Shown: piece after piece, positions 1 to 64,000 of the stretch | How the letters are laid out: each line of letters starts with the position of its first letter | Numbering within the stretch: position 1 is the stretch's first letter | Virus record (IMG/VR): IMGVR_UViG_3300010158_000027 | Location: 217,270-281,269 of that record | Length of the DNA stretch: 64,000 nt | Reading direction: 5' to 3' (one strand) | Made by a program: the position numbers and the translations under genes | Notes under the pieces: generated by a model | What the model saw: only the letters and a program-made list of their open reading frames with translations | Told to the model about the DNA's origin: nothing | The model's database searches: none

Positions 1-291
1 TATCGAATCATATTCGGGATCGGTAGTGTAGTTAATGATGTCAATAACTCTAATAGTCTTAGATAAATCTTCACTATATTTAGATGTAAACTCTTGAAAA
101 ATGTCAGCAACCATCAATGGTTTATCCGAAGACGTTTTACCCTTTACGATAAAAAAATTCCTAACGTTTATTACTGAGATTTCAGTTTTGGCGTTAGGAA
201 CGGACTCATTTATTTTTTTCACTATAAGACTTGCAAAAATATTACAAAGGTTTTTGCCGTCTAAAAAGTTATAGTATTCTGTTGTATTCAT
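1..291 (-). CDS. 5' part of a gene running off the window; weak resemblance to the S-adenosylmethionine synthetase N-terminal domain
   Basis: ATG at 291 on minus, open to position 1 (MNTTEYYNFLDGKNLCNIFASLIV...FFIVKGKTSS); product guess is weak. Confidence 0.45.
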   Translation of the reverse strand, partial: MNTTEYYNFLDGKNLCNIFASLIVKKINESVPNAKTEISVINVRNFFIVKGKTSSDKPLMVADIFQEFTSKYSEDLSKTIRVIDIINYTTDPEYDSI

Positions 292-355
292 TTTTTTTTA
301 ATTGAACATTTATTTTAACAATGTTATGTAAAAAAAAATATAGGTTAAATACTAA

Positions 356-502
356 TTATTTTTTATTGTAATATTTTTCAACAATCTTAGTTACAGCCAC
401 CTTAACAGACTCGTTATTTTGTTGTTGTTGTGTTTGTGTTTGTTGTTGTTGTGTTTGAACTTGTGTTTGTTCGTTAGTTTTGTTTTTGCATCCGCACCCC
501 AT
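356..502 (-). CDS. small MGCGCK-start, Gln/Thr-rich protein (48 aa)
   Basis: Manual translation MGCGCKNKTNEQTQVQTQQQQ...YYNKK*; TATTTATA motif upstream on minus strand. Confidence 0.6.
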   Translation of the reverse strand: MGCGCKNKTNEQTQVQTQQQQTQTQQQQNNESVKVAVTKIVEKYYNKK

Positions 503-592
503 GATTAAATTTTTTAGTAAGTTTATCGTTATGTATATAAATATTTGATAACTATAAAAGAATCATTTGTAAATAGAAACTATTTATAGATT

Positions 593-1789
593 ATGGGATT
601 AAAAAATAACGTCAGAATGGTTTTAAGAGAGCAAGATGAGGAATGGGTGAGCGTTTCACCTGAAGAGTATATGGACTTGTTAAAGTACGTTAACGGTGAT
701 GGATCGATTATAAACCGACTACCAGACTATAAGGGTAAAAAAATTAAAATTGATGGTGATTTAAATTTAAGTTATAATGGTGACATAACAAATATTGATA
801 GTATTGATTACGTTGATGGAAATTTAGATATATCCAAAACGAATATAACTTATTTCGATAAAAATAAAGTTAAAGGTTGGTTCAGATATTATAGTAGTAG
901 AATGGAGCAAATCGAAAATAAAAAGATTTTAGATAAAAAACTTAAAGTCCTTAATGGGTATCGAGAGAATGGTGAATGGAATGTGGAAGATAATGACGAC
1001 GAGGTATCAAATGAAACGGAAGCTCTCTTTTTACATCTTATGGATATCGGATCTGTGGGTGAATATGAAAACGAAGAAGGGGAAACTGTACCTGAGGATA
1101 AATATTTTATTTGGACTGATAGTAATCATAAATATTATGAATGGCTTGGAGATGAAAATGGCGAAAGCGAATGGTTGGTGATACCGGATGATAAGATAGA
1201 TGATGTTGCTAGAGAATATCTGCAGGATAGGATTGATGAGTCAGGTTATGAAACGTTCAGATCGTATGTTTGGGAAAATAATTTAGACACAGATCGAGTT
1301 GACAAATGGTTATATGACTATTATTCGGATGATATAACAAATAATCCAGAGGAATTCGACATCCCAAAAACCCTTTCACATCAACAAAAAAACTACGTTA
1401 ATATTTATACACAAAAAATAGAAAAACTAAAAATCAGATTAAACGACGAGGAGTTAGACGAAAATCAAGTTGAAGAAATTGAAGATGAAATAACCGACAT
1501 CGAAGAAATTATTGAGGACATAAACGATTCTCCAGAGGGGGATTACGACGAGGCGGCTATTGAGGATGAAATAAATGGGCGAGTTAATGATGTTGGTTCT
1601 GATTTTTTAAGACACCTGAAGGATATGGGTTATGATGATGATTATTTTTTAGAATTCGTTGACATCGATGGTGTTATTACCGATATAATTAATGATGACG
1701 GTTATGGTAATATTTTTAATGGTTATGATGGTAGAGATGATGAATATAAGGTAAACAATAAGTGGTACCACGTAATGAGACAAAATTAA
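593..1789 (+). CDS. acidic hypothetical protein with leader ending VLRE
   Basis: 398-aa ORF; TATTTATA at 581-588. Confidence 0.8.
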   Translation: MGLKNNVRMVLREQDEEWVSVSPEEYMDLLKYVNGDGSIINRLPDYKGKKIKIDGDLNLSYNGDITNIDSIDYVDGNLDISKTNITYFDKNKVKGWFRYYSSRMEQIENKKILDKKLKVLNGYRENGEWNVEDNDDEVSNETEALFLHLMDIGSVGEYENEEGETVPEDKYFIWTDSNHKYYEWLGDENGESEWLVIPDDKIDDVAREYLQDRIDESGYETFRSYVWENNLDTDRVDKWLYDYYSDDITNNPEEFDIPKTLSHQQKNYVNIYTQKIEKLKIRLNDEELDENQVEEIEDEITDIEEIIEDINDSPEGDYDEAAIEDEINGRVNDVGSDFLRHLKDMGYDDDYFLEFVDIDGVITDIINDDGYGNIFNGYDGRDDEYKVNNKWYHVMRQN

Positions 1790-1793
1790 TTTT

Positions 1794-2222
1794 ATGAAGC
1801 AATTAATTAAAAAAATATTAAAAGAGGAATCGTTAAAGCATAATCTTAAACAACAGATTAAAGATTATGGTTGGGTAGATACTTCGCAAATGGTTAATGG
1901 ATCAAAAGAGTTGGCAAAATTGGCATTCAATAATGATCCAATGGGGTTTCTACATATGTTTGATGATTTGGATATGGTTCAGCGTAAGTTATCAGCAAAC
2001 TGGACTTTATTTAAACAAGAAAACGGAAATAATTTAATGTTGTTGGATAAAAAAATTATTTATATATCTTATGGTGATATTTGGTCATTTTTGACATATG
2101 GTTTTGGACTTAGAGATTCCCAAGTTAGGGACGTTATAAAGGTATGGTTGGGTGACGTGTACCATTTAAGGGGAATTACTATAGAGGCGGGATTTGATGA
2201 ATTATTCAGCCATATGCGTTAG
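1794..2222 (+). CDS. array-bearing paralog family member 1 (MKQLIKKILKEESLK...)
   Basis: Clear paralog of 17422, 59554 and 60769 (VNGSxELxKxxFxNDPMxFLHMF). Confidence 0.85.
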   Translation: MKQLIKKILKEESLKHNLKQQIKDYGWVDTSQMVNGSKELAKLAFNNDPMGFLHMFDDLDMVQRKLSANWTLFKQENGNNLMLLDKKIIYISYGDIWSFLTYGFGLRDSQVRDVIKVWLGDVYHLRGITIEAGFDELFSHMR

Positions 2223-2248
2223 TTGTGTAATTTAAAAGATTTATAATT
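2147..2248 (+). CRISPR. degenerate CRISPR-like repeat-spacer-repeat unit in gene 3' end
   Basis: GTTGGGTGACGTGTACCATTTAAGGGGAATTACTAT (2147-2182), 30-nt spacer, then a decayed repeat with AATTTAA in register. Confidence 0.4.
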
Positions 2249-2281
2249 TACACCCACAAATAGTTTTACTATAATTTATTA

Positions 2282-3028
2282 ATGAAAACAGATTGGTTAT
2301 TCCAGGAACCTATTGATTTAGAACATAAACAATATGTGCTTTTAGATTATCTACAAAAAATAGATAAAAATTTAAATAATTTAAAACTATATCCACAGTT
2401 CCAAGAGATATCGTTACATCTTGCCAGCATCAATTTATTAATCGAAAAGGGTCAATATCTAACAATGAATAGAGTATTGAAGGATCCCGACGATGAAATA
2501 TTATTATCAGATTTAGTTCCCGTCGATTGTCCACAACTAACCCAAGAAGAAATCATCGAAGTGTATCAGGTATGTAAGTACTCAACAGAAAACTTATCCG
2601 ACTATTTTAATCACGCAAAAGCAATCTGGGATATCGTTAATGATGCGGTAGCAATAGACGCAGCTCAAAACCCAAAAAACATTGAACCAAAACAGGGAAT
2701 TTTCTTTTTAACATATAAAAATAAAACGTACTTCTACGAGTTTATCATTAAATCAATTAAAAGAGGTAGTTTAGAAACCAAGTGTCACATAAAAAGAATA
2801 TGTGAATGTGATAAAGAAACGTTCAGACAAAAGATAAAAACGGTTAAAAACTCATTAATTAAAGATTTAAATGAAGAGTCCGTACACAAGCATTTAATAG
2901 TATTTGCTGTGAACCATAATAACGGTTATCCCCTAAAAGAAACCCTACTACCTATAGTTAAACGAAAAATCATGAATTATATGATACAATCAAAAAATAT
3001 TAGACATCGGAAATTGACAAGTAAGTGA
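2282..3028 (+). CDS. hypothetical protein
   Basis: 248-aa ORF. Confidence 0.75.
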   Translation: MKTDWLFQEPIDLEHKQYVLLDYLQKIDKNLNNLKLYPQFQEISLHLASINLLIEKGQYLTMNRVLKDPDDEILLSDLVPVDCPQLTQEEIIEVYQVCKYSTENLSDYFNHAKAIWDIVNDAVAIDAAQNPKNIEPKQGIFFLTYKNKTYFYEFIIKSIKRGSLETKCHIKRICECDKETFRQKIKTVKNSLIKDLNEESVHKHLIVFAVNHNNGYPLKETLLPIVKRKIMNYMIQSKNIRHRKLTSK

Positions 3029-3203
3029 TAATTTAGTATCATTAAATTAAAAAATTATGGAAAAAATTGATGTATTAGTTTTAGAGCAAATGATTAAAGA
3101 AATCCCCAACGATATGGATTTAGGTAGACAAATCAGAAAGATGGTTTTAAGTATTAAAAATGGGAGTACCGATATTAATAACACACCAAAATAAATAAAA
3201 GAT

Positions 3204-3422
3204 ATGGAACAAGTAAATCACCCTGACCATTACCGATTTGGTAAGGATAATGAATATGAAGCGATTAAAGTGATTGATGCTTGGGGATTGGGATTCTCAC
3301 TGGGTAATACGGTGAAGTATATCTCAAGAGCTGGTAAGAAAGACCCCACTAAAGAGTTAGAAGATTTAAAGAAAGCTAAATTTTATTTAGAACATCACAT
3401 AAACACATTAGAAAACAAATAA
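3204..3422 (+). CDS. DUF3310 (SaV-like) protein
   Basis: VNHPDHY...GNTVKYISRAGKK...EDLKKAKFYL signature. Confidence 0.85.
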   Translation: MEQVNHPDHYRFGKDNEYEAIKVIDAWGLGFSLGNTVKYISRAGKKDPTKELEDLKKAKFYLEHHINTLENK

Positions 3423-3424
3423 AG

Positions 3425-3631
3425 ATGACACTAACGGAGGAACAAAAAAATCAGATACTTAATCTGTATGAAGGATTAAAAAATGACGAACAAACACTTG
3501 GCGAGGTACATGAAATCATTGTGGACTTTTGTCTCGACCAAGACATCGTTGATTTATCAGATGATGAAAACGGGGATATGTACGAGGAGTTTTCAAATAA
3601 CACGTGGGATTATTTAGAGAGCATTAAATAA
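3425..3631 (+). CDS. hypothetical protein
   Basis: ORF in tight operon. Confidence 0.65.
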   Translation: MTLTEEQKNQILNLYEGLKNDEQTLGEVHEIIVDFCLDQDIVDLSDDENGDMYEEFSNNTWDYLESIK

Positions 3632-3643
3632 AAAAATAAAATT

Positions 3644-4006
3644 ATGAGAAAAGATGTAGATAAAACATTAACAGAAATTTCACAAGATATTGTTGAATTG
3701 GTTTTAGGTAATAACAATGATAATAGTTTGGAAGTAGAAAAAGTTAGGGGATATTTGATGGATATTTTTGGTTATGATGCTAATTATAAACTTCACATAC
3801 ACACAGAAATTCCATTTGAATATGAAGAAAATTATACATTATTAAGAGATTTGAATGAAGGTGATGTATTCATTACTAAAGCAAATACGGTTTCAATGTA
3901 TTTAAAATGTGTTGGTGACGATAAACATATATTGAGAAATATAAATAGTTGTGATGAATATGAAGTACCACATGGTAAATTTCCAGTGTTTAAAAAAATT
4001 AATTAA
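3644..4006 (+). CDS. hypothetical protein
   Basis: ORF in tight operon. Confidence 0.65.
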   Translation: MRKDVDKTLTEISQDIVELVLGNNNDNSLEVEKVRGYLMDIFGYDANYKLHIHTEIPFEYEENYTLLRDLNEGDVFITKANTVSMYLKCVGDDKHILRNINSCDEYEVPHGKFPVFKKIN

Positions 4007-4008
4007 TT

Positions 4009-4206
4009 ATGAAACATTTTGATGATTTAAAATATATTGATTATGTGATTAGATTCACGAATCAACTTGATAGAACAAATGAATTAATGTTAGTTTGTTT
4101 GAACGTTATGAAAGATGAACCAACATTGACAATACGTGAAGTGATTGAAAAATCATTATTTGGTTTAGATATAGAATTGAATGATTTATTAGTTGAAAAA
4201 TCTTAA
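4009..4206 (+). CDS. hypothetical protein
   Basis: ORF in tight operon. Confidence 0.6.
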   Translation: MKHFDDLKYIDYVIRFTNQLDRTNELMLVCLNVMKDEPTLTIREVIEKSLFGLDIELNDLLVEKS

Positions 4207-4230
4207 TTTGGAACACAAAAGTAGTATTGC

Positions 4231-4324
4231 TCCTAACAGCTGGGTGTATGAGAAGGTTTGCTTAGATGAACTTTAAAATTACCACTAAACTTGATAGCAA
4301 ACTTTCTTATACACCTTGTTAGCA
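4231..4324 (+). repeat. isolated attC-like recombination site, near-copy of 31412-31505
   Basis: TCCTAAC...GGTGTATGAGAAGGTTTGCT / AGCAAACTTTCTTATACACC...GTTAGCA imperfect inverted repeat; similarity to the 31.4 kb copy continues through the downstream promoter. Confidence 0.65.
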
Positions 4325-4373
4325 CCAGTACGGTGATTTTAATATAAAACTTGATTAATTGGAAAATAAGTAG

Positions 4374-4381
4374 TATATTTG
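4374..4381 (+). promoter_or_regulatory. Bacteroidota-type -7 promoter box TAnnTTTG (representative; also 13116, 31555, 33018, 34939, 43129 and others)
   Basis: TATATTTG or TACATTTG recurring shortly upstream of start codons; matches the known Bacteroidota primary-sigma consensus. Confidence 0.7.
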
Positions 4382-4395
4382 TAAAAAATAGAATT

Positions 4396-4548
4396 ATGGA
4401 AAATAAAATGGAGATTATTATTACAGATAAAGAAGGTGTTAGACAAGTATCTTCTTTTTCAGAAAACAAAATTAAACATATAACTGAAACCAATCAATGG
4501 GTAGATGTTATTAAAGAAATACTAAAACATATAAATAATAATGACTGA
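4396..4548 (+). CDS. hypothetical protein
   Basis: ATG at 4396 after promoter box. Confidence 0.5.
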   Translation: MENKMEIIITDKEGVRQVSSFSENKIKHITETNQWVDVIKEILKHINNND

Positions 4549-4753
4549 TATTAATACTTTCATACCATCATTTGGTAATTTTATGAGTTATTGTAGTGAA
4601 AGTGATATTGAAAAAGATTTATTTAAAGAAATTTTTTTTGAGTTTTTGGATAACCCAAAAAAATACAATAATTCAGAAATAATAAAAAAATATTTATCTG
4701 AAAAATTACCTATTAACTCATATATTCAATTAATCAATAAAATAAATTTATAA
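4541..4753 (+). CDS. hypothetical protein
   Basis: ORF in operon. Confidence 0.6.
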   Translation: MTDINTFIPSFGNFMSYCSESDIEKDLFKEIFFEFLDNPKKYNNSEIIKKYLSEKLPINSYIQLINKINL

Positions 4754-4756
4754 AAT

Positions 4757-5371
4757 ATGGAAAAAAAATTTAAAATACCAGAAAATGGGTTAATACCGTT
4801 TGCTGAACGTGGTCAAACTAAAATAAATACTGATGATTCTTTTGAGGCAGAACTTATTGATATCGATATTAAATGGATTGAAGATTGTTCAGATGAAGAA
4901 GTTGAAGAATTTAAAAATAAAGGGTTTGTTGAGAAAACAAACACCAATTACGATAAAAAGTTAGAAAAACTTAAATTAAAACTTCGTGATTCATTAAATA
5001 AATGTGATGTCAATTATGAAAAAAAACCTTATTTTATTAAAAGTTTAAATTTACCATATAAAACGAAAAATGGTGATTATGAACCTAATATTTACAATCA
5101 CCATTTTAATGATTTATCCTTTTGTAAGGAAATAGTGGATGAGACTGATAGTAGAAATCCAGATGATTGGGTTTATTACCCCATTGGGATGTTTTTAAAC
5201 CATAGAATATTTATGGATATTGAAAGTGAATATTCATACCAAGATATTATTAATTTTTTAGATTGGTTTGAAAATTACCTTAAATCTAACTACAAATTTG
5301 TTGGTGATAAAATTTTATTTGGTAATAAAATAGTTAAAATTGAAGAAGTTTTTAAAGTATGTGTAAACTGA
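4757..5371 (+). CDS. hypothetical protein
   Basis: 204-aa ORF. Confidence 0.7.
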   Translation: MEKKFKIPENGLIPFAERGQTKINTDDSFEAELIDIDIKWIEDCSDEEVEEFKNKGFVEKTNTNYDKKLEKLKLKLRDSLNKCDVNYEKKPYFIKSLNLPYKTKNGDYEPNIYNHHFNDLSFCKEIVDETDSRNPDDWVYYPIGMFLNHRIFMDIESEYSYQDIINFLDWFENYLKSNYKFVGDKILFGNKIVKIEEVFKVCVN

Positions 5372-5375
5372 AATT

Positions 5376-5849
5376 ATGGAAAATATATTAAAAAGACTTG
5401 AATATAAAATATTTAAGGAATATGGAAAAATAGTTGGTGTTGTAACCGATTATGTGTGGGATTACAAATCGTATCAGAAAGGTATTACTCAACTTGAACA
5501 TAATGAAACACTCAATAAATTTGTCTTATATTATATGAAAGAATTTAACTTAGATGTGGTTATAACATCTGGAGAAATTTGTACAATATTTGAAAATTTT
5601 GATAATTTTTATTTTATAGGTGAAAACGATGTATATAATTATCAAAGATATAAATCTGATATTAGTAAAGATTTTGAACCATTTTTTTTAATAAAAGAGG
5701 ATGGTAATAATATTGGAGTTGTGATTAAAACCAATTTTAGAATCAAATCACATCATATTATATTAACAAATACTGATGGTTCGAATTATAAAATAATTGA
5801 TGTTTGGAAATTACCAAACATTAAACTAATTGAATGTTTTAAAAACTAA
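5376..5849 (+). CDS. hypothetical protein
   Basis: 157-aa ORF. Confidence 0.7.
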   Translation: MENILKRLEYKIFKEYGKIVGVVTDYVWDYKSYQKGITQLEHNETLNKFVLYYMKEFNLDVVITSGEICTIFENFDNFYFIGENDVYNYQRYKSDISKDFEPFFLIKEDGNNIGVVIKTNFRIKSHHIILTNTDGSNYKIIDVWKLPNIKLIECFKN

Positions 5850-5854
5850 AAAAA

Positions 5855-6190
5855 ATGGAAAAAGAAAATTTAAAAAATGGGGTGTACCTCATAAAAGCGG
5901 ATAGTAAAGATTATAAATTAACAGAAGAACGTGAAAGTAAAATAAATTCACTTGAAATTAGTGGTGAACATAAAGAGTTTTTCAAAAACATCTTCAAAGA
6001 AGAACCAACACCAAAACCATCTGATTTATTAGTTGAACTTGTTGGTCAAAATCCATTTTTAAAAATAAAATCTGTAAAGAATGTTGACACTGGTGAAGAT
6101 ATAACTGAAAGATTTACTAGTAAAGATGTTGATGATGTTAATTGTTTATGGACATTAACTAAAAATTTAAAATGGGTTGACAATTTATGA
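5855..6190 (+). CDS. hypothetical protein
   Basis: 111-aa ORF. Confidence 0.65.
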   Translation: MEKENLKNGVYLIKADSKDYKLTEERESKINSLEISGEHKEFFKNIFKEEPTPKPSDLLVELVGQNPFLKIKSVKNVDTGEDITERFTSKDVDDVNCLWTLTKNLKWVDNL

Positions 6191-6275
6191 GAACGGAAAC
6201 AGAAATTAGAGAAAAATCGTTGTTTGGTTTAGATATACAATTAGATAATTCATTACTAAATTAAAAAAAAAAGAA

Positions 6276-7127
6276 ATGATAGAAACAGGAAAAATAATAA
6301 ATGGGGATTGTGTTGAAGTGATGAAAACATTACCTGAGGGGTCGGTTGATCTAGTTGTGACATCGCCCCCATACGGTGTTGGTATCGCTTACGACACTCA
6401 TGATGATGATGTTGAGTTTGAAGAGTATAAAGTATTTGCAAGAAACTGGTTAACAGAAGCATACAACGTACTAAAAGATGATGGGCGTATTGCATTGAAC
6501 ATTCCGTATGAAACCAATCGTCAGAAAAAGGGGGGACGTATCTTTTTTGTTTCTGAGATGTATCAGATCATGAAAGAGATTGGTTTTGGGTTTTTTGGTA
6601 TCGTTGATTTGGAGGAACAATCACCACATAGATCTAAAACGACAGCTTGGGGATCGTGGATGAGTCCTAGCTCGCCCTATATTTATAACCCGAAGGAGTG
6701 TGTAATATTGGCATACAAAAAACTACACATTAAAAAGGTTAAAGGGGAACCACAATGGAAGGGTACACCAACTGACATTGAGCAGGAGGACGGAACCATA
6801 AAAAAGAAAGTTGTGTATGAAGAAACGGATAAGAAAGAATTTATGGAACTTGTTTTTGGTCAGTGGAATTACTTTGCTGATACTAAATCACTCACCAAGG
6901 CGACATTCTCGATGGACATACCGACGAAAGCAATCAAAATATTGTCCTACAAAAACGATATAATTTTGGACCCATTTGCTGGAAGCGGAACTAGTTTGGT
7001 GGCTGCCGAAATCTTAGGGAGACGATGGTTGGGCATTGAGTTATCACCAAATTATGCTGAAGTGGCAAAAACTCGAGTTGAGTATTTTAAAAATTTACAA
7101 ACAGTAGTTGAAGAAATCCAAGAGTAA
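6276..7127 (+). CDS. DNA methyltransferase, N4-C/N6-A beta class
   Basis: TSPPY catalytic motif followed by DPFAGSGT SAM-binding motif. Confidence 0.92.
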   Translation: MIETGKIINGDCVEVMKTLPEGSVDLVVTSPPYGVGIAYDTHDDDVEFEEYKVFARNWLTEAYNVLKDDGRIALNIPYETNRQKKGGRIFFVSEMYQIMKEIGFGFFGIVDLEEQSPHRSKTTAWGSWMSPSSPYIYNPKECVILAYKKLHIKKVKGEPQWKGTPTDIEQEDGTIKKKVVYEETDKKEFMELVFGQWNYFADTKSLTKATFSMDIPTKAIKILSYKNDIILDPFAGSGTSLVAAEILGRRWLGIELSPNYAEVAKTRVEYFKNLQTVVEEIQE

Positions 7128-7151
7128 TCTTGGTTTTTTTGTTTTTAATGG

Positions 7152-7159
7152 TATTTATA
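7152..7159 (+). promoter_or_regulatory. phage-specific TATTTATA promoter-like motif (representative; also 581, 14795, 22272, 37208, 59541, 60754 and on minus strand)
   Basis: TATTTAT(A/T) recurring a few nt to ~40 nt upstream of ATGs, oriented with the gene on either strand. Confidence 0.65.
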
Positions 7160-7163
7160 TGGT

Positions 7164-8582
7164 ATGAAGATAATTATAACTGAAAGCCAATACAAACAAC
7201 TTATCAAAGAGTCTGGAATAAGAGACATAGGTAAGATTAGAGATAGATATAAAAAAGCTAAAATATATTTCCATCAAGATTTGGATGGTGTTACAACAGC
7301 TATCGCTATGAAAGCTTATTTGGAGAATCAAGGTATCAAAGTTGTTGATGCTGAAATTATCCAATACGGAGATAAGGAATGGTCGATAAAGAAACCGGAC
7401 GCTAGTGGTGATGTAATGCCTGTATTGGTGGATTTTGCTCACGGTAAACCAATGTTTGTTATTCATACTGATCACCACGATAGCCAAGCTGGTGTTGAAT
7501 CAGGAACGTCAACAAGTTTTAAAAGTTCAAGATCAAACGTTGAAACAATTTCGCAAAGTATATCACCAAAAGAATTATTTCCGAATGATGATATTATATT
7601 AATTTCAACTGTGGATTCTGCAAACTACGCAGTTCAAAACATTAGCCCTGAACAGGTAATGTCTTACTTATTTAAATTTGATAAAGATTCATCATTAAAA
7701 AGAAATAAAATGTTAATGGGGTTAGTAACAAACAAATTGTTATTAGCATTTAAAAACAAACCAGGGTTCTTAGAAACGTTGGTATTGGATTGTACCCCAT
7801 CATTATTAAACATATTGTTAAGAATCAAACAGATTGTCCAAGAAAAAGGATATGCTGACATTCCACAATTAGAAAAGAACAAAGAAGATTATGTATCTTC
7901 AATGAAGAGTCATAAAAACGTTGAAATGGTTGGAAATATTATCAAACAATATGGAGGGGGTTCTATGTTCAAACCGGGTTCATACGACAGATATACCCCA
8001 TTCAGAAACAATCCTGAAGCTGACTTTATAGTTCTTGCTTGGCCGATGGGATTGGTACAAGCGTCTTGTAATCCATTTAAAGAAAGTAGAGCATTGAAAG
8101 GTGTTAACTTAGGTGAGATTAAAGATGAGGTATTAAGTAGATGGGAATCACAATTAAAATCGAAAGAAATCCCCTTATCAACAATTAAATGGGTGTCTGA
8201 AAGTGGTATGAATTCTGAGTCAGTTGGATTTACATTTAAAGACTTTGTTGCGTTATATGGTGAAAAATTTAAACAAATGGGTAATGGACAGAAATTACTT
8301 GATATATTAGGTAATATAATGACTAAACCATTTAAATCATTATCACCAAAACAAATAGAGTTAATGGATAAAATAACTATTAATGCTTGGGATTTGATAC
8401 AATCTAACAGTGGGGGACACAAATGTATTACAAACATTTCAGGACTTAATTATTTAGGTCGACCGTCAAGACCTGGTAAAAATGATAAAGCGGAAGGTGA
8501 GGATTCTGCATCGGTTAAGTTTACTAAGATGATACAAGATCAATTTGTTAAAGTATTACAAGATAAAATAAATAACCAATAA
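7164..8582 (+). CDS. DHH-family phosphoesterase with MKIIITESQ leader
   Basis: HQDLDG, VDF, TDHH motifs and C-terminal SGGH (DHHA1-like). Confidence 0.75.
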   Translation: MKIIITESQYKQLIKESGIRDIGKIRDRYKKAKIYFHQDLDGVTTAIAMKAYLENQGIKVVDAEIIQYGDKEWSIKKPDASGDVMPVLVDFAHGKPMFVIHTDHHDSQAGVESGTSTSFKSSRSNVETISQSISPKELFPNDDIILISTVDSANYAVQNISPEQVMSYLFKFDKDSSLKRNKMLMGLVTNKLLLAFKNKPGFLETLVLDCTPSLLNILLRIKQIVQEKGYADIPQLEKNKEDYVSSMKSHKNVEMVGNIIKQYGGGSMFKPGSYDRYTPFRNNPEADFIVLAWPMGLVQASCNPFKESRALKGVNLGEIKDEVLSRWESQLKSKEIPLSTIKWVSESGMNSESVGFTFKDFVALYGEKFKQMGNGQKLLDILGNIMTKPFKSLSPKQIELMDKITINAWDLIQSNSGGHKCITNISGLNYLGRPSRPGKNDKAEGEDSASVKFTKMIQDQFVKVLQDKINNQ

Positions 8583-8633
8583 TTTGGTGGACATAAATGA
8601 ATGGTTTACTATATTTATAGTAAACCATTTTTT

Positions 8634-10088
8634 ATGCTTTTAACTAACGAGATTAAGATTAGGATCACTGGTAATGTGGGTGATTATTATAGAAAAAATA
8701 ACATTGATGTTAAGTTTAATGAATATAATGATTTGCCAATTGAGTTGGTTAATCCCCAAAGTCATTTAATTGTTGATGCGGTTTGTGATGTGTGTGGTAA
8801 AGAAGTAAAAATTCAATATAGAAGATATAATCAATCGGTTAATAAAGGTGGGTATTACACTTGTTCTGCTAAGTGTGGTAAAAACAAAATGGAGGAAACT
8901 TTTTTAAAGAAATACGGTTCTAAAAGTATATTTAAAACGGATGACTTTAAAGAGAAAAGTAAACAAAGTAATTTATTGAAATGGGGTTCTGAGCATTTTA
9001 GACAAAGTGAAAAATGGAAAAATGAAAGAGGGTTAGTTGAACAACAAAAAAGAAAAGACACTGTGTTTAATCAATTTTTAGTTGAAAACCCAAAAGTTAT
9101 TGGTCAAGATGAAAACCATTTTATTATTAAATGTGGTGTTCATGGGGAATCTAAAATACCTAAAAATTTATATTCTAATAGAAAGATTTGTAAAACTGAG
9201 TTTTGTTGTGAATGTAATCCAATTGATGGTAATATATCAGGGAAAGAGATTTTGTTATACAAATTAATCGGTGAATTATATGATGGAGAGATTATTCAAT
9301 CGTATAAAATAAATCGTAAAGAAATTGATGTTTATTTACCTGAATTAAAGATAGGGTTTGAATTTAATGGTTTAAGATGGCATTCTGAATTATTTGTTGA
9401 TAATGATTATCATATTAAAAAGACCACATTGTGCCGTGAGAATAATGTTAGATTAATACATGTTTTTGAAGATGACTTTGATTTTAAAATTGATATTGTA
9501 AAATCGATTATTGGTAACATTTTAAAAACATCTAACAAAATTTATGGTAGGAAAACAAATATTAGGGTAATCAAGGATAAAGAAATTGTTAAAGATTTTT
9601 TAAATAAAAATCACTTACAGGGGTTTGTTAATACGAATATGAATTATGGGTTATATTATAATGATGAACTGATATCATTAATGACTTTTATGAAAACAAG
9701 AAAGGTATTGAACAAATCACATAAAGATGGTGAATATGAATTAGTTAGATTTTGTAATAAAATTGGTACCTCAGTTGTGGGTGGAGCTTCTAAATTGTTT
9801 AAACAATTCATTAAAGATTATAACCCAAGTAGCGTTTTATCTTATTGTGATATATCTTGGGCTAATGGTGATTTATATAAAAATCTTGGTTTTGAATTAA
9901 TTGGGGTAAGTAAACCAAATTATTATTATGTTATTAATGGTAAGCGGGAAAATAGGATTAATTACCAAAAACATAAATTGGTTAAAAAGGGACATGATGT
10001 GAATTTGACTGAAGTGGAAATTATGTATGGGTTGGGTTATTATAGAATATTTAATTGCGGAAATGAGAAATATCTATATCTGAACTAA
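8634..10088 (+). CDS. free-standing (homing-type) endonuclease with Zn-finger, Vsr/PD-(D/E)xK-like core and C-terminal Hef-like domain
   Basis: CDVC...CSAKC; EIDVYLPELKIGFEFNGLRWH; ELVRFC...GGASKL...SYCD. Confidence 0.7.
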   Translation: MLLTNEIKIRITGNVGDYYRKNNIDVKFNEYNDLPIELVNPQSHLIVDAVCDVCGKEVKIQYRRYNQSVNKGGYYTCSAKCGKNKMEETFLKKYGSKSIFKTDDFKEKSKQSNLLKWGSEHFRQSEKWKNERGLVEQQKRKDTVFNQFLVENPKVIGQDENHFIIKCGVHGESKIPKNLYSNRKICKTEFCCECNPIDGNISGKEILLYKLIGELYDGEIIQSYKINRKEIDVYLPELKIGFEFNGLRWHSELFVDNDYHIKKTTLCRENNVRLIHVFEDDFDFKIDIVKSIIGNILKTSNKIYGRKTNIRVIKDKEIVKDFLNKNHLQGFVNTNMNYGLYYNDELISLMTFMKTRKVLNKSHKDGEYELVRFCNKIGTSVVGGASKLFKQFIKDYNPSSVLSYCDISWANGDLYKNLGFELIGVSKPNYYYVINGKRENRINYQKHKLVKKGHDVNLTEVEIMYGLGYYRIFNCGNEKYLYLN

Positions 10089-10170
10089 ATCCCCAATTTT
10101 AAATCCATACTTTTTACTTGTACTATAACCTCAAGGACGAATTCGTTAGAGTATTAAATTCTAAAATTGA

Positions 10171-10527
10171 TTAATATAGGGACGTCTTTACACTGTCCCC
10201 CACTTTAATTCCTAGTGAATCACAGGTACCACCAACAACCTCCAACACTTGATCACCAACTCCAGCGTAGGATTCACATGACGATTCATCATGACATGGT
10301 GGACAGTCACTATGAATGGATGTAATGGTATCACCATTTATGAATATAATATCTAATGGAGTTATACAATCGTACATCCAAAAACTTTGATCACCATTGT
10401 TTGGTAACATAAAAAACATGCCGTTAAAATTCATATCGAAGGTTTTGTTTTGCATCCCTTCACGTATTGTTTTTGGTGTTGCACAAAGCCTACATTTGAA
10501 TGTGTTTTCATTTATAATAATATTCAT
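10171..10527 (-). CDS. DUF192 family protein
   Basis: GMFF...SFWM...PLDIIFI...VLEV.GG...GIKVGD signature. Confidence 0.85.
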   Translation of the reverse strand: MNIIINENTFKCRLCATPKTIREGMQNKTFDMNFNGMFFMLPNNGDQSFWMYDCITPLDIIFINGDTITSIHSDCPPCHDESSCESYAGVGDQVLEVVGGTCDSLGIKVGDSVKTSLY

Positions 10528-10771
10528 ATAATATAAATACCATTAAATCAGGTAATGGGTACTAAATTTAGGATATCTGATGGAAATATTGAAGTTTTTA
10601 TAAGAAACTTTGGCTTTTGGTGTTTTTAGACGTATTTATTATTACTTCCGTAAAATATTCATTTTTTTTATTTAAACGTTTGACAAAACAATTTAATAGC
10701 GTTAGATTTGTAAAACAATTAGGAAACGTCCTAATAAATAAATCGAATTATTAAATTTAAACGATTAAAAT

Positions 10772-10918
10772 ATGAGTGAAGAAATTGAAGTTGTTGAGAG
10801 CAAAATGTTCTACTACTACGGACCTAACGGAGAAAAACTTTACACACCTAACAGCGAGTTCGCCGCTGCTCAGGCTAGTAAATACGAGACTCACGATGTC
10901 TACGCAGAAAAAGCTTAA
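10772..10918 (+). CDS. small hypothetical protein (48 aa)
   Basis: MSEEIEVVESKMFYYYGPNGEKLYTPNSEFAAAQASKYETHDVYAEKA*, downstream of TAGATTTG promoter box. Confidence 0.6.
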   Translation: MSEEIEVVESKMFYYYGPNGEKLYTPNSEFAAAQASKYETHDVYAEKA

Positions 10919-10973
10919 AAATGTCCACAAGGACTTGTCTAATTGAAAAAAAAGACTTAACATTGTAAAACAA

Positions 10974-11890
10974 ATCGGAAACGTCCGATAACGTTCTTTG
11001 AAATTCTAAAACCGACCGAAACAGTCACCACAGTTAAAAAAAGTGAATATAACACCTCCCTTTCTTTAAACGTGAAACTAAATTAAGTCATTGGGCCGTG
11101 TATGGTCCATTAAAATAAACCACGAAAGTGGGATAAAGTGAATTTGCGAGTGTTAGTAGATTTGCGTCTTGGGAAACTGAGGTCGAGTACACAAGTGGGA
11201 TATCATCCGACCTTTAGTATTGAGGGCGACGCTTTAGGGAAAGTGGTTGGATGGAACGGCAATGTGGATTGTCAGTCTGAGGAGGGAACTCCAATAAGAA
11301 TAACCCATAGGTATCAAGCGAAAAATATAAATTCCAAATATATAATTGCGGATACCATTATAAAAGGGGACTTAAAACCGAAAGGTAAGATAAAGAACGA
11401 GTGGTGTCGCTATTATCCCTATCAAAGATCTACCAAGATCTTGATATGAAGTAATCTTAAAATATGGAAATGGGGACATTTCACGAGGTAGTCAGGTATT
11501 CTGTTTTTCAAAAGAAAATGGATCCTAAACGGACCGCTACTTTGATTCATCCACAACACACAACTTATTACTAAATTAAGTAAAATTAACTAAAAATAAG
11601 CAAAAGTGTTCGTTACGATATGACGGAAGTTACCCACCTATTCACTGGCTGTCAGTGGAACGTGATAACCGCAAGTTTGACCGTATTTTTATGAAAAATC
11701 TCTAGGACGTCGAAATCCGAATCAGGACGCAATCTTGATGAGACAGGAGTAGTAAGAGAGTAGTTGTATCGTCAAGGAGTGATTGGTCTAACCAATCGGT
11801 AATGAGTGTTACAGGACAAAATCCTGTGGATAAGAGTAGAATACATAATGACTCAAAAGACACTTAATAAAAACTATAATCTCAGGTTTT
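10974..11890 (+). ncRNA. large (~900 nt) structured non-coding RNA, GOLLD/ROOL-like context
   Basis: GC-elevated region lacking a credible ORF, many hairpins (CCACGAAAGTGG, ACCGAAAGGT, TTCACTGGCTGTCAGTGGAA, GATTGGTCTAACCAATC, ACAGGACAAAATCCTGT), promoter-like sequence upstream, tRNA immediately downstream; boundaries approximate. Confidence 0.55.
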
Positions 11891-11907
11891 TTTTAATATT
11901 CAAATAT

Positions 11908-11980
11908 AGCAGGGGGGAGGTAAGGTATTTCATTGGTCTCATAAGCCAACTCAAGCTGGTTCGATTCCGGTCCGATGCTA
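11908..11980 (+). tRNA. tRNA with CAT anticodon (Met or Ile2), imperfect acceptor stem
   Basis: Anticodon arm TTGGT-CTCATAA-GCCAA; T arm GCTGG-TTCGATT-CCGGT. Confidence 0.7.
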
Positions 11981-12095
11981 CAATATAATTAAACTCTACC
12001 CCAAAAAGGTGGGGTTTTTTCGTTTATAATCCTTACTTTTTCAATTAACTATATATTTATATTGGAAGATAAAAAAATTATAAACAAAAAGTATT

Positions 12096-12608
12096 ATGAA
12101 AAAAATAGTTAGACTAACAGAATCGGATTTAACTGATCTTATTAAAAGAATCGTTGAAGAGTCTGAAAACGATATGAAATCAACAGATGAAGATGGTGAT
12201 AATGAAATGTCCAAACAAGATGCGATAGATTTAATTGCCAAATTCCTTGATAAAAAAGTTTTACCAAAACTAGACGACGAGGAAATACGTGATTTGAAAC
12301 GAAAATCAGCACCAAAACGATCAAGAGGTATTCAAGAAGAAGAAATGGATTCTAAAAGTAGAATGTCAAACTTCAAAGAAAAAATGATGATTAGAGGTGG
12401 TTTAGGTACTGCGGCCGCTGGGGTAATCGCAACACTTAGCGAATTCACAGGTTGGTCTGAATCTGCGATGTTATCAAAAATACATTCATTTATTGAACAG
12501 GCAGGAGCTGGTAATTATGCTGGACCTATTTCAGTAGCTATGGTTGCTGCAGGATTGGCGTTAGCTCTTAAAGGTAAAGACGTACAATACAGAAGAACAA
12601 ACAAATAA
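12096..12608 (+). CDS. leader-bearing protein (MKKIVRLTESDL) with C-terminal hydrophobic helices
   Basis: Leader shared with 16503 and 17903; Gly/Ala-rich hydrophobic segments. Confidence 0.8.
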   Translation: MKKIVRLTESDLTDLIKRIVEESENDMKSTDEDGDNEMSKQDAIDLIAKFLDKKVLPKLDDEEIRDLKRKSAPKRSRGIQEEEMDSKSRMSNFKEKMMIRGGLGTAAAGVIATLSEFTGWSESAMLSKIHSFIEQAGAGNYAGPISVAMVAAGLALALKGKDVQYRRTNK

Positions 12609-12661
12609 TTAAAAAAAATCATATAAAAGAAATCCCCCCAATACAGGGGGATTTTTTGGTT

Positions 12662-12994
12662 TCATCTATTTTTTAAATAACCCTCCAAGATCACAATAAC
12701 CGCATCGATTTCATCCTTGTCCTCGTCACTAACTAAATTTGAATTTTTATTTAGGTACATGTATTTCCATAAAACGAAGTAGTGAAAAAGAAACACCAGG
12801 GACAATGTGAATAACGTCACATTAACGAATATTAAATACGGGATAAAAATTGAAAGAAATGATAAAATAAAATTATAATTTCTTGAATTAGAAAGTGATA
12901 AAAACTTATAAGTTAATATCGTTCTTCTCAATTTTAAAGTTGACACATTTTTATACAATTCAGCTTCTTTTTGGATTTTATCTCTGTCTACCAT
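12662..12994 (-). CDS. small membrane protein
   Basis: Two hydrophobic segments; convergent with 12096 across a hairpin terminator. Confidence 0.6.
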   Translation of the reverse strand: MVDRDKIQKEAELYKNVSTLKLRRTILTYKFLSLSNSRNYNFILSFLSIFIPYLIFVNVTLFTLSLVFLFHYFVLWKYMYLNKNSNLVSDEDKDEIDAVIVILEGYLKNR

Positions 12995-13127
12995 GTCTTA
13001 AATTTTTATAAAACAAATATATGAATAATTCACTAACCGGCAATTAATAAATGATATTTTTATAATATTCAAGTGAAATTAATTATTTATTTTTTTGTCA
13101 TTGAATTAAAAAGCGTATATTTGTTGT

Positions 13128-13538
13128 ATGAAAAACGGATATAAAGTAGGACGAGCAATATCGGATAACCACATTAAGTCGGTTAAAAAATTAATTAAAG
13201 ACAAAGTTTACGTCGTGGAATCGAACGGAAACCCTGAAGGTTGGATATTTGATTATTATATAAATAACTCGATAATCAAAATCACATCGATTAGAAAGTA
13301 TCGACACGCCAATGAAAGGTACCGAGACGACCTAAAATATGCATATGAAATTGACGTTATTATTGATATGACAAATGCTCGTCACAACTCTGATAGGTAT
13401 AGCGCTAGACGAATGGGTAGTATGTTGAGGGGTCCGTTATTACGAAGAATTGATGATGAGTTAAAATATTTCGGAATCGACGCATGTAGATATGCAACAA
13501 TTTCAAAAATTAATTTCCAAACGGGTAGTTTAATATAA
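13128..13538 (+). CDS. hypothetical protein
   Basis: ORF directly after TATATTTG box. Confidence 0.7.
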   Translation: MKNGYKVGRAISDNHIKSVKKLIKDKVYVVESNGNPEGWIFDYYINNSIIKITSIRKYRHANERYRDDLKYAYEIDVIIDMTNARHNSDRYSARRMGSMLRGPLLRRIDDELKYFGIDACRYATISKINFQTGSLI

Positions 13539-13570
13539 AAAAAAGTATTACATTTGTTTAAATCAAAGAT

Positions 13571-13837
13571 ATGGCGACACTAAAACACATAACGATTATT
13601 CATCCTAAATATGGGGAAATATTGAATGAGACATTCATCGATGAGGTACAATTCAAATTGTTTTTAAAAATGATACACTCGTCTATTGAGTTGAAACAAT
13701 CACTATCTACGTTCAACGGGAAGGACTTTTTGATTCACGTACCAACTGAAATCTTAAAAGAGTGTGTGGTTATAGGTGTAGCAAAAGAGGTGTCGATGGT
13801 TGATGTTATGGTTGCAAAATCTAAGTTGGAAGGGTAG
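13571..13837 (+). CDS. hypothetical protein
   Basis: ORF after TACATTTG box. Confidence 0.7.
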   Translation: MATLKHITIIHPKYGEILNETFIDEVQFKLFLKMIHSSIELKQSLSTFNGKDFLIHVPTEILKECVVIGVAKEVSMVDVMVAKSKLEG

Positions 13838-13900
13838 TTTCTTTGTTTCTCTTTAAAACAAAGTGGTGGTTGCTCGAATCACAATCCGTGATCGACCCTG

Positions 13901-13929
13901 AAAGGTGAGAGAAATCTCACCTTTTTTTT
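13901..13929 (+). terminator. intrinsic terminator
   Basis: AAAGGTGAGA-GAAA-TCTCACCTTT followed by T-run. Confidence 0.75.
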
Positions 13930-13950
13930 GTTTGTGTGATATTTATTATT

Positions 13951-14322
13951 ATGAATATTAATGAAATCATAAAAAAGGTATTGAAAGAAGAGTTTCTAAC
14001 GAATTCCTTAATATATGAGGATGAGTTTGGATCGGTCGAAGAGGTTAACATTCTAACTGAAGCGGAGTATCAAGGTAGAAATGTGAGTCTTGGTAAAGTC
14101 ATGCAGGGGGATATTAAAAAGTTTAAGGTTTATGTTAAAAACGATAAAGGAAAAGTCGTTAAGGTGAATTTTGGATTTGGTGGTAAATCTGCACATGGGA
14201 AACGAATGGTTATTAAAAAAAATAATCCTGAACGTAGAAAATCGTTTAGAGCGAGAATGAATTGTGACAGTCCAGGTCCCAGATGGAAACCTAGATATTG
14301 GAGCTGTCGGACTTGGAATTAA
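13951..14322 (+). CDS. basic phage protein with IIKKVLKEE leader
   Basis: KKFKVYVKN...VKVNFG...RKSFRARMNC...YWSC, a motif typical of large myophage proteins. Confidence 0.75.
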   Translation: MNINEIIKKVLKEEFLTNSLIYEDEFGSVEEVNILTEAEYQGRNVSLGKVMQGDIKKFKVYVKNDKGKVVKVNFGFGGKSAHGKRMVIKKNNPERRKSFRARMNCDSPGPRWKPRYWSCRTWN

Positions 14323-14333
14323 AATAAAAAATT

Positions 14334-14633
14334 ATGGGAAAAATTATAGTAACAGAAAAACAACTAGAACGGATGGTTAGAATTCTAAAAGAAAATGATC
14401 ATGATGGTTCTTATATGGCAAAACAACAATTGTTTACCATAGCCACATTGGCATATAAGATGTGGGAAATGATGGAAGAGGGTGAGGAACTTGAAGATTG
14501 GATGGAAACCAAAATCGCTCAAGCCGAACAATCAATAACCGCAGTTGTTAAGTCTCATATGTATGATGACATTGAAGATAGAGCAAAAGGTAGTGGTGGA
14601 ATCGATCTGGATGGATTGATTATTGGTAATTAA
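14334..14633 (+). CDS. hypothetical protein with KIIVTEKQ leader
   Basis: 99-aa ORF. Confidence 0.75.
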   Translation: MGKIIVTEKQLERMVRILKENDHDGSYMAKQQLFTIATLAYKMWEMMEEGEELEDWMETKIAQAEQSITAVVKSHMYDDIEDRAKGSGGIDLDGLIIGN

Positions 14634-14690
14634 CCACACAGTACTAAAATATTATCATTCCCCCCTTCTTTATTGACTGGGGGTTTTTTA

Positions 14691-16020
14691 TGTCACTCCA
14701 CCGAAAAACCCAACCATCTTTAGTGGTTGGGATGTAAGGTGTGAAATAATTTAATATTTTTTTAATAAAATTCTTCTTTTTGTTAAAACCAAGATATTTA
14801 TATAATATGAAGGTTATTAACAAATCATACAAAGTTAGAATTTACCCTAATAAAGAACAAAAAGTTCTTTTGGAAAAACATTTTGGTTGTATTAGATTCG
14901 TATATAATCATTTTTTAAATGTTAGAAATCTGGAATATAAAGAGAATAAAATCAATCTGAATTATGTTGTAACGGCAAATAAACTATCAGAAATGAAAAA
15001 TTTAGAAAATTTTAACTTTCTTAATGAGGTTAATTCACAATCATTACAATGGAGTTTAAAATATTTAGATAACTCATTTAGAAACTTCTTCAGAGGACAA
15101 ACAAAATTCCCTAATTTTAAGAAAAAATCAAATAACCAATCATTTAAAGTACCGGTTAATTCTACATTTAAAATAGAAAAAAATAAAATTATTATCCCTA
15201 AATTTAGAGAAGGTATCCATTTTAGAGGTAAATTAGAATTAAAAAATTTAATTAAATTTAATTCAATTAATATATCCAAAACCGCATCAGGTAAATATTA
15301 TGCTTCATTACAAGGGGAATTTAATTATACACCTAAAGTTCAAAATGATAATAAAGTAGGTATTGACTTAGGTTTAAAAAAGTTTTTAATAACCGATACT
15401 GGTGTTAAATTTGACAATCCTAAATTCCTTAAAAAACAATTAAAAAAATTAAAATACAAACAAAAACAATTAAGTAAAAAAAATAAAGGTTCTAATAATA
15501 GACAAAAACAAAGAATTTTAGTATCTTTAATTCATGAAAAAATAAGTAATAAAAGAAATGATTTTTTACATAAGTTAAGTCAAAAAATAGTTAATGAAAA
15601 TCAAATTATCTGTTTAGAAAACTTATCTGTTAAAAATATGATAAAAAACCATAAATTAGCTCAATCAATATCAGATGTTAGTTGGTCAAAATTTGTTGAT
15701 ATGTTAAAATATAAATCGGATTGGAATGATAGACAATTAGTTCAGATAGATAGGTTCTATCCTAGTTCTAAAAGTTGTTCCGCTTGTCATTATATAAACG
15801 AAGGATTAACATTAAAAGATGGAGAATGGACTTGTCCTTCTTGTAATACACATCACGATAGAGATGTAAATGCTGCTAAAAATATCCTTATACAAGGAAT
15901 AAACATATTGTCTGGTTCGGGAACCGAGTCGGACATTAAACAAAAACCTGTGGAGGCGTTGCGGTTACGCAAGTCTAAGAAACAGGAATCCCATTCATCT
16001 TTAGTGATTGGGTAGTTCAA
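14691..16020 (+). mobile_element. IS200/IS605-family element (tnpB only, IS1341-like)
   Basis: Related subterminal hairpins CCCAACCATCTTTAGTGGTTGGG (14709-14731) and CCCATTCATCTTTAGTGATTGGG (from 15990), right end TTCAA; no tnpA; left boundary approximate. Confidence 0.75.
14807..16015 (+). CDS. tnpB: RNA-guided endonuclease TnpB
   Basis: N-terminal KVRIYPNKEQ...FGCIRFVYN; RuvC GIDLG / LENL / DRDVNAA; CSAC-CPSC Zn ribbon. Confidence 0.93.
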   Translation: MKVINKSYKVRIYPNKEQKVLLEKHFGCIRFVYNHFLNVRNLEYKENKINLNYVVTANKLSEMKNLENFNFLNEVNSQSLQWSLKYLDNSFRNFFRGQTKFPNFKKKSNNQSFKVPVNSTFKIEKNKIIIPKFREGIHFRGKLELKNLIKFNSINISKTASGKYYASLQGEFNYTPKVQNDNKVGIDLGLKKFLITDTGVKFDNPKFLKKQLKKLKYKQKQLSKKNKGSNNRQKQRILVSLIHEKISNKRNDFLHKLSQKIVNENQIICLENLSVKNMIKNHKLAQSISDVSWSKFVDMLKYKSDWNDRQLVQIDRFYPSSKSCSACHYINEGLTLKDGEWTCPSCNTHHDRDVNAAKNILIQGINILSGSGTESDIKQKPVEALRLRKSKKQESHSSLVIG

Positions 16021-16134
16021 GAGGTAAAAAAGATTTAATAATATGGAAGACACATTAGAATTAATGCACAATGAGTTTATAAACTCAGATGAGTATTATG
16101 TATTTTTACAAAAATTAGACGAAGAACCAAAACT

Positions 16135-16452
16135 ATGAGTTTAGAAAAATCCTTTTCAGATTATATTGATAAGTTTTATCCACAGCTAAATGATTTAAAG
16201 TTGGGACACCTTTTTGATGGGGACACCACAACATTTTTTTTACAAGATAAAAGTAGAGTAAAATATTTTGTGTTTTTTTATTTTAATAATATTGGGTACG
16301 GCAGAGATTTGAATTGCCCAATGGGACTAGTAGATAATCTTGAAGGGTATTTTGATAATCAAACTGAAGGATTACTTCTTGATTGGTTCATTTCAAACTA
16401 TGAAATACCTTTAAGACGGTTAGTTCCAACAGAATTAGTGAAACGTGTATAA
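16135..16452 (+). CDS. hypothetical protein, possibly a distant relative of the array-bearing domain
   Basis: C-terminal LEGYF...LLDWFISNY pattern. Confidence 0.65.
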   Translation: MSLEKSFSDYIDKFYPQLNDLKLGHLFDGDTTTFFLQDKSRVKYFVFFYFNNIGYGRDLNCPMGLVDNLEGYFDNQTEGLLLDWFISNYEIPLRRLVPTELVKRV

Positions 16453-16502
16453 AAATATACGTTTTTTTTGTTTATTGGTATATTTATTAATAAAACGATA
16501 AT

Positions 16503-17282
16503 ATGAAAAAAATTATAAAACTTACAGAATCCGATTTAACACGTATTGTTAGACGAGTGATTAAAGAACGAGACGAACGTGACGAAGAGTGGGGACAAAC
16601 AGATAAAGGTGAAGAGAGACTACAGGATTTAATTGTTGCTGGTCGACGTTTCCTTATGTACACAGGAAATGTCGCTTCGACTTTAGATTTTGACACAGTT
16701 AACCAAATGAATGAATACGAAATAATGCGTCATGTACGTAAAAGAGGAAACGATAAGTTGGCGTCTCGTATTGAAAAGTTATTAAAACAAGAGGGGTTTG
16801 AAGATACTACTATGGGTGTTGACAAGACTTATCCGACTTTGACTTTACCTAAACATTTAGAAAACATGATCAATAATCTTGTTAGTGATAAAACCGAAGG
16901 GTTTAAAGTCAGTGAATATGATAATAAATCTATGTGGGATTTAGATTATATTATTGAGGATATTTTGGCTGCTATTGAAGAAAAAATAGGGATAACAAAG
17001 TTAAACGAATTGTCTGATGTGGTTCTTGATTATATTAACGATTTATTAGATAAATCTGACATTTATCACACAGATGGAGGTGAGTTAGAGGAGGGACACG
17101 ATGATTTTACCACTCGAAATAGATATGACGACTATAGTCAAAAAAATCATAGAAAACTCCCAAAAGGAGCTGTAAAACCAGGGAAATTTGATTTTGAAGG
17201 AACATCTTTAAAATTTAAAGGTAACGATGATGATGATTTCGATCCGTGGAGTTTGGATGATAGCGATGAGGAATACGTATAA
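16503..17282 (+). CDS. leader-bearing hypothetical protein (MKKIIKLTESDL)
   Basis: 259-aa ORF; TATTTAT motif upstream. Confidence 0.8.
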   Translation: MKKIIKLTESDLTRIVRRVIKERDERDEEWGQTDKGEERLQDLIVAGRRFLMYTGNVASTLDFDTVNQMNEYEIMRHVRKRGNDKLASRIEKLLKQEGFEDTTMGVDKTYPTLTLPKHLENMINNLVSDKTEGFKVSEYDNKSMWDLDYIIEDILAAIEEKIGITKLNELSDVVLDYINDLLDKSDIYHTDGGELEEGHDDFTTRNRYDDYSQKNHRKLPKGAVKPGKFDFEGTSLKFKGNDDDDFDPWSLDDSDEEYV

Positions 17283-17421
17283 TATGGATTGTTAGATGAG
17301 ATATTAAAGAAGAGTCGGAACACGTTAAAAATCTATATCGATCGTGGACTAATAAAAAAAGTGGAAATATGGTCGATGTTTTAAAATTACAAAAACAATT
17401 ATCAAAAAAATTTTATACATT

Positions 17422-17856
17422 ATGAAACACATTATTAAAAAAATATTAAAAGAGGAATCGTTTAAACAAAGTCTTAAACAAATGGTTAAAGAGTTTGGTT
17501 GGGAGACTACTGCAGAAATGGTTAACGGATCGGAAGAGTTGTCAAAATCCGGATTCAACAATGATCCAATGGAATTCCTACATATGTTTAATGATTTGGA
17601 TGTCGCTCAAAGTGAGATTAAACCAGATTGGTATTTAGTTAAACAAGAAAACGGAAAAAATTTAATGGCTTACAATAAAAAAAGGGGACTTCTTTACGTA
17701 GTTTATGAAAGTGTTTTGTCATTTTTAACAAAAGGGTTTAAACTTGAATACGATGAAATACTGGCACTTATAAAGAAATGGGCGGATAAGTCATACAATT
17801 TAAAGGGGTTAGAAACACATGGGGTTTACCAATATGCTATTGAGCAGTTGGGTTAA
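17422..17856 (+). CDS. array-bearing paralog family member 2
   Basis: Paralog of 1794, 59554, 60769. Confidence 0.85.
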   Translation: MKHIIKKILKEESFKQSLKQMVKEFGWETTAEMVNGSEELSKSGFNNDPMEFLHMFNDLDVAQSEIKPDWYLVKQENGKNLMAYNKKRGLLYVVYESVLSFLTKGFKLEYDEILALIKKWADKSYNLKGLETHGVYQYAIEQLG

Positions 17857-17882
17857 TCTTACAAAATTATAATTAATAATAA
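17781..17882 (+). CRISPR. CRISPR-like repeat-spacer-repeat unit in gene 3' end
   Basis: GGCGGATAAGTCATACAATTTAAAGGGGTTAGAAAC (17781-17816), 30-nt spacer, decayed repeat GTTGGGTTAATCTTACAA from 17847. Confidence 0.5.
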
Positions 17883-17902
17883 ATAAAATAAAAAGTAAAA
17901 TT

Positions 17903-18208
17903 ATGAAAAAGACAGTAAGACTAACAGAAAGCGATTTAACACGTATCGTTAAACGTGTTGTTATTGAACAAAACGAAGAGGATAGAATGGAAGGTGAAGG
18001 TATGTCCATCACAGTAGAAGATATATTTGAGGGGGTTAGAGATGCTCTTGACCAACTGGGAGGATATCGAGATTCGATGAAAACAGAAGCTATGAAATTG
18101 GCAAGAAATATTATGTCTAGTATGCAAGACGACTTGGCTTACGTTACTGAAAATTATGAGGAACAACTTTATGATATACTTGGTGAAGAAGAAGAAGATG
18201 AGTATTAA
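17903..18208 (+). CDS. leader-bearing acidic protein (MKKTVRLTESDL)
   Basis: 101-aa ORF. Confidence 0.8.
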   Translation: MKKTVRLTESDLTRIVKRVVIEQNEEDRMEGEGMSITVEDIFEGVRDALDQLGGYRDSMKTEAMKLARNIMSSMQDDLAYVTENYEEQLYDILGEEEEDEY

Positions 18209-18349
18209 ATAACTTAACACATAAAAACTTTAAAACCCCCACTTTCTAATACAGGTGGGGTTTTTTATTTTTAAAAAAGATTAAAAAAGGTTTGGCAAAT
18301 CAAAGATGAATACATATCTTTGTAAGACACATAAATAAAACGACATATT

Positions 18350-18676
18350 ATGAACAAAGTAGAGATGTTTGAAAACGTACACCAAGAGTTTAAAAAAAGA
18401 GGTTTCGTTACTGATCCAAGAGGTGAGGCGTACGGAAGATGTTTATACAACCCTGAAACAAATGTTTCTATCCATGTTGGAAGTATCGGTAAATCTTCAG
18501 CGGGTATCTCAGTGTTTGATATGTCAAATAACGGTATGAACTGGGGCGAAGCATACAAAAAACTAAAAAATGGTGTAATGGTTAGGTTTAACTTCAATAC
18601 CAAAACTTTTGATAAATTTTATAATACAACATACCAAAATAGAGTAAAAAAATTGAACGTGGCGTTGGTAGATTAA
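18350..18676 (+). CDS. hypothetical protein
   Basis: ORF after TATCTTTG box. Confidence 0.7.
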   Translation: MNKVEMFENVHQEFKKRGFVTDPRGEAYGRCLYNPETNVSIHVGSIGKSSAGISVFDMSNNGMNWGEAYKKLKNGVMVRFNFNTKTFDKFYNTTYQNRVKKLNVALVD

Positions 18677-18893
18677 AAATAAAAACATATCTTTGTAAGA
18701 CAAACAACGGGGGTGGGAAAGTTAGAGATGAGTGTCCTACTCCCGTGATAAGAAAAGAAGTTAATTGAAATAAAAATATGTGGTAGTAAAAAACGGGAAA
18801 CTCGTAAAGTGTATCAACCTGTTAACACAAGATAGTGAAACGAGAGTGTGTGTTAACTACTAAACTACAAAAAATAAATTAAAAATAACCATT

Positions 18894-19166
18894 ATGAAAA
18901 AATTTGAAGATTTAGAGTTTAAAAAAATTGAAGATTCTCCGTATCAAACTGGGGTAACGTCTCGAATGGTGTTCGAAAATGGGTATGGTGTATCTGTTGT
19001 TTCTCATACATATTCGTATGGAGGTAAGGATGGTTTATTTGAGGTTGCCGTTTTGGGTAAAGATGGTGATTTAACTTATGATACTCCAGTGACAAATGAT
19101 GTTATTGGGTATTTGGAACCTGAGGGTGTTGCAGAAATTATGGAACAAGTTCAAGGGTTAAAATAA
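18894..19166 (+). CDS. conserved phage hypothetical protein
   Basis: FENGYGVSVV...SYGG..GLFEVAVL...YDTP.TNDVIGYL pattern common in phages. Confidence 0.8.
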   Translation: MKKFEDLEFKKIEDSPYQTGVTSRMVFENGYGVSVVSHTYSYGGKDGLFEVAVLGKDGDLTYDTPVTNDVIGYLEPEGVAEIMEQVQGLK

Positions 19167-19172
19167 TATAAT

Positions 19173-19277
19173 AGTCAGGTGGCGGAATTGGTAGACGCTA
19201 AATTAATGAGTGGATAGCGTGCCATTGGGGAAGAACCAAGAAAGTTACGCGTGTTGGTTCGAGACCAGCCCTGGCCA
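19173..19277 (+). ncRNA. tRNA-Leu-like scaffold 1 without canonical anticodon arm
   Basis: AGTCAGG-TGGCGGAATTGGTAGACGC ... GTTGG-TTCGAGA-CCAGC-CCTGGCC-A. Confidence 0.6.
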
Positions 19278-19410
19278 CTAAATTAACTGAGGAGCTGAAC
19301 AAAAAGTAGGCAATAAGGAAAGTGAAAATAGGTACGAATGTTTCACTGTGGTAAATGGGACCGTAACTCAAGCGTAAATAGGTTACGATCGGTAGGTTAA
19401 TTTTTTAAAT

Positions 19411-19560
19411 TGTCAGGTGGTGGAATTGGCAGACACAAATTGACGGTTATGGTACATACCGCTATCAAGAGAGCCGAATGTCCGTAAACACTCTATGACT
19501 TCGGAAGGTGGATAGAAACGTTCAAATAGTATCTTGTAGGTTCGATTCCTACTCTGACTA
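19411..19560 (+). ncRNA. tRNA-Leu-like scaffold 2 with ~95-nt insert
   Basis: TGTCAGG-TGGTGGAATTGGCAGACAC ... GTAGG-TTCGATT-CCTAC-TCTGACT-A. Confidence 0.6.
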
Positions 19561-19630
19561 CAAAGGAAGTATATGAGAGTCCTGAATGTACACAAAAGAT
19601 CCCTATTGACAGCTGGAAAGACAGCAACAT

Positions 19631-19750
19631 GGTCAGGTGGCGAAAACTGTTGGCGTCAGAGTATAAAACAAAGGGCAGAGCACAAAACACTGAACATGGG
19701 AGAGGCTGAGGAACTTCCATTACTTGCAGGTTCGAATCCTGTCCTGACTA
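19631..19750 (+). ncRNA. tRNA-like scaffold 3
   Basis: GGTCAGG-TGGCGAAAA ... GCAGG-TTCGAAT-CCTGT-CCTGACT-A. Confidence 0.55.
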
Positions 19751-19772
19751 CAAAAAATTAAAACAAATAAAT

Positions 19773-19919
19773 ATGGAAGACACAAAACATGCATGCGAAT
19801 GTGGTTCAACATCAGAAGACTTACATACATGTCCATTTGCAGAAGATATCAACGGCGATTATGAATCATTATGTAATTGCTGTTCTGAATGTACGCGTGA
19901 ATGTATGATGGACATTTAA
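19773..19919 (+). CDS. small Cys-rich protein (48 aa)
   Basis: MEDTKHACECGS...HTCPF...LCNCCSECTRECMMDI*. Confidence 0.65.
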   Translation: MEDTKHACECGSTSEDLHTCPFAEDINGDYESLCNCCSECTRECMMDI

Positions 19920-19924
19920 CATAT

Positions 19925-20034
19925 AGTCAGGTGGCAGAATGGTAGACGCAGAATAAAGAGGTAAAGGTCAATCCTCTATAAAAAATTGAGTAACCTACGG
20001 GGTTATATTACAGGTTCGAATCCTGTCCTGGCAA
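19925..20034 (+). ncRNA. tRNA-Leu-like scaffold 4
   Basis: AGTCAGG-TGGCAGAATGGTAGACGC ... TAACCTACGGGGTTA variable-arm-like hairpin ... ACAGG-TTCGAAT-CCTGT-CCTGGCA-A. Confidence 0.6.
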
Positions 20035-20343
20035 CATCGGTTATTTGATCTAGCACTAGGATAATAACAGCCATTAGATGAAGCTAGCGTCGTGAATGGA
20101 GGTGTAAGCTAAGACAGACTTACAAAGTTGGGGTACCAATAGATACAAACCCCCAACACAAACAGATTGACACAAAGGCATGAACAGTGGTGTTGTCGTA
20201 AAGTGTTATAAGATTAATGATAGCTAAAAAATAAATCTTATAACTAGGCTCTCGGCAGTACGTTATACAATCTGAACAGGTGCTTCCTGTTTATTTTTTA
20301 CATAATACTTGACAATCTAAAAGTGATGGTTTAATATTATGTA

Positions 20344-20415
20344 AGTCAGTTAGCTCAGTTGGTAGAGCAATCCCCTTAAAAGGACGTGTCATTGGTTCGA
20401 ACCCTTTACTGGCTT
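20344..20415 (+). tRNA. degenerate tRNA (possible TAA anticodon), probably a pseudo-tRNA
   Basis: Acceptor AGTCAGT/ACTGGCT and D arm GCTCAGTTGGTAGAGC are good; anticodon and T stems mismatched. Confidence 0.45.
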
Positions 20416-20421
20416 ATTTTT

Positions 20422-21015
20422 TTATTTAATATCCGTTGACTTAATAAGCGTATAACTAAATGAGTTACCGTGAATATCTCTAGCCTTTCTACATATCTTC
20501 ATGAATTCCTCAAAATCTGCCAATTTTTTAAATACCTGACAACCCATCGACCAGTCATTAACATATGTTGAATCCGCACCAGCATGGTGGATATTAATAC
20601 CAAACACCCCCTCCTCAATTTTTGTCTCATCATATTTCATATCACGATTTGCGTCACGATAAACTTTAACGTTTTTAGCCTGACCCAACGCCTCGTATTT
20701 ACCTTGATGTAATCTGATGGTATGAGATCCACGATACTGACCCTCAACCAATCTTGCAATACCACTTTTATTGGTTGTCTCGAGAATACCTTTAGTACCT
20801 GGATCGGTAGTTGCCGGCCAAGAATGGTATTTCCAAACACCCCCCACTTTATAGGATAATGTGATCGTATCATCAAATGAGTTTGTAACTTTTTGACCTG
20901 GTACCATATTTCTAACCCCAATGATATTAACATCATAACCTTTATTGTTGGCATCCTCAAACCAAACGTACCCTTTTGATTTTACCGCTAATTCTACTTG
21001 TTCTTTTGTGTACAT
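20422..21015 (-). CDS. YkuD/L,D-transpeptidase-like peptidoglycan-acting protein
   Basis: GINIHHAG...WSMGCQV (H...SxGC catalytic pattern); adjacent to endolysin. Confidence 0.6.
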   Translation of the reverse strand: MYTKEQVELAVKSKGYVWFEDANNKGYDVNIIGVRNMVPGQKVTNSFDDTITLSYKVGGVWKYHSWPATTDPGTKGILETTNKSGIARLVEGQYRGSHTIRLHQGKYEALGQAKNVKVYRDANRDMKYDETKIEEGVFGINIHHAGADSTYVNDWSMGCQVFKKLADFEEFMKICRKARDIHGNSFSYTLIKSTDIK

Positions 21016-21127
21016 AATTTTAATTATAAATATCACCTAAACGCGTTTCTAATATATTTATATTGATAGGAATCACATGTGGTTGATACCCATTTGAACT
21101 AATAAAAATTTAAAATAAAGATACGTC

Positions 21128-21406
21128 ATGGATGAAAAAACACCTCAAACCAATGGGTTTATTGATACGTTTTTATCTAAACTAAAAGAGCAGTCCTTTA
21201 TTATTATACTCATGTTGGGGGTAATCTACTATCAACACGGTTTGATGGAGGAGAGAGTCTCGTTTTGGCAATCACAATACGAAAAAAAGGATCAACTAAT
21301 AGATAAGACAGCTAAAGAGGATAAGGATGTACTTTTAGATAGAATTGAATATCTTCAAAATCAACGAGACAAATATGTTGAAGAGTCATTAAACGAATTA
21401 AAATAA
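21128..21406 (+). CDS. single-TM coiled-coil protein (holin or spanin candidate)
   Basis: FIIILMLGVIYY TM segment directly upstream of endolysin. Confidence 0.55.
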   Translation: MDEKTPQTNGFIDTFLSKLKEQSFIIILMLGVIYYQHGLMEERVSFWQSQYEKKDQLIDKTAKEDKDVLLDRIEYLQNQRDKYVEESLNELK

Positions 21407-21412
21407 TAAATT

Positions 21413-22234
21413 ATGTTGTTAAAAATAGGATCGAAAGGTGACGATGTTAAAAAACTCCAAGAAAAATTAAAATTAACATCTGATGGGACATTTGGGCCAA
21501 ATACAGAAAAAAAGGTTAAAGAATGGCAAACAGCCAATGGATTAAATTCTGATGGTGTCGTTGGTGATGCTACATGGGATAAAATGTTTGTCTCTGCGGT
21601 GGTTACTGAAGGGGGACATATTACACCAGTGGCGGGATTAAGTATTGAAAAATTAAAAGGAACGGTTCCTGATAGCGTTTTAGCTCAGATTCCAGATACC
21701 GCAATCAAATTCAACATTACAACAAATCTAAGACTTGCTCACTTTTTATCACAATGTGCTCACGAATCGGGAGGTTTTAAATCGGTATCAGAAAATTTAA
21801 ATTATTCTGCTGATGGGTTAAAAAAAACGTTTGGTAAATACTTTCCTGGTAACTTGTCAGAATCTTATGCTAAAAACCCCGAAAAGATTGCTGCTCGAGT
21901 TTATGGTGGTAGAATGGGTAATGGTGATGAATCATCAAAAGAAGGTTATAAATTTCGTGGGAGAGGTTATCTGCAAACCACAGGCAAAGAGAATTATACA
22001 AGATTTACAAACTTTATTGGTGAAGATTGTGTGAGTAATCCCGATCTTGTGGCAACAAAATATCCATTATCCTCCTCGGCGTTTTTCTTCACGTCAAATA
22101 AACTTTGGTCTATTTGTGACAAAGGGGCTGACGTAGATACGATTACCGCAGTAACTAAAAGAGTAAATGGAGGGATTTTGGGGTTAGATGAGCGAATTAA
22201 AGAGTTCAACAAAATATACTCATTACTGTCGTAA
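21413..22234 (+). CDS. endolysin: PG-binding domain plus GH19 (chitinase-like) domain
   Basis: DGTFGPNTE...WQ...DGVVG; AHFLSQCAHESGGF...ENLNYS...FRGRGYLQTTG...TKRVNGG. Confidence 0.9.
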   Translation: MLLKIGSKGDDVKKLQEKLKLTSDGTFGPNTEKKVKEWQTANGLNSDGVVGDATWDKMFVSAVVTEGGHITPVAGLSIEKLKGTVPDSVLAQIPDTAIKFNITTNLRLAHFLSQCAHESGGFKSVSENLNYSADGLKKTFGKYFPGNLSESYAKNPEKIAARVYGGRMGNGDESSKEGYKFRGRGYLQTTGKENYTRFTNFIGEDCVSNPDLVATKYPLSSSAFFFTSNKLWSICDKGADVDTITAVTKRVNGGILGLDERIKEFNKIYSLLS

Positions 22235-22282
22235 TTTTTATACTTTTTTATACTTTTTTACATTTCCACGATATTTATAATT

Positions 22283-22420
22283 ATGGAAAGAAAAACTTTA
22301 ATTATTACTAAAGAAACGCATCAAAAATTAAAAGAATATTGTAAAAATAATTCTATTAAATTAAATGATTGGGTTGATAAATTAATACTTAATGAAATAA
22401 AAAAGTATGATGGAAAATAA
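22283..22420 (+). CDS. small ribbon-helix-helix-like protein (45 aa)
   Basis: MERKTLIITKETHQKLKEYCKNNSIKLNDWVDKLI...; TATTTATA upstream; overlaps endonuclease start. Confidence 0.6.
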   Translation: MERKTLIITKETHQKLKEYCKNNSIKLNDWVDKLILNEIKKYDGK

Positions 22421-23063
22421 TTGGTATGTTTATCGTCATATTAGAAAGGATAAGAACGAACCTTTTTATATCGGTATTGGTAATAAAAAAAATTATGCAA
22501 GAGCATATCAAACTAACCCTAATAGGCGTAATGAGATTTGGGTAAAAATATTTATTAAAACTGATATTGAAATTGAAATTATTTTAGAAGGTTTAAGTAA
22601 AACTCAAGCTTCTGAAAAAGAAAAAGAATTTATTAAGTTATATGGTAGAAAAAATTTAAATACTGGATCATTAACAAATATGACCGATGGGGGTGACGGT
22701 GTATGGAATTGTGCTAGATCGGAGGAAACCAAAGAAAAGATAAGACAACAAAAATTAGGGGATAAAAATCCAATGTTCGGTAAATTTCAATCGGATGAAA
22801 CAAAATTAAAAAAAAGTAAAGCATTAACAGGACAAAAAAGGTCGGAGGAAGTTAAGAAAAAACAATCAATAAGTTCAATTAAATCGGGTCAGGCAAAATC
22901 TGTTGATGTGTTTAAGTTTGATGATAATGAATATATCGGAAGATTTTATGCGATTTCGGAAGCTTGTAGAGTTTTAGGTTTTTACCACGCAAACAGTAAA
23001 GCTAGTTTAGTTGCAAATGGTAAAAGAAATCATACCCACGGATACGTGTTTAAATATGTGTAG
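22407..23063 (+). CDS. GIY-YIG-like homing endonuclease with NUMOD3/NUMOD1-type C-terminus
   Basis: YVYRH...FYIGIG...RA...E...LTNMTDGGDG; RSEETKEKIR repeats. Confidence 0.75.
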   Translation: MMENNWYVYRHIRKDKNEPFYIGIGNKKNYARAYQTNPNRRNEIWVKIFIKTDIEIEIILEGLSKTQASEKEKEFIKLYGRKNLNTGSLTNMTDGGDGVWNCARSEETKEKIRQQKLGDKNPMFGKFQSDETKLKKSKALTGQKRSEEVKKKQSISSIKSGQAKSVDVFKFDDNEYIGRFYAISEACRVLGFYHANSKASLVANGKRNHTHGYVFKYV

Positions 23064-23166
23064 TTCCCTCGATTAATGGGCTCTCTGATAGACTAAAATA
23101 CTTCAAGGTATACCATAACTTACTTAAGTGATATTTATTATAAAATAAACTTTTAAATTTTAAATT

Positions 23167-23334
23167 ATGAAATTATCTAAAGAACAAATTATGGGAATTA
23201 TTAGACACGCATTTACATTCGTAGGTGGTATCTTCGTAATGAAGGGACTTGTGAGTGAAACAATGATCGTTGAGATCGTTGGTGCGGCAATGACATTCAC
23301 AGGTGCGGTTTGGTCTATTATTGACAAAAAATAA
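23167..23334 (+). CDS. small two-TM holin-like protein (55 aa)
   Basis: MKLSKEQIMGIIRHAFTFVGGIFVMKG...GAVWSIIDKK*; absent from the ORF track (<60 aa). Confidence 0.7.
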   Translation: MKLSKEQIMGIIRHAFTFVGGIFVMKGLVSETMIVEIVGAAMTFTGAVWSIIDKK

Positions 23335-23431
23335 TTTTAAAATTAAATTAACAATTAAAATCCCCATATAATGTGGGGGTTTTTAGTTTAACGATATATT
23401 TATATAACGGTACAAAAAATAATAATAACAA

Positions 23432-24040
23432 ATGGTAAATTACGTAAATATTATAATCGCATTTATAACGGGGGTATTAGGTCCAATTTTAATAGTCTAT
23501 ATTAAGAGTAAATTGGAAAAGAAAGAAAAACCAGACATGGTTAAAGAAACGTTAAGAGTTGCTGAAATGGTAACAAACAAAATCGAACATATTAAAGAGG
23601 AGTTTAAGGCGGATAGGGTTTGGATAACACAATTCCACAACGGAGGTAACTTTTATCCAACAGGTAAATCCATGGCTAAATTCTCAATCATGTACGAAAC
23701 GGTACATCCAGGTGTTGCGTCAGTTCAAAGTAATTTCCATAACATACCAGTTAATCTGTTTTCAAAATCAATTAATCGATTATTAAGTGACGATTTTATT
23801 GAAATCCCTGATTTTAAAGATGAAACGGTAGCAACATACGGATTAAAGTATATTGCTGAAGATACTGGATCTAAATCTGGATATCTATTTGCTATTAAAA
23901 CAATTGACGATAAGTTTATAGGGACACTAGGTCTTGATTTCACAAAAAGAAAAACCAAATTAGATATCGAAGCGATCAACCACCTATTGGTCCACGCAAC
24001 ATCACTCGGTGGTGTATTGATGACACACTTACAACAATGA
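23432..24040 (+). CDS. N-terminal TM plus GAF-like domain protein (T4 holin T-like architecture)
   Basis: TM residues ~5-24; ADRVWITQFHNG...IGTLGLDF GAF-like strands; lysis-region context. Confidence 0.55.
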   Translation: MVNYVNIIIAFITGVLGPILIVYIKSKLEKKEKPDMVKETLRVAEMVTNKIEHIKEEFKADRVWITQFHNGGNFYPTGKSMAKFSIMYETVHPGVASVQSNFHNIPVNLFSKSINRLLSDDFIEIPDFKDETVATYGLKYIAEDTGSKSGYLFAIKTIDDKFIGTLGLDFTKRKTKLDIEAINHLLVHATSLGGVLMTHLQQ

Positions 24041-24693
24041 GACAAGTATTAATTGAACAATTAGTAAAGAGAATCAAACAGACGTTAGTTACCGAAAGGA
24101 AGACTGATGAAATTTCATTGAAACTATCCAGAATGGTAATCAAACAGTTTAAAAAAAATGAGAATTTTGAACTGTATAATCTAAGTTTTGAAAGAGGTGA
24201 CGAATATGCTGTCTTCGATTTTAAATGTTATTTTTTAGAGGATGAAGAAATGGATGATCCGTTTTCGATACAGGCTGAAGCTGACATGGAGGAAATATTT
24301 ATCGAGATTACGTTTAACCCTAATGCTTTTCCAGAAAACATGAACGACTTGGTTGCTGAAGTAAAAGAAACGATAGAGCACGAATTGGAACATGTTGAAC
24401 AGCAAAATTTCCAAGACAAGGAAACATATAACGATGAAGAGTATAGTCACAAAGACGAAGATTTTAATTTTAAATATTTAACATCAAAAATTGAAATACC
24501 AGCATATGTTAGGGGTCTCATTAAAAGATCAAAAACCAAAAGAATTTCTTTAGAAGACGCCATGGATGAATGGTTCGAAGAAAACAAAAGGAAATTTAAA
24601 GATCACAAAAAAGAATGGGCATTAATTAAACAAACATGGTTGGATTATGCAAATCAAATGAGATCAAAAGGAAATATCAAAAAATTTAAGTAA
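24037..24693 (+). CDS. HExxH zincin-like protein with leader
   Basis: HELEHVEQ...Y.....EIPAY motif. Confidence 0.6.
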   Translation: MRQVLIEQLVKRIKQTLVTERKTDEISLKLSRMVIKQFKKNENFELYNLSFERGDEYAVFDFKCYFLEDEEMDDPFSIQAEADMEEIFIEITFNPNAFPENMNDLVAEVKETIEHELEHVEQQNFQDKETYNDEEYSHKDEDFNFKYLTSKIEIPAYVRGLIKRSKTKRISLEDAMDEWFEENKRKFKDHKKEWALIKQTWLDYANQMRSKGNIKKFK

Positions 24694-24736
24694 CCCATTG
24701 TCTTATCCTTATTTTATACTTAATTTTTATAAAAAT

Positions 24737-25174
24737 ATGGGTATGTTAAAAAATAAGATTAAAAGATTAGTAAAACGTTTTAGAGTAAAGTTTTATAGAT
24801 GGGAAAAGGGGTCTAGTTGGTTTAAAACACCTGCGGAACCAACAGGGTATGAGAATATCTGTAAGGCTATTTGTCGAAAAATGATTAATCATCCAGATTC
24901 TAAATTTACAATCGCACCACTTTCACATAAGAGGTATATTATCAACAAACCGTTAGACATATTTATTATTATTGTTGATTCCAAAATTGAGATAACAAAC
25001 CACGTTTATCACTACGTTATTAATTTAGGTGAAAGGGACGTTAATAAAATTATTGAGCATTTTGACAATAAAGTTGATAATATCCGAGTTCAATACGAGG
25101 GAGAAATTAAATCACAAATCGAAAACACATTACATAGCATTTATGACAAAATCACCAACAGTCAAAACCCCTAA
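24737..25174 (+). CDS. hypothetical protein
   Basis: ORF; ATG chosen at 24737. Confidence 0.65.
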   Translation: MGMLKNKIKRLVKRFRVKFYRWEKGSSWFKTPAEPTGYENICKAICRKMINHPDSKFTIAPLSHKRYIINKPLDIFIIIVDSKIEITNHVYHYVINLGERDVNKIIEHFDNKVDNIRVQYEGEIKSQIENTLHSIYDKITNSQNP

Positions 25175-25340
25175 AGGTATTGGGGAGTTAGATAATATTT
25201 ATATCTCCGAATTAGGATTCTTAATGGTTAAAATCTATTTTAAAAATGGGACATATATAACTTACAATTTAGGCAAACACGATGAAAACAATAATGTATT
25301 CACCGATAAAATAAACAATTTCAATATAGTTGATTTATGA
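25143..25340 (+). CDS. hypothetical protein
   Basis: MTKSPTVKTPKGIGEL... Confidence 0.55.
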   Translation: MTKSPTVKTPKGIGELDNIYISELGFLMVKIYFKNGTYITYNLGKHDENNNVFTDKINNFNIVDL

Positions 25341-25435
25341 GAAAAATTTATATATTTTTTTGGTGGTTATGGAATTATCCTGAAATTGTATGGATGAAAT
25401 TTAAATCATATTTTAAAAAATGACAATCCAACAGA

Positions 25436-25672
25436 ATGAAAAAATTAATTAGTATATTTGGGGTATTAATTTTGTTATCATGTAAGTCTAAGACTTATAA
25501 ATACCAGATTAATGGTGAGGTATACATACCATCGGCAGAATCAAATCGAAGGTATCCGGCAACATGGTATACCGATACGATATCCTTCGATAGTGAAACT
25601 GCTTATTATTTTAATAGTGACGGTAGTGAGGTTAGAATTGAACCACCTTATATTTTAAAATATAATAAATAA
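25436..25672 (+). CDS. putative lipoprotein
   Basis: MKK + hydrophobic stretch + LLSC lipobox. Confidence 0.65.
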   Translation: MKKLISIFGVLILLSCKSKTYKYQINGEVYIPSAESNRRYPATWYTDTISFDSETAYYFNSDGSEVRIEPPYILKYNK

Positions 25673-25683
25673 AAATAAGTGAT

Positions 25684-25941
25684 ATGACGGAAAGAGAATT
25701 AATACTTTTAGGGTTTAAAAGTGAAGAAATGGGAGAGCACGAAGATGATGAAACGTATTACTACGTTTTAGATATTGTCGATGGTATTACCTTTATTACA
25801 CGAACCAATGATGAGATTAAAGATGATGAATGGTATGTTGAATTTTTTAATACAGACCCCTCAGTTAGGTTCCACGATTTTAAGGAAGTACAATTATTAA
25901 TCAATCAATTAACAAACGCCATTGTCAAAAATGAAATTTAA
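25684..25941 (+). CDS. hypothetical protein
   Basis: 85-aa ORF. Confidence 0.7.
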   Translation: MTERELILLGFKSEEMGEHEDDETYYYVLDIVDGITFITRTNDEIKDDEWYVEFFNTDPSVRFHDFKEVQLLINQLTNAIVKNEI

Positions 25942-26311
25942 GATACCAACACATGATCCATACACTGGTGAATTAAATCCCCATTACGAGGAACTCACCG
26001 GAGAAAAACATCCACATTTAATTGAATATAATGAGGATGAAACCAGTCATTGTTTTAATCTACAATCACTTATCGGTAAAGAATTTAGATACGATGGTAA
26101 GTATGGGATTTCTAATTGGACGGACAAGGTTAAAAATATCGAACCAAATTCAAACATCTATCCCAATCCGTTAGAATCGATAAGGGCAACCAAAAGTGGA
26201 AACGTAACCAAACCATATAAAATGGTTGGATACACCTATAATTTACATGTTAGATCAACAAGGGGTGAACAACTTTACGAGTTTGAGAAGTGTATATTTT
26301 TAGATAATTAA
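25931..26311 (+). CDS. hypothetical protein
   Basis: ATG at 25931. Confidence 0.65.
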   Translation: MKFKIPTHDPYTGELNPHYEELTGEKHPHLIEYNEDETSHCFNLQSLIGKEFRYDGKYGISNWTDKVKNIEPNSNIYPNPLESIRATKSGNVTKPYKMVGYTYNLHVRSTRGEQLYEFEKCIFLDN

Positions 26312-26327
26312 AAAACATATTAGACTA

Positions 26328-26942
26328 ATGGATATTTTTAACACAAAAATAGATTTGACCAAAATAACGTGCCATTCTGGAGGGGCGGTGGGATCAGATA
26401 CCGTTTGGGACGAGATTGGTGAAGAGTTTGGTGTCAAAACCAATGCTTATTCCTATAGAACAAAGTCGCACGTATCTCAGAATAAGGTGGAGATTTCCGA
26501 CCAAGATTATGAAGAAGGTGTTATTCAAATAACCAAAGCAAACGAAATTTTGGGTAGGTTTGGTATTCATAAATATATGAATCTATTGGCTAGAAACTGG
26601 TCGCAGGTTAAATATTCAAAACAAGTTTTTGCGATTGGTACTATAATCGAAGCTGGCGGGAAATCCGTTAAAGGATACAAAAACAAGTCTAAAAATGACG
26701 TAGTTGATGGTGGTACAGGATATGCCGTTATGATGGCAATCAATCAAAAAAACGATGCTTATGTTTTCGACCAAATTAAAGATAAGTGGTTTAAATGGGA
26801 TTATGACTCTCTTAGGTTTGCGGAGTTAAAAGATGTTCCTTCGATTACAGAACAGGATTTTGCGGGTATAGGAACAAGAGAGATTCGACCGAACGGAATA
26901 CAAGCAATCAGAGATGTTTATACAAAAACATTTATTAAATAA
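26328..26942 (+). CDS. SLOG/DprA-like nucleotide-binding protein
   Basis: HSGGAVGSD, GGTGYAV, FAGIGTR motifs. Confidence 0.6.
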   Translation: MDIFNTKIDLTKITCHSGGAVGSDTVWDEIGEEFGVKTNAYSYRTKSHVSQNKVEISDQDYEEGVIQITKANEILGRFGIHKYMNLLARNWSQVKYSKQVFAIGTIIEAGGKSVKGYKNKSKNDVVDGGTGYAVMMAINQKNDAYVFDQIKDKWFKWDYDSLRFAELKDVPSITEQDFAGIGTREIRPNGIQAIRDVYTKTFIK

Positions 26943-27016
26943 AAAAAACAACAATTAAATCCTCATCTGACAAGTTGGGGATTGTTTTTTTAAAATAAAA
27001 TTTCTATATTTACAAT

Positions 27017-27421
27017 ATGGAAAAGCGAAGTAAACACTACGGAGACGTGGTAAAGTGGATAGAAAAGGTAATTGACTCTTGCGAGACATATCGGCAATCA
27101 ATTACCGTACTTAAATTAATCAGAAATTTTCGTCAACAATTAATTAATAAATCTCCAGAGACGTATTGGGGAAGTTACCATTACGACATTATTAGTCCAC
27201 TCGAAAGTAGATTAAGGAGTCGACAATATACTATCACATCGACACTAAATGATGGGGAGGATATCGACAAATTAAAAAAAAAACTTGAGGATTTAACAGA
27301 TAAGTACTCAAGGGTTGTAACCATCCAATCTGATCCAAAATATCTTGGAACGTTTGAGGATGACAGGAACCAAATTGCGAAGGAAATAAAACTGGTAAAA
27401 CGTAAAATTAACAATAAATAA
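27017..27421 (+). CDS. hypothetical protein
   Basis: 134-aa ORF. Confidence 0.65.
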   Translation: MEKRSKHYGDVVKWIEKVIDSCETYRQSITVLKLIRNFRQQLINKSPETYWGSYHYDIISPLESRLRSRQYTITSTLNDGEDIDKLKKKLEDLTDKYSRVVTIQSDPKYLGTFEDDRNQIAKEIKLVKRKINNK

Positions 27422-27697
27422 ATGATTGGTATGTTGAAAAATTTTGTAAAATGGTTTGAAATAAACTGTGGATGGTTTTTTACACATGGTAGAAAACAAG
27501 CTGCGTGGGCGGAATACTTAAGAAAAAAATATGGTAAAGAGGAAACTAAAAAACCAACTCGTATCACGTTTAGTCCAACACCTAAATGTTTAATTTGTGA
27601 AACTGACATGGAAACAATAAAATTAAACCAACCATTTTGTGGTGGATGTCTATCTGTTTTGACGGGATTAGTTAAAAATAAGAAAGATGAAATTTAA
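27422..27697 (+). CDS. hypothetical protein with CxxC...CxxC
   Basis: CLIC...CGGC. Confidence 0.6.
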   Translation: MIGMLKNFVKWFEINCGWFFTHGRKQAAWAEYLRKKYGKEETKKPTRITFSPTPKCLICETDMETIKLNQPFCGGCLSVLTGLVKNKKDEI

Positions 27698-27706
27698 ATA
27701 TAAGTT

Positions 27707-28999
27707 ATGAATACATTAGATAAAAAATACACAGATTTACTCCGAGATATATTAGATAATGGAGTCCGCAAGGAGGATCGTACTGGGACAGGCACACTTT
27801 CAGTATTCGGAAGACAGATTCGTCATAATATGTCTGAAGGATTTCCATTGATTACATCAAAGAAGATGTATTTTAAGGGTATTGTAACCGAACTATTATG
27901 GTTTTTAAGAGGTGATACAAACATTAAATTCCTAATTGATAATAGTTGTCATATTTGGGATGGAGACGCTTATCAAGCTTATTGTGAGCGATATTGGGAA
28001 TTAGATGAGATAGATAAAATAAAATATGGTAGTTCATATTATAATAACGAAACTAATGAGTATGAGTTCGAAACATATTCAAAAGAAGAATTCGTTGACT
28101 ATATCAAAACAAATGATGAGTTTGCTAAGAAGTACGGAGATTTAGGCCCAGTTTACGGGAAGCAGTGGAGAGATTGGAAGCATATTAAAGAAGGCGGTTA
28201 CTTACTTAAAAATGGAAATGAAGGTACAGGAACAACAACTAAACATATTGACCAAATCGCAAACCTAATCAACGACCTTAAAACAAACCCAGACTCACGT
28301 AGGTTAATGGTTTCAGCGTGGCATGTTGGTGATATAGATGAAATGACATTGCCGCCATGCCATTTCGGATTTCAAGTTTATACAAGAGAGTTTAGTTTGG
28401 ACGAGAGAAAACAAATATTTGAAGATAGAGGATACGTTTGCGATCTATGGCCATTTAATGGTGACTGGCATGGTGAATATGATGGATTTGGAATACCACG
28501 CAGAGCAATCTCATTAATGTGGTCGCAAAGATCGTGTGATATTTTTTTGGGAATCCCATTCAACATCGCTTCTTATGGGTTGTTATTAGAAATCATTGCT
28601 AAAACAGTTAATATGGTTCCTGATGAATTGATTGGAAACTTGGGTGATACTCATTTATATTCAAATCACATTGAACAAGCAAAGGAACAAATAGGTAGAG
28701 AATTAACATATAAAGAACGTTATGATATTTGGTTTGAGAATAATTACCAAACTGGTATGGAATATAATTTAGATGTCGAACAAGACTTTAATAATAATGT
28801 TGGTGAAGATTACATGACTGTACCACCTTATAGGTCGAGAGAACCTTTTCCATTACCAACATTAAAAATAAATTCAGGAAATGATAATTGGCATTTATTA
28901 GGTATCAACGAAATCATTAATAGTTTAGATCCAGATATTACTTTTAAAATAGAGAACTATCAATCACATCCGACAATTAAAGCACCACTATCAAATTAA
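27707..28999 (+). CDS. thyA: thymidylate synthase with in-frame insertions
   Basis: DRTGTGT, ELLWFLRG, GPVYGKQWR, DSRR, LPPCH, QRSCD.FLG.PFN, DTHLYSNH. Confidence 0.97.
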   Translation: MNTLDKKYTDLLRDILDNGVRKEDRTGTGTLSVFGRQIRHNMSEGFPLITSKKMYFKGIVTELLWFLRGDTNIKFLIDNSCHIWDGDAYQAYCERYWELDEIDKIKYGSSYYNNETNEYEFETYSKEEFVDYIKTNDEFAKKYGDLGPVYGKQWRDWKHIKEGGYLLKNGNEGTGTTTKHIDQIANLINDLKTNPDSRRLMVSAWHVGDIDEMTLPPCHFGFQVYTREFSLDERKQIFEDRGYVCDLWPFNGDWHGEYDGFGIPRRAISLMWSQRSCDIFLGIPFNIASYGLLLEIIAKTVNMVPDELIGNLGDTHLYSNHIEQAKEQIGRELTYKERYDIWFENNYQTGMEYNLDVEQDFNNNVGEDYMTVPPYRSREPFPLPTLKINSGNDNWHLLGINEIINSLDPDITFKIENYQSHPTIKAPLSN

Positions 29000-29005
29000 T
29001 CGATT

Positions 29006-29242
29006 ATGAAAACAGGAACCATTAGACATAAAGACAATATCGGGGTTTATATTGAATATGAACCAAGAAAAGTTTACGGATATTATAAGAACGAAGAGAT
29101 CTGTAAAATATATTATAGTGAAATAATATTGAACCCAGACATATTTGCACCTGAGGTTAGTGTTGGAGATAAGGTGTCGTTTATTATTAAAACATATGGA
29201 ACTGGTGATGGTTCATTTTATGTTGCAGAAATAGTTGATTAA
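29006..29242 (+). CDS. hypothetical protein
   Basis: 78-aa ORF. Confidence 0.6.
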   Translation: MKTGTIRHKDNIGVYIEYEPRKVYGYYKNEEICKIYYSEIILNPDIFAPEVSVGDKVSFIIKTYGTGDGSFYVAEIVD

Positions 29243-29288
29243 CATTAATCGGATAACTATATTTGTATAGGTAAACAAAATTGAAATT

Positions 29289-29495
29289 ATGGAGAAAGAA
29301 AATAACAAATGGACAAGAGATCAAGGAGAATTGGATAAGCAAAGACTCCTCGAAGCATTAAAGGAAATTTCCGTCTCAGAAGAGGATTTGGAATGGGTTA
29401 GTGATAAATTAGATGGGATAATCGACGAGAAAGAAAAAAATGAAACAAAAGGTAATATTAGTGATAATAACTTTAATAATCGTTTACACTTATAG
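29289..29495 (+). CDS. hypothetical protein
   Basis: ORF after TATATTTG box. Confidence 0.55.
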   Translation: MEKENNKWTRDQGELDKQRLLEALKEISVSEEDLEWVSDKLDGIIDEKEKNETKGNISDNNFNNRLHL

Positions 29496-29546
29496 TTATA
29501 CCCAATCAAAGTACTATACCCCTTTTTAAAAATTAAACCACATAAT

Positions 29547-29867
29547 ATGGAACCAATAGTTAATAAATTAAATTTTGATTTACCAGAAACACCAGACTTT
29601 AATCTGGACAATATTGTAAACGAATTCATTCAGGAGCAACTAAAAAGGGAAGATGAAATTTTTACATCAGCTTTAAGAAAAATGGCTGAACCACCAATAA
29701 AGGGTGAGATTACAAAAGGTAAGGTAAAGTGGAGAGGAATACGGATTGTTCAACATAATGATGGATTTAAATATACAAAATGGTTAGAGCAAAGAGGTAA
29801 ACAGATTAGTCCAAAAATTATATTTGACGGTATTATTAATAATGATTTAAATTATGAAAGCGAGTGA
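29547..29867 (+). CDS. hypothetical protein
   Basis: 106-aa ORF. Confidence 0.65.
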   Translation: MEPIVNKLNFDLPETPDFNLDNIVNEFIQEQLKREDEIFTSALRKMAEPPIKGEITKGKVKWRGIRIVQHNDGFKYTKWLEQRGKQISPKIIFDGIINNDLNYESE

Positions 29868-30330
29868 TTTAAGGATTGGGAATTGGGTAAAAATAAAAGA
29901 AGAGTTTTCAGAAAGAGACATTCCTTTAGAAACATTAGAATTTCAAATTGAAGGGTTTAATGATGGAAGTAACAGATACGAAGAAGGAGCAAAACAAATT
30001 TTATTTTGGAGTATAAAAAATAAAGTTTTTGGGACTACAACTAGTGGGTCTTATGATATAGAATGTGAACCTATTTTATTAACAGAAGAGTGGTTGTTGA
30101 AGTTTGGTTTTAAAAAAGAAAACAATACCACATATTCAATAAGTGACAAATTAAGTTCTAGTGAAGTGGGAAAATGGTATTTTTTTAAAAATGAAAACAA
30201 TTCGTTTACACCACATATAAAAAGAGAAAATAAGTTTAGCTGGATTGGAAAAGAAATTAAATACGTACACCAACTACAAAACCTATACTTTGCTCTTACT
30301 GGAGAAGAACTTTTATTAAAAGAAATATGA
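29854..30330 (+). CDS. conserved Bacteroidota-phage hypothetical protein
   Basis: DLRIGNWV...EPILLTEEWLLKFGF...YVHQLQNLYFALTGEEL. Confidence 0.8.
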   Translation: MKASDLRIGNWVKIKEEFSERDIPLETLEFQIEGFNDGSNRYEEGAKQILFWSIKNKVFGTTTSGSYDIECEPILLTEEWLLKFGFKKENNTTYSISDKLSSSEVGKWYFFKNENNSFTPHIKRENKFSWIGKEIKYVHQLQNLYFALTGEELLLKEI

Positions 30331-30493
30331 ATAAAGAAAGAATTAGGATGGACTGAACAAACGAGGACAGAAGGACATAGGCAATTTGTTTCTTTGGTTA
30401 AACCACAAATGTAGCCTTGTTGCTAACGGTTGAGGGTTTATTTAGTGGCGACTTTACGCACAAAACTTAATTAGAAATACAAAACTTGATAAT

Positions 30494-30787
30494 ATGAAAA
30501 CTGATAATTTGAAACACGAAACTAAGCCATTGAATAAACCCTTTGTTATGCGAAGTTTTTTTAAGAAACCAAGTAAGATTATAGAGGTGGAAATCCCAAA
30601 AGGTTTTTTCAATTGTGGCGTAAGTGTATGCAACCACTTTTTTGCAGATACAAATAATAGCGTAGATTGGAAAACGCTTAAATTTCCATTACCAAAACCA
30701 TTAGGTAAAAAATGGGAGATATTAAGATATGATATTGTGAATGAAGAAAAAACCATTGTAGAATTAGTTTCTCGTGGGTGGTTCTAA
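30494..30787 (+). CDS. cassette gene starting inside an attC loop
   Basis: ORF crosses GTT at 30545. Confidence 0.65.
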   Translation: MKTDNLKHETKPLNKPFVMRSFFKKPSKIIEVEIPKGFFNCGVSVCNHFFADTNNSVDWKTLKFPLPKPLGKKWEILRYDIVNEEKTIVELVSRGWF

Positions 30788-30854
30788 AATTTCGCATAAC
30801 GATACTCAGATATATGGAGTTTTTTCTTAAATTGAAATAATAAACTTAAATAAT

Positions 30855-31094
30855 ATGAATAAAGATAATAAGAACACAGAAGTTAATGACACAGATAAAA
30901 AATTACATATATCTGATGTTAGAAATAGTATTCAAGAACGGATTAAAGGACATAAAAACAACATCAGTAGTTGTTTAGAGTTAATACAGACTAAAGGTAG
31001 AGAAACTGATGTTGTTATTAACTTATCAGTTAGTATTAGGAACTCAGAAATTAGAATATCTGAACTGGAATTAGTTCTTGAATATTGTTTCTAA
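30855..31094 (+). CDS. cassette gene starting inside an attC loop, stop codon inside the next TAAC
   Basis: KLHISDV encoded by the attC arm; TAA at 31092-31094. Confidence 0.65.
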   Translation: MNKDNKNTEVNDTDKKLHISDVRNSIQERIKGHKNNISSCLELIQTKGRETDVVINLSVSIRNSEIRISELELVLEYCF

Positions 31095-31195
31095 CGTTTT
31101 GCAACTACGCTTAACGGCTATCGGAAGCGAACGTTTCAAGCCGTTGAGTGTAGATGCTGTTAGGTGCAGTATTTTTAACAAGTAAATTTAAAATT

Positions 31196-31417
31196 ATGAT
31201 AATTGATTACAATAAAATAATAGAAAAGCATTTAGGTGTTAATACTCCTCAATGGATAAAAGACAATGTATATAGTTGCATTAAAGAAATAGAAGAGCAA
31301 AATAAAAAAGAATGCAGTTATATCTCAGATGGAAGGTTTACATCAGGCAATTGTCTTTATTGCGGAAAATCCAAATACACTCACGGTTTATCGGTAGGTT
31401 CGTGCTATTGCAGCTAA
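31196..31417 (+). CDS. cassette gene, Cys-rich C-terminus, stop codon inside TAAC
   Basis: TAA 31415-31417 lies in AGCTAAC. Confidence 0.6.
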   Translation: MIIDYNKIIEKHLGVNTPQWIKDNVYSCIKEIEEQNKKECSYISDGRFTSGNCLYCGKSKYTHGLSVGSCYCS

Positions 31418-31566
31418 CGATTGGGTGTATGAGAAGGTTTGCTTAGATGAACTTTCAAATTACCACGAATACTCATAGCAAACTTTCTTATACACCTTGT
31501 TACAACCAGTACGGTTAATTTAAGATAAAACTTGACTAATTGGAAAATAAGTAGTATATTTGTATT

Positions 31567-31761
31567 ATGGAAGAAGAAAAACACATTATTGAAACTTTAG
31601 CTAATATTGGCGTAGAAAAAGAAACAACGCTTGAAATAATGCACGAACTCTTATTTAATTCAAGTAACTACGCTGATAATCAAGATGCGATTGACACTAT
31701 GTTACAAGAAAAATTGGGGATTGATTTATACATAACATTAACACAATATAAAAAAATATGA
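31567..31761 (+). CDS. cassette gene
   Basis: Follows cassette-borne TATATTTG promoter. Confidence 0.6.
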   Translation: MEEEKHIIETLANIGVEKETTLEIMHELLFNSSNYADNQDAIDTMLQEKLGIDLYITLTQYKKI

Positions 31762-32123
31762 AAAACAGATTTTACATAAAAAACTTTGAAGAAGCCGCTT
31801 CATTGAGGAAAAAAGAATTAGACGATGCTTTGGTTGAAAAATACGAAAAACTCTTATTTCTAGAGAATATCCCAACTGAAGATAAATTAGAATTATCTCA
31901 ATTGTATGAAGATTTTACTAAGTTTTTAATAAATGTTGATAATTGTGAAGAAAATTTTCAAACTCTCTTCATTCCGATAACTAAAAAACTATATACTGAG
32001 TTTAAAGAAACTGATTTTATTAAAATATTTGAAATGTATTCAGAGTGGTGTGTTAATTCTAAACTAGAGAATGACGATGAAATATTTAAAGGGTTTATGA
32101 CGTACTATAAATCGAAGCGATAA
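31758..32123 (+). CDS. cassette gene
   Basis: 121-aa ORF ending just before GTATTGGTTATAAC. Confidence 0.65.
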   Translation: MKNRFYIKNFEEAASLRKKELDDALVEKYEKLLFLENIPTEDKLELSQLYEDFTKFLINVDNCEENFQTLFIPITKKLYTEFKETDFIKIFEMYSEWCVNSKLENDDEIFKGFMTYYKSKR

Positions 32124-32290
32124 TGTAGTATTGGTTATAACTAGTGGCTATACGAACTTTAAATTGTATAAAAAATGAAAGTTATTGAAAAACAGTTAGA
32201 TAACCATACAATCAAAATTATGATTATTTCTCATAGATTTAATAACTTTCCTAATCTTGACTCAGAAGGATGTTTAATACTTAAAAGAAT

Positions 32291-32650
32291 ATGAAAAATA
32301 AAATGCTTATAGTGGACGATGAGGAGGATATCTTAATATTCTTATCATATCACTTTAATAAAAATGGTTTCGATGTTACAACAGCATTAGATGGAGCCAT
32401 AGGGTTATCTGAATTTGAAAAGAAAAAATTCGATATTGTTATAACGGATATACGTATGCCAAATATGGATGGTATAGAAATGTGTGGTGAGATAAAAAAA
32501 CAAGATGATACAACCCCAATCATATTTTTAACTGCGGTTACAGATGATTATAAAATATTGCACGCAATGCGAACAGGTGCGTCCCAGTTTGTTGATAAAC
32601 CAATCAAACTAGATGAACTAACAGATATCGTTAACGGTTTAATTAATTAA
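32291..32650 (+). CDS. stand-alone response regulator receiver (CheY-like)
   Basis: LIVDDE, ITDIRMPNMDG (phospho-Asp), FLTA, GA..FVDKP. Confidence 0.9.
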   Translation: MKNKMLIVDDEEDILIFLSYHFNKNGFDVTTALDGAIGLSEFEKKKFDIVITDIRMPNMDGIEMCGEIKKQDDTTPIIFLTAVTDDYKILHAMRTGASQFVDKPIKLDELTDIVNGLIN

Positions 32651-32651
32651 A

Positions 32652-32975
32652 ATGACAAAAGAGCAAATTTTAAAATACGGAGAAATACAATACCTAAAAG
32701 GTAGATTGGATGAACTAGATAAGGCGTTCCCAGAATTGATGGATGTGTATGGTAGCAGAAAACTTGATCAACGAATCGAGAAGTACATCCAAAAACTAAA
32801 AAACGTGGACGAGATTTCGTATTACCTATATGAGGTTGAATTAAAAACAACAAGAAAGTCTAAGGAACGAAGTAAAAGGGACATCAAGGATCTTTTGGAG
32901 CAAATCATAATTAATGAGAATATAGCTAATGAGGATATCCTTGAGAGAATTAAAAAACAAATCGATACTTACTAG
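32652..32975 (+). CDS. hypothetical protein
   Basis: 107-aa ORF. Confidence 0.65.
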   Translation: MTKEQILKYGEIQYLKGRLDELDKAFPELMDVYGSRKLDQRIEKYIQKLKNVDEISYYLYEVELKTTRKSKERSKRDIKDLLEQIIINENIANEDILERIKKQIDTY

Positions 32976-33029
32976 AAAAGTTAAAGAACTTATTGGTGAT
33001 AATTCAAAATAATTTAGTATATTTGTAAC

Positions 33030-33728
33030 ATGAAAACAATTAAGTTAACAATAATTTCTGATACGCATAATAAGCATAAACATCTAACAGGTGATTTACC
33101 TGGCGGATCATTATTGTTGCATTCTGGAGACATATCTTCTATGGGTTACGAACACGAGATTCGTGAGTTCGCAAAATGGTACGATGGTTTGAACTATGAT
33201 AACAAAATATTTATTGCGGGTAACCACGATTGGGGTTTCCAAAACAACGTTGAGAAAGTCAAAGGTATCTTAACAGGATACAAAACTATTGACTACATCC
33301 AAGATGAGTTAATGACTGTCCAAGACGGTGATGGTCCTGAGATTAAAATTTGGGGTTCTCCTTGGCAACCTGAGTTCTACAATTGGGCGTTTAACTTACC
33401 TAAAAACGGTGAAGAGTTGAAAGCAAAATGGGATATGATACCTGAAGGGATTGATATCTTAATTACTCACGGACCGGCTTGGGGAATATTGGATGATGTT
33501 GAAGGTAACCGCAATGTTCACTTGGGTTGTGAATTACTTGCGGAGCGAATCAAACAAATCAAACCTAAAATCCACATCTGTGGTCACATCCATAGTGGAC
33601 ACGGACACTACTTCGATGGACACACCCATTACTTCAATGCGTCTGTATTGAACGAGAGATATCTTTATTCTCATGAGCCATGGAATATTGATTGGAACCC
33701 AATTACTAATGAAATTAAATTTTTATAA
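33030..33728 (+). CDS. calcineurin-like metallophosphoesterase (MPPED-like)
   Basis: SDTH, HSGD, AGNHD, THGP, GHIH. Confidence 0.9.
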   Translation: MKTIKLTIISDTHNKHKHLTGDLPGGSLLLHSGDISSMGYEHEIREFAKWYDGLNYDNKIFIAGNHDWGFQNNVEKVKGILTGYKTIDYIQDELMTVQDGDGPEIKIWGSPWQPEFYNWAFNLPKNGEELKAKWDMIPEGIDILITHGPAWGILDDVEGNRNVHLGCELLAERIKQIKPKIHICGHIHSGHGHYFDGHTHYFNASVLNERYLYSHEPWNIDWNPITNEIKFL

Positions 33729-33755
33729 TGAGTAAGAATTTATAGATAGTGCTGT

Positions 33756-34889
33756 TTAGTCAGTACTATCTTTAAGTGTTTTAGATTGTAAAGGTGGATC
33801 AAGTAAAAACTTATCATTCAACCAATGTCTTAATTCGTTCTCAACAAAAAATTCAGGTACCGGTTCATCGTCTGGTTTTTCACTTGCAATTTCAGAGATG
33901 TATCTTGCGAACTTAACTTTATATCTATCGTTTAACATTGTCATTAAACCATCTGATATGAAAAATACTCTCGAGAATGGATCGGTTAATCCGAGTTCAC
34001 CCTCCGTTAAATTAAATGATTTTAAAACCACTTTACCCCACCACGTTTTGTAGTTATCAGTCTCCTCTAATGTGGGTCTTAATATTTTATTAACAGCTCT
34101 TATTGATGATGCCACAAACCCCGCAATTGCTAGTTGTGGTAAAAACCATGGCAGTAATCTAATGGTAGCTTTAAATCCACCCTCACCTACATGTTTTAAT
34201 AATCTTTTATTGGTTGATGACTCTACTAATGCTTTTAACTGACCAAAAGTGATTTCACCTTGAGCACTACAAAACTTTTCAGAATCACATATGTTTTTTA
34301 TTGCGACTTCCGAAGGATTGATATCCTCGTTAACTGATTTTTTAAATTTACCTTTAAGTTTGCCAAACACACTTTTAAGTGAATAGACGGTTGCTGACAG
34401 AGCGGCTCCCGATAATAGTTTTTCCACATTGTCTGAACTAATATTATTATTTTTAATAATATCATCGATAATTTTCATTGTTGGATTTAAAAGTAATGCG
34501 AACCCTAGAATATCTAGTAACGAATAGGTAACCCCTATTAAGTTTTTTGCCACAGCATTTAAAACATCTTTTACGTTCGTTACAAAATTAATAACACTTT
34601 TAAGTAATGGCATTAAACCTTTCTCTCTAACCTTTTCTAATAACGTAATTCCTTCACTATCTTTTATAATAAGGGCGAATGATGTTATAATTAAAAGGAT
34701 GATGTCTTTTTCATTCATTGAAACTCCAGATCCCGAAAGTAATCTTTCAACAGGACCGATGAATGCACCAATACCTGTTCCGAACGTGAATAAAATACCT
34801 GAATTAATTTTTAAATCATTCAATGTGTCCTTTAAGGTGCTTTCTATTAGTATCCCTTTATATTGTTCTTCTGTGATTACTATCTTCAT
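33756..34889 (-). CDS. two-domain hydrophobic protein with MKIVITEEQ leader
   Basis: 377-aa ORF; TATTTATA on minus strand upstream. Confidence 0.8.
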   Translation of the reverse strand: MKIVITEEQYKGILIESTLKDTLNDLKINSGILFTFGTGIGAFIGPVERLLSGSGVSMNEKDIILLIITSFALIIKDSEGITLLEKVREKGLMPLLKSVINFVTNVKDVLNAVAKNLIGVTYSLLDILGFALLLNPTMKIIDDIIKNNNISSDNVEKLLSGAALSATVYSLKSVFGKLKGKFKKSVNEDINPSEVAIKNICDSEKFCSAQGEITFGQLKALVESSTNKRLLKHVGEGGFKATIRLLPWFLPQLAIAGFVASSIRAVNKILRPTLEETDNYKTWWGKVVLKSFNLTEGELGLTDPFSRVFFISDGLMTMLNDRYKVKFARYISEIASEKPDDEPVPEFFVENELRHWLNDKFLLDPPLQSKTLKDSTD

Positions 34890-34951
34890 TAATTATAAAT
34901 ATCAATATAAATAGTTTGGTTTTGATAAATAAATCACATACATTTGTAATT

Positions 34952-35533
34952 ATGGATAAGAAACAAAATTTAGAGAATTTAATATTTGACATTTTTGATA
35001 AAGAAATTGATGGTGCTGACGTTTATCATAATAATGGTAGTGATTGGATAATTTTTACGGAGGAAAAAAAATGGGTTACTGAGTTTACCGAGACAAAAAC
35101 GTTATGGTATAACTACCAACACTTCAATGAGTTATTGGTGTATTTTGGTATGGATGTAAGTGAATCCACCGAGTATATTAAAAAGTGGTACGAAGAAAGA
35201 TTCATATTTAAACCGAAGGTTGAGAATACCATTCAAAATGGGGTGAAGCACACCAGCAAAGATATTAGTTTCAAACGATTTAGAGTTGATCATACCATTC
35301 AAAATGGGGTGAAGTACACCCATTTTAAAACATTTAAAGTTCCTAAATCTGTTGAAGATACCATTCAAAATGGGGTGAAGTCCACCTTCAAATCTTGGAA
35401 CAATAATATTACAAGCGTTGAAAATACCATTCAAAATGGGGTAAAAGATATCAGACGCACCCGACTAAATAATATTACAAGCGTTGAAAATACCATTCAA
35501 AATGGTGTGAAAGATACTATAAATATTATGTAG
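34952..35533 (+). CDS. protein whose C-terminal half is encoded by a CRISPR-like array
   Basis: N-domain (LWYNY...FGMD.SE..EYIKKWYEE) resembles the paralog-family domain; five V-x-x-TIQNGVK units. Confidence 0.75.
   Translation: MDKKQNLENLIFDIFDKEIDGADVYHNNGSDWIIFTEEKKWVTEFTETKTLWYNYQHFNELLVYFGMDVSESTEYIKKWYEERFIFKPKVENTIQNGVKHTSKDISFKRFRVDHTIQNGVKYTHFKTFKVPKSVEDTIQNGVKSTFKSWNNNITSVENTIQNGVKDIRRTRLNNITSVENTIQNGVKDTINIM
35219..35518 (-). CRISPR. CRISPR-like array: 5 x 36-nt repeats, 4 x 30-nt spacers, in frame within a CDS
   Basis: Repeats at 35219, 35285, 35351, 35417, 35483 (GTTGAGAATACCATTCAAAATGGGGTGAAGCACACC and variants), exact 66-nt period, internal CCATT-CAA-AATGG hairpin; strand inferred from likeness to VI-B repeats. 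Confidence 0.75.
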
Positions 35534-35538
35534 CGAAT

Positions 35539-35928
35539 ATGGAAAAGACACTAACGATATGCCGTGGAATTCCCGGAGCAGGAAAATCGACATTCGCCAA
35601 AACATTGGGTGGACAACACTACGAAGCTGATCAATATTTTATTGATGAAAAAGGTAACTACCAATTCGACATTACCAAAATTAAAGATGCCCACAAGTGG
35701 TGCCAAGGAATGGTTCAATCTGACATGGTATTGGAATGCCCGAAGATTGTCGTGTCAAACACCTTCACGCAAGAGTGGGAGATAAACCCTTATTTTGAAT
35801 TGGCAAAGGAGTATGGGTATAAAGTGTTTACTATCATTGTTGAGAATAGACATAATGGTAAAAACGCGCATGAAGTTCCAGAAGATAAAATACAAATGAT
35901 GAAAGATAGGTTCGAGGTTAACCTTTAA
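35539..35928 (+). CDS. P-loop kinase (AAA_33 / polynucleotide kinase-like)
   Basis: RGIPGAGKST, EADQYF, VSNTF. Confidence 0.85.
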   Translation: MEKTLTICRGIPGAGKSTFAKTLGGQHYEADQYFIDEKGNYQFDITKIKDAHKWCQGMVQSDMVLECPKIVVSNTFTQEWEINPYFELAKEYGYKVFTIIVENRHNGKNAHEVPEDKIQMMKDRFEVNL

Positions 35929-36511
35929 CTAAAAACTTTTTAAAATCAGTTGTTGATGGTTTTTTATTTTTAAAATAATATATTTCGGTTTTACCTTCAT
36001 ATGTGATTTTTTTATAATACGCATCTGGAACGGTAGCGCCTGAGGTCAAAACTTTAGACGTCTTACTGAACTCACATATTATCTCAACTAAAACTATTTT
36101 ATATTTTAAAGCCAGACTTCGTTCATACTCCTCCAATAATCTCCAAGTGGTTCGATTAAGATCTTGATGTTGTAGTGAACAATTTAAATAGGTAAACGTT
36201 TTTTTCAATATATCTATAGTACAATTAAAATCAGCAGCAGGAGCCATGTGACCCTTGTCCCAGATATTATCATCGTAGTCTTTATTGTCTGAAGTAATGA
36301 TTGAATCACAAATATAAAAATCGAGACCCTTTCTCGATGCTGTACCTGATGGACATTGAACGGAATACTTTACAGATATTGGTTGTTGTAATTTTTCCGA
36401 ATAGATAATTTTAAATATGTCACTTTTAATGACAACACTATCTCTTAAAACTTTTTGAGATAATAATAAAAGGGGAAAAATAAAAAATAAGGATAATAAA
36501 AACTTTTTCAT
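35918..36511 (-). CDS. secreted DNA/RNA non-specific endonuclease (NucA-like)
   Basis: Signal peptide MKKFLLSLFF...; DKGHMAPAAD...TFTYLN...Q...LN...W..LE. Confidence 0.85.
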   Translation of the reverse strand: MKKFLLSLFFIFPLLLLSQKVLRDSVVIKSDIFKIIYSEKLQQPISVKYSVQCPSGTASRKGLDFYICDSIITSDNKDYDDNIWDKGHMAPAADFNCTIDILKKTFTYLNCSLQHQDLNRTTWRLLEEYERSLALKYKIVLVEIICEFSKTSKVLTSGATVPDAYYKKITYEGKTEIYYFKNKKPSTTDFKKFLVKG

Positions 36512-36538
36512 TCTAATAAATATAACTACATTTGTATT

Positions 36539-37192
36539 ATGAGTTTTAAAAAAATACAAACAACAGGTAGGGTCTGGTTTACTTCAGATACCCATTTTTC
36601 GCACAAAAATATTTGTCGTGGGGTAACGGATTGGCGAACCAAAGATGGTGAAGTACCAATCGATGCGACTAGAGATTTTTTGACGGTTGAAAAAATGAAT
36701 GCAAGATTGGTGGATAACATTAACCATTTTGTTAATCAAAACGATACTCTAATTATGTTGGGTGACGTTTCATTTGGGGGGTTTGAAAACATTGAGATAT
36801 TTTTGGATAGACTAATATGTAAAAATATTCACCTAATACTGGGAAATCATGATCACCACATTGAAAACAATAGAGAGAATATACGAAGTAAATTTTTGAG
36901 TGTGTCTCACTATTTGGAGGTGAGTATAAACGACCGTAAATTTGTTTTGTGTCACTACCCACTCCAAAGTTGGCATGGGATGTCCAAAGGGGTTATCCAC
37001 CTTCATGGGCACATTCATTCAGGATGTAAAAATAAATTTGGTAATGGTAAAAAAATGGATGTCGGTGTAGATGGAAACGGGTTGGATCCGTATAGTATTG
37101 ATGAGATAATTAAAATTATGTCTAAACGTTCGATCGGTTCCGAGATATCAGATGATCACCATTTAGATGGGATGGTTGGGGTTGTGGGATAA
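36539..37192 (+). CDS. calcineurin-like metallophosphoesterase
   Basis: SDTHF.H, LGD, GNHD, CHYP, HGHIH, DVGVD. Confidence 0.9.
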   Translation: MSFKKIQTTGRVWFTSDTHFSHKNICRGVTDWRTKDGEVPIDATRDFLTVEKMNARLVDNINHFVNQNDTLIMLGDVSFGGFENIEIFLDRLICKNIHLILGNHDHHIENNRENIRSKFLSVSHYLEVSINDRKFVLCHYPLQSWHGMSKGVIHLHGHIHSGCKNKFGNGKKMDVGVDGNGLDPYSIDEIIKIMSKRSIGSEISDDHHLDGMVGVVG

Positions 37193-37218
37193 ATCGCAAC
37201 TCCAATATATTTATAGGT

Positions 37219-38040
37219 ATGAAAATTATTATAACAGAATCACAATTCAAACTGATCAACGAAGCAATTTCTGACGATTCAGATTTTATAGATTACATTA
37301 AAGATGTAGAAGGAAAGGTTATCGATAAACCGACTGGGTTACACAAAGCATATACCGATAAAGTTGGGGTAGTAACGATTGGGTACGGACATTCAAAAAA
37401 CAGGGACTCGAAGGTTAAACTTGGTATGAAAATACCCGAAACGGAGGCGATTAAACTTTTAAAAAAGGATTTAAAATATGATGAATCTGTTGTTAGAGAC
37501 TATGTTACTAAAAATTTCCCAAAATATACGTTAGATGATGAACAAGTTAAAATGTTAATCGATTATAATTATAATGTTGGGTTAAGTAAGTTCCCTAATT
37601 TTGTGAAAGCTGTCGTTACCAAAGATTGGGACACAGCAAAAAAAGAATACAAAAGATATGCGGGAGGAACAGAATTAACAGATAGAAATCAAAAATTTTA
37701 TAATTTATTTTTAGCGAACAAACGAGGGAAAAAAACACAACCGAGTAGTGAGGAATTAAAATATTCAAGAATCGGTAAAACGCTATATCCGAGAAATACG
37801 TCAGATCATGATTATGCGAACGTTAGAACTGAACCAACAATTAATAATGGGTGGGTTGATAATATCATTGATACGATTAAATGGCCGAATCCTGTTGGTA
37901 AAGTGGTACGTGAATGGGTTGATGGGCAACACAATACTTGGTTTTATGTTGAATTACCTAAAGGTACCAGCTACTTCAATACTCATGGATGGGTTAGATT
38001 TGATGTTGTTGTTACTAATAAAAATGAAAAGTTCCTTTAA
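37219..38040 (+). CDS. GH24 lysozyme with MKIIITESQ leader and C-terminal SH3-like domain
   Basis: EG...AYTDKVGVVTIGYGH...YNVG; ANVRTEP...W...GWV. Confidence 0.8.
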   Translation: MKIIITESQFKLINEAISDDSDFIDYIKDVEGKVIDKPTGLHKAYTDKVGVVTIGYGHSKNRDSKVKLGMKIPETEAIKLLKKDLKYDESVVRDYVTKNFPKYTLDDEQVKMLIDYNYNVGLSKFPNFVKAVVTKDWDTAKKEYKRYAGGTELTDRNQKFYNLFLANKRGKKTQPSSEELKYSRIGKTLYPRNTSDHDYANVRTEPTINNGWVDNIIDTIKWPNPVGKVVREWVDGQHNTWFYVELPKGTSYFNTHGWVRFDVVVTNKNEKFL

Positions 38041-38049
38041 AAAATACGT

Positions 38050-39291
38050 ATGGCAAAAATTATTATAACTGAAAAACAAATGGACTTAATGGTTACACAA
38101 CTATTAAGCGAAGCGGTGGGTGTACCCAAAAGTATTATAGAATCAGCAAGTGAACTGTATGAGATTGTTTTGAGTCAAATAAAAAACTTGGATAGACATG
38201 ACACCAAACAAGTGTTTTACGAAGAAGATTTAAATTTATCGATATCTGATTATATAATTGACGAGTTAGATTTAACGGTAACTATCGACGAAATAGATGG
38301 GTATGATGGACCAGTTGTTATGGCTTCAGCTGGAGTTTCAAATGACTTTACATTTGATAGAAACGTATTAATGAAGGTAAACTATAAAGATAATTCTATT
38401 GACTTATATTTAAATTTCATATCACCAGAAAGTGGATGGGAACCTCAAGAGGTTTATCAATTATTTATTGAGGATAGAGTTAATTTAATATCTATCCTTG
38501 CTCATGAAATGAAACATAAGTTTGATAAACAAAAAAAGCTTGCAGATTTAATAGGTAGTGATGCTGATTACCAAACGTACTCAAGTTCAGGATTGGAGTT
38601 TGGAATTCCAATAATCAATGAGTTTATGAGGTATAGTTATTTTATACAAGGGGTTGAGAATCTTGTTCGACCAACTGAAATGGCAACGAGAATGAAATTA
38701 AATGGTATCACAAGGGATAAATTTAGAGACTTTTTTGAAAACGATAAGGTAATTGTCGAATTAAAACAGATTAGAAATTTTAGTTATGATTATTTGGTTG
38801 AAAAACTAAAAGAACAAATGGATAGAGTAGAAGGGTTATTATCTCATGCGAATGTCCCATACGAAACTATGAGTGAGGATGAAAAAATAGAGGTAGTTAT
38901 GGACATTGTCTATGTTAATTTACTATCCGCTAAAAAAGATAATTTTGATCGTATGACATCAGATGGTAATGAAATGAGGAGGGCTTTAATGAGAAGTTTA
39001 GGTATGGGTAATAACGATGAAGACGAGGGGTTTGATAGTGTAAGAAACAAGTTTTTAAATCATATAAGTAAATACCAAAATAACGTTCACAAGTTTTTTG
39101 TTGATGAATGTGAACGGTTTAATTATGAGGCAACCAAGTTAATTAAAAAGATTTCTAAAATTTATTCATTAATTCCATCGGATAATGAACAAACAAACGA
39201 ATCGATAATTAATTGGGAACTACACCAAAAATTAATGGAAAAAAGATACGGTAAACGAAAAATCGAAACCGACTTTAAATTCAAAAAATAA
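38050..39291 (+). CDS. HExxH-containing protein with KIIITEKQ leader
   Basis: ILAHEMKH motif. Confidence 0.75.
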   Translation: MAKIIITEKQMDLMVTQLLSEAVGVPKSIIESASELYEIVLSQIKNLDRHDTKQVFYEEDLNLSISDYIIDELDLTVTIDEIDGYDGPVVMASAGVSNDFTFDRNVLMKVNYKDNSIDLYLNFISPESGWEPQEVYQLFIEDRVNLISILAHEMKHKFDKQKKLADLIGSDADYQTYSSSGLEFGIPIINEFMRYSYFIQGVENLVRPTEMATRMKLNGITRDKFRDFFENDKVIVELKQIRNFSYDYLVEKLKEQMDRVEGLLSHANVPYETMSEDEKIEVVMDIVYVNLLSAKKDNFDRMTSDGNEMRRALMRSLGMGNNDEDEGFDSVRNKFLNHISKYQNNVHKFFVDECERFNYEATKLIKKISKIYSLIPSDNEQTNESIINWELHQKLMEKRYGKRKIETDFKFKK

Positions 39292-39408
39292 TAGTTAATT
39301 ACTAATATGTTAACCTATACCTTTTGATTCTAAATATCTATTCTCAACAATTAAGTTTATTTTCTTAAAGTTTTTAAGTTTATCTGATTTTCTCATAATT
39401 TTTTTTTA

Positions 39409-41718
39409 TTATCCTATTTTAATTAATGTTAATACTCTATTATATAATGTCCAATCATTAGTATTTGTGTTTGTTCTATAATATGGTGCAACTGCTGTTG
39501 AACCATTCGCAGTTAAAATCCATTGTGTAGCTACAGAACCACGTTGAGAATGATTACCAAAATTACTTACCCTAACAGTGGTTGCTGTTTGTATTGAAGC
39601 ACCATAAAATATAGCAACATCAATCCAATCATTAATGTTAGTTGATGTTTCAATATCGCTTGTAAAATTAACTAAATACGTTCCAGCAGCTGGGGTTATT
39701 GAGATATTAGGAAAAACTGTATATGATGTGTCTCCAACAGCAACAGAAGTTGTTGAAGAATCTATATAATTTGTTAATGATGAACTAGATGGAGATGACC
39801 AAGTTCCATTACCACTAGCATCTGAAGTTAATACATAACCAACAGTTCCACCTGATGATATTTGTATCGTACTTGTTACGGTTTTACCACTAACAACTAA
39901 TTTATCAGATGGTGAAGACACCCCAATACCAACATTACCTGTTGGACTAACTACAAAAGGTGATGCGTCTGGATTTGTTGAATCCTCAACAACCAATGCA
40001 TTGCCAGAACCAGTTTGTGTGATTCTAACAAGGTCAGAAGATGAATTACCACTAAACCATGATTGGGTCCCACCACTCACTATAATGTTACCATTTACTG
40101 TTAAACCTGTCATTGTATTAAACAATGTACTAAACGTACCACCAGTATTATTAGTATAAGTAAATGTATTATTTGAATATGTACTACCAGTTACACGTAT
40201 ATCTGTTGGTAAATTACTATAAGTTGTGGCTGATATTGTTGTAGCTGTTAATGCTTTTATTGATGTAGTACCAGTTACTGTTAAATTTCCATTTACTGTT
40301 AAACCACTTACAGTATTAAACAATGTACTAAACGTACCACCAGTATTATTAGTATAAGTAAATGTATTATTTGAATATGTACTACCAGTTACACGTACAT
40401 CTAAAGGTAAACCTTGATATGTCGTTGCTGATATTGTTGTAGCTGTTAATGCTTTTATTGATGTAGTACCAGTTACTGTTAAATTTCCATTTACTGTTAA
40501 GCCACTTACAGTATTAAATAATGTATTAAATGTACCCCCAGAATTATTGGTGTAAGTAAATGTATTATTTGAATAAGTACCACCAGTTATACGTACATCT
40601 AAAGGTAAACCTTGATATGTCGTTGCTGATATTGTTGGTACATATAATGTCCCAGACATAGTATCACCACTTTTATTTAATTTTGTAGTTAAATTAGATT
40701 GAATTATTTGTATAGTACTACAACCACTTAAATTTTCACAATTTAATGCACTACTACTACTAAATGGTGTTATACAATATGAATAATGGTTTGAACCTTC
40801 ACTAAATAATGTTATTGTTTTAGTTGAAAAACCAGTATTTGTTGCATTAACTTTAATTAATATTCTATCACTTGAATTGATAGAACAACCACTAAAATAA
40901 CCATCTGTTAATATCATTGTAACATTTGGTGACTCTAAAATGTTATCTGTAGGGTCTGTTGAAAAAAGATATGTTTCACTACCACCACTTGCTCTAATAT
41001 AAACATCACAATATAAATCAAAATTAGCACTTGAATCCTCTTTATATGTGTGTAAATAAAAACTCCAATACGCTGCCGGTATTAATGAAGTGTTTGGATA
41101 TCCGACAGGAGTTAAAAAAGATTCTATTGTTGAACTAGTTCCACTAGGTATAGATACAGTTGCGAATTGTTCACCACTATTTGATTCGATAGGACTGAAT
41201 TCTTTATACGGTGATTGTGTTTGTGATATGTTTAAATAATAAACTTGACCACCTGCACCACCAATTGGTAAACCATTAACGGTAAAATTATTATCAGCAT
41301 TATTTCTAAACGTTATTTCTCCATTGGTATACGTACCACCAGTAACAAAAACATCTAAAGGTAAATTTTGATAGGTTGTTGCCGATATTGTATTAACATT
41401 GATGGAATCTAAACTGGTTGTCCCTGTAACGGTTAAATTTCCATTTATGGTTAAACCTGTTAATGAATTTATCGACGCACTAAAGGTACTACCTGAGTTA
41501 TCGTATAAGGTAAATGTGTTTTCATTATATGTGAATCCTGTGATGGTAGCATTAGTACTGGCAGAAACGGAACTTAAAACGTAATTTTTTAAATCAGTTA
41601 TTTTAGTGTTTTTAGTGGTACCTTCAGCCACATCATAATTCACTAAAACAAGTAAATCGTTTAGTGTGTACCCCGAACTACCAACGTAGTCCAATTCTGA
41701 TATTAATCTATCTTCCAT
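39409..41718 (-). CDS. Thr/Gly/Ser-rich fibre-like structural protein
   Basis: 769 aa, internal 66-aa repeats, GNVGIG..SPS.KL motif. Confidence 0.7.
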   Translation of the reverse strand: MEDRLISELDYVGSSGYTLNDLLVLVNYDVAEGTTKNTKITDLKNYVLSSVSASTNATITGFTYNENTFTLYDNSGSTFSASINSLTGLTINGNLTVTGTTSLDSINVNTISATTYQNLPLDVFVTGGTYTNGEITFRNNADNNFTVNGLPIGGAGGQVYYLNISQTQSPYKEFSPIESNSGEQFATVSIPSGTSSTIESFLTPVGYPNTSLIPAAYWSFYLHTYKEDSSANFDLYCDVYIRASGGSETYLFSTDPTDNILESPNVTMILTDGYFSGCSINSSDRILIKVNATNTGFSTKTITLFSEGSNHYSYCITPFSSSSALNCENLSGCSTIQIIQSNLTTKLNKSGDTMSGTLYVPTISATTYQGLPLDVRITGGTYSNNTFTYTNNSGGTFNTLFNTVSGLTVNGNLTVTGTTSIKALTATTISATTYQGLPLDVRVTGSTYSNNTFTYTNNTGGTFSTLFNTVSGLTVNGNLTVTGTTSIKALTATTISATTYSNLPTDIRVTGSTYSNNTFTYTNNTGGTFSTLFNTMTGLTVNGNIIVSGGTQSWFSGNSSSDLVRITQTGSGNALVVEDSTNPDASPFVVSPTGNVGIGVSSPSDKLVVSGKTVTSTIQISSGGTVGYVLTSDASGNGTWSSPSSSSLTNYIDSSTTSVAVGDTSYTVFPNISITPAAGTYLVNFTSDIETSTNINDWIDVAIFYGASIQTATTVRVSNFGNHSQRGSVATQWILTANGSTAVAPYYRTNTNTNDWTLYNRVLTLIKIG
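40091..40637 (-). repeat. intragenic tandem repeat, 198-bp unit, ~2.8 copies
   Basis: CCATTTACTGTTAA at 40091, 40289, 40487. Confidence 0.85.
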
Positions 41719-41722
41719 TTTT

Positions 41723-42025
41723 TTAACTATTTAAACCATTAAATCCGCCAATTTGAACTGAGTTACATTGATTGACGTTATTATTTTCACCATCCGTCCA
41801 TTTAGGTTTTGGTGTGTTATATGTTACCATTTCCCCCTCATAGGTGATTTCACCCGTTATTTCCGATATGGTTTGTCCTGTCACTAAAAACCCGGTGACT
41901 TCCGTACGGTAATATTGGTATTTACAACCAACATCGTTACCCGTCCTTTTATATATTAATCTAAATAACCCATTTTGAGTTACAATTTTTTTTAAATTTT
42001 GAGTTAAAATTTTATATGTCGACAT
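41723..42025 (-). CDS. hypothetical protein
   Basis: Upstream of the fibre gene; TATTTATA on minus strand. Confidence 0.7.
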   Translation of the reverse strand: MSTYKILTQNLKKIVTQNGLFRLIYKRTGNDVGCKYQYYRTEVTGFLVTGQTISEITGEITYEGEMVTYNTPKPKWTDGENNNVNQCNSVQIGGFNGLNS

Positions 42026-42094
42026 TTACGAAAAATTTTAATATAAATACTTTTATAAATAGTTTTATCCAAATTAGTTTCATATATTTGTTCT

Positions 42095-42268
42095 ATGAAA
42101 AAACCTTGCAAAGAGTGTCCCCACTTTATACGTAATCGTAACAACGATACTATTGTTGATTTTGCTGAGAGAACCGGTAAGAAACACAATTGTCATATGA
42201 CTGAAGGAAAAAAAGATTTGTGGAATGTAACGGATAAAAAATTGGAATGTTATGGAAGTAAAAACTAA
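42095..42268 (+). CDS. small Cys/His protein (57 aa)
   Basis: MKKPCKECP...HNCH...C after TATATTTG box. Confidence 0.6.
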   Translation: MKKPCKECPHFIRNRNNDTIVDFAERTGKKHNCHMTEGKKDLWNVTDKKLECYGSKN

Positions 42269-42566
42269 ATTTGGAACCTATATAGAAATGGAAACAGAAA
42301 CAAGTACAAAGAAAACTGGTGATAAGATCACAGTATTCGTTGAAAGATTGAAAAAAATTGGAATTGAAGTAAACCTTGCTGGTAACTATCCCTGGATTTA
42401 TATTAATGATATCTGTGGTAAAAGAGTTACTGAAACATTCGAGGGGAATCATGGGTTTACTTTAATCTTTCTTCCAGGAAGAAATGACAGTCCACCATCT
42501 GAATTTACAGATATTGGAGAAATATTCAAACTAATACGAAAGTACGCTGAACAAAAAAATGGATAA
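42252..42566 (+). CDS. hypothetical protein
   Basis: 104-aa ORF. Confidence 0.7.
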   Translation: MEVKTKFGTYIEMETETSTKKTGDKITVFVERLKKIGIEVNLAGNYPWIYINDICGKRVTETFEGNHGFTLIFLPGRNDSPPSEFTDIGEIFKLIRKYAEQKNG

Positions 42567-43113
42567 CATGGAAAAAAATAACATTGATATTTCTAACCTT
42601 ACAATTGATGAGTTAGTATCATTAAGAGAAGACATAAATGATCGGATTCGCGACTACGAGGATGGGTTTATCTATATCTGTAATGTCCGTTCGTATGGTA
42701 GAAATTGGAAGGAACATCCTAAAAATGCTGCCAATCTACAGGAACTTTGTTATCAATATTACGGAGAAGACGGTATCGTTGATATATTCACAACAAATCC
42801 TAATCTAGAAATCGACAATTACGGAGGAACGTATTTTATTGAATCGGAAGAAGATTATACTAAATGGAAAACGTATACCAATGAGGGTAGTTACATTAAA
42901 GGTGTTGAAGTCGATTGGGAAAGGTTGGATGAGTGGATTTCTTCGAAAGGTGATGCGGTTAGGGATTGGCATGGAGGATATCGTCCATCCGAACCTCTCA
43001 CATCGAAAGAGGAACTCCAATTGATGAAAGAAGATCATTCAAATAGGGTTATTGATTTCATCGAACCAAAATCGTTTAATAATTATTCGAATGATGACGA
43101 TGATGTTGAGTAA
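42559..43113 (+). CDS. hypothetical protein
   Basis: 184-aa ORF. Confidence 0.7.
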   Translation: MDNMEKNNIDISNLTIDELVSLREDINDRIRDYEDGFIYICNVRSYGRNWKEHPKNAANLQELCYQYYGEDGIVDIFTTNPNLEIDNYGGTYFIESEEDYTKWKTYTNEGSYIKGVEVDWERLDEWISSKGDAVRDWHGGYRPSEPLTSKEELQLMKEDHSNRVIDFIEPKSFNNYSNDDDDVE

Positions 43114-43183
43114 TTGAAAAACATTTAGTATATTTGTAACATGAAACATTTATCAGTGAGTATAAATTTAAAACTTGGAAGTC

Positions 43184-44317
43184 ATGGAAAATCAAAATAG
43201 TGTTGCGTATGTAGGAAAAATAGGTTCGGTGGTTGAAATACCAGGAGCTGACAACATAGAATTGGTGACTGTCGGTGGGTGGAATGCCATAACCAAAAAG
43301 GGTGAATACCAGATTGGCGATAAAATGGTTGTTGCTACTACAGATGCGGTAATACCACAAGCGTTATCTGACTTGATGGAAGTTACTAACTACCTTCGTA
43401 AAGGTCAAAGAGTTCGTACAGTAAAACTTCGTGGAGTTTACTCTGAGTGTTTGTTAATACCATTCAAATTTTTGTCACCAAAATCTTTGGAAAGTAATGT
43501 TAATGATGGTGACGACATGATGGGGATATTGGGTATTGTTAAATACGAACCACCAGTAAAAACCGTTCAGTTGAGTGTTGGGGGACGTAAAGTAAAATAC
43601 CACCAAAATCCCAACTTCAAGGTGTATCACAAATTCCCTAATCAAAAAAACGTACCTGATATGTTCAATGAGGAAGATGAGGTTGTAATCACTCGTAAAC
43701 TACACGGAACAAATTCCAGATATGGAATTGTGAGAAAGAAAAGACTTTCTTTATTGGATCGTGTTAAAATCTTTTTTGGTAATAAATGGGCGGGATTCGA
43801 GTTTGTAATGGGTAGTCATAACGTTGAGAAAGGTTCCGACTCACAAGGATTCTACGATACTGACGTATGGAAAACAATTGCTGAAAACTACAGAATACGA
43901 GGTAATTTATGGAAACACGTAAAGGACACATACGAACCATACGACTTATCTGAAGGTGTTATTATATATGGTGAAATCTACGGGGCTGGTATACAAAAAA
44001 ACTATGACTATGGTTTAACCGATATAGAATTTGCGGGGTTCGATGTTGAAGTTGATGGTACTTACCAATCACACATAAATGAAATGGTACACTTCAATTG
44101 CTTAGATTTACCACAGGTTGAAGTGTTGTATCGTGGTAATTGGGATAAGGGAATACAAGATAATTTTGTGTTTGATAATTTCATAGAGGGAACTAAAGTA
44201 CCACACGAAGGTATAGTTGTAAAATCTGTAACAGGTGTTCGTTCTAAGGTTTCCAAAGTGATAAACCCTGGATATTTAATAGCGAGTGAAAAACATAATT
44301 ACGGTGATTCACATTGA
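43184..44317 (+). CDS. RNA ligase, DRB0094/Rnl5 family
   Basis: N-terminal OB-like IPGADNIE...VKLRGVYSE; motif I KLHGTN, GEIYG.GIQ, FD, EGIVVK, KVIN..Y. Confidence 0.88.
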   Translation: MENQNSVAYVGKIGSVVEIPGADNIELVTVGGWNAITKKGEYQIGDKMVVATTDAVIPQALSDLMEVTNYLRKGQRVRTVKLRGVYSECLLIPFKFLSPKSLESNVNDGDDMMGILGIVKYEPPVKTVQLSVGGRKVKYHQNPNFKVYHKFPNQKNVPDMFNEEDEVVITRKLHGTNSRYGIVRKKRLSLLDRVKIFFGNKWAGFEFVMGSHNVEKGSDSQGFYDTDVWKTIAENYRIRGNLWKHVKDTYEPYDLSEGVIIYGEIYGAGIQKNYDYGLTDIEFAGFDVEVDGTYQSHINEMVHFNCLDLPQVEVLYRGNWDKGIQDNFVFDNFIEGTKVPHEGIVVKSVTGVRSKVSKVINPGYLIASEKHNYGDSH

Positions 44318-44358
44318 TAGATTCACTTTTATTAATTAACTTTACAAAAAAATGAAAT

Positions 44359-44625
44359 ATGGGATGGATTAGCGTTGATGTTGACTTGAGCGATGTTTGG
44401 AGTGGAATGGATAGAAGTGACAAAAGAAATATGGCGGAATGGTTATATGATGATGGAAGTTTAGGTTCACACCCAAATCCTGAAATACGAAGACTGGTGA
44501 GGGGTGATGAGGAATCGAACGGTGAAAAAGAGTTAAGAGATAATCTATCGAAGTTATGGAATGGACATTATCAATTAACAAACGAAGAGGAGAATTTAAT
44601 AAAACAAATAGCAAATAGATTATGA
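44359..44625 (+). CDS. hypothetical protein
   Basis: 88-aa ORF. Confidence 0.7.
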   Translation: MGWISVDVDLSDVWSGMDRSDKRNMAEWLYDDGSLGSHPNPEIRRLVRGDEESNGEKELRDNLSKLWNGHYQLTNEEENLIKQIANRL

Positions 44626-44858
44626 TGTCAAGAGAAATTATTTATGGTGTGTGTGATAAAACTGGAAATTGTGATTCATATTTTGGGTTCTTTAAACATG
44701 AAGATGACGCAAAAAAAGAAGTCAAAATCCAAGCAGATAGAATGAAAGAGGACTTAGGTATTATGGATATTGTCGTAAAAGACGGTAGGGCTGTCACTAT
44801 GGAAACTGATAAACTTGAAAAAATATTAATTATAATACACGGTTATGTTATTAGATGA
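44622..44858 (+). CDS. hypothetical protein
   Basis: Overlapping operon ORF. Confidence 0.65.
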   Translation: MMSREIIYGVCDKTGNCDSYFGFFKHEDDAKKEVKIQADRMKEDLGIMDIVVKDGRAVTMETDKLEKILIIIHGYVIR

Positions 44859-45075
44859 CGAAAAAAAACCTTTAGGGTTAAAGGTGAGCGATTTTATCAC
44901 CACAAATATAATTTGGTACTTATTATTCTCTTTAATATATTGGGATTTTAACGTAACTAATTGGTGGTTAGTTCAGAGTGCATGGGGTAGATTTATTCTG
45001 ATTATTATGGAATATGGTATAATGAGAACCTCCTTTAATGAAAAAAGAAACGGAAAAAAAGATGGAAAAATTTAA
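44845..45075 (+). CDS. small membrane protein
   Basis: Two hydrophobic segments. Confidence 0.55.
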   Translation: MLLDDEKKPLGLKVSDFITTNIIWYLLFSLIYWDFNVTNWWLVQSAWGRFILIIMEYGIMRTSFNEKRNGKKDGKI

Positions 45076-45268
45076 AATTTATGCAAGATTTGCCAATGAC
45101 ATGGCGTATTACAGTAGAATAAACATTAATGTCGAAAGTTTAAAAGATCCACATATACTTGCAGAAGAAGTTTTCTGTACTGTTGATGGTGTTAGAATTG
45201 CGATAAAAAGAAAAGATTGGGACGATTTAAACAATCACATCCTGGAGGAGTATGAACTAAATAATTAA
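45062..45268 (+). CDS. hypothetical protein
   Basis: ATG at 45062. Confidence 0.55.
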   Translation: MEKFKIYARFANDMAYYSRININVESLKDPHILAEEVFCTVDGVRIAIKRKDWDDLNNHILEEYELNN

Positions 45269-45277
45269 AAAATAGTC

Positions 45278-46216
45278 ATGAAACATTTAAATACCAACAA
45301 TAGAATTTCAGATGAAGATTATAATGAGATGCTTAATGAGGTGACACCAGATTTAGATATACCATCTTGTTGGAGTAATTTAAAAAACGATGAATACGCC
45401 CCAGCATATGTTACAGTACCTAAAGTCCCTGCTGGGGTTTACGAGATTGGTTGGAACTCCAATTTACAATCCCACACATTAAAAAAACAACCATTTAAAA
45501 CCGATGAGTTGTATCATCTACCATCCTACGAGATAACCGACATTTTACTGGATATCGATAATTTTTGGGATCGGGCGGATAACTATAAGAAATACAATTA
45601 TATTCACAAAAGGGGTATTTTAATGTATGGGGAACCTGGATGTGGTAAATCGGGAATCATCCAATTAATTTCACAACAGTTAATTGAAAAGGATGGTATT
45701 GTATTAAATGTTAAAGATGAGGAAGATGTGGACAGATTTACATCATTTATTGCGACATTTAGAAAGGTGGAACCTAACCGACCGTTAGTTGTTTTATTGG
45801 AGGACATCGATTCTTTGGCTGGGGAAAACAGATTTCAAACTGCCAGACTATTAAACATCCTTGATGGTGTAAAACAAATCGATGGTGTGGTATATATCGC
45901 AACGACTAACTACCCTGAAAAATTGCAAGAACGTATCACAAACAGACCCTCACGATTCGATAGACGTTACCAAGTGGAATTACCTAACGAAGAGATTAGA
46001 AGAGCATACATCAACCACAAACTAAATGAGGATGATTTAAAAAATGTTAATATTGAAGAGTGGATTAAAAAAACTGAAGGTATGTCATTGTCACATCTAA
46101 AAGAAGTTGTAATTTCGGTTATAGTTATGGGTCGAAGTTTTGAAGAGACGATGAGTAATCTCGAAGGATTAAAAAGGGCACCAACGATTAAGGGAAATGG
46201 TAAAGTAGGTTTTTAA
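45278..46216 (+). CDS. AAA+ ATPase
   Basis: GEPGCGKS, LLEDID, ATTN, RPSRFD. Confidence 0.9.
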   Translation: MKHLNTNNRISDEDYNEMLNEVTPDLDIPSCWSNLKNDEYAPAYVTVPKVPAGVYEIGWNSNLQSHTLKKQPFKTDELYHLPSYEITDILLDIDNFWDRADNYKKYNYIHKRGILMYGEPGCGKSGIIQLISQQLIEKDGIVLNVKDEEDVDRFTSFIATFRKVEPNRPLVVLLEDIDSLAGENRFQTARLLNILDGVKQIDGVVYIATTNYPEKLQERITNRPSRFDRRYQVELPNEEIRRAYINHKLNEDDLKNVNIEEWIKKTEGMSLSHLKEVVISVIVMGRSFEETMSNLEGLKRAPTIKGNGKVGF

Positions 46217-46381
46217 ATAAAAAAAACGGTATGAGCAGAAATTTTGAAATATTCTTATTGGTAATTTACGGAATTAACATGGTGATGAATATAATGTCAA
46301 AAGATTGGATGGTTGCCAATGGTTGGATTTGCGCGGCATTAGCGCAAGTAAGAGTACTATCTTTAATACGTAAAGATTAAT

Positions 46382-46798
46382 ATGAAACATCACGCAAACT
46401 TTTTTGTTAATAGGTTGGTAACTGAATGGTTAAAGAACGGTAAGATTATAATTGGTTGTGATCTTGATGATACCATCATACCTTACAATGAAGAAATTAA
46501 AGACAACTGTAAAAAAATGGTTAATTTGATTTTGGAATGTCAAGAAGAAGGTATTATATTTTTAATTAACACGGCAAGAAGTGAATACCAATTAGAGAAG
46601 GCTAAACAACAAGTTGAAGAAATGGGTATTATTGTTCACGGAGTTAATAAAATGCATGATGAGTGGGATAAACCATACGGTGTGAATGGTAAATTATATG
46701 CTAACATTTTTTTAGATGATAGGGGGGGATTTTGGGACACGTATCGGACATTAACTACCGCACTAACAATAGTTAAACAGGAAAGGAAAAAACTATGA
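46382..46798 (+). CDS. HAD-superfamily protein
   Basis: DLDDT, TAR, K.YA..FLDDR. Confidence 0.75.
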   Translation: MKHHANFFVNRLVTEWLKNGKIIIGCDLDDTIIPYNEEIKDNCKKMVNLILECQEEGIIFLINTARSEYQLEKAKQQVEEMGIIVHGVNKMHDEWDKPYGVNGKLYANIFLDDRGGFWDTYRTLTTALTIVKQERKKL

Positions 46799-47373
46799 AA
46801 TTGATTTTTTTGGATCACGACGGAGTTATTGCTCTTTCCAACAATTGGGGAGGACGAACAAAGAAATTTGCGAAGTATCGTTCATCGAATCCCGATTCTA
46901 GTAAAAATATTAACGATGCTCCAGTGACTTTTCGTTTTGATGATTTTGATAAAAAGGCAATTAAAATCCTTAACAAGATACTCGAAGAAACGGGGGCGGA
47001 AATTGTTGTATCATCAGATTGGAAACTATATGCGACATTAGAAGAGCTTGGTGAATATTATGAAGAGCAAGGAATTATTAAAAAACCAATTGCGTTAACT
47101 GATAACTTAAAAGATTGTACCGTACATGGTGATGATTTTATATGGTCGACAATGTGGGATTCGGAACAAATGCGAACAATTGAAATAAAACAATATCTTC
47201 ACGATCATCCTGAAGTAACACATTGGGTGGCTATTGATGATTTAAATATGGGTAAAATTGGTGAGCCATGGAAAGATTTATGGGCGATAGATAATTTTGT
47301 GTTAACTCCGAAGTCTAACGAGGGGATAAAACAATTGGGTATTAAAGAAAAGATTTTAAACTACTTAGGGTGA
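46795..47373 (+). CDS. HAD domain protein (Swiss-army-knife RNA repair type)
   Basis: IFLDHDGV, VVSSDW, WVAIDD. Confidence 0.8.
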   Translation: MKLIFLDHDGVIALSNNWGGRTKKFAKYRSSNPDSSKNINDAPVTFRFDDFDKKAIKILNKILEETGAEIVVSSDWKLYATLEELGEYYEEQGIIKKPIALTDNLKDCTVHGDDFIWSTMWDSEQMRTIEIKQYLHDHPEVTHWVAIDDLNMGKIGEPWKDLWAIDNFVLTPKSNEGIKQLGIKEKILNYLG

Positions 47374-47684
47374 AAAATATAAAACAAATATTCAAAGGTA
47401 ATGAGCATCTAATGGATTTAAGTCCTGTTGAAGAGTTAATTGATTATACCCAAGAACTTGAAGGACAAACATTGGAAAGAAAAGTTGAAGATAACTACGA
47501 TAAAGAACATATGTTAAAATCGATGTTACAGGATATTTTAAGTAGTTGTCGTGATATGGAAGATACAAATCAATTGGCTGACAGATATCCTGGTATGTAT
47601 GAAAAAAGTGATGCGGAATCTTTAGTTAAAAACTTAAAGACTTATATTTTGGATATGAACTATAAAAATAAATTAGGCATATGA
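47370..47684 (+). CDS. hypothetical protein
   Basis: GTG start overlapping the previous stop. Confidence 0.65.
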   Translation: MKNIKQIFKGNEHLMDLSPVEELIDYTQELEGQTLERKVEDNYDKEHMLKSMLQDILSSCRDMEDTNQLADRYPGMYEKSDAESLVKNLKTYILDMNYKNKLGI

Positions 47685-47714
47685 AGGAAATAAAAACATT
47701 AATAAAATTAAGAA

Positions 47715-48032
47715 ATGAAAGAAATATTTAAATTATTTGTAGTTAAAGAGGAGCCGTACCTAACAATCGATGAGGATGTTATTATTGGTGATAAAGCGAT
47801 TGTGACAGTAAATGGAATGTTCCCAAGTTTGGTTGATTGTGCCAATAATGAGCAGATAGGTTTATTTCAAAATCCGATAACAACAATGACAAAAAGACAT
47901 AAAGTGGTTATGGGTCCTAGCGATTTCACAATAGAATCGGGGATTAAAGAACAATTAATCATGAGTGAAACATCTATTAATGTTGGATTTGAGAATGGTG
48001 AAGTAATCTTTATCGATAAAGGTGCGATATAA
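47715..48032 (+). CDS. hypothetical protein
   Basis: 105-aa ORF. Confidence 0.65.
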   Translation: MKEIFKLFVVKEEPYLTIDEDVIIGDKAIVTVNGMFPSLVDCANNEQIGLFQNPITTMTKRHKVVMGPSDFTIESGIKEQLIMSETSINVGFENGEVIFIDKGAI

Positions 48033-48055
48033 AGATTCGTTCGTATTTATAATGT

Positions 48056-48412
48056 ATGTCAATTGGAAACGCGGTAAAAAGTTATGTTAGAGAATTTTAT
48101 GAGGTAACGTATTACCCCAAAAAAAAACAAATAGTATTACATGATGAAATTGAATCACATAATAAAAAGACTTTTATTGATATCGGCAGCGTTGGTGGAG
48201 TTAAGATAACATTATGTTGGGGTAAAATTGAAGAAGTTACTGGGATTCAATACCACCACAAGGAATTTCAAACAGAATTAAATAAATTATTTTTTGACTT
48301 AATAATGGAAAAAAAGGCAAAAGATTTTTTTAAATTACTACTGGATGAAGGTATTCCAGTCAATTTAGAGTTTAAAGATGTGATTAATGAGTTCACATTA
48401 TTAAATGAATAG
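48056..48412 (+). CDS. hypothetical protein
   Basis: TATTTATA upstream. Confidence 0.7.
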   Translation: MSIGNAVKSYVREFYEVTYYPKKKQIVLHDEIESHNKKTFIDIGSVGGVKITLCWGKIEEVTGIQYHHKEFQTELNKLFFDLIMEKKAKDFFKLLLDEGIPVNLEFKDVINEFTLLNE

Positions 48413-48424
48413 ATATTTATAAAT

Positions 48425-48778
48425 ATGGTACGTAAAGTTTTAATAACCGAAGAAGAAAAAAACGATATATCTGATCAATACAACGATATTGATAGATCCA
48501 TTTTAAATTTCCTTTTAAGGCGGTTAGAAAAAAAAGAAAGACAAATTGGTGAAGATCCCCCAATGAATGTTATTGAGATATCATTTAAGGGATTACCGGG
48601 TTATGGGTTCAATAATTTTCATGGTCGAAAATCGATGGAAAAAAAAGTTATCGATATGTTAACGGACAAAGAGGTGATTGATTTGGGAGAATATAATCCA
48701 AGTACTTTAGATACAAATAGACAAAAGGTTATTAAAACGATTAGACAGTTTTTAAATTTTGTAATGCCAAAAAGATAA
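48425..48778 (+). CDS. hypothetical protein with LITEEE leader
   Basis: TATTTATA upstream. Confidence 0.7.
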   Translation: MVRKVLITEEEKNDISDQYNDIDRSILNFLLRRLEKKERQIGEDPPMNVIEISFKGLPGYGFNNFHGRKSMEKKVIDMLTDKEVIDLGEYNPSTLDTNRQKVIKTIRQFLNFVMPKR

Positions 48779-48780
48779 CA

Positions 48781-49182
48781 ATGATTGAAGAAAACTTAAA
48801 AATAAAAAACACACTTAAAAAACTTTATGAAAACCAAGAGTTTGAAAGTTCATTTGAAGATGAGGTAAACTCATGGAACGATAATGAAATAGTTTATGAA
48901 GAATATGTTTTTAGATATTTTATGAAGGTTGGTAAAGTATTAGGTGAAGGAGATAGAACCGTTGCAGGTATTAACGTTATAATAAGTGACATACAAAAAG
49001 ATGATGATGATTATTATTACGATTGGGTAGAAAACGAATACAGTGAATTTAAATGGTACATCACACATTTACACGATATGTTAATTGAAGACATGGCAAC
49101 TGACTTTCCAATTTCTATTCATCTTACTTTTTATGGTTATGACGAGTATGAGAATTTACCTTTAGATAAAAAAAACCTATAA
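48781..49182 (+). CDS. acidic hypothetical protein
   Basis: 133-aa ORF. Confidence 0.7.
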   Translation: MIEENLKIKNTLKKLYENQEFESSFEDEVNSWNDNEIVYEEYVFRYFMKVGKVLGEGDRTVAGINVIISDIQKDDDDYYYDWVENEYSEFKWYITHLHDMLIEDMATDFPISIHLTFYGYDEYENLPLDKKNL

Positions 49183-49198
49183 TTAAATCAAAAACATT

Positions 49199-49552
49199 AT
49201 GGCACACCCAATACTTCATGCAAAAAGTTCCGCAAAAAAGTTTGGCGGAAAATGGGAGGATTATATTCATCTTCATAATTATCTTGACGAAACTAAGAGT
49301 TGGTATGGACATTCCTTTCACAGAATGTGGAGACACCACTCAGAAGGGATTTTTGAGATGGAACAAAGGTTTGGTCCTGAGTTTAAAAATAGTGATGGTA
49401 AAACCGTTTATACTCGATACGTGGGAGAACAACACGTAAAAGAAGACTGTGATGGGTACATACCAACGGCGAGAGAATGGTTCTTAATTGTAGAAAATAA
49501 ACAAAGACCCCTATGGGCAACAAGGACTCAGAAGTTAGAATTTGAGGATTGA
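49199..49552 (+). CDS. DUF6915-like protein
   Basis: HP..HAKSSAKKFGG..EDY...H...D.TK...HR..RHHSEGIF...EQHV.ED. Confidence 0.75.
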   Translation: MAHPILHAKSSAKKFGGKWEDYIHLHNYLDETKSWYGHSFHRMWRHHSEGIFEMEQRFGPEFKNSDGKTVYTRYVGEQHVKEDCDGYIPTAREWFLIVENKQRPLWATRTQKLEFED

Positions 49553-49565
49553 TATATTTATTAAT

Positions 49566-50321
49566 ATGAACAACATTAAAATATCAGAAAAAGATAAACA
49601 AATACTAAATAGGTATAACCACTTTTTAATGGCGGTTGTTGGTGAAGAAGGGATATTTACGTATGCACATGTATCTGATTATGATGGGTTAGATGGTATT
49701 GATGCGTTAAGTAGTTCAGGGGGTCATGAATTAGACACTAAAAGTGAGGGGTATAACCTATTAAATGATTTAGTTGATGGGTTTTTAAGAGAAAATAGTA
49801 ATGAATTTGTGGATTATCTTTATTGTGATGAGTGCACAGGGTATGGGTACGTTTATGTAAGGTATAATCCATTTAATAGTACCTTTAGTGTTAATTTAGA
49901 AATTGGAACTAGAGGGGGTAATACCTACGAACATGACTTCACTTTTGAAAGGTTAAAAAACCAACCACAGGGACAATGGGGAGAAAGATATGCGGAACTT
50001 AAAAAATTGGGCGATTCTAACTTCATTGAAAAAATGAAAGAAGATTATGGAAATACTTTAGAGATTTCATATGAGGGTGGTGGTGATAGTGGACAAATTA
50101 ATGACTACGGAGATACCGATCACGGAAGTGTTCATATAAATAGTGATATTGAATATGTCGGTTATGAGGTAATTGCCACCCATTATAGTGGTTGGGAAAA
50201 TAATGAAGGTGGTGATGGTAGAATAACATTTGATTTTGAAAATAAAACAGTAACATTACATCACACCGAAAATTTTGATGATTCAGAAACAGAAGATCTA
50301 GGTGAATTTAAATTAGTATAA
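49566..50321 (+). CDS. DUF6878-like domain protein
   Basis: YEGGGDSG...GWENNEGGDG.I.FD; adjacent to DUF6915-like gene. Confidence 0.65.
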   Translation: MNNIKISEKDKQILNRYNHFLMAVVGEEGIFTYAHVSDYDGLDGIDALSSSGGHELDTKSEGYNLLNDLVDGFLRENSNEFVDYLYCDECTGYGYVYVRYNPFNSTFSVNLEIGTRGGNTYEHDFTFERLKNQPQGQWGERYAELKKLGDSNFIEKMKEDYGNTLEISYEGGGDSGQINDYGDTDHGSVHINSDIEYVGYEVIATHYSGWENNEGGDGRITFDFENKTVTLHHTENFDDSETEDLGEFKLV

Positions 50322-51202
50322 TGGAAAATTTAAACGAAAATATTAGTAGAATTAAAACCCTGATGTTGGTTGAAGAGGACGAACAACAGGGATCATTATT
50401 TGCCAACAGGGGTACACCCATCAGTATAAATTCAAACGATTTTGTGGTAGCATTTAAAGAAAAGGTATACTTTATTTTAAAGGATTTATACAAATCAAAT
50501 TGGGATAGTGATAGTAGTAGAGGGCCTGGAGGTCGTGGTGGAGGAGTTGTTGGTATACATACTGTATATGATTTGTTAAATAAAAAAGGATTAACTGATT
50601 ACGACCCTGAAGGTGGTGATTGGTCGATACTAAACTATTTTGATACCAACCCACAAGTTAGAAAAACTATTGTTGGTGAGTACGAAAAAGAGACAGGAAA
50701 TATAATGGATAACACTGAAGTAATGAAGGAATTTATTACGTGGATGTCAAAAAATAGAAATAAATTATTTAAAAATGGGCCAATATTTGATAGTCTAATT
50801 TTAAAAAATACGCAATCACTTTATCAAGGTGAGTTAAACGAAAGAACAGCGTACGACTACTTAACCAACGCATTGAAGAAACTTAAAAATTGGAAATTAA
50901 AGGGTAGATCAATTCCTGGATCTAAAACAGATAGAGGTGGTATTGATTTTGTTATGGTTAATGAAATAAACGGAAAAGAGGCGAAGTTCCAAGTCAAACC
51001 ATTAACTAGTTTAAAAAGAGTAGGAAATTTTTATAAAATAATGAGTTATAATATACGGGAAATAGATAAAAAACCTGTAGATTATTTGGTTTTCGCATCT
51101 AGCGACACTGAAAAAGTTTACATTTTTAAAAATACGACAAGTAGATATACTATTTTAGATAAAGACAACATCCAATTTGAGGATGCACCAATAGCGTTTT
51201 AA
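50321..51202 (+). CDS. leader-bearing protein with PD-(D/E)xK-like nuclease C-terminus
   Basis: GELNE...D..GIDF...FQVK. Confidence 0.55.
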   Translation: MENLNENISRIKTLMLVEEDEQQGSLFANRGTPISINSNDFVVAFKEKVYFILKDLYKSNWDSDSSRGPGGRGGGVVGIHTVYDLLNKKGLTDYDPEGGDWSILNYFDTNPQVRKTIVGEYEKETGNIMDNTEVMKEFITWMSKNRNKLFKNGPIFDSLILKNTQSLYQGELNERTAYDYLTNALKKLKNWKLKGRSIPGSKTDRGGIDFVMVNEINGKEAKFQVKPLTSLKRVGNFYKIMSYNIREIDKKPVDYLVFASSDTEKVYIFKNTTSRYTILDKDNIQFEDAPIAF

Positions 51203-51204
51203 TT

Positions 51205-52296
51205 ATGAATGTGGACGATTTAGTTGATAGTTTTAATGGTGATAAATATGACGAGGATATTCAACCATACTTTAATGACATTCTCAACTTTTTAAAGTAC
51301 GCCAATAAATCTGGGTTTATTGATGATTTAGATTTGTATTTTATCCCTAATGATGAATTTGAGGATGTCTTACCATACTTGGAGGAGTTGGGTAAAGTTG
51401 GAGATTTAGATTATGAAAGTGTTCCTAATGACTTTAAAAACATATTATTATTACATCAGTTAAATAATAACCCACAAGAAACATTAAATTATGTAATGAA
51501 AAATCTGGTTACTGATGTTCATTTTATGAATGGAGGTTATTATTTATATATTAGAGATAGGGATGAACCTGCCAAACTTTTTCGTGATGGTACTACTCGT
51601 AGTTATGCAGAAGCTGTTTTGGATGAAGATGCGTGGGAACCATTTTATGATACCGTAAATAATGTGTATGATGACGTTATTGATGATTTAAATGAGAAAA
51701 ATATTAATAATTTATCTGAATATATTATTAAACGCATTGGCGGTCAGGAATTATCAACTGACGATTATGATGATGATTTATTTCACACCTTTTCTAATGA
51801 ACAAGGAACCGATGGAACCTTTCAAATAACTGGTGAGAATGTGATGAGGTTAATTAAAGATAAAACAGCCATGATGGAGATGTTAAATGTCGAGTTAGAC
51901 GAATTAAAGTGGGAATTGGATTCTTTACATACGAATTCCTATAACACTGCTTATGGATCAGAAATCTATGATAATGTGTGGGGAGAGTTATCAAGGTATT
52001 TTGTGCCCTCATCTTGGGAGACAGTGACAACAGAACGATCTGACGGAAAAAAAGTGTATCATGAGTACATTAAAATTCATGATTTCCAACAAGTTATATA
52101 CGATTTCATATATACAAATAAAACATACGCACAGTATAATGATGGATCATTAGAATATTATGGTCAGTATGTTGACGTAATTAAAGCAATGATGAAAGAT
52201 GGTGCCTACGAATACTTGGACTTTAGAACTCCTGACTATCCAGATTGGAGCTTAACTAAAAAATACATAAATGATAGTTTTAACGATTATATATAA
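51205..52296 (+). CDS. acidic hypothetical protein
   Basis: 363-aa ORF. Confidence 0.75.
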   Translation: MNVDDLVDSFNGDKYDEDIQPYFNDILNFLKYANKSGFIDDLDLYFIPNDEFEDVLPYLEELGKVGDLDYESVPNDFKNILLLHQLNNNPQETLNYVMKNLVTDVHFMNGGYYLYIRDRDEPAKLFRDGTTRSYAEAVLDEDAWEPFYDTVNNVYDDVIDDLNEKNINNLSEYIIKRIGGQELSTDDYDDDLFHTFSNEQGTDGTFQITGENVMRLIKDKTAMMEMLNVELDELKWELDSLHTNSYNTAYGSEIYDNVWGELSRYFVPSSWETVTTERSDGKKVYHEYIKIHDFQQVIYDFIYTNKTYAQYNDGSLEYYGQYVDVIKAMMKDGAYEYLDFRTPDYPDWSLTKKYINDSFNDYI

Positions 52297-52299
52297 AAG

Positions 52300-53331
52300 A
52301 TGGAGAATATATATTACACAATTGCTGAACAAAAAATGGAAAAACTAAGTCACGTTTTAAACGAGATAGAGGGTGAAGATTTAAAAAGACTTATGTCAAG
52401 GGAACTTCAAAAAATTAAATTGATTCCTTTAGATATGTTTAGCTCTAAAGATGCGATAAGTAACATTATAAGTGCTGAAATATCAAGAAAAACTATAGAG
52501 TTTAATAGGACTATTCCGTCTTTAATGTCCTTAAATCTTACACAAGTAAGTACGAGATCTAAATTTAGATTTGATAATTACTATAAAAGATTTTACACAT
52601 CAAGAAATAGAGGATTTGATTTTGAGGGGATGATAGCAGGATTTTTAAATGGAGATATATCAACAGATAAATCATCACCATTCGATATCACCGCTGGTGG
52701 AAATAAAATATCATTAAAAACTTTAAAAAATGAAGGGGAGTCTGTTGTTGTTAAATCTATCGCTAACAGCTTAAAAAAGTATTATGAGTCTTATAACGGA
52801 TCACCTGAAAACAAAGCCGAACTTAGAACTATATTCTCATCAACAAACCCAATAAAATTTTTAGTTGATTCTAAAAACAACGATTTAGTAAATATTGCTG
52901 AGGACGTTATTAGAATGTCTTTAGAGGGTATCGACTCATTATTAATTGGAATACCAAAAGAGGATAATAAAATTGATTTATATTATTTTAGTAAAGAAAA
53001 AGTGGTACAATTGGCAGCTAATCGTGGATCGGCAATGGCACCTAAAAGTTCTGGATCAAAACAATTAAGATTATCATCCAATATTTTAAGTGAAGCTGAC
53101 ATGACTGGAACAATAACTTTTCCCAATTTAACGGATAAAGATTATGAAGACTTTCTTGTTGGTGATGAAACAACAACCAAGACAATACAAACACTAAATA
53201 GTTTTGGTAGTAAATACGGAGTAAGAGGATTGGGTGGACAATTACCCCAAGACATTATTATGGATTTGGCTAAAAGTGACCAATTCATTACCGACATGAA
53301 CTTTATTCTCGGAAATCAAAAAGAGGAATGA
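52300..53331 (+). CDS. possible restriction-endonuclease-fold protein
   Basis: GFDFEG...PFDI...ISLKT pattern. Confidence 0.5.
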   Translation: MENIYYTIAEQKMEKLSHVLNEIEGEDLKRLMSRELQKIKLIPLDMFSSKDAISNIISAEISRKTIEFNRTIPSLMSLNLTQVSTRSKFRFDNYYKRFYTSRNRGFDFEGMIAGFLNGDISTDKSSPFDITAGGNKISLKTLKNEGESVVVKSIANSLKKYYESYNGSPENKAELRTIFSSTNPIKFLVDSKNNDLVNIAEDVIRMSLEGIDSLLIGIPKEDNKIDLYYFSKEKVVQLAANRGSAMAPKSSGSKQLRLSSNILSEADMTGTITFPNLTDKDYEDFLVGDETTTKTIQTLNSFGSKYGVRGLGGQLPQDIIMDLAKSDQFITDMNFILGNQKEE

Positions 53332-53564
53332 ATATTATAGTTACAAAAGAACAGTTAAACATATTAAGAGAAAACAATCCAAAAGAGTTTAATTGTGATA
53401 AGTGCGACCATACTTGGACAATAAACCCAGAAGATAATGATCCGTATTTTTGTCATATATGTGGTTATGACACCCACAAAAAAAAGTGTGACTATGACAA
53501 ACTCGAAGACTTTTGGAAAAATCACAAAAAAGACGACATCGTAAAGGAAAACAAAATTAAATAA
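53328..53564 (+). CDS. Zn-ribbon protein with MNIIVTKEQ leader
   Basis: CDKC...CHICG. Confidence 0.7.
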   Translation: MNIIVTKEQLNILRENNPKEFNCDKCDHTWTINPEDNDPYFCHICGYDTHKKKCDYDKLEDFWKNHKKDDIVKENKIK

Positions 53565-53611
53565 TCCATTAACGATTTGATTAATCAAACTAATTCCATT
53601 ATATTTTTATT

Positions 53612-54424
53612 ATGGAAAAAAATAAAATCTATTTGGAGGATAATTTAGAAACCCTATCAAAAACTACTGACAATTATTATGATATGGTGATAACCTCACC
53701 ACCTTATGATGGTATTAGGAAATACAATGGATTTGTTTTTGACATCGATACCTTAACTACCGAACTATATAGGACCACAAAAAATGGTGGAGTAGTTGTA
53801 TGGGTTGTCAACGATCAAGTAGTAAAGGGATCGGAAACAGGAACAAGTTTCAGGCAAGTTTTAAAATTCATGGAAGCAGGATTTCTATTACACGACACTA
53901 TGATATATGAGAAAAACTCGAGTTCATACCCCGCAAGTTCAAAAAGTAATAGATACACTCAGATTTTTGAGTACATGTTTGTGTTTTCAAAGGGTAAACC
54001 AAAAACTGTAAATTTAATATGTGATAAACCAAACAAATGGGCGGGTCACACAAACTGGGGTAAAAACACAAAACGTATTGGTGATAATGAGCAATTGGTT
54101 GAGGTTGGGAATATTAAACCCGTACCTGACTTTAGCCCAAGAAATAATATTTGGAGATACGTTAATGGTGGAGGGTTCGCATCAAAAGATAAGATAGCAC
54201 ATAAACATCCAGCAATATTTCCAGAGGAGTTGGTTAAAGATCATCTTATTAGTTGGACAAATGAAGGTGATTTGGTTTATGATCCGTTTATTGGTTCAGG
54301 GACTGTTGCTAAGATGTGTATATTATTGAATAGGGATTACATTGGTAGTGAGATATCTGAAGAGTATGTTGACATCTGTAATGAAAGGATAGAAATCACA
54401 AAAAAAACATTAGAAAAAGTTTGA
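53612..54424 (+). CDS. DNA methyltransferase, N4-C/N6-A beta class
   Basis: TSPPY, HPAIFP, DPFIGSGT. Confidence 0.92.
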   Translation: MEKNKIYLEDNLETLSKTTDNYYDMVITSPPYDGIRKYNGFVFDIDTLTTELYRTTKNGGVVVWVVNDQVVKGSETGTSFRQVLKFMEAGFLLHDTMIYEKNSSSYPASSKSNRYTQIFEYMFVFSKGKPKTVNLICDKPNKWAGHTNWGKNTKRIGDNEQLVEVGNIKPVPDFSPRNNIWRYVNGGGFASKDKIAHKHPAIFPEELVKDHLISWTNEGDLVYDPFIGSGTVAKMCILLNRDYIGSEISEEYVDICNERIEITKKTLEKV

Positions 54425-54487
54425 ATAATCGAAATAGTTTATATAAATTTGTACTATTATTAATCATTTAAAAAATAAACAAAAATT

Positions 54488-54739
54488 ATGGCAACAAAAA
54501 CAGGAAACAAAGGACGTTACATTTGCAAAGTTGGTTACTTGGATATCTACGCGAAAGATACCTTAAAGTCTAAAAAAGAGACTACACGCAATTGTGCGAA
54601 AGGTGAGGTTAAATCGACAGTTTATAACATCCTTCACGGAAAAAAAGTGTCTTTAGCTAATTTAAATAGTAAAGAATCTGCAGTTGCCAAAGCGATTGAA
54701 TTGATGGGGAATAAAGTGGAACTTTACGGGTTAATTTAA
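54488..54739 (+). CDS. small basic protein
   Basis: Between a TAAATTTG box and a hairpin terminator. Confidence 0.7.
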   Translation: MATKTGNKGRYICKVGYLDIYAKDTLKSKKETTRNCAKGEVKSTVYNILHGKKVSLANLNSKESAVAKAIELMGNKVELYGLI

Positions 54740-54809
54740 ATCCATCTATTATAAATAATAAAGTCAGGATTATGTCCTGACTTTTTTAGTTTGTATGGTA
54801 TTTATATGT

Positions 54810-55232
54810 ATGGAATTTAAAAAGGGGGATTTACGACTATTTGAAGAAAAAACTGAGAGCAGTGTTTTCAAAAAAGTATTGTCCAAATTTATGGAGATTA
54901 AAAACAAAGCGAAGTTAGAAATCGAAGAAACAAAAGCCCTTGTTCGAATTATAGTTTATGCTGTAAAGTCGTACTCAAAAAATAGAGAATTCGATTTAGA
55001 TAAAAAAGATATGAAGTTTATCCAGGGACAATCTGCCGATGTAATTAAAAACCTATTAATGGTTACCATATCGCTCATCCCAATTCCAATTCCTGTAGTA
55101 CCATTTTTAATTATATTTGGTAAAAAAATAGGTATCGATATATTACCTAAAGAACATGAAATTCCAGAAAAAGGTAAGAAAAAAGATAAACCAAACGAAT
55201 CGGTAATCATTGAATCACCAAAGAGAAACTAA
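54810..55232 (+). CDS. hypothetical protein with hydrophobic Pro-rich segment
   Basis: TATTTATA upstream; ISLIPIPIPVVPFLIIF. Confidence 0.65.
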   Translation: MEFKKGDLRLFEEKTESSVFKKVLSKFMEIKNKAKLEIEETKALVRIIVYAVKSYSKNREFDLDKKDMKFIQGQSADVIKNLLMVTISLIPIPIPVVPFLIIFGKKIGIDILPKEHEIPEKGKKKDKPNESVIIESPKRN

Positions 55233-55233
55233 A

Positions 55234-55803
55234 ATGAATATAATAATAACTGAAGCCCAATATAACTCATTAACGGAGGAAAATCTTAGAGAGTTTTTAT
55301 ATTCTCTTTGGAATAACCAAAAAAAACATGGGGAAGAACCAACTTTTGATGAAATCATTTATCAGGTTAGCGATATTAGAAAAGACAGTAACGAAGATTA
55401 TGAAATTATACGACCGATATGGTATGACTATAACGGGGGATATGATAAGTTACTCCAAGAAATAAAAGATGTGGTAGAGCATGATGAAATACAAATAAAA
55501 GGTGAAAGTAATCTTGATATTATTATTTTTGTAACTGAGGTAATCTCTTATGGTGTAAAATACGAAGCAGGGATAATTGAAATTAACTGTAAAGTTGTTG
55601 GTGGTAAAGTTGATGGTTATGTTTATCATGACGAAACGGGTGAACAGACTTTGGTACCAAACATGGACATATTTGAGATGTTTAGAGAATTAGAATACGA
55701 TACGGAGTATTTCGAAGAGTTTATAAAATCGGAGTGTTACGACTACATGTATGAAAGACTAAAACATTTTGGTGTACCAATAGGTGTAAATCTCGAATTT
55801 TAA
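55234..55803 (+). CDS. leader-bearing protein (MNIIITEAQ)
   Basis: Leader motif; appears related to 55806. Confidence 0.75.
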   Translation: MNIIITEAQYNSLTEENLREFLYSLWNNQKKHGEEPTFDEIIYQVSDIRKDSNEDYEIIRPIWYDYNGGYDKLLQEIKDVVEHDEIQIKGESNLDIIIFVTEVISYGVKYEAGIIEINCKVVGGKVDGYVYHDETGEQTLVPNMDIFEMFRELEYDTEYFEEFIKSECYDYMYERLKHFGVPIGVNLEF

Positions 55804-55805
55804 TT

Positions 55806-56372
55806 ATGAAAATAATAATAACAGAAACGCAATACCATAAATTGATGGAATCTTTTTCAGATGAAGAGGAGAAAGCAAAACGTGCGTTGTTTAAAATTTG
55901 GCAAAGCGAACTTGATAGTGGTGAGGAAATTGAATTAGACCCCAAGGTGTTAGACTACATTAACTACACCCCAACAAGTTGGAAAGATATTTACACACTA
56001 TATGGTGAGTTTCTTGGTGGTTGGGATAAGATGATTGAAAAAACCCACCAACTAATGGATGATAAAACTTTCGACACTATGGATTATGATGGTAGAGGTG
56101 GTTATGATTTTAGATTTAAGGTTACTAGTTGGGCTTATACAGAAAAAGAACATAATGTAATACACGTTAACTACATGATAGAACGTGACGGTGAAGTAAC
56201 CTTAATGACTGATGGGAAAACACATACATTAAAAGATGTCAGTAATGATAAAGATTTATGGTGGGAAGTCGAAAGTGAAATGATATCTATATTTGATGAG
56301 ATTATGTTTGAGGATATCACAAAAAAGACGGGAATAATTGTGTATGGTGAAAATTTTTGGATAGAAGAATGA
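55806..56372 (+). CDS. leader-bearing protein (MKIIITETQ)
   Basis: Leader motif. Confidence 0.78.
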   Translation: MKIIITETQYHKLMESFSDEEEKAKRALFKIWQSELDSGEEIELDPKVLDYINYTPTSWKDIYTLYGEFLGGWDKMIEKTHQLMDDKTFDTMDYDGRGGYDFRFKVTSWAYTEKEHNVIHVNYMIERDGEVTLMTDGKTHTLKDVSNDKDLWWEVESEMISIFDEIMFEDITKKTGIIVYGENFWIEE

Positions 56373-56767
56373 GAATAATAATAACGGAGAATCAATATAA
56401 AATGTTATTGGAATCAAATACTGAATCCATGCAAAATGTTATTGATATGGCTTTTGAATCATTAAAGGAAAAATGTGAAGAGGGGGAGGATTTTGATGTG
56501 ACGTATATTGAATCCCAACTTAATGTGACTGAAGAAATAAAAGTCGTTGATGTTCAGAAAACGACAGCAAAAAACTACTTAACAGGTAAAGAAAGTAGTC
56601 TTTTGTTTGTTACTGTTGACATATACATTCACTCAATTTATGAATCAATAGATGCTGATGAAATGATACATGAATTAAGATTAGAGTGTGAAGAAATAGT
56701 CGGTAAAGGTAACATTAGATTAAAGGTGAGAGATGTTATAAATAATAACACAAATAGACAGTGGTAA
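56369..56767 (+). CDS. leader-bearing protein (MRIIITENQ)
   Basis: Leader motif; ATGA overlap. Confidence 0.78.
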   Translation: MRIIITENQYKMLLESNTESMQNVIDMAFESLKEKCEEGEDFDVTYIESQLNVTEEIKVVDVQKTTAKNYLTGKESSLLFVTVDIYIHSIYESIDADEMIHELRLECEEIVGKGNIRLKVRDVINNNTNRQW

Positions 56768-56770
56768 AAT

Positions 56771-57382
56771 ATGAAAATAATAGTAACGGAGGACCAGTTT
56801 AAATTACTCCAAGAAAACGATAATGATTTTATTAAAACTAAATCCGTTATAGTCTCTATGTATGATCAAGGAATGTCCATTTACGACATTAAAAATTATA
56901 CTGGGTTGGATTATGATGTTATCATTCTATGTCTAAAGGATAAAAAAATAATAAGTGGGGGTGATTGTGAAGAGATTTATGATTTATTATACCATTATCT
57001 TTATCGTACTGAGTTTATTATTAAAGATTACAAATATAGTGATGGGTCAACAATTACGATTGACATGGATGGTAACGCCACTGCAGAGTTTGAGTATACG
57101 GCTGCCGATGGTGACCAAGTATATGGTTATGGTACATTTTTATGGGATGGTGGTTGTGATTGGCCCTTAGATGCCGATTATTTTAAGTCTGGATATGATA
57201 GAATAGATGATCCTAAATTTTATGGTAACATTGATTGGTCGTTATATAATGATGAATTTATAAAAATAGAAACGATGGATGATATAATTAATTTTTTTAA
57301 TAATCATTATTTTGAATTAATAAAAAGTCCGATAGATAAGTTAATTGATGAGTATAGGGCGGATTTACTTGAAATGGACTAA
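56771..57382 (+). CDS. leader-bearing protein (MKIIVTEDQ)
   Basis: Leader motif. Confidence 0.78.
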   Translation: MKIIVTEDQFKLLQENDNDFIKTKSVIVSMYDQGMSIYDIKNYTGLDYDVIILCLKDKKIISGGDCEEIYDLLYHYLYRTEFIIKDYKYSDGSTITIDMDGNATAEFEYTAADGDQVYGYGTFLWDGGCDWPLDADYFKSGYDRIDDPKFYGNIDWSLYNDEFIKIETMDDIINFFNNHYFELIKSPIDKLIDEYRADLLEMD

Positions 57383-57433
57383 AAACTATTATATACTTAA
57401 ACGATACCGACATCAAAAAATTAAATTAAAATT

Positions 57434-57757
57434 ATGGAAATTACAACGTTAGAATTACAAGAAAAAATTAAAAATGGTGAGAAATTAATCGTGGACTTCT
57501 GGGCTAATTTTTGTGGTCCGTGTAGGATGATGAAACCTGTGTTCGATAAAGTTTCTGATGAGTTTAGAAACGAAAACTCGGATGTGAAACTTTACACAAT
57601 GGACATCGATCAAAATAGAGAATATGTAACCACATTGGGTATTAGAAGTATACCAACGATTAAATCGTTTTCGGATGGTCAGATGACTAACACCGTTGTT
57701 GGTATGGTTAGTGAAGAAGGTATTAAACAATTAGTTAAAAATTTAATAAATGATTAA
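57434..57757 (+). CDS. trxA: thioredoxin
   Basis: VDFWANFCGPC...IRSIPT. Confidence 0.9.
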   Translation: MEITTLELQEKIKNGEKLIVDFWANFCGPCRMMKPVFDKVSDEFRNENSDVKLYTMDIDQNREYVTTLGIRSIPTIKSFSDGQMTNTVVGMVSEEGIKQLVKNLIND

Positions 57758-57796
57758 TGAAAAAATATATACTAGTGTTTACAATTTTAATTATAT

Positions 57797-58174
57797 TTGT
57801 ATCATGTAAAACCACGAAAGATGCGAACTGTGATGCTTATAGCCAAATTTTTAAAAAAACCGACGTTAAATACCGAAGAAATAAACAAGACATTAGACAA
57901 GATGTCTGTGTTTATAAACACATCTATTGAATCTGTAAATGAACAGGATGAATGTATAATCGTTATCGATAAAGATATTAATGCGATAGTGTTTTACGAT
58001 AAGATTAGAAGTAATTTATATTACGACAGGAATATTTTAGGTAAGGGTTTGGAAAAAGGATTTCCCAATAATACAACGGAGACTAAAAATGGTGCGGTTG
58101 AAAGGTTCTTTAAAGAAAAATACCCCAAACTTATAGTGAAAAAGGTGACATCAAAAGTGTTAACAACATCATAA
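57797..58174 (+). CDS. hypothetical protein (start uncertain)
   Basis: 125-aa ORF. Confidence 0.55.
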   Translation: MYHVKPRKMRTVMLIAKFLKKPTLNTEEINKTLDKMSVFINTSIESVNEQDECIIVIDKDINAIVFYDKIRSNLYYDRNILGKGLEKGFPNNTTETKNGAVERFFKEKYPKLIVKKVTSKVLTTS

Positions 58175-58176
58175 GA

Positions 58177-58662
58177 TCATTGCCTTATGAATTGCCATAC
58201 GATATCGTCAGTATCTATATCATATTCGTTTTCTAAAATTTCACCTACATCATACAACTGTTGTTGGTCGGAATTTAAAAAAGTAAGGAATAACCAAGGC
58301 GAACCAGTCACGAATTGCCACTTATAATCAACGCCCAATTCCTCTAATGATGAAAACAGATAACTATATGCCAATGAATTATCTATTGAGTCCTCATTTG
58401 ATAGATACCGTATGTCAAATTCCTCAAAAGTATAACCAACTAAAGGTAAAAATTCTTGAAGTTCCTCTTCATAGACACCATTATCTAAATCAATGATGGT
58501 ATCATAATATTTTTGGTCAAAATAACCAGAACTTTTCCATAGTTTACGGTGGTCCACAATGACGTCGAATATTAAGTCATCAGAATAAACGTTGATATCA
58601 TAAGTAATTTTATCACTATTAAACACATTAGAATCGATAAGTGCTTTTATTTTTTTGTTCAT
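58177..58662 (-). CDS. acidic hypothetical protein
   Basis: ATG at 58662 preceded by TATTTAT on minus strand. Confidence 0.7.
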   Translation of the reverse strand: MNKKIKALIDSNVFNSDKITYDINVYSDDLIFDVIVDHRKLWKSSGYFDQKYYDTIIDLDNGVYEEELQEFLPLVGYTFEEFDIRYLSNEDSIDNSLAYSYLFSSLEELGVDYKWQFVTGSPWLFLTFLNSDQQQLYDVGEILENEYDIDTDDIVWQFIRQ

Positions 58663-58741
58663 AATAATAAATATATTAAAATTTGTTTGGCAGTATAGTA
58701 AATATGGTATATCTTCGTAAAACATTTAAAACGATATAGAT

Positions 58742-59494
58742 ATGATGACATCAGAACAAATTAAAGCAATTGCACCTTCAATATTCTCAACTTCAGCATC
58801 TCCGAAGATGTCAGATAAGTACGTATTCGTACCAACGGTAGACATTTTGGAAAACTTTGAAAGAGAGGGTTGGGAAATTGCGTCAGCAAAACAAACAGGG
58901 AGAGGTATATATGGTGTCCATGAAATCCGTTTACGTAATGGGGAACTACCAAACGTGGGTGATACATTGGTTGAGGCAATCATTCGTAACTCACACAATG
59001 GAACAACAACATTGGGTGTTAGTGCGGGTCTCCACCGCGTGATCTGTAAAAATGGATTAACGGTTCCCACCGCACTTGCGGAGTCTTTTAATGTTAGACA
59101 CCAACGATTCGATTTGGATGACGTAAAACGACTTACTGAGTCATTTGCAGGTAAACTACCGAAGATTGAGGGATCTGTTAATAGAATGATGGAACGTATC
59201 ATGACAACAGATGAAAAAATTGATTTTGTTCGTAGATCATCTGAGATTCGATTCAGTAAAGAAAAAGTTTTAAATAACATGGAAATCGTTGGTTTAATAA
59301 CTCCAAACCGTTCCGAAGATGAGGGTGACGATATGTGGAAGTTATTCAATGTAGTACAAGAAAAGTTCGTCAGAGGAGGGTTAGAGTATTCATCACCAAA
59401 AGGACGAAGAACTAAACTTAAAGGGCTACAAAACATAATGGCTGTGAACCAAGTGAACACCAAACTTTGGGAACTTGCTGAGGAAATGATTTAA
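58742..59494 (+). CDS. DUF932/DUF945 family protein
   Basis: APSIF...SDKYVFVPT...NSHNG...G.HRVIC.NGL...W.LFNVVQE. Confidence 0.85.
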   Translation: MMTSEQIKAIAPSIFSTSASPKMSDKYVFVPTVDILENFEREGWEIASAKQTGRGIYGVHEIRLRNGELPNVGDTLVEAIIRNSHNGTTTLGVSAGLHRVICKNGLTVPTALAESFNVRHQRFDLDDVKRLTESFAGKLPKIEGSVNRMMERIMTTDEKIDFVRRSSEIRFSKEKVLNNMEIVGLITPNRSEDEGDDMWKLFNVVQEKFVRGGLEYSSPKGRRTKLKGLQNIMAVNQVNTKLWELAEEMI

Positions 59495-59553
59495 TCATTT
59501 GAAATGTGGAGGTAACACTCCACATTTTTGTTTTATAGGGTATTTATAGTATT

Positions 59554-60066
59554 ATGAAAGAACTGATTAGGAACATATTAAAAGAGGAATCATTAAAGCA
59601 AAGTCTTAGACAGCAAGTTAAAGATTATGGTTGGAAAGATACCGCAGAAATGGTTAATGGATCAGAAGAGTTGGCAAAATTGGCGTTCAATAATGATCCA
59701 ATGGAATTTTTACACATGTTTGATGATATGGATTTTGTTCAGTCAAAAATTGAAAAAGACTGGACATTATTTAGATTTGAAAAAGGGCATAATCTGATGA
59801 TTTACGATAGAAAAGATGAGTATGTTTACATAGATTATTCTGACATTTGGTCATTTTTGGAAGATGGTTTCGAACTTAACTACTCTGAGACGCAGGAACT
59901 TACAACAAGATGGTTGGAAGAAGTATACAAATTAAGGGGAGTCACAACACATAGATGGGGCAAGACTAATGAATTCTTGGTGGATGAAGCATACAAATTA
60001 AGGGGAGTCACAACTCCAAACAGGTTATTCTTATCTATAAACCGGTGGATGAAGCATACAATTTAA
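59554..60066 (+). CDS. array-bearing paralog family member 3
   Basis: Paralog; C-terminus read through repeats (YKLRGVTT twice). Confidence 0.85.
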   Translation: MKELIRNILKEESLKQSLRQQVKDYGWKDTAEMVNGSEELAKLAFNNDPMEFLHMFDDMDFVQSKIEKDWTLFRFEKGHNLMIYDRKDEYVYIDYSDIWSFLEDGFELNYSETQELTTRWLEEVYKLRGVTTHRWGKTNEFLVDEAYKLRGVTTPNRLFLSINRWMKHTI

Positions 60067-60067
60067 G
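59913..60067 (+). CRISPR. CRISPR-like mini-array: 2 full + 1 partial 36-nt repeats; 30- and 29-nt spacers
   Basis: GTTGGAAGAAGTATACAAATTAAGGGGAGTCACAAC (59913), GGTGGATGAAGCATACAAATTAAGGGGAGTCACAAC (59979), partial at 60044. Confidence 0.72.
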
Positions 60068-60073
60068 AAAGAA

Positions 60074-60718
60074 ATGAAACAGTTAATTAAACAAATATTA
60101 TTACAAGAGGTAAATAAGAAATACTCTAAACCAACACCAAGTGTGGAAAAACTAATCTATAATTGGTTGGATAACTATATTTCAGGAGCGCAGATGTATC
60201 ACGAAAAACACTATGAGTTTAATTATGGTTTTGAATGGTGTAATGATGGTATGGAAATAATGAGTTTTGATTTAGCGTTTGAATATATTGATGAATACCA
60301 TAGTAATAGAGTAAAAAATAGTGAAAGGAATTTTGATAGGGGAACTTTACAGATGCCTAAAGACATAATCCAAGAAATGCTTACGGACATTCCTGTAAGA
60401 AAAAACTATTTAATATATGTTATTGAGGAGTGGTTCGAGGACACACTATTAGATAAGGTTTCAACTATGATTGGAAGAGACGATATTTCAATTGATGAGT
60501 TTGAGGAATATCCAGAAACGGCACTAGTTTGCGTTCCACCACAAACAAAACCTGAAGGGTTAACTGATGATCAAATGATCGACTATATTGTTTCAAATAC
60601 TTTGCATAGAAAGGAACATTTAGAAAGGAGTATGTTGGAAGATCCTGATTTTGATTTAGAAAAATTGTATTTAGATATACTGAAGATGGGTGAGAGTAAA
60701 AGATTAAGAGGACAATAA
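60074..60718 (+). CDS. leader-bearing protein (MKQLIKQILLQE)
   Basis: Start lies within the decayed last repeat. Confidence 0.8.
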   Translation: MKQLIKQILLQEVNKKYSKPTPSVEKLIYNWLDNYISGAQMYHEKHYEFNYGFEWCNDGMEIMSFDLAFEYIDEYHSNRVKNSERNFDRGTLQMPKDIIQEMLTDIPVRKNYLIYVIEEWFEDTLLDKVSTMIGRDDISIDEFEEYPETALVCVPPQTKPEGLTDDQMIDYIVSNTLHRKEHLERSMLEDPDFDLEKLYLDILKMGESKRLRGQ

Positions 60719-60768
60719 CAGATTGGAAACGTCCACATTTTAATTTTATGGGATATTTATAATGATAT

Positions 60769-61293
60769 ATGAAACAGTTAATTAAACAAATACTAAAAGA
60801 GGAATCGTTAAAGCATAATCTTAAACAACAGATTAAGGATTATGGATGGAGAGATACCGCAGAAATGGTTAATGGATCAAAAGAGTTGGCAAAATTAGCA
60901 TTCGATAATGATCCGATGGAATTCCTACATATGTTTGATGATATGGATGTTGTTCAGAGCGAATCTGACATAAATTGGACTTTATTTAGATATGAAAAAA
61001 GAAATAATCTAATGGTTCACAATAAAAAAAATAAATATGTTTACATAGATTATTCTGACATTTGGTTATTTTTGAAAGAAGGTTTTGGACTTAAACACTC
61101 TGACATACAGGCATTTACAACGAGATGGGTGGATGAATCATACAATTTAAAGGGAGTCACAACTGACTCGTCGTTTAAAATCTTTATTATCGAGGTGGAT
61201 GAATCATACAATTTAAAGGGAGTCACAACCAAACGAGGGATAAGCAGGGACGCAATCATGGTGGATGAAGCATACAATTTAAGAAAGAAATGA
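60769..61293 (+). CDS. array-bearing paralog family member 4
   Basis: Paralog; VDESYNLKGVTT twice plus VDEAYNL. Confidence 0.85.
   Translation: MKQLIKQILKEESLKHNLKQQIKDYGWRDTAEMVNGSKELAKLAFDNDPMEFLHMFDDMDVVQSESDINWTLFRYEKRNNLMVHNKKNKYVYIDYSDIWLFLKEGFGLKHSDIQAFTTRWVDESYNLKGVTTDSSFKIFIIEVDESYNLKGVTTKRGISRDAIMVDEAYNLRKK
61128..61283 (+). CRISPR. CRISPR-like mini-array: 2 identical + 1 partial 36-nt repeats; two 30-nt spacers
   Basis: GGTGGATGAATCATACAATTTAAAGGGAGTCACAAC at 61128 and 61194; partial at 61260. Confidence 0.75.
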
Positions 61294-61763
61294 AACAGTT
61301 AATTAAACAAATATTAAAAGAGGAAACTGAAGATGATCGCGTTAGAGTATCCAAAGGTATCAATGCGTTGGTTAGTTTAGTGAAGAACACTTTTCCATTT
61401 ATTGTTGGTTGGGTTTGGGCCAAAGAGGATTGGGATGAGGGTATGTTTGGGATATATATACACTTAGTTATTGATCAAAAAAAAGTTAAAGAGATTTATG
61501 GTTTAAATTATAGATCATGGTATGATGGTAAACATAGTGTACTACAAAAGGCAATCAACGATAAATCGACATATGCGTACCCCATTAGTTTATTGGATTA
61601 CGAATCGGAAGGTATTGATGCTTATGAGGAAAATAGGGCAATTAAAGATTTAGTTAACGATACGTATGAGATTATACCTGATGAGTATAAAGTGGAAGTA
61701 AATAAACCATACTTTTATCAAGAAGCCAAAACTCTTGAAATTGACAGTTATATTTTTGTTTAA
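61290..61763 (+). CDS. leader-bearing protein (MKQLIKQILKEE)
   Basis: 157-aa ORF. Confidence 0.8.
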   Translation: MKQLIKQILKEETEDDRVRVSKGINALVSLVKNTFPFIVGWVWAKEDWDEGMFGIYIHLVIDQKKVKEIYGLNYRSWYDGKHSVLQKAINDKSTYAYPISLLDYESEGIDAYEENRAIKDLVNDTYEIIPDEYKVEVNKPYFYQEAKTLEIDSYIFV

Positions 61764-62935
61764 TGAAAAATCTGATACGACATATATTAAAGGAAGAAAC
61801 TAATAACGTTAAGTTAGTTAAGGATATTGTACTTGCTATGTTTGATAATGTTAAGTTTGTAGAATATGTTCCCGAAAGAAATGAGATTATGGTTTTTTAT
61901 ACTAATCGTGATAACCGACAAATGTTGATACCCACCGAAGTATGTGATAAGATTAGTCAATACACTGGTTTAGATGTAGTTCCTTGGCATATAGGTAGAG
62001 AATCCGATAATCAACCTGATTTTTATATAGATACTGAGGAGTATGAGGAACCCCCTAATGAAAAGAATCTAAGGGCTATTAAAACAATATTGCCCCAAGT
62101 TAGTTGGGATGGGCTTTGTGATATATGGGTGGAGTACTGTGAAGAAGATGACGATTACGAAATTAGATCTAAATCAATCAAAAGACATTATCTTTCAGAC
62201 GATACTGACATAATAGATGAGTTATTTTCTTTAAAAAACATTTTAAAATCTATGGGGTTAAAGGTGGGGGTTTTTGCTCCAATACCGGTTGATAGTTGCG
62301 AAGATGATGTGGAGTCTATTAATGAAGATAAAGAAACACCAAATGAAATAGAAAAGAATCTACGAGCCATTAGAACGGTATTGTCACAAGTTAGTTGGGA
62401 TGGTTTATGTGATATATGGGTAGAATATAGCAAGACGGATGGGGAATATGAAATTCGATCTAAATATGTGGGAGAATCGTTTACCATTGAGGATAGTAAA
62501 GATTTAGATTTTTTAGAAAACGCAATACGATCAATGGGTTTAAGTGTTTATATATACACGCCATGGTTTGTTGATAGTTGTGAAGATGATGTGAAGTTCA
62601 TTAACGAGTCTAAAGAAAACTCAACAAAAGAACTCATTTATAGGGTTTTAAATGACTTGGTATTACCACAATACGATCACGTTATTTGTGGGTTTGAATT
62701 ACATAATGTCGATGATAAATATTTAGACAATGATCTTAATTATCCAGGAGTTGATGTTACATTTATTGGTGGTAAAGGTACAAAACTATATCCACAAACA
62801 TCAGGCATTCAAAAAATGTATGATGATGTATTGGGTGAGATTTGGGACACAGTGTACGATTACACGGGTATTTCACTTGAACTATATTCAAAATACGTTA
62901 AAGATTGCGGAAAAGAAAACATCTACTTAAGGTAA
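61763..62935 (+). CDS. leader-bearing multidomain protein with internal duplication
   Basis: EKNLRAI...QVSWDGLCDIWVEY...YEIRSK...SMGL...VDSCEDDV present twice. Confidence 0.8.
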   Translation: MKNLIRHILKEETNNVKLVKDIVLAMFDNVKFVEYVPERNEIMVFYTNRDNRQMLIPTEVCDKISQYTGLDVVPWHIGRESDNQPDFYIDTEEYEEPPNEKNLRAIKTILPQVSWDGLCDIWVEYCEEDDDYEIRSKSIKRHYLSDDTDIIDELFSLKNILKSMGLKVGVFAPIPVDSCEDDVESINEDKETPNEIEKNLRAIRTVLSQVSWDGLCDIWVEYSKTDGEYEIRSKYVGESFTIEDSKDLDFLENAIRSMGLSVYIYTPWFVDSCEDDVKFINESKENSTKELIYRVLNDLVLPQYDHVICGFELHNVDDKYLDNDLNYPGVDVTFIGGKGTKLYPQTSGIQKMYDDVLGEIWDTVYDYTGISLELYSKYVKDCGKENIYLR

Positions 62936-63027
62936 TATTTTAATTTTGTTTTTGACTAACCAATTTAATTTCACTATATTTGAAATATGAAACAGACGGC
63001 AGTCGAATATTACATATTTTAAGAGTT

Positions 63028-63207
63028 ATGAGAATTGAAACTATAGAGAATCAGATTGTTTTAAAGGAGATATATAATTCTATTACTCTTGAAACTAAGG
63101 AGGGCAAACAATTACACATCTGCATGAGGGATTATGGTTATGAGATGAAATTGGATGATGGTAATTGGCATTTAATAACAGATGAAAAAGACTTTAAAGG
63201 ATTATGA
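63028..63207 (+). CDS. hypothetical protein
   Basis: ATG at 63028. Confidence 0.6.
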   Translation: MRIETIENQIVLKEIYNSITLETKEGKQLHICMRDYGYEMKLDDGNWHLITDEKDFKGL

Positions 63208-63425
63208 TAACACCAAAAGAAAAGGCAAAAGAATTATTTGATAAAATGAGTAGTCAAACGTACTCGTATCAACCATACGCAGGAGCACACTATTCAGTTG
63301 AAGAAATTGGGTGGGAAGCTGGAAAAAAATGTGCATTAATTTTAGTAGATGGACTAATTGAAAACACAGATAGGGCCGAAGTCGAATATTGGAATCAAGT
63401 AAAATCTGAAATAGAAAAACTATAA
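63204..63425 (+). CDS. conserved phage hypothetical protein
   Basis: TPKEKAKEL...KKCALI.VD...YWNQVK.EIEKL. Confidence 0.75.
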   Translation: MITPKEKAKELFDKMSSQTYSYQPYAGAHYSVEEIGWEAGKKCALILVDGLIENTDRAEVEYWNQVKSEIEKL

Positions 63426-63426
63426 C

Positions 63427-63648
63427 ATGGAAAAAACCGCAGTAGAATGGTTAGAAGAAAAGTGGAACAGCTACGATTTAAACGTAGGTAAATCAGGTTT
63501 TGGGTTATTACTTAAACAAGCAATAGAAAAGGAGAAGCAACAGATTATTGATGCTCATATTGATGGATTTTATAGTCCACCATTTGGTCCTAGAAGTAGA
63601 AATGGAGAGGCAAAAGACTATTATAATAAAACATTCAAATCAGAATAA
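63427..63648 (+). CDS. conserved phage hypothetical protein
   Basis: TAVEWL...A.E.EKQQIIDA...YYNKTFKSE. Confidence 0.75.
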   Translation: MEKTAVEWLEEKWNSYDLNVGKSGFGLLLKQAIEKEKQQIIDAHIDGFYSPPFGPRSRNGEAKDYYNKTFKSE

Positions 63649-63649
63649 G

Positions 63650-63811
63650 ATGAAAAAATTAATAGGTAAAATCCAATGTAAGTTAGGATGGCATAATTGG
63701 TCTGCTAAAATACAAGACTATCTAGATGAATTTGGATGTGTTCCAAAAGGATGGGTAGTACCAAAAGTTGCTAAGTGTAATAGATGTGGTAAAACCTTTA
63801 AACCAGAATAA
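63650..63811 (+). CDS. small Cys/His protein
   Basis: MKKLIGKIQCKLGWHNW...CNRCGKTFKPE. Confidence 0.65.
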   Translation: MKKLIGKIQCKLGWHNWSAKIQDYLDEFGCVPKGWVVPKVAKCNRCGKTFKPE

Positions 63812-63812
63812 G

Positions 63813-63983
63813 ATGAAAAAACACTTTCACAAATTACCATTTAAGTTTAAACTATGGTGGGCAAAACAATTTCTTTATATGTTTAAAGGATTTGGATCAA
63901 CATTTAATGATGACATTATCTTATATAATGAGTTAAAACTTTGGGTTGAAACAAAAGGAAAACCAACAAGTAAAAACCTTTAA
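63813..63983 (+). CDS. small hypothetical protein
   Basis: ATG at 63813 inside junction repeat. Confidence 0.55.
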   Translation: MKKHFHKLPFKFKLWWAKQFLYMFKGFGSTFNDDIILYNELKLWVETKGKPTSKNL

Positions 63984-64000
63984 ATCAAAATAAGATGGAA

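Follow-up and report, generated by a model that had tools for sequence, protein, structure and literature searches.

Organization of the locus

We studied a 64-kb window, i.e., the whole 64,000-nt stretch of DNA that was analysed, belonging to a 281-kb freshwater phage contig. A gene of 193 codons from its ATG carries in its C-terminal half five 36-nt repeats separated by four 30-nt spacers, all of them in frame. The repeats showed start-to-start spacings of 66, 66, 66 and 66 nt, and their translation reads V-x-x-TIQNGVK-x-x. The invariant 14-mer ACCATTCAAAATGG occurred five times in the window, always within this array, against 0.10 expected from shuffled sequences. Tandem Repeats Finder missed the array because whole 66-nt units are less than 70% alike. 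The array had been described in an earlier note made from the sequence alone, and its existence was confirmed here, with two corrections of detail: spacers 3 and 4 share their 3' 15 nt, and the reverse complement of the repeat, which the note gave as having GGTG...CAAC ends, starts with GGTG in only three of the five copies. The features of the locus are collected in Table 1.

Table 1 Features of the array gene and of its relatives in the window (numbering of the 64-kb window). L and P numbers designate homologous loci and proteins; L128 is a metagenomic CRISPR array (see below); rc, reverse complement.
Position	Strand	Feature	Observations
34915..34946	+	Bacteroidota-type promoter, -33 TTTG and -7 TACATTTG, separated by 20 nt	ATG follows 5 nt later, so the mRNA is leaderless or nearly so
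34952..35533	+	Whole gene, 193 aa plus stop: N-domain and 5-unit cassette tail	More than 2000 homologous protein clusters; 449 clusters at 50% identity match the N-domain profile
34952..35218	+	Conserved N-terminal alpha/beta domain (aa 1-89), unannotated: helix, four strands, two helices	AlphaFold2 pLDDT about 90; invariant residues Y25 W32 I34 T36 W41 E44 L51 N54 F58 W79
35219..35254	+	Repeat unit 1 (VENTIQNGVKHT); rc is CRISPR-repeat-like	rc matches the L128 repeat at 28/36
35255..35284	+	Cassette 1 (SKDISFKRFR)	24-mer found only here in IMG/VR
35285..35320	+	Repeat unit 2 (VDHTIQNGVKYT)	29/36 to the L128 repeat
35321..35350	+	Cassette 2 (HFKTFKVPKS)	24-mer found only here in IMG/VR
35351..35386	+	Repeat unit 3 (VEDTIQNGVKST)	30/36 to the L128 repeat, 25/36 to F. 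columnare CRISPR-2
35387..35416	+	Cassette 3 (FKSWNNNITS)	Shared, with one change, with homologue L002
35417..35452	+	Repeat unit 4 (VENTIQNGVKDI)	27/36 to the L128 repeat
35453..35482	+	Cassette 4 (RRTRLNNITS)	3' 15 nt identical to those of cassette 3
35483..35518	+	Repeat unit 5 (VENTIQNGVKDT)	26/36 to the L128 repeat
35519..35533	+	Conserved C-terminal end (INIM) and stop	Same ending in close homologues P0002-P0005; next gene starts at 35539
59554..60066	+	Family-2 relative: probably homologous N-domain, two full units (59913-59948, 59979-60014) and a partial third (from 60044)	Units are also rc of the CRISPR repeat, read in another frame
60769..61293	+	Second family-2 paralogue, units 61128-61163 and 61194-61229 and a partial unit from 61260	

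The host-type promoter proposed in the note was found. The pattern TTTG-N17-21-TAnnTTTG gave 12 hits in the window against 4.2 expected, one of them at this position, and the same arrangement was conserved upstream of eight homologous loci (L001-L005, L042, L043 and L045). Searches with the gene and its parts gave few leads. Rfam, run on the region and on the whole window, found nothing for the array, and a near-identity search against GenBank phages found nothing. Pfam and PHROGs gave only sub-threshold hits (LPD3 at E 0.001 and phrog_3212), the N-domain profile matched nothing among PDB sequences or in Pfam, Foldseek against PDB had no hit below E 0.9, and ESM Atlas gave no usable lead. A literature search for the motif IQNGVK found no papers. 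The family comprises over 2000 clusters at 90% identity, with arrays of 1 to about 36 units, and is wholly unannotated. It was found only in phages, no relative being detected in 185,579 species genomes.

The note had aligned the N-domain by eye with the protein encoded at 59554 and had named profile or structure comparison of the two as the way to test it. By sequence this alignment was only weakly supported (hhalign E 0.011-0.018), but both domains presented an identical predicted strand-strand-strand-strand-helix-helix core and the same top structural neighbours, suggesting that they are probably homologous. We refer to the array gene and its relatives as family 1 and to the two genes near 59.9 and 61.1 kb as family 2. 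The exhaustive profile search did not show whether the family-1 profile reaches family 2.

Similarity to Flavobacterium CRISPR repeats

Read antisense, the repeat is a relative of Flavobacterium-type 36-nt CRISPR repeats; the note had pointed to a resemblance to Cas13b repeats. The metagenomic array L128 has 23 repeats of sequence GTTGTAGTACACCCCATTTTGAAAGGTATCTACAAC and 29-30-nt spacers. The reverse complement of the phage consensus matched the L128 repeat at 30/36, the published F. columnare CRISPR-2 repeat at 25/36 and that of F. branchiophilum at 23/36 (each with shuffle p <= 2e-5), whereas unrelated control repeats scored 12-13/36 and the real repeats share 25-29/36 with each other. Note that L128 was retrieved with a pattern that fixed 21 of the 36 positions taken from the phage repeat, so that only 10 of the 15 free positions, plus the two published repeats, are independent evidence. 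Over the 3' part, ATTTTGAA.GGTATCT.CAAC, the agreement was 19/21. The reverse complement of the L128 repeat translates as VVDTFQNGVYYN, against VEDTIQNGVKxT in the phage.

The units of family 2 matched the reverse complement of these repeats at 23-25/36, and their frame-2 translation FKIRAVT resembles YKLRGVT. On their coding strands both arrays are the reverse complement of the CRISPR repeat, family 1 keeping repeat nt 10-36 and family 2 mainly nt 1-21, and they are translated in different frames. The two arrays are not, as the note had claimed, in opposite orientation.

Several other features of type VI-B arrays were absent or different. CRISPR repeat RNA of this type folds with a 5'-GUUG/CAAC-3' terminal stem and a U-rich loop (10.1101/092577). 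The real repeats folded closed at -7.7 to -12.2 kcal/mol, whereas the reverse complement of the window units left the 3' CAAC unpaired, folding was no better than that of shuffles, and no phage unit in IMG/VR had the 5' GTTG version. The largest ORF in the window is 769 aa, and a PADLOC scan of the nine largest ORFs plus the array gene hit only a TnpB at 14780-16015, 20 kb away; the rest of the 281-kb genome was not examined. No TTTG-N-TAnnTTTG motif was located on the minus strand downstream of the array, and the array has no leader. Spacer searches, which the note had named as a check, returned no protospacer: 171 spacers gave no match outside arrays in the window plus the homologous loci, 24 spacers gave none against GenBank phages, and four 24-mers hit only their own contig in IMG/VR. 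A full comparison of spacers with the virome was not made, and these searches leave it undecided whether the spacers match foreign nucleic acids. One L128 spacer matched locus L011 at 19/20, but out of register and at only 20/30 overall, so likely by chance.

The array evolves as protein-coding sequence

In 72 genes, 423 of 477 short spacers were 30 nt long, and the 302 distinct spacers fell into 251 unrelated families. Spacer lengths were only 21, 24, 27, 30, 33, 36 or 45 nt, i.e., multiples of 3. None of the 302 spacers had an in-frame stop (the chance of this for 251 independent ones is 3e-79), against 4.8-10.8% stop codons in the other five frames and against 13 of 22 L128 spacers with stops in the matching frame. 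Of 1198 core matches in 124 loci, 1189 lay in frame in ORFs. Repeat conservation was codon-periodic, low information falling on codon third positions. Related cassette variants differed at codon positions 36/39/78, with 57 synonymous and 46 non-synonymous changes, i.e., 55% synonymous against 22% expected (p 2e-13), and shared cassettes showed a dN/dS of about 0.2. No experiment shows that the protein is made: the public runs compared with the region were all assembled contigs that break inside the array, and the RNA library contained only a relative, unstranded, so they were uninformative. The tail was predicted to be disordered (pLDDT about 30).

The note had stated that identical spacer content in all relatives would count against its reading. 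Spacer content differs completely between relatives, and N-domains 99.6-100% identical in DNA carried arrays that differ in about half of their cassettes. The same cassette carried the same upstream x-T in 82% of pairs (13% in random pairs) and the same downstream VEDT variant in 78% (17% in random pairs), whereas the neighbouring cassette was the same in only about 36%. Polarised growth was not observed: repeats degenerate toward the C-terminal end (rho 0.28), but first units are often shared, and differences are internal and include order swaps. No GC gradient along the arrays, as a sign of fresh foreign inserts, was detected.

Besides protein-level selection, the repeat-derived part showed conservation at the nucleotide level. 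Synonymous-site identity between distant genes was 0.69-0.98 in codons V1, E2, T4, I5, Q6 and N7, against 0.56 in the N-domain, and the rare codons ACC, GGG and GTG were retained. Predicted duplexes of mRNA units with L128 repeat RNA had energies of -25 to -38 kcal/mol, against -10 +/- 3 for shuffles.

Proposed origin and possible role of the array

We consider it more likely than not that the array is a CRISPR array captured antisense and exapted as the modular, hypervariable tail of a translated early gene of a Bacteroidota phage. The selection of the tail as translated protein, the kinship with CRISPR repeats, the shuffling of modules and the extra nucleotide-level constraint are results of the analysis itself, whereas the capture and any role in the phage-host conflict are deduced from them. 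In this view, each 22-codon module consists of 12 codons that are the reverse complement of a Flavobacterium-type (type VI-B-like) repeat plus 10 codons of unrelated sequence (a cassette); because 36 + 30 = 66 = 22 codons, every unit keeps the frame, and a sister family reads the same antisense repeat in another frame. Cassettes are unrelated to one another and have random-like composition, yet each is kept by purifying selection as a peptide. Whole modules (K-x-T + 10 aa + V-E-D-T) are exchanged between phages by homologous recombination inside the invariant repeat-derived core ATTCAAAATGG, as a result of which near-identical phages carry different cassette sets. Since the repeat-derived 21-27 nt keep more synonymous-site conservation than coding requires, a nucleic-acid-level role persists, either the core serving as the recombination handle or the mRNA acting as a multi-copy anti-repeat able to pair with host crRNA repeats. 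The likely role, inferred and not shown, would be counter-defence; function was not tested. The origin of new cassettes is unexplained, as they match nothing else and their GC content (38%) is far above that of the L128 spacers (about 23%). As no phage unit keeps the repeat's 5' GTTG, capture, if it happened, is old, and no intermediate was found. These two observations, on GTTG and on GC content, also led us to reject ongoing import from canonical host arrays. No conserved partner gene hints at the function.

The interpretation of the earlier note was partly supported. Its suggestion of a Cas13b-like repeat read antisense held, as did its argument that the recurrence of the 36/30 architecture behind a probably homologous N-domain reflects function rather than chance. 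Its proposal that any crRNA would be antisense to the mRNA found no support, as nothing indicates antisense crRNA production.

If our reading holds, this is the first case of a CRISPR array exapted into protein-coding sequence, which has not been described before, and a new way for viruses to build hypervariable proteins, with 66-nt modules that keep the frame and recombine at a repeat-derived core. The size of this phage-only family makes it a sizeable blind spot in virome annotation. CRISPR finders will call these genes as viral CRISPR arrays, so they are also a systematic source of false phage-borne arrays.

Alternative explanations

A possible but less likely explanation, which can coexist with the former, is an RNA-level anti-CRISPR. 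The abundant early mRNA would carry 5 to about 36 copies of a 27-nt anti-repeat pairing with the repeat part of host type VI-B pre-crRNA or crRNA, blocking processing or loading or giving anti-tag-type silencing, while translation would only keep the long RNA from Rho termination and decay and keep downstream genes expressed. In consistency with this, the part of each unit that matches the CRISPR repeat (nt 1-27) is the part with excess synonymous conservation, and the predicted duplexes with real repeat RNA are at -25 to -38 kcal/mol, against -10 for shuffles. Two gene families read the same antisense repeat in different frames, so the DNA/RNA unit, not the peptide, is what they share. The gene has a strong early-type promoter and is first in its operon, and neighbours in both syntenic contexts are RNA-end-healing genes, as expected in phages facing RNase-type defences. 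However, an RNA sponge does not need the amino-acid-level purifying selection seen in cassettes, and the 9 nt next to the cassette, where anti-tag pairing would matter most, are the least conserved. The hosts, and whether they have Cas13b, were not identified, and no bacterial genome or array with the exact unit was found. crRNA already bound in Cas13b would be shielded. The conserved anti-repeat nevertheless makes a concrete, testable anti-Cas13b hypothesis; we are aware of no inhibitor of type VI-B systems. A doubtful further possibility is that phages of Flavobacteriia have domesticated a host type VI-B array as an open-ended, recombining library of peptide cassettes whose transcript still works as a multi-copy anti-repeat RNA that disarms Cas13b crRNAs, a dual RNA/protein counter-defence whose diversity mechanism would be inherited from CRISPR architecture.

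It is unlikely that this is an ordinary tandem-repeat protein whose resemblance to CRISPR repeats and 36/30 spacing are coincidental. All coding signatures are present, 22-residue repeats are common, and the CRISPR repeats concerned are AT-rich and partly palindromic, which inflates matches in both orientations; the family-1 plus strand still matched F. branchiophilum at 20/36. On the other hand, the matches to the three real repeats were ungapped, in register and of equal length, and a second gene family behind a related domain matched the same repeat family. Cassettes are mutually unrelated, with random-translation composition (r 0.86-0.88), unlike diverged protein repeats, and synonymous sites are conserved exactly where the repeat matches.

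A multi-core peptide precursor, with the N-domain as leader, the constant 12-mers as recognition or cleavage sites and the cassettes released as a library of roughly 10-mer peptides, is very unlikely. Constant flanks around hypervariable cores of variable number, each under purifying selection, recall the cyanobactin precursors PatE/TruE, of which hypervariable cassettes in a conserved background are the hallmark (PMC4663559). Cyanobactin precursors have 1-4 cores and their genes always sit in clusters with two proteases and tailoring enzymes, whereas here unit number is far larger, the gene is viral, no neighbour was conserved across the two syntenic groups and none was a protease, cyclase or other maturation enzyme. 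The leader would be an unusually large folded domain, and cassettes showed no preferred residues at any position.

A working phage-borne array, transcribed from the minus strand into crRNAs used by host Cas13b, for instance against competing phages, has in its favour the 36-nt repeats of Flavobacterium type VI-B kind, the unique 30-nt spacers and the existence of phage-borne arrays without cas genes, but is largely refuted by the coding signatures, the lack of the terminal stem, of leader-end polarity, of a cas gene in the window and of a promoter motif pointing into the array, and the start of the next gene 6 nt after the stop.

Two other candidates were rejected. A tblastn search with the tail hit tape-measure proteins of Bacillus and Streptococcus phages (E down to 3e-7), which carry an 11-residue T[IV]WN[GA]IKS repeat; we treat this as likeness of motif and periodicity, not kinship, because it rests on the particular cassettes of this window. 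A diversity-generating retroelement was ruled out because cassette third positions are not restricted to C/T.

Comparison with known systems

The closest systems are the type VI-B arrays of Flavobacteriia, e.g., F. columnare CRISPR-2 and F. branchiophilum CRISPR-5/6/7, which share the 36-nt repeat and 30-nt spacers, the related repeat sequence, unique and mutually unrelated spacers, and differences between close strains by whole units. The phage array differs from them in lying antisense inside a translated ORF, in the loss of the repeat's 5' 9 nt, in spacers under amino-acid-level selection and in being found only in phages.

Phage-borne mini-arrays, solitary repeat units and RNA anti-CRISPRs, with whose sequences no comparison was run, are also phage DNA that copies host CRISPR repeats in an early or anti-defence-type position. 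They are non-coding, sense-oriented repeat mimics that bind Cas proteins or guide them; here the repeat copy is antisense to the transcript set by the promoter and ORF, is translated, and cannot fold like the repeat.

The gp38 adhesin of T-even phages (PMC3157838) likewise has a constant N-terminal domain followed by conserved short, glycine-rich motifs alternating with hypervariable segments in a modular design. However, gp38 has a fixed number of four segments in a folded receptor-binding domain at the tail-fibre tip, whereas here 1 to about 36 units form a predicted-disordered tail, the constant motif derives from a CRISPR repeat, no Pfam or PHROG match pointed to sequence kinship with gp38, and the gene lies in an early-gene context, its neighbours being a kinase, phosphoesterases, a nuclease and a lysozyme, not tail-fibre genes.

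The iterons of the lambda origin inside the O gene are also repeated nucleotide-level elements, with dyad symmetry, embedded in frame behind an N-terminal domain. They number four and have no hypervariable spacers, while the present family has up to about 36 units, several paralogues per genome and cassettes selected as peptides.

The repeat array and the gene that contains it

The sequence is AT-rich phage DNA (31% GC) and forms part of IMG/VR contig IMGVR_UViG_3300010158_000027 (281,269 bp), obtained from freshwater. The array consists of five 36-nt units at an exact 66-nt period, separated by four 30-nt spacers. The invariant core ACCATTCAAAATGG occurred five times in the window, all of them within the array, against 0.1 expected. 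The units lie in frame in an ORF of 193 aa, giving V-x-x-TIQNGVK-x-x followed by 10 variable residues. A Bacteroidota-type promoter (TTTG, then 20 nt, then TACATTTG) ends 5 nt before the ATG and is conserved in relatives. The array that the earlier note had described is thus confirmed.

Features in the phage window and in related loci (positions are window coordinates unless a locus is named)
Location	Strand	Feature	Remarks
34952-35533	+	Array gene, 193 aa	
35219-35518	+	Five 36-nt units and four 30-nt spacers	
59554-62935	+	Run of five consecutive genes all starting with MK(Q/E/N)LI(K/R)xIL..E	Paralogous N-terminal module shared by otherwise different proteins
60044-60100 and 61260-61316		57-nt stretch, 100% identical in the two places	Spans the last partial repeat and the start of the next gene
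33030-33728, 35539-35928, 36539-37192; L013:5580-5987; L011:1143-1874 (L011 and L013, fetched loci)		RNA-end-healing type genes around the array gene in both syntenic contexts	One group: two metallophosphoesterases and an AAA_33 (polynucleotide-kinase-like) kinase; the other: a cREC_REC cyclic-phosphate-processing domain and a PolyA_pol-head nucleotidyltransferase
35918-36559	-	DNA/RNA non-specific endonuclease gene	Endonuclease_NS, E 2e-20
14780-16015	+	TnpB / IS605 OrfB-type protein, 411 aa	OrfB_IS605, Cas12f1-like TNB, HTH_OrfB_IS605; PADLOC Cas12f models at 4e-55
11484-11888	+	Full-length GOLLD RNA	Rfam RF02032, 277 bits; gathering score 150
20343-20416	+	tRNA gene, anticodon not named by ARAGORN ('tRNA-???')	Rfam tRNA, 41 bits
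40091-40637	-	198-nt tandem repeat, 2.8 copies, 91% matches	Inside the 769-aa ORF 39409-41718
L062:3317-3976 and L063, same place (fetched loci)		Array gene with a nonsense codon inside a cassette	KRSYDG-stop-RKQRTK
L128 (Ga0075167_10984189), whole 1536 nt		Genuine CRISPR array with the repeat closest to the phage unit	First three repeats on the GTTG-strand 5' side degenerate

The protein had over 2000 homologous clusters in metagenomes, and 449 clusters at 50% identity matched the profile of its N-terminal domain (N-domain); 124 viral loci were fetched. No relative was found in 185,579 bacterial and archaeal species genomes, and searches of Pfam, PHROGs, PDB and the literature returned no record of the family. 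All the members have a conserved N-domain of about 90 aa, predicted by AlphaFold2 with a pLDDT of about 90 and with the order helix, four strands, two helices. The N-domain is followed by 1 to about 36 units of 12 constant plus 10 hypervariable residues, predicted to be disordered.

The array is translated sequence under protein-level selection

Of 1198 core matches at the DNA level, 1189 lay in frame in ORFs. The 302 distinct 30-nt spacers contained no in-frame stop, whereas the other five frames carried 4.8-10.8% stop codons; the chance of 251 independent spacers all being open is 3e-79. Spacer lengths were only 21, 24, 27, 30, 33, 36 or 45 nt, and in the repeat logo low information fell on codon third positions. 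Related variants of the same spacer-encoded segment (cassette) differed at codon positions 36/39/78, with 57 synonymous and 46 non-synonymous changes, i.e., 55% synonymous against 22% expected (p 2e-13). One cassette (ELHKGVRPLA) differed between two loci by five synonymous and no replacement changes. In the array gene interrupted by a nonsense codon (L062 and L063), two more in-frame units and the normal ending follow the stop, so this is a recent truncation.

The cassettes nevertheless look like CRISPR spacers. They were mutually unrelated, with 251 families among 302 spacers and k-mer sharing near chance. Their amino-acid composition followed random translation of their base composition (r 0.86-0.88; S, L and R on top), and no position had a preferred residue. 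Among 328 proteins, 1098 regular units held 686 different cassettes.

Exchange of modules between arrays

Identical spacer content in all relatives had been named beforehand as a result that would count against the earlier note's reading, and it was not what we found: phages whose N-domain DNA is 99.6-100% identical, with flanks 95-99% identical, carry arrays that differ in about half of their cassettes. The differences included internal gains and losses, a duplication and order swaps. A cassette travels with its flanking variable repeat residues: the upstream x-T was identical in 82% of pairs (13% for random pairs) and the downstream VEDT variant in 78% (17% random), whereas the neighbouring cassette was the same in only about 36%. 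The exchange unit is therefore K-x-T + cassette + V-E-D-T, and crossovers fall in the invariant core (IQNG; ATTCAAAATGG). Neither leader-end polarity nor a GC gradient was observed; repeats only degenerate toward the C-terminus.

Relationship to Flavobacterium CRISPR repeats

Cas13b repeats are described as 36 nt long, with a U-rich loop and GUUG/CAAC ends (10.1101/092577). A scan of JGI metagenomes with the pattern GTTG-N12-TTTTGAA-N-GGTATC-NN-CAAC found one contig, L128, which is a genuine array: 23 repeats, periods of 65-66 nt, AT-rich spacers of 29-30 nt, and stops in 13 of 22 spacers in the matching frame. Its repeat is GTTGTAGTACACCCCATTTTGAAAGGTATCTACAAC. The contig is present in wastewater metatranscriptome runs, so it is transcribed there. 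The reverse complement of the phage consensus matched the L128 repeat at 30/36, and at 25/27 over phage nt 1-27; of the 15 positions not fixed by the search pattern, 10 matched, including seven in a row. Independently, two published repeats matched: F. columnare ATCC 49512 CRISPR-2 (GTTGGGAAAGCCCTTATTTTGAAGGGTATCTACAAC, 30-bp spacers) at 25/36 and F. branchiophilum CRISPR-5/6/7 at 23/36 (PMC5395568). All three had shuffle p <= 2e-5, the real repeats share 25-29/36 among themselves, and a type II-C repeat and another control scored 12-13/36. The reverse complement of the L128 repeat translates in frame 1 as VVDTFQNGVYYN, close to the phage motif VEDTIQNGVKxT.

Part of this likeness is constrained at the nucleotide level. 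Between distant genes, identical residues of the N-domain shared the third base in 56% of cases, but the repeat codons that match the CRISPR repeat shared it far more often: V1 92%, E2 86%, T4 69%, I5 90%, Q6 98% and N7 94%. Codons beyond nt 27 were at or near the level expected from codon usage. The rare codons ACC, GGG and GTG (19, 16 and 14% genomic usage) were kept in 67, 68 and 53% of units.

Several results show why this is not a working CRISPR array. The window presented no Cas-sized ORF and, in a PADLOC scan of its nine largest ORFs plus the array gene, no cas hit apart from the TnpB gene 20 kb away, a solo RNA-guided-nuclease-type gene in the phage with no array next to it; the rest of the 281-kb genome was not examined. 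No promoter motif faced the array from downstream, where the next gene starts 6 nt after the stop. No protospacers were found in the limited tests that were made, which leaves that point undecided. Real repeats fold into the closed hairpin, but the reverse complement of the phage units leaves the CAAC end unpaired, and no unit in IMG/VR kept the 5' GTTG form.

A second gene family with the same design

The genes starting at 59554 and 60769 belong to a second family of 148 clusters with the same design, i.e., an N-domain followed by VDEAYNLRGVTT plus 10 variable residues, repeated 1-3 times. Comparison of the two N-domains by profile or structure had been proposed in advance as a test of their relationship, since absence of homology would have spoken against the earlier note. 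BLASTP found no N-domain homology with the first family (E 0.2-2.7). Profile-profile alignment was weak but collinear and ended exactly at the array junction (E 0.018 and 0.011), AlphaFold2 predicted the same four-strand, two-helix core before the disordered repeats, and both models had the same uncultured-phage proteins as best BFVD neighbours. We consider homology probable, not proven. The units of the second family matched the reverse complement of the Flavobacterium repeats at 23-25/36 on their coding strand, and their peptide YKLRGVT corresponds to the frame-2 translation FKIRAVT of the reversed F. branchiophilum repeat. Both arrays therefore have the same orientation, antisense to the CRISPR repeat, and not opposite orientations as the earlier note had claimed, and they are read in different frames. 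What the two families share behind the domain is the DNA unit, not the peptide. The last partial repeat, which is contained in the identical 57-nt stretch, is read in homologues either in frame (...VDEAYNLRKK-stop) or shifted (...RWMKHTI-stop), so it is conserved as DNA regardless of frame.

Interpretation and genomic context

The analysis demonstrates that the array is translated, selected as protein, modular and recombining, that its constant part is a sequence relative of Flavobacterium type VI-B-like repeats, and that part of this likeness is still under nucleotide-level constraint. By inference only, a CRISPR array was captured antisense behind the N-domain gene and exapted, helped by 66 nt being 22 codons, and the core would now serve as the recombination handle. 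The analysis does not explain where new cassettes come from, nor what the cassettes or the N-domain bind. It is also possible that the mRNA acts as an anti-repeat: predicted duplexes with L128 repeat RNA were -25 to -38 kcal/mol, against -10 +/- 3 for shuffles, although this role was not tested. The interpretation offered in the earlier note thus finds partial support. The object is neither an active CRISPR array nor an ordinary repeat protein, and we know of no described equivalent.

The RNA-end-healing type genes found next to the array gene in both syntenic contexts (AAA_33 kinase and metallophosphoesterases; cREC and a CCA-type nucleotidyltransferase) fit phages that face RNase-type defences, but this evidence is only circumstantial. 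The nearby endonuclease gene is present or absent within the population: contigs of three runs join 35909 to 36536 with 12 other nucleotides between, and several syntenic relatives lack the gene.

What the first reader, a model, noticed from the sequence alone, without database searches (positions are those of the whole stretch)
59554..61293. Candidate new system: a phage gene family whose 3' ends are CRISPR-like mini-arrays (36-nt repeat, 30-nt spacer)
Seen: four paralogs (1794, 17422, 59554, 60769) all run into a 36-nt element G(T/G/C)NGG...A(A/T)TTAA(A/G)GG...(CACAAC in the two best-preserved loci) that also encodes the domain's last helix (W-x-x-x-x-Y-x-L-(R/K)-G). It is followed by unrelated 30-nt (once 29-nt) spacers and further repeat copies that decay toward the 3' end. 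All six spacers differ. No cas gene is recognisable in the window. Known: 36/30 geometry with GTTG...CAAC ends is typical of Bacteroidota type VI-B (Cas13b) arrays; from memory the Bergeyella Cas13b repeat is GTTGGAACTGCTCTCATTTTGGAGGGTAATCACAAC (verify). Inference, not mutually exclusive: (a) the mRNA is processed into guide-like RNAs that decoy or redirect host Cas13b, or that load into the encoded ~140-aa protein; (b) the repeat is a dual-coding landing pad for host Cas1-Cas2, each event adding 66 nt (22 codons) and diversifying the C-terminus; (c) it is a decoy sink for spacer acquisition.
Basis: partly seen in the sequence, partly recalled or inferred. Interest (0 to 1): 0.92.

Follow-up and report, generated by a model that had tools for sequence, protein, structure and literature searches.

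The report
Phage gene ending in CRISPR mini-array
A family of small genes in AT-rich freshwater jumbo phages ends in a 36-base stretch that codes for the protein's last helix and also acts as the first repeat of a small CRISPR-type array, and these arrays gain or lose 66-base repeat-plus-spacer units in nature although no cas gene lies nearby.

Summary
At 59913-60067 and 61128-61283, three copies of a 36-nt repeat are separated by unique spacers of 30, 29, 30 and 30 nt. The first copy encodes the last 12 codons of a conserved ~130-aa phage protein. The last copy is cut after 24 nt and abuts the next gene's ATG.

- **Spread:** the same layout, with 2-7 repeats and 29-32-nt spacers, recurs in dozens of related phage contigs. 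The protein family has about 1,800 clusters at 90% identity.
- **Turnover:** orthologous loci with near-identical flanks differ by exact repeat-plus-spacer units (66 nt in the clean case). In three of four comparisons the extra unit lies on the gene side. This is the signature of CRISPR adaptation.
- **Nucleotide-level selection:** the first repeat is fixed on rare codons (TTG, TAC, AGG, GGA, GTC) that spell GTTG...AAGGGGAGTCACAAC.
- **Repeat class:** it belongs to the Bacteroidota 36/30 class. It is about equally close to Cas13b (VI-B) repeats, Flavobacterium II-C repeats, and a cas1/cas2-less type I-Fv-like system I found on other jumbo phages.
- **Against a Cas13b assignment:** it lacks the VI-B hairpin, so a specific Cas13b link is not supported.
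- **Open:** I found no protospacer, no matching host array and no cas gene on this contig.

Best reading: a dual-coding repeat that host Cas1-Cas2 uses in trans. The benefit to the phage is unresolved.

The parts
59501..59528 (+). Terminator-like hairpin followed by a T run, just upstream of family gene copy 1. It marks the start of a new transcription unit.
   Evidence: A weaker related sequence precedes copy 2 (family D5).
59554..60066 (+). Family gene copy 1. The 170-aa ORF has a core domain of about 132 aa and then reads on through the array.
   Evidence: protein family of 1,824 clusters, no Pfam or PHROG match.
59913..59948 (+). Repeat 1 of locus 1 (GTTGGAAGAAGTATACAAATTAAGGGGAGTCACAAC). 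It is dual-coding and encodes LEEVYKLRGVTT.
59949..59978 (+). Spacer 1 of locus 1 (30 nt). It is absent from the orthologous locus in L113.
   Evidence: Its only exact 24-mer match in IMG/VR is the array itself.
59979..60014 (+). Repeat 2 of locus 1.
60015..60043 (+). Spacer 2 of locus 1 (29 nt). It is identical in L113 and is also seen in P0010, P0013, P0018 and P0020.
60044..60067 (+). Truncated terminal repeat of locus 1. It keeps the first 24 nt and then runs into the start region of gene 60074.
   Evidence: (57-nt identical junction, family D3).
60074..60718 (+). Downstream gene (214 aa, unknown function, N-terminus MKQLIKQIL). No terminator separates it from the array.
60769..61293 (+). 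Family gene copy 2 (174-aa ORF). It reads in frame through the whole array, and its TGA stop overlaps the ATG of gene 61290.
61128..61163 (+). Repeat 1 of locus 2 (GGTGGATGAATCATACAATTTAAAGGGAGTCACAAC), dual-coding.
61164..61193 (+). Spacer 1 of locus 2 (30 nt).
   Evidence: no protospacer in IMG/VR.
61194..61229 (+). Repeat 2 of locus 2, identical to repeat 1.
61230..61259 (+). Spacer 2 of locus 2 (30 nt, 50% GC).
61260..61283 (+). Truncated terminal repeat of locus 2, fused to the start of gene 61290.
61290..61763 (+). Downstream gene (157 aa, unknown function). Its start codon overlaps the family ORF's stop (ATGA).
1794..2238 (+). Paralog with a decayed array: degenerate R1 at 2147-2182, then 39 nt, then a remnant of the terminal repeat at 2222-2238.
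   Evidence: orthologous loci L114, L115 and L120 carry intact arrays of 1, 2 and 3 spacers.
17422..17872 (+). Paralog with an R1-like end at 17781-17816 and a weak second copy at 17847-17872 (offset 66 nt).
   Evidence: 14/24 identity, p about 0.03.

Best explanation
These are genuine CRISPR-type arrays carried by a jumbo phage, seeded on a dual-coding repeat.

**What the repeat is.** The last 36 nt of the family gene's core domain has been shaped, largely by codon choice, into a repeat of the Bacteroidota 36-nt GTTG...(A/G)TCACAAC class.

**How the array grows and shrinks.** A Cas1-Cas2 integrase uses this repeat as an integration site. The integrase is most likely the host's type II-C module, which is known to serve cas1-less arrays in trans. 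Each event adds a ~30-nt foreign spacer on the gene side and duplicates the 36-nt repeat, giving a 66-nt unit. Recombination between repeats removes units again or swaps them between paralogous loci. One spacer is always kept, because recombination with the truncated terminal repeat would destroy the gene's own end.

**Expression.** The array lies inside a polycistronic unit between the family gene and the next gene, and it is at least partly translated.

**Shown versus inferred.**
- Shown: the anatomy, the nucleotide-level constraint on the repeat, and the gain or loss of repeat-plus-spacer units in nature, on the gene side in three of four comparisons.
- Inferred: that the integrase is the host's, and that the transcripts supply repeat-bearing RNAs to a CRISPR effector (host Cas9 or Cas13b, or a co-infecting phage's I-Fv-like Cascade).
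- Undecided: whether those RNAs act as guides against unknown targets or as non-targeting competitors.
For: **Geometry and spread.**
- 36-nt repeats with 29-32-nt unique spacers occur in 33 non-redundant arrays holding 63 unique spacers. Arrays reach 7 repeats (L121).
- Terminal repeats are degenerate or truncated at the gene-distal end. The B. zoohelcum VI-B arrays end the same way.

**Turnover.**
- Window locus 1 has one extra gene-proximal repeat+spacer compared with L113. The distal spacer is 29/29 identical.
- L115 has one extra proximal unit compared with L114, with about 100% identical flanks and R1 identical to R2 (36/36), as expected for a fresh duplication.
- The orthologous locus holds 0, 1, 2 or 3 units in four genomes.
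- In three of four shared-spacer comparisons the extra unit lies on the gene side; in the fourth (P0016 vs P0035) it is distal.

**Foreign origin of spacers.** In the first 30 spacers, GC was 38% against 30% for the phage background (Mann-Whitney p = 2e-5); it is about 36.5% over 60 spacers.

**Nucleotide-level selection.**
- R1 has the highest synonymous conservation of 47 equal-sized blocks along the gene.
- Six of nine informative codons are fixed on rare codons, against about 10% elsewhere. These codons create GTTG, TACAA, AAGGGGA and TCACAAC.
- The helix W..(D/E)VY.L is found across the whole family as protein, while the repeat-like nucleotide form is confined to a subfamily.

**Repeat class.**
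- The repeat resembles VI-B, II-C and phage I-Fv-like repeats at 18-23/36 positions, with alignment z-scores of 4-8 against shuffles.
- In F. columnare the II-C Cas1-Cas2 serves the cas1-less VI-B array in trans, and both arrays have 36-bp repeats (PMC8092290).
- Other jumbo phages, with the same low GC and in one case (L118) the same N-terminal gene motif, carry cas1/cas2-less arrays of the same 36/30 geometry. So phage DNA of this kind does get spacers.
Against: - No cas gene was found in the window ORFs scanned, and no Cas7fv-like gene lies on the window's contig.
- No bacterial array with this repeat turned up in 185,579 species genomes or in JGI metagenomes, with the patterns I used.
- No protospacer was found for three window spacers and one from a relative (L115) in IMG/VR, including the phage's own 281-kb contig. 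None was found for 63 family spacers in about 0.9 Mb of held sequence, nor in GenBank phages or PLSDB plasmids.
- As RNA, the repeat lacks both the VI-B inner stem and the Cas6 hairpin of the I-Fv-like repeats.
- The array is translated, and in-frame stops are depleted. This is unusual for a crRNA precursor.
- Spacer lengths are less tightly set than in the cas-linked phage arrays: 50% are 30 nt against 86%.
- Which event was a gain and which a loss cannot be decided from pairs of sequences.
Confidence: 0.55

Rival explanations
1. The repeat is a mimic that acts as a decoy, and the spacers are by-products. Selection acts only on the repeat-like R1. It could work as DNA, as an integration sink: a phage genome in many copies with 2-4 sites per genome would outcompete the host's own leader-repeat junction and lower host immunisation. 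Or it could work as RNA, as a Racr-like or non-targeting competitor for Cas proteins. The spacers would then be scars that are tolerated as long as they do not disturb the operon.
For: - R1 is under nucleotide-level selection.
- There are four paralogous sites in 64 kb.
- Nearly half of the arrays hold a single spacer, and no spacer has a detectable target.
- In-frame stops are depleted, as expected for passengers in a translationally coupled operon.
- Non-targeting crRNAs and solitary repeat units are known to inhibit CRISPR-Cas by competition (PMC10651486).
Against: - As RNA the repeat lacks the hairpins that Cas13b or Cas6 would bind.
- An integration sink should mostly collect spacers from the phage itself, yet 3 of 3 window spacers tested are absent from its own 281-kb contig.
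- No host array with a similar repeat was found to compete with.
Confidence: 0.25
2. The arrays are read on the antisense strand as type II-C-like crRNA units. On the minus strand each spacer is followed by a full repeat that begins GTTGTGACTCCCCTTAAATTGTA. The truncated terminal repeat keeps exactly the part that lies upstream of the last spacer. A host tracrRNA and Cas9 would use these RNAs.
For: - The 23 nt conserved at nucleotide level are the leader-distal part, which is the part retained in mature type II crRNAs (knowledge of type II biogenesis).
- The repeat has no structure of its own, like type II repeats.
- The F. psychrophilum II-C repeat shares GTTGG...ATACAATTT...TCACAAC with it.
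- In F. columnare the II-C array is transcribed toward the leader, and a TTG lies 33 bp upstream of each spacer (PMC8092290). The antisense phage repeat also starts GTTG.
- Under this reading even single-spacer loci give one complete unit.
Against: - No tracrRNA-like anti-repeat was found in the window beyond the paralogous R1 copies.
- No host II-C array with this repeat was found.
- No Bacteroidota-type promoter motif is evident by eye in the antisense repeat, and the sigma-70 scan finds fewer promoter-like sites than shuffles.
- There are no transcription data.
Confidence: 0.15
3. The arrays are neutral by-products. The gene end happens to resemble a host repeat and is occasionally hit by off-target Cas1-Cas2 integration ('neo-CRISPR' formation, recalled from the literature and not checked here). 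Neither the repeat-likeness nor the spacers benefit the phage.
For: - There are no targets, no cas genes and no RNA structure.
- Arrays are short and spacer lengths are sloppy.
- The helix is ancestral as a protein feature, and YNL(K/R)G codons already resemble the AATTTAAGGG core.
Against: - Rare-codon fixation is concentrated on R1, and every fixed codon moves toward the canonical repeat termini and core.
- 32 of 33 non-redundant arrays keep at least one spacer.
- The unit boundaries coincide with GTTG and CAAC.
- The repeat's 3' 23 nt are conserved across proteins that are only 45-55% identical.
Confidence: 0.12
4. The repeats are ordinary protein tandem repeats of 22 aa that diverged after duplication.
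For: The period of 66 nt equals 22 codons, the ORF of locus 2 reads through all three copies, and in-frame stops are somewhat depleted.
Against: - Repeats are identical at the DNA level while the spacers are completely unrelated.
- Half of the spacers are 29 or 31 nt long and break the frame.
- Tails are not conserved between orthologs.
- The AF2 model gives the tail pLDDT below 50.
- Whole units are gained or lost together with new, unrelated spacers.
Confidence: 0.02

Closest known systems
Virus-borne CRISPR mini-arrays (as summarised in PMC11656645)
   Same: Short arrays of one to a few spacers carried by a virus without cas genes. They are presumed to depend on Cas proteins supplied in trans.
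   Different: - Known mini-arrays have repeats identical to the host's arrays, and most of their spacers match related viruses. Here I found no host array with this repeat and no protospacer.
- The first repeat lies inside, and forms, the 3' coding end of a conserved protein gene.
- The arrays sit inside translated operons.
- Several paralogous copies occur per genome.
Solitary repeat units / RNA anti-CRISPRs (Racr; PMC10651486)
   Same: Phage-encoded mimics of CRISPR repeats without cas genes. Competition for Cas proteins is a plausible mode of action. Paralogs 1794 and 17422 are close to solitary units.
   Different: Racrs are small non-coding RNAs in intergenic regions, placed behind their own promoter, and they mimic the repeat's structure. 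This element is coding, lacks the hairpin, and carries spacers that turn over.
Type VI-B (Cas13b) arrays of Flavobacteriia, e.g. B. zoohelcum, Chryseobacterium, F. columnare
   Same: - 36-nt repeats with 30-nt spacers.
- GTTG(G)... and ...TCACAAC termini.
- An AAGGG core.
- A truncated terminal repeat.
- Dependence on a cas1/cas2 module located elsewhere.
   Different: The phage repeat has no inner stem. No cas13b was seen. Identity is only 20-23/36, and 17 of those positions were imposed by the search pattern.
Phage-borne type I-Fv-like CRISPR-Cas of other jumbo phages
   Same: - 36/30 geometry and the same polarity.
- Repeat 3' end GGGAATCACAAC, against GGGGA(G/A)TCACAAC here.
- No cas1/cas2 within 10 kb.
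- Same low GC. L118 shares the MKIIITENQ N-terminal motif.
   Different: Those arrays have their own Cas3, Cas7fv-like and Cas6 genes, a Cas6-type hairpin (AUUCC/GGAAU), 5-25 repeats, and lie in non-coding DNA. None of the 32 IMG/VR loci with the Cas7fv-like gene lies on a contig that carries the family arrays.
In-trans adaptation between II-C and VI-B in Flavobacterium columnare (PMC8092290)
   Same: A cas1-less array with 36-bp repeats is extended by the II-C Cas1-Cas2. Shared motifs sit at the leader-distal repeat end (GTTGT on one strand, ACAAC on the other).
   Different: There the client array is chromosomal and has a non-coding leader. Here the 'leader' would be a phage protein-coding gene.

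Membership tests
CRISPR array (generic) | Near-identical direct repeats of 23-50 nt separated by unique spacers of uniform length | tested here: met
   36-nt repeats, 29-32-nt spacers, 63 unique spacers.
CRISPR array (generic) | Polarised gain of repeat-spacer units between closely related genomes | tested here: met
   The extra unit is on the gene-proximal side in 3 of 4 comparisons (distal in P0016 vs P0035). Gain cannot be told from loss in any single pair.
CRISPR array (generic) | Degenerate leader-distal terminal repeat | tested here: met
CRISPR array (generic) | Non-coding AT-rich leader and adjacent cas genes | tested here: not met
   The upstream flank is a protein-coding gene. No cas gene was found in the window ORFs scanned.
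CRISPR array (generic) | Transcription and processing into crRNAs | not testable with these tools
   Only assembled contigs were available. The RNA run held diverged relatives only.
Type VI-B (Cas13b) array | 36-nt repeat GTTG...CAAC with 30-nt spacers | tested here: met
   The window's own copies start GGTG, except R1 of locus 1.
Type VI-B (Cas13b) array | Repeat RNA folds into an outer GUUG/CAAC stem plus a 6-7-bp inner stem | tested here: not met
   natural repeats -4.6 to -11.2 kcal/mol, phage repeats -0.3 to -7.2, and none forms a 6-7-bp inner stem (at most 3 bp).
Type VI-B (Cas13b) array | cas13b in the same genome or in the host | tested here: inconclusive
   None in the window (no ORF above 769 aa). 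The host is unknown.
Type II-C array (antisense reading) | Repeat similar to host II-C repeats, with a tracrRNA anti-repeat | tested here: inconclusive
   The repeat shares GTTGG, ATACAATTT and TCACAAC with the F. psychrophilum repeat. No anti-repeat was found in the window. Host tracrRNA is unknown.
Viral mini-array (inter-virus conflict type) | Repeats identical to arrays of the host | tested here: not met
   The genome scan and metagenome scan found the repeat only next to the phage gene family. L094, binned to a Flavobacterium MAG, is a phage fragment.
Viral mini-array (inter-virus conflict type) | Spacers match related viruses | tested here: not met
   The test is limited to exact 24- and 30-mers for 4 spacers in IMG/VR, plus BLAST of all spacers against held loci.
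Racr / solitary repeat unit | Non-coding small RNA that mimics the repeat's sequence and structure | tested here: not met
   The element lies inside an ORF and lacks the repeat hairpin. Expression as a small RNA was not testable.
Phage type I-Fv-like system | Cas7fv-like, Cas6 and Cas3 genes in the same genome, and a Cas6 hairpin in the repeat | tested here: not met
   Searches (no hit on the window's contig or on any other family-array contig; hairpin present in the cas-linked repeats) (absent from the family repeats).

The most novel reading that the evidence does not exclude
A phage protein-coding sequence has been recoded by synonymous codon choice into a working CRISPR repeat so that it captures the host's Cas1-Cas2 integrase. 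The captured integration would serve the phage in one of two ways. It could be an adaptation sink that diverts spacer integration away from the host's own arrays. Or it could be a cassette mechanism that rewrites the protein's C-terminal tail and the coupling to the downstream gene in 22-codon steps. Either would be a new way for a virus to exploit the adaptation stage of CRISPR immunity rather than the interference stage.
Probability: 0.2. Interest if true: 0.95.

Novelty: new variant of a known kind. Interest (0 to 1): 0.8.

Why it matters
**What is new.** Phage-borne mini-arrays and repeat mimics are known. An array whose seed repeat is also the conserved coding end of a protein gene has, to my knowledge, not been described.

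**Scale.** The family has about 1,800 protein clusters at 90% identity, several copies occur per genome, and unit gain and loss is visible in natural populations.

**What it shows.**
- A CRISPR integrase acts on phage DNA in nature.
- A coding sequence can be held, through rare codons, in a repeat-competent state.

**What it makes testable.**
- What a Bacteroidota II-C Cas1-Cas2 needs in a repeat and a 'leader'.
- Whether phages exploit the adaptation stage of CRISPR immunity.

**Practical point.** Array finders that mask coding regions will miss such loci, and gene callers will report spurious variable C-termini.

Tried and rejected
**Database and family searches that found nothing.**
- Rfam on the region: no CRISPR-DR or other family.
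- Pfam, PHROGs, the protein atlas and fold searches for the family protein: no known family or fold.
- Megablast and blastn against GenBank phages and PLSDB: no relatives and no protospacers.
- Paper searches for two Cas13b repeat strings: 0 hits. The Bergeyella repeat was instead confirmed from the genome scan.

**Protospacer searches that found only the arrays themselves.**
- One recently gained spacer from L115 and three window spacers gave only self-array hits, or none, in IMG/VR.
- Neither the 63 family spacers nor the 172 cas-linked spacers have any target in held sequence.

**Tests that were uninformative.**
- Read laying on Logan contigs: the assemblies break at the repeats, so no population variants could be read. 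The only RNA run held diverged relatives.
- Complex prediction of protein plus repeat RNA was not folded, so it is no evidence either way.

**Ideas tested and dropped.**
- Hairpins between the repeat's end and the spacer's start, flagged by the terminator scan, are at chance level.
- The idea that the window's phage carries the I-Fv-like cas genes: no Cas7fv-like hit on its contig.
- Ordinary protein repeats: rejected (see rival explanations).
Full report
**Where the window comes from.** The window is the last 64 kb of IMG/VR contig IMGVR_UViG_3300010158_000027, which is 281,269 bp long. Window position 60769 corresponds to contig position 278038. GC content is 31.6%. The ORFs are phage-like: lysozymes, HNH/NUMOD3 homing endonucleases, thymidylate synthase, a DNA methylase, an RNA ligase and a TnpB. 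Sequencing runs that hold the region are freshwater and sediment metagenomes. No close relative exists among GenBank phages.

**The observation.** At 59913-60067 and 61128-61283 there are three copies each of a 36-nt repeat with a 66-nt period.
- The spacers are unique and measure 30, 29, 30 and 30 nt.
- The first copy encodes the last 12 codons of the core of a ~130-aa protein (ORFs 59554-60066 and 60769-61293).
- The third copy keeps only its first 24 nt and runs straight into the start of the next gene.
- Terminal repeat plus next-gene start are 57/57 identical between the two loci.
- The paralogs at 1794 and 17422 carry decayed versions.
- The protein is real. It has 1,824 clusters at 90% identity and 838 at 50%, none with a Pfam family or a name. 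The AF2 model is confident over about residues 10-130 and disordered in the tail. There is no significant fold match.

**The layout is a property of the family.** A 23-nt core of the repeat occurs in seven other IMG/VR contigs, always at the 3' end of a family gene. A profile search brought in 35 viral loci, and a three-repeat pattern brought in 14 metagenome loci.
- In all there are 33 non-redundant arrays with 1-7 repeats and 63 unique spacers. Spacer lengths are 29 nt (15), 30 nt (29) and 31 nt (15), plus a few odd ones.
- The consensus repeat is GTTGGATGAGGTATACAATTTAAGGGGAGTCACAAC.
- Positions 5-13 are locus-specific and are copied faithfully within an array. Positions 14-36 are nearly invariant across proteins that are only 45-55% identical.
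- The last repeat is usually cut after ...TACAATTTAA and joined to an A-rich stretch and the ATG of the next gene.

**Not protein repeats.** The three spacer lengths put downstream copies in all three frames, so tails end as ...VDEAYNLRKK*...RWMKHTI* or ...VG*. Tails are unrelated between orthologs and are modelled as disordered.

**Turnover.**
- Window locus 1 and L113 have the same upstream DUF932 gene and about 87-93% identity. They differ by an exact 66-nt block of one repeat plus spacer 1, while the distal spacer is identical.
- L115 and L114 come from two samples of one study, and their flanks are virtually identical. They differ by one repeat plus a new 30-nt spacer on the gene side, and the two repeats flanking the new spacer are 36/36 identical.
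- That locus is the ortholog of the window's 1794 paralog. Four genomes carry 0 (decayed), 1, 2 and 3 units there.
- Of four shared-spacer comparisons, three (window vs L113, L115 vs L114, L120 vs P0003) have the extra unit on the gene side, and one (P0016 vs P0035) has an extra distal spacer, which a deletion would also explain.
- One spacer occurs in arrays at two different paralogous loci, and one array is a chimera of two repeat types. So arrays also recombine.
- Spacers are richer in GC than the phage DNA: 38% against 30% in the first 30 (p = 2e-5) and about 36.5% over 60.

**Nucleotide-level constraint.** In a codon alignment of 33 non-redundant genes, the R1 block has the highest excess synonymous homozygosity of 47 contiguous blocks.
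- Six of nine informative codons are fixed on codons that are rare in these phages: TTG 18%, GAG 22%, GTC 6%, TAC 24%, AGG 11%, GGA 29%. Elsewhere the share is about 10%.
- Three of six informative codons just upstream behave the same way.
- These choices are the ones that spell GTTG, TACAA, AAGGGGA and, with GTC/ATC ACA AC, TCACAAC.
- The helix W..(D/E)VY.L is family-wide as protein, while the repeat-like form (YNLRGVT) marks a subfamily of 27 out of 116 representatives.
- I read this as a coding sequence held in a repeat-competent state.

- None of these has the phage repeat. The only near-identical hit, L094, is a phage fragment binned into a Flavobacterium MAG.
- Published Flavobacterium repeats (PMC5395568) show that the F. 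psychrophilum II-C repeat shares GTTGG, ATACAATTT and TCACAAC with the phage repeat.
- The metagenome scan also found two arrays outside the family.
  - L118 is flanked by a Cas7fv-like gene, Cas6 and Cas3.
  - Its relatives lie on contigs that reach 270-600 kb, with arrays of 36-nt repeats and 30-nt spacers ending ...TTCCGTAAGGGAATCACAAC. No cas1 or cas2 lies within 10 kb.
- By sequence the family repeat is about equally close to all three groups (18-23/36).
- By structure it matches neither VI-B nor the Cas6-type repeats. Being unstructured is what type II repeats are like.
- What the three groups share is the 36/30 geometry, GTTG and (A/G/T)TCACAAC. This is most simply a signature of the integrase, given that F. 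columnare II-C Cas1-Cas2 extends the VI-B array in trans (PMC8092290).
- None of the 32 IMG/VR loci with the Cas7fv-like gene is on a contig with family arrays.

**Targets.** None was found.
- Exact searches of four spacers in IMG/VR returned only the arrays themselves or nothing, even though the window phage's own 281-kb contig is in that collection.
- BLAST of all family and cas-linked spacers against about 0.9 Mb of held loci, GenBank phages and plasmids gave nothing.

**Translation.** When all spacers are 30 nt long, the family ORF ends in a TGA that overlaps the next gene's ATG. In the other two frames it stops inside the next repeat, at GGATGA or ATTTAA.
- In-frame stops in spacers are fewer than expected: 23% against 40% in the other frames and 49% in shuffles (p = 0.004 for first spacers).
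- Only 21% of 117 protein tails end inside the first spacer.
- The effect is modest. It fits selection to keep ribosomes moving toward the coupled downstream gene. It does not by itself show that the tails have a function.

**Conclusion.** The Cas13b-specific part is not. I commit to CRISPR-type arrays seeded on a dual-coding repeat and extended by a Cas1-Cas2 integrase acting in trans. The use to the phage is still open between a source of guides or competitor RNAs, a decoy at the DNA or RNA level, and a tolerated by-product of repeat mimicry.

Noticed in passing
window 1794, 17422, 59554, 60074, 60769, 61290, 61763 (ORF starts); L118:9504: Seven ORFs start with MK(Q/E/N/H)(L/I)I(K/R)xILKEE although three of them (60074, 61290, 61763) are otherwise unrelated to the family. 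Related phages use MKIIITENQ in the same position. This could be a shared N-terminal helix or targeting signal, or a conserved translation-start or recombination sequence.
   Followed up: partly
L118/L165/L166, L130-L132, L133-L164: Contigs of up to ~600 kb, most in the jumbo-phage size range, carry a compact type I-Fv-like CRISPR-Cas: Cas3, a Cas7fv-like protein (PF28157), an unannotated ORF in the Cas5 position, and Cas6. Their arrays have 36-nt repeats and 30-nt spacers, and no cas1 or cas2 lies within 10 kb. I collected 172 unique spacers and found no targets among held sequences.
   Followed up: partly
window 14780-16015: An IS605-family TnpB (OrfB_IS605, Cas12f1-like TNB and HTH domains) lies inside the phage genome, about 1.4 kb upstream of paralog 17422.
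   Followed up: no
L010:3450-3490; L114 and L115 distal spacer: Some 'spacers' are tandem arrays of an 11-nt unit: (TACCCCACAAG)n in L010 and (CTTCGGGAAAG)n in L114 and L115. The copy number differs between two otherwise identical genomes.
   Followed up: no
window 60044-60100 and 61260-61316: A 57-nt stretch (terminal repeat plus the first 9 codons of the next gene) is 100% identical at the two loci, although the downstream genes then diverge completely. This suggests recent gene conversion or a junction under selection.
   Followed up: no
L119 (second array), L120, L129: The same spacer sits in arrays at two different paralogous loci. One array switches repeat type halfway along. Both point to recombination between arrays.
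   Followed up: partly
window 43175-47373: An RNA ligase with a PHA02142 OB-fold, an AAA ATPase and a HAD_SAK_2 'Swiss Army Knife RNA repair' domain protein lie close together. This may be an RNA-repair module, which would be relevant if hosts use RNA-cleaving defences.
   Followed up: no
window 20343-20416: ARAGORN calls a tRNA-like gene with an undetermined two-base anticodon.
   Followed up: no
L070 (Bergeyella zoohelcum arrays): Both VI-B arrays end in a repeat truncated after about 20 nt (GTTGGAACTGCTCTCATTTT followed by ATTCGTG...). The phage arrays end in the same style.
   Followed up: no
spacers of all family arrays: Stop codons in the gene's reading frame are depleted inside spacers: 23% against 40-49% expected. 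The three possible frames all terminate within about 30 nt of the next gene's ATG in two-repeat arrays.
   Followed up: partly
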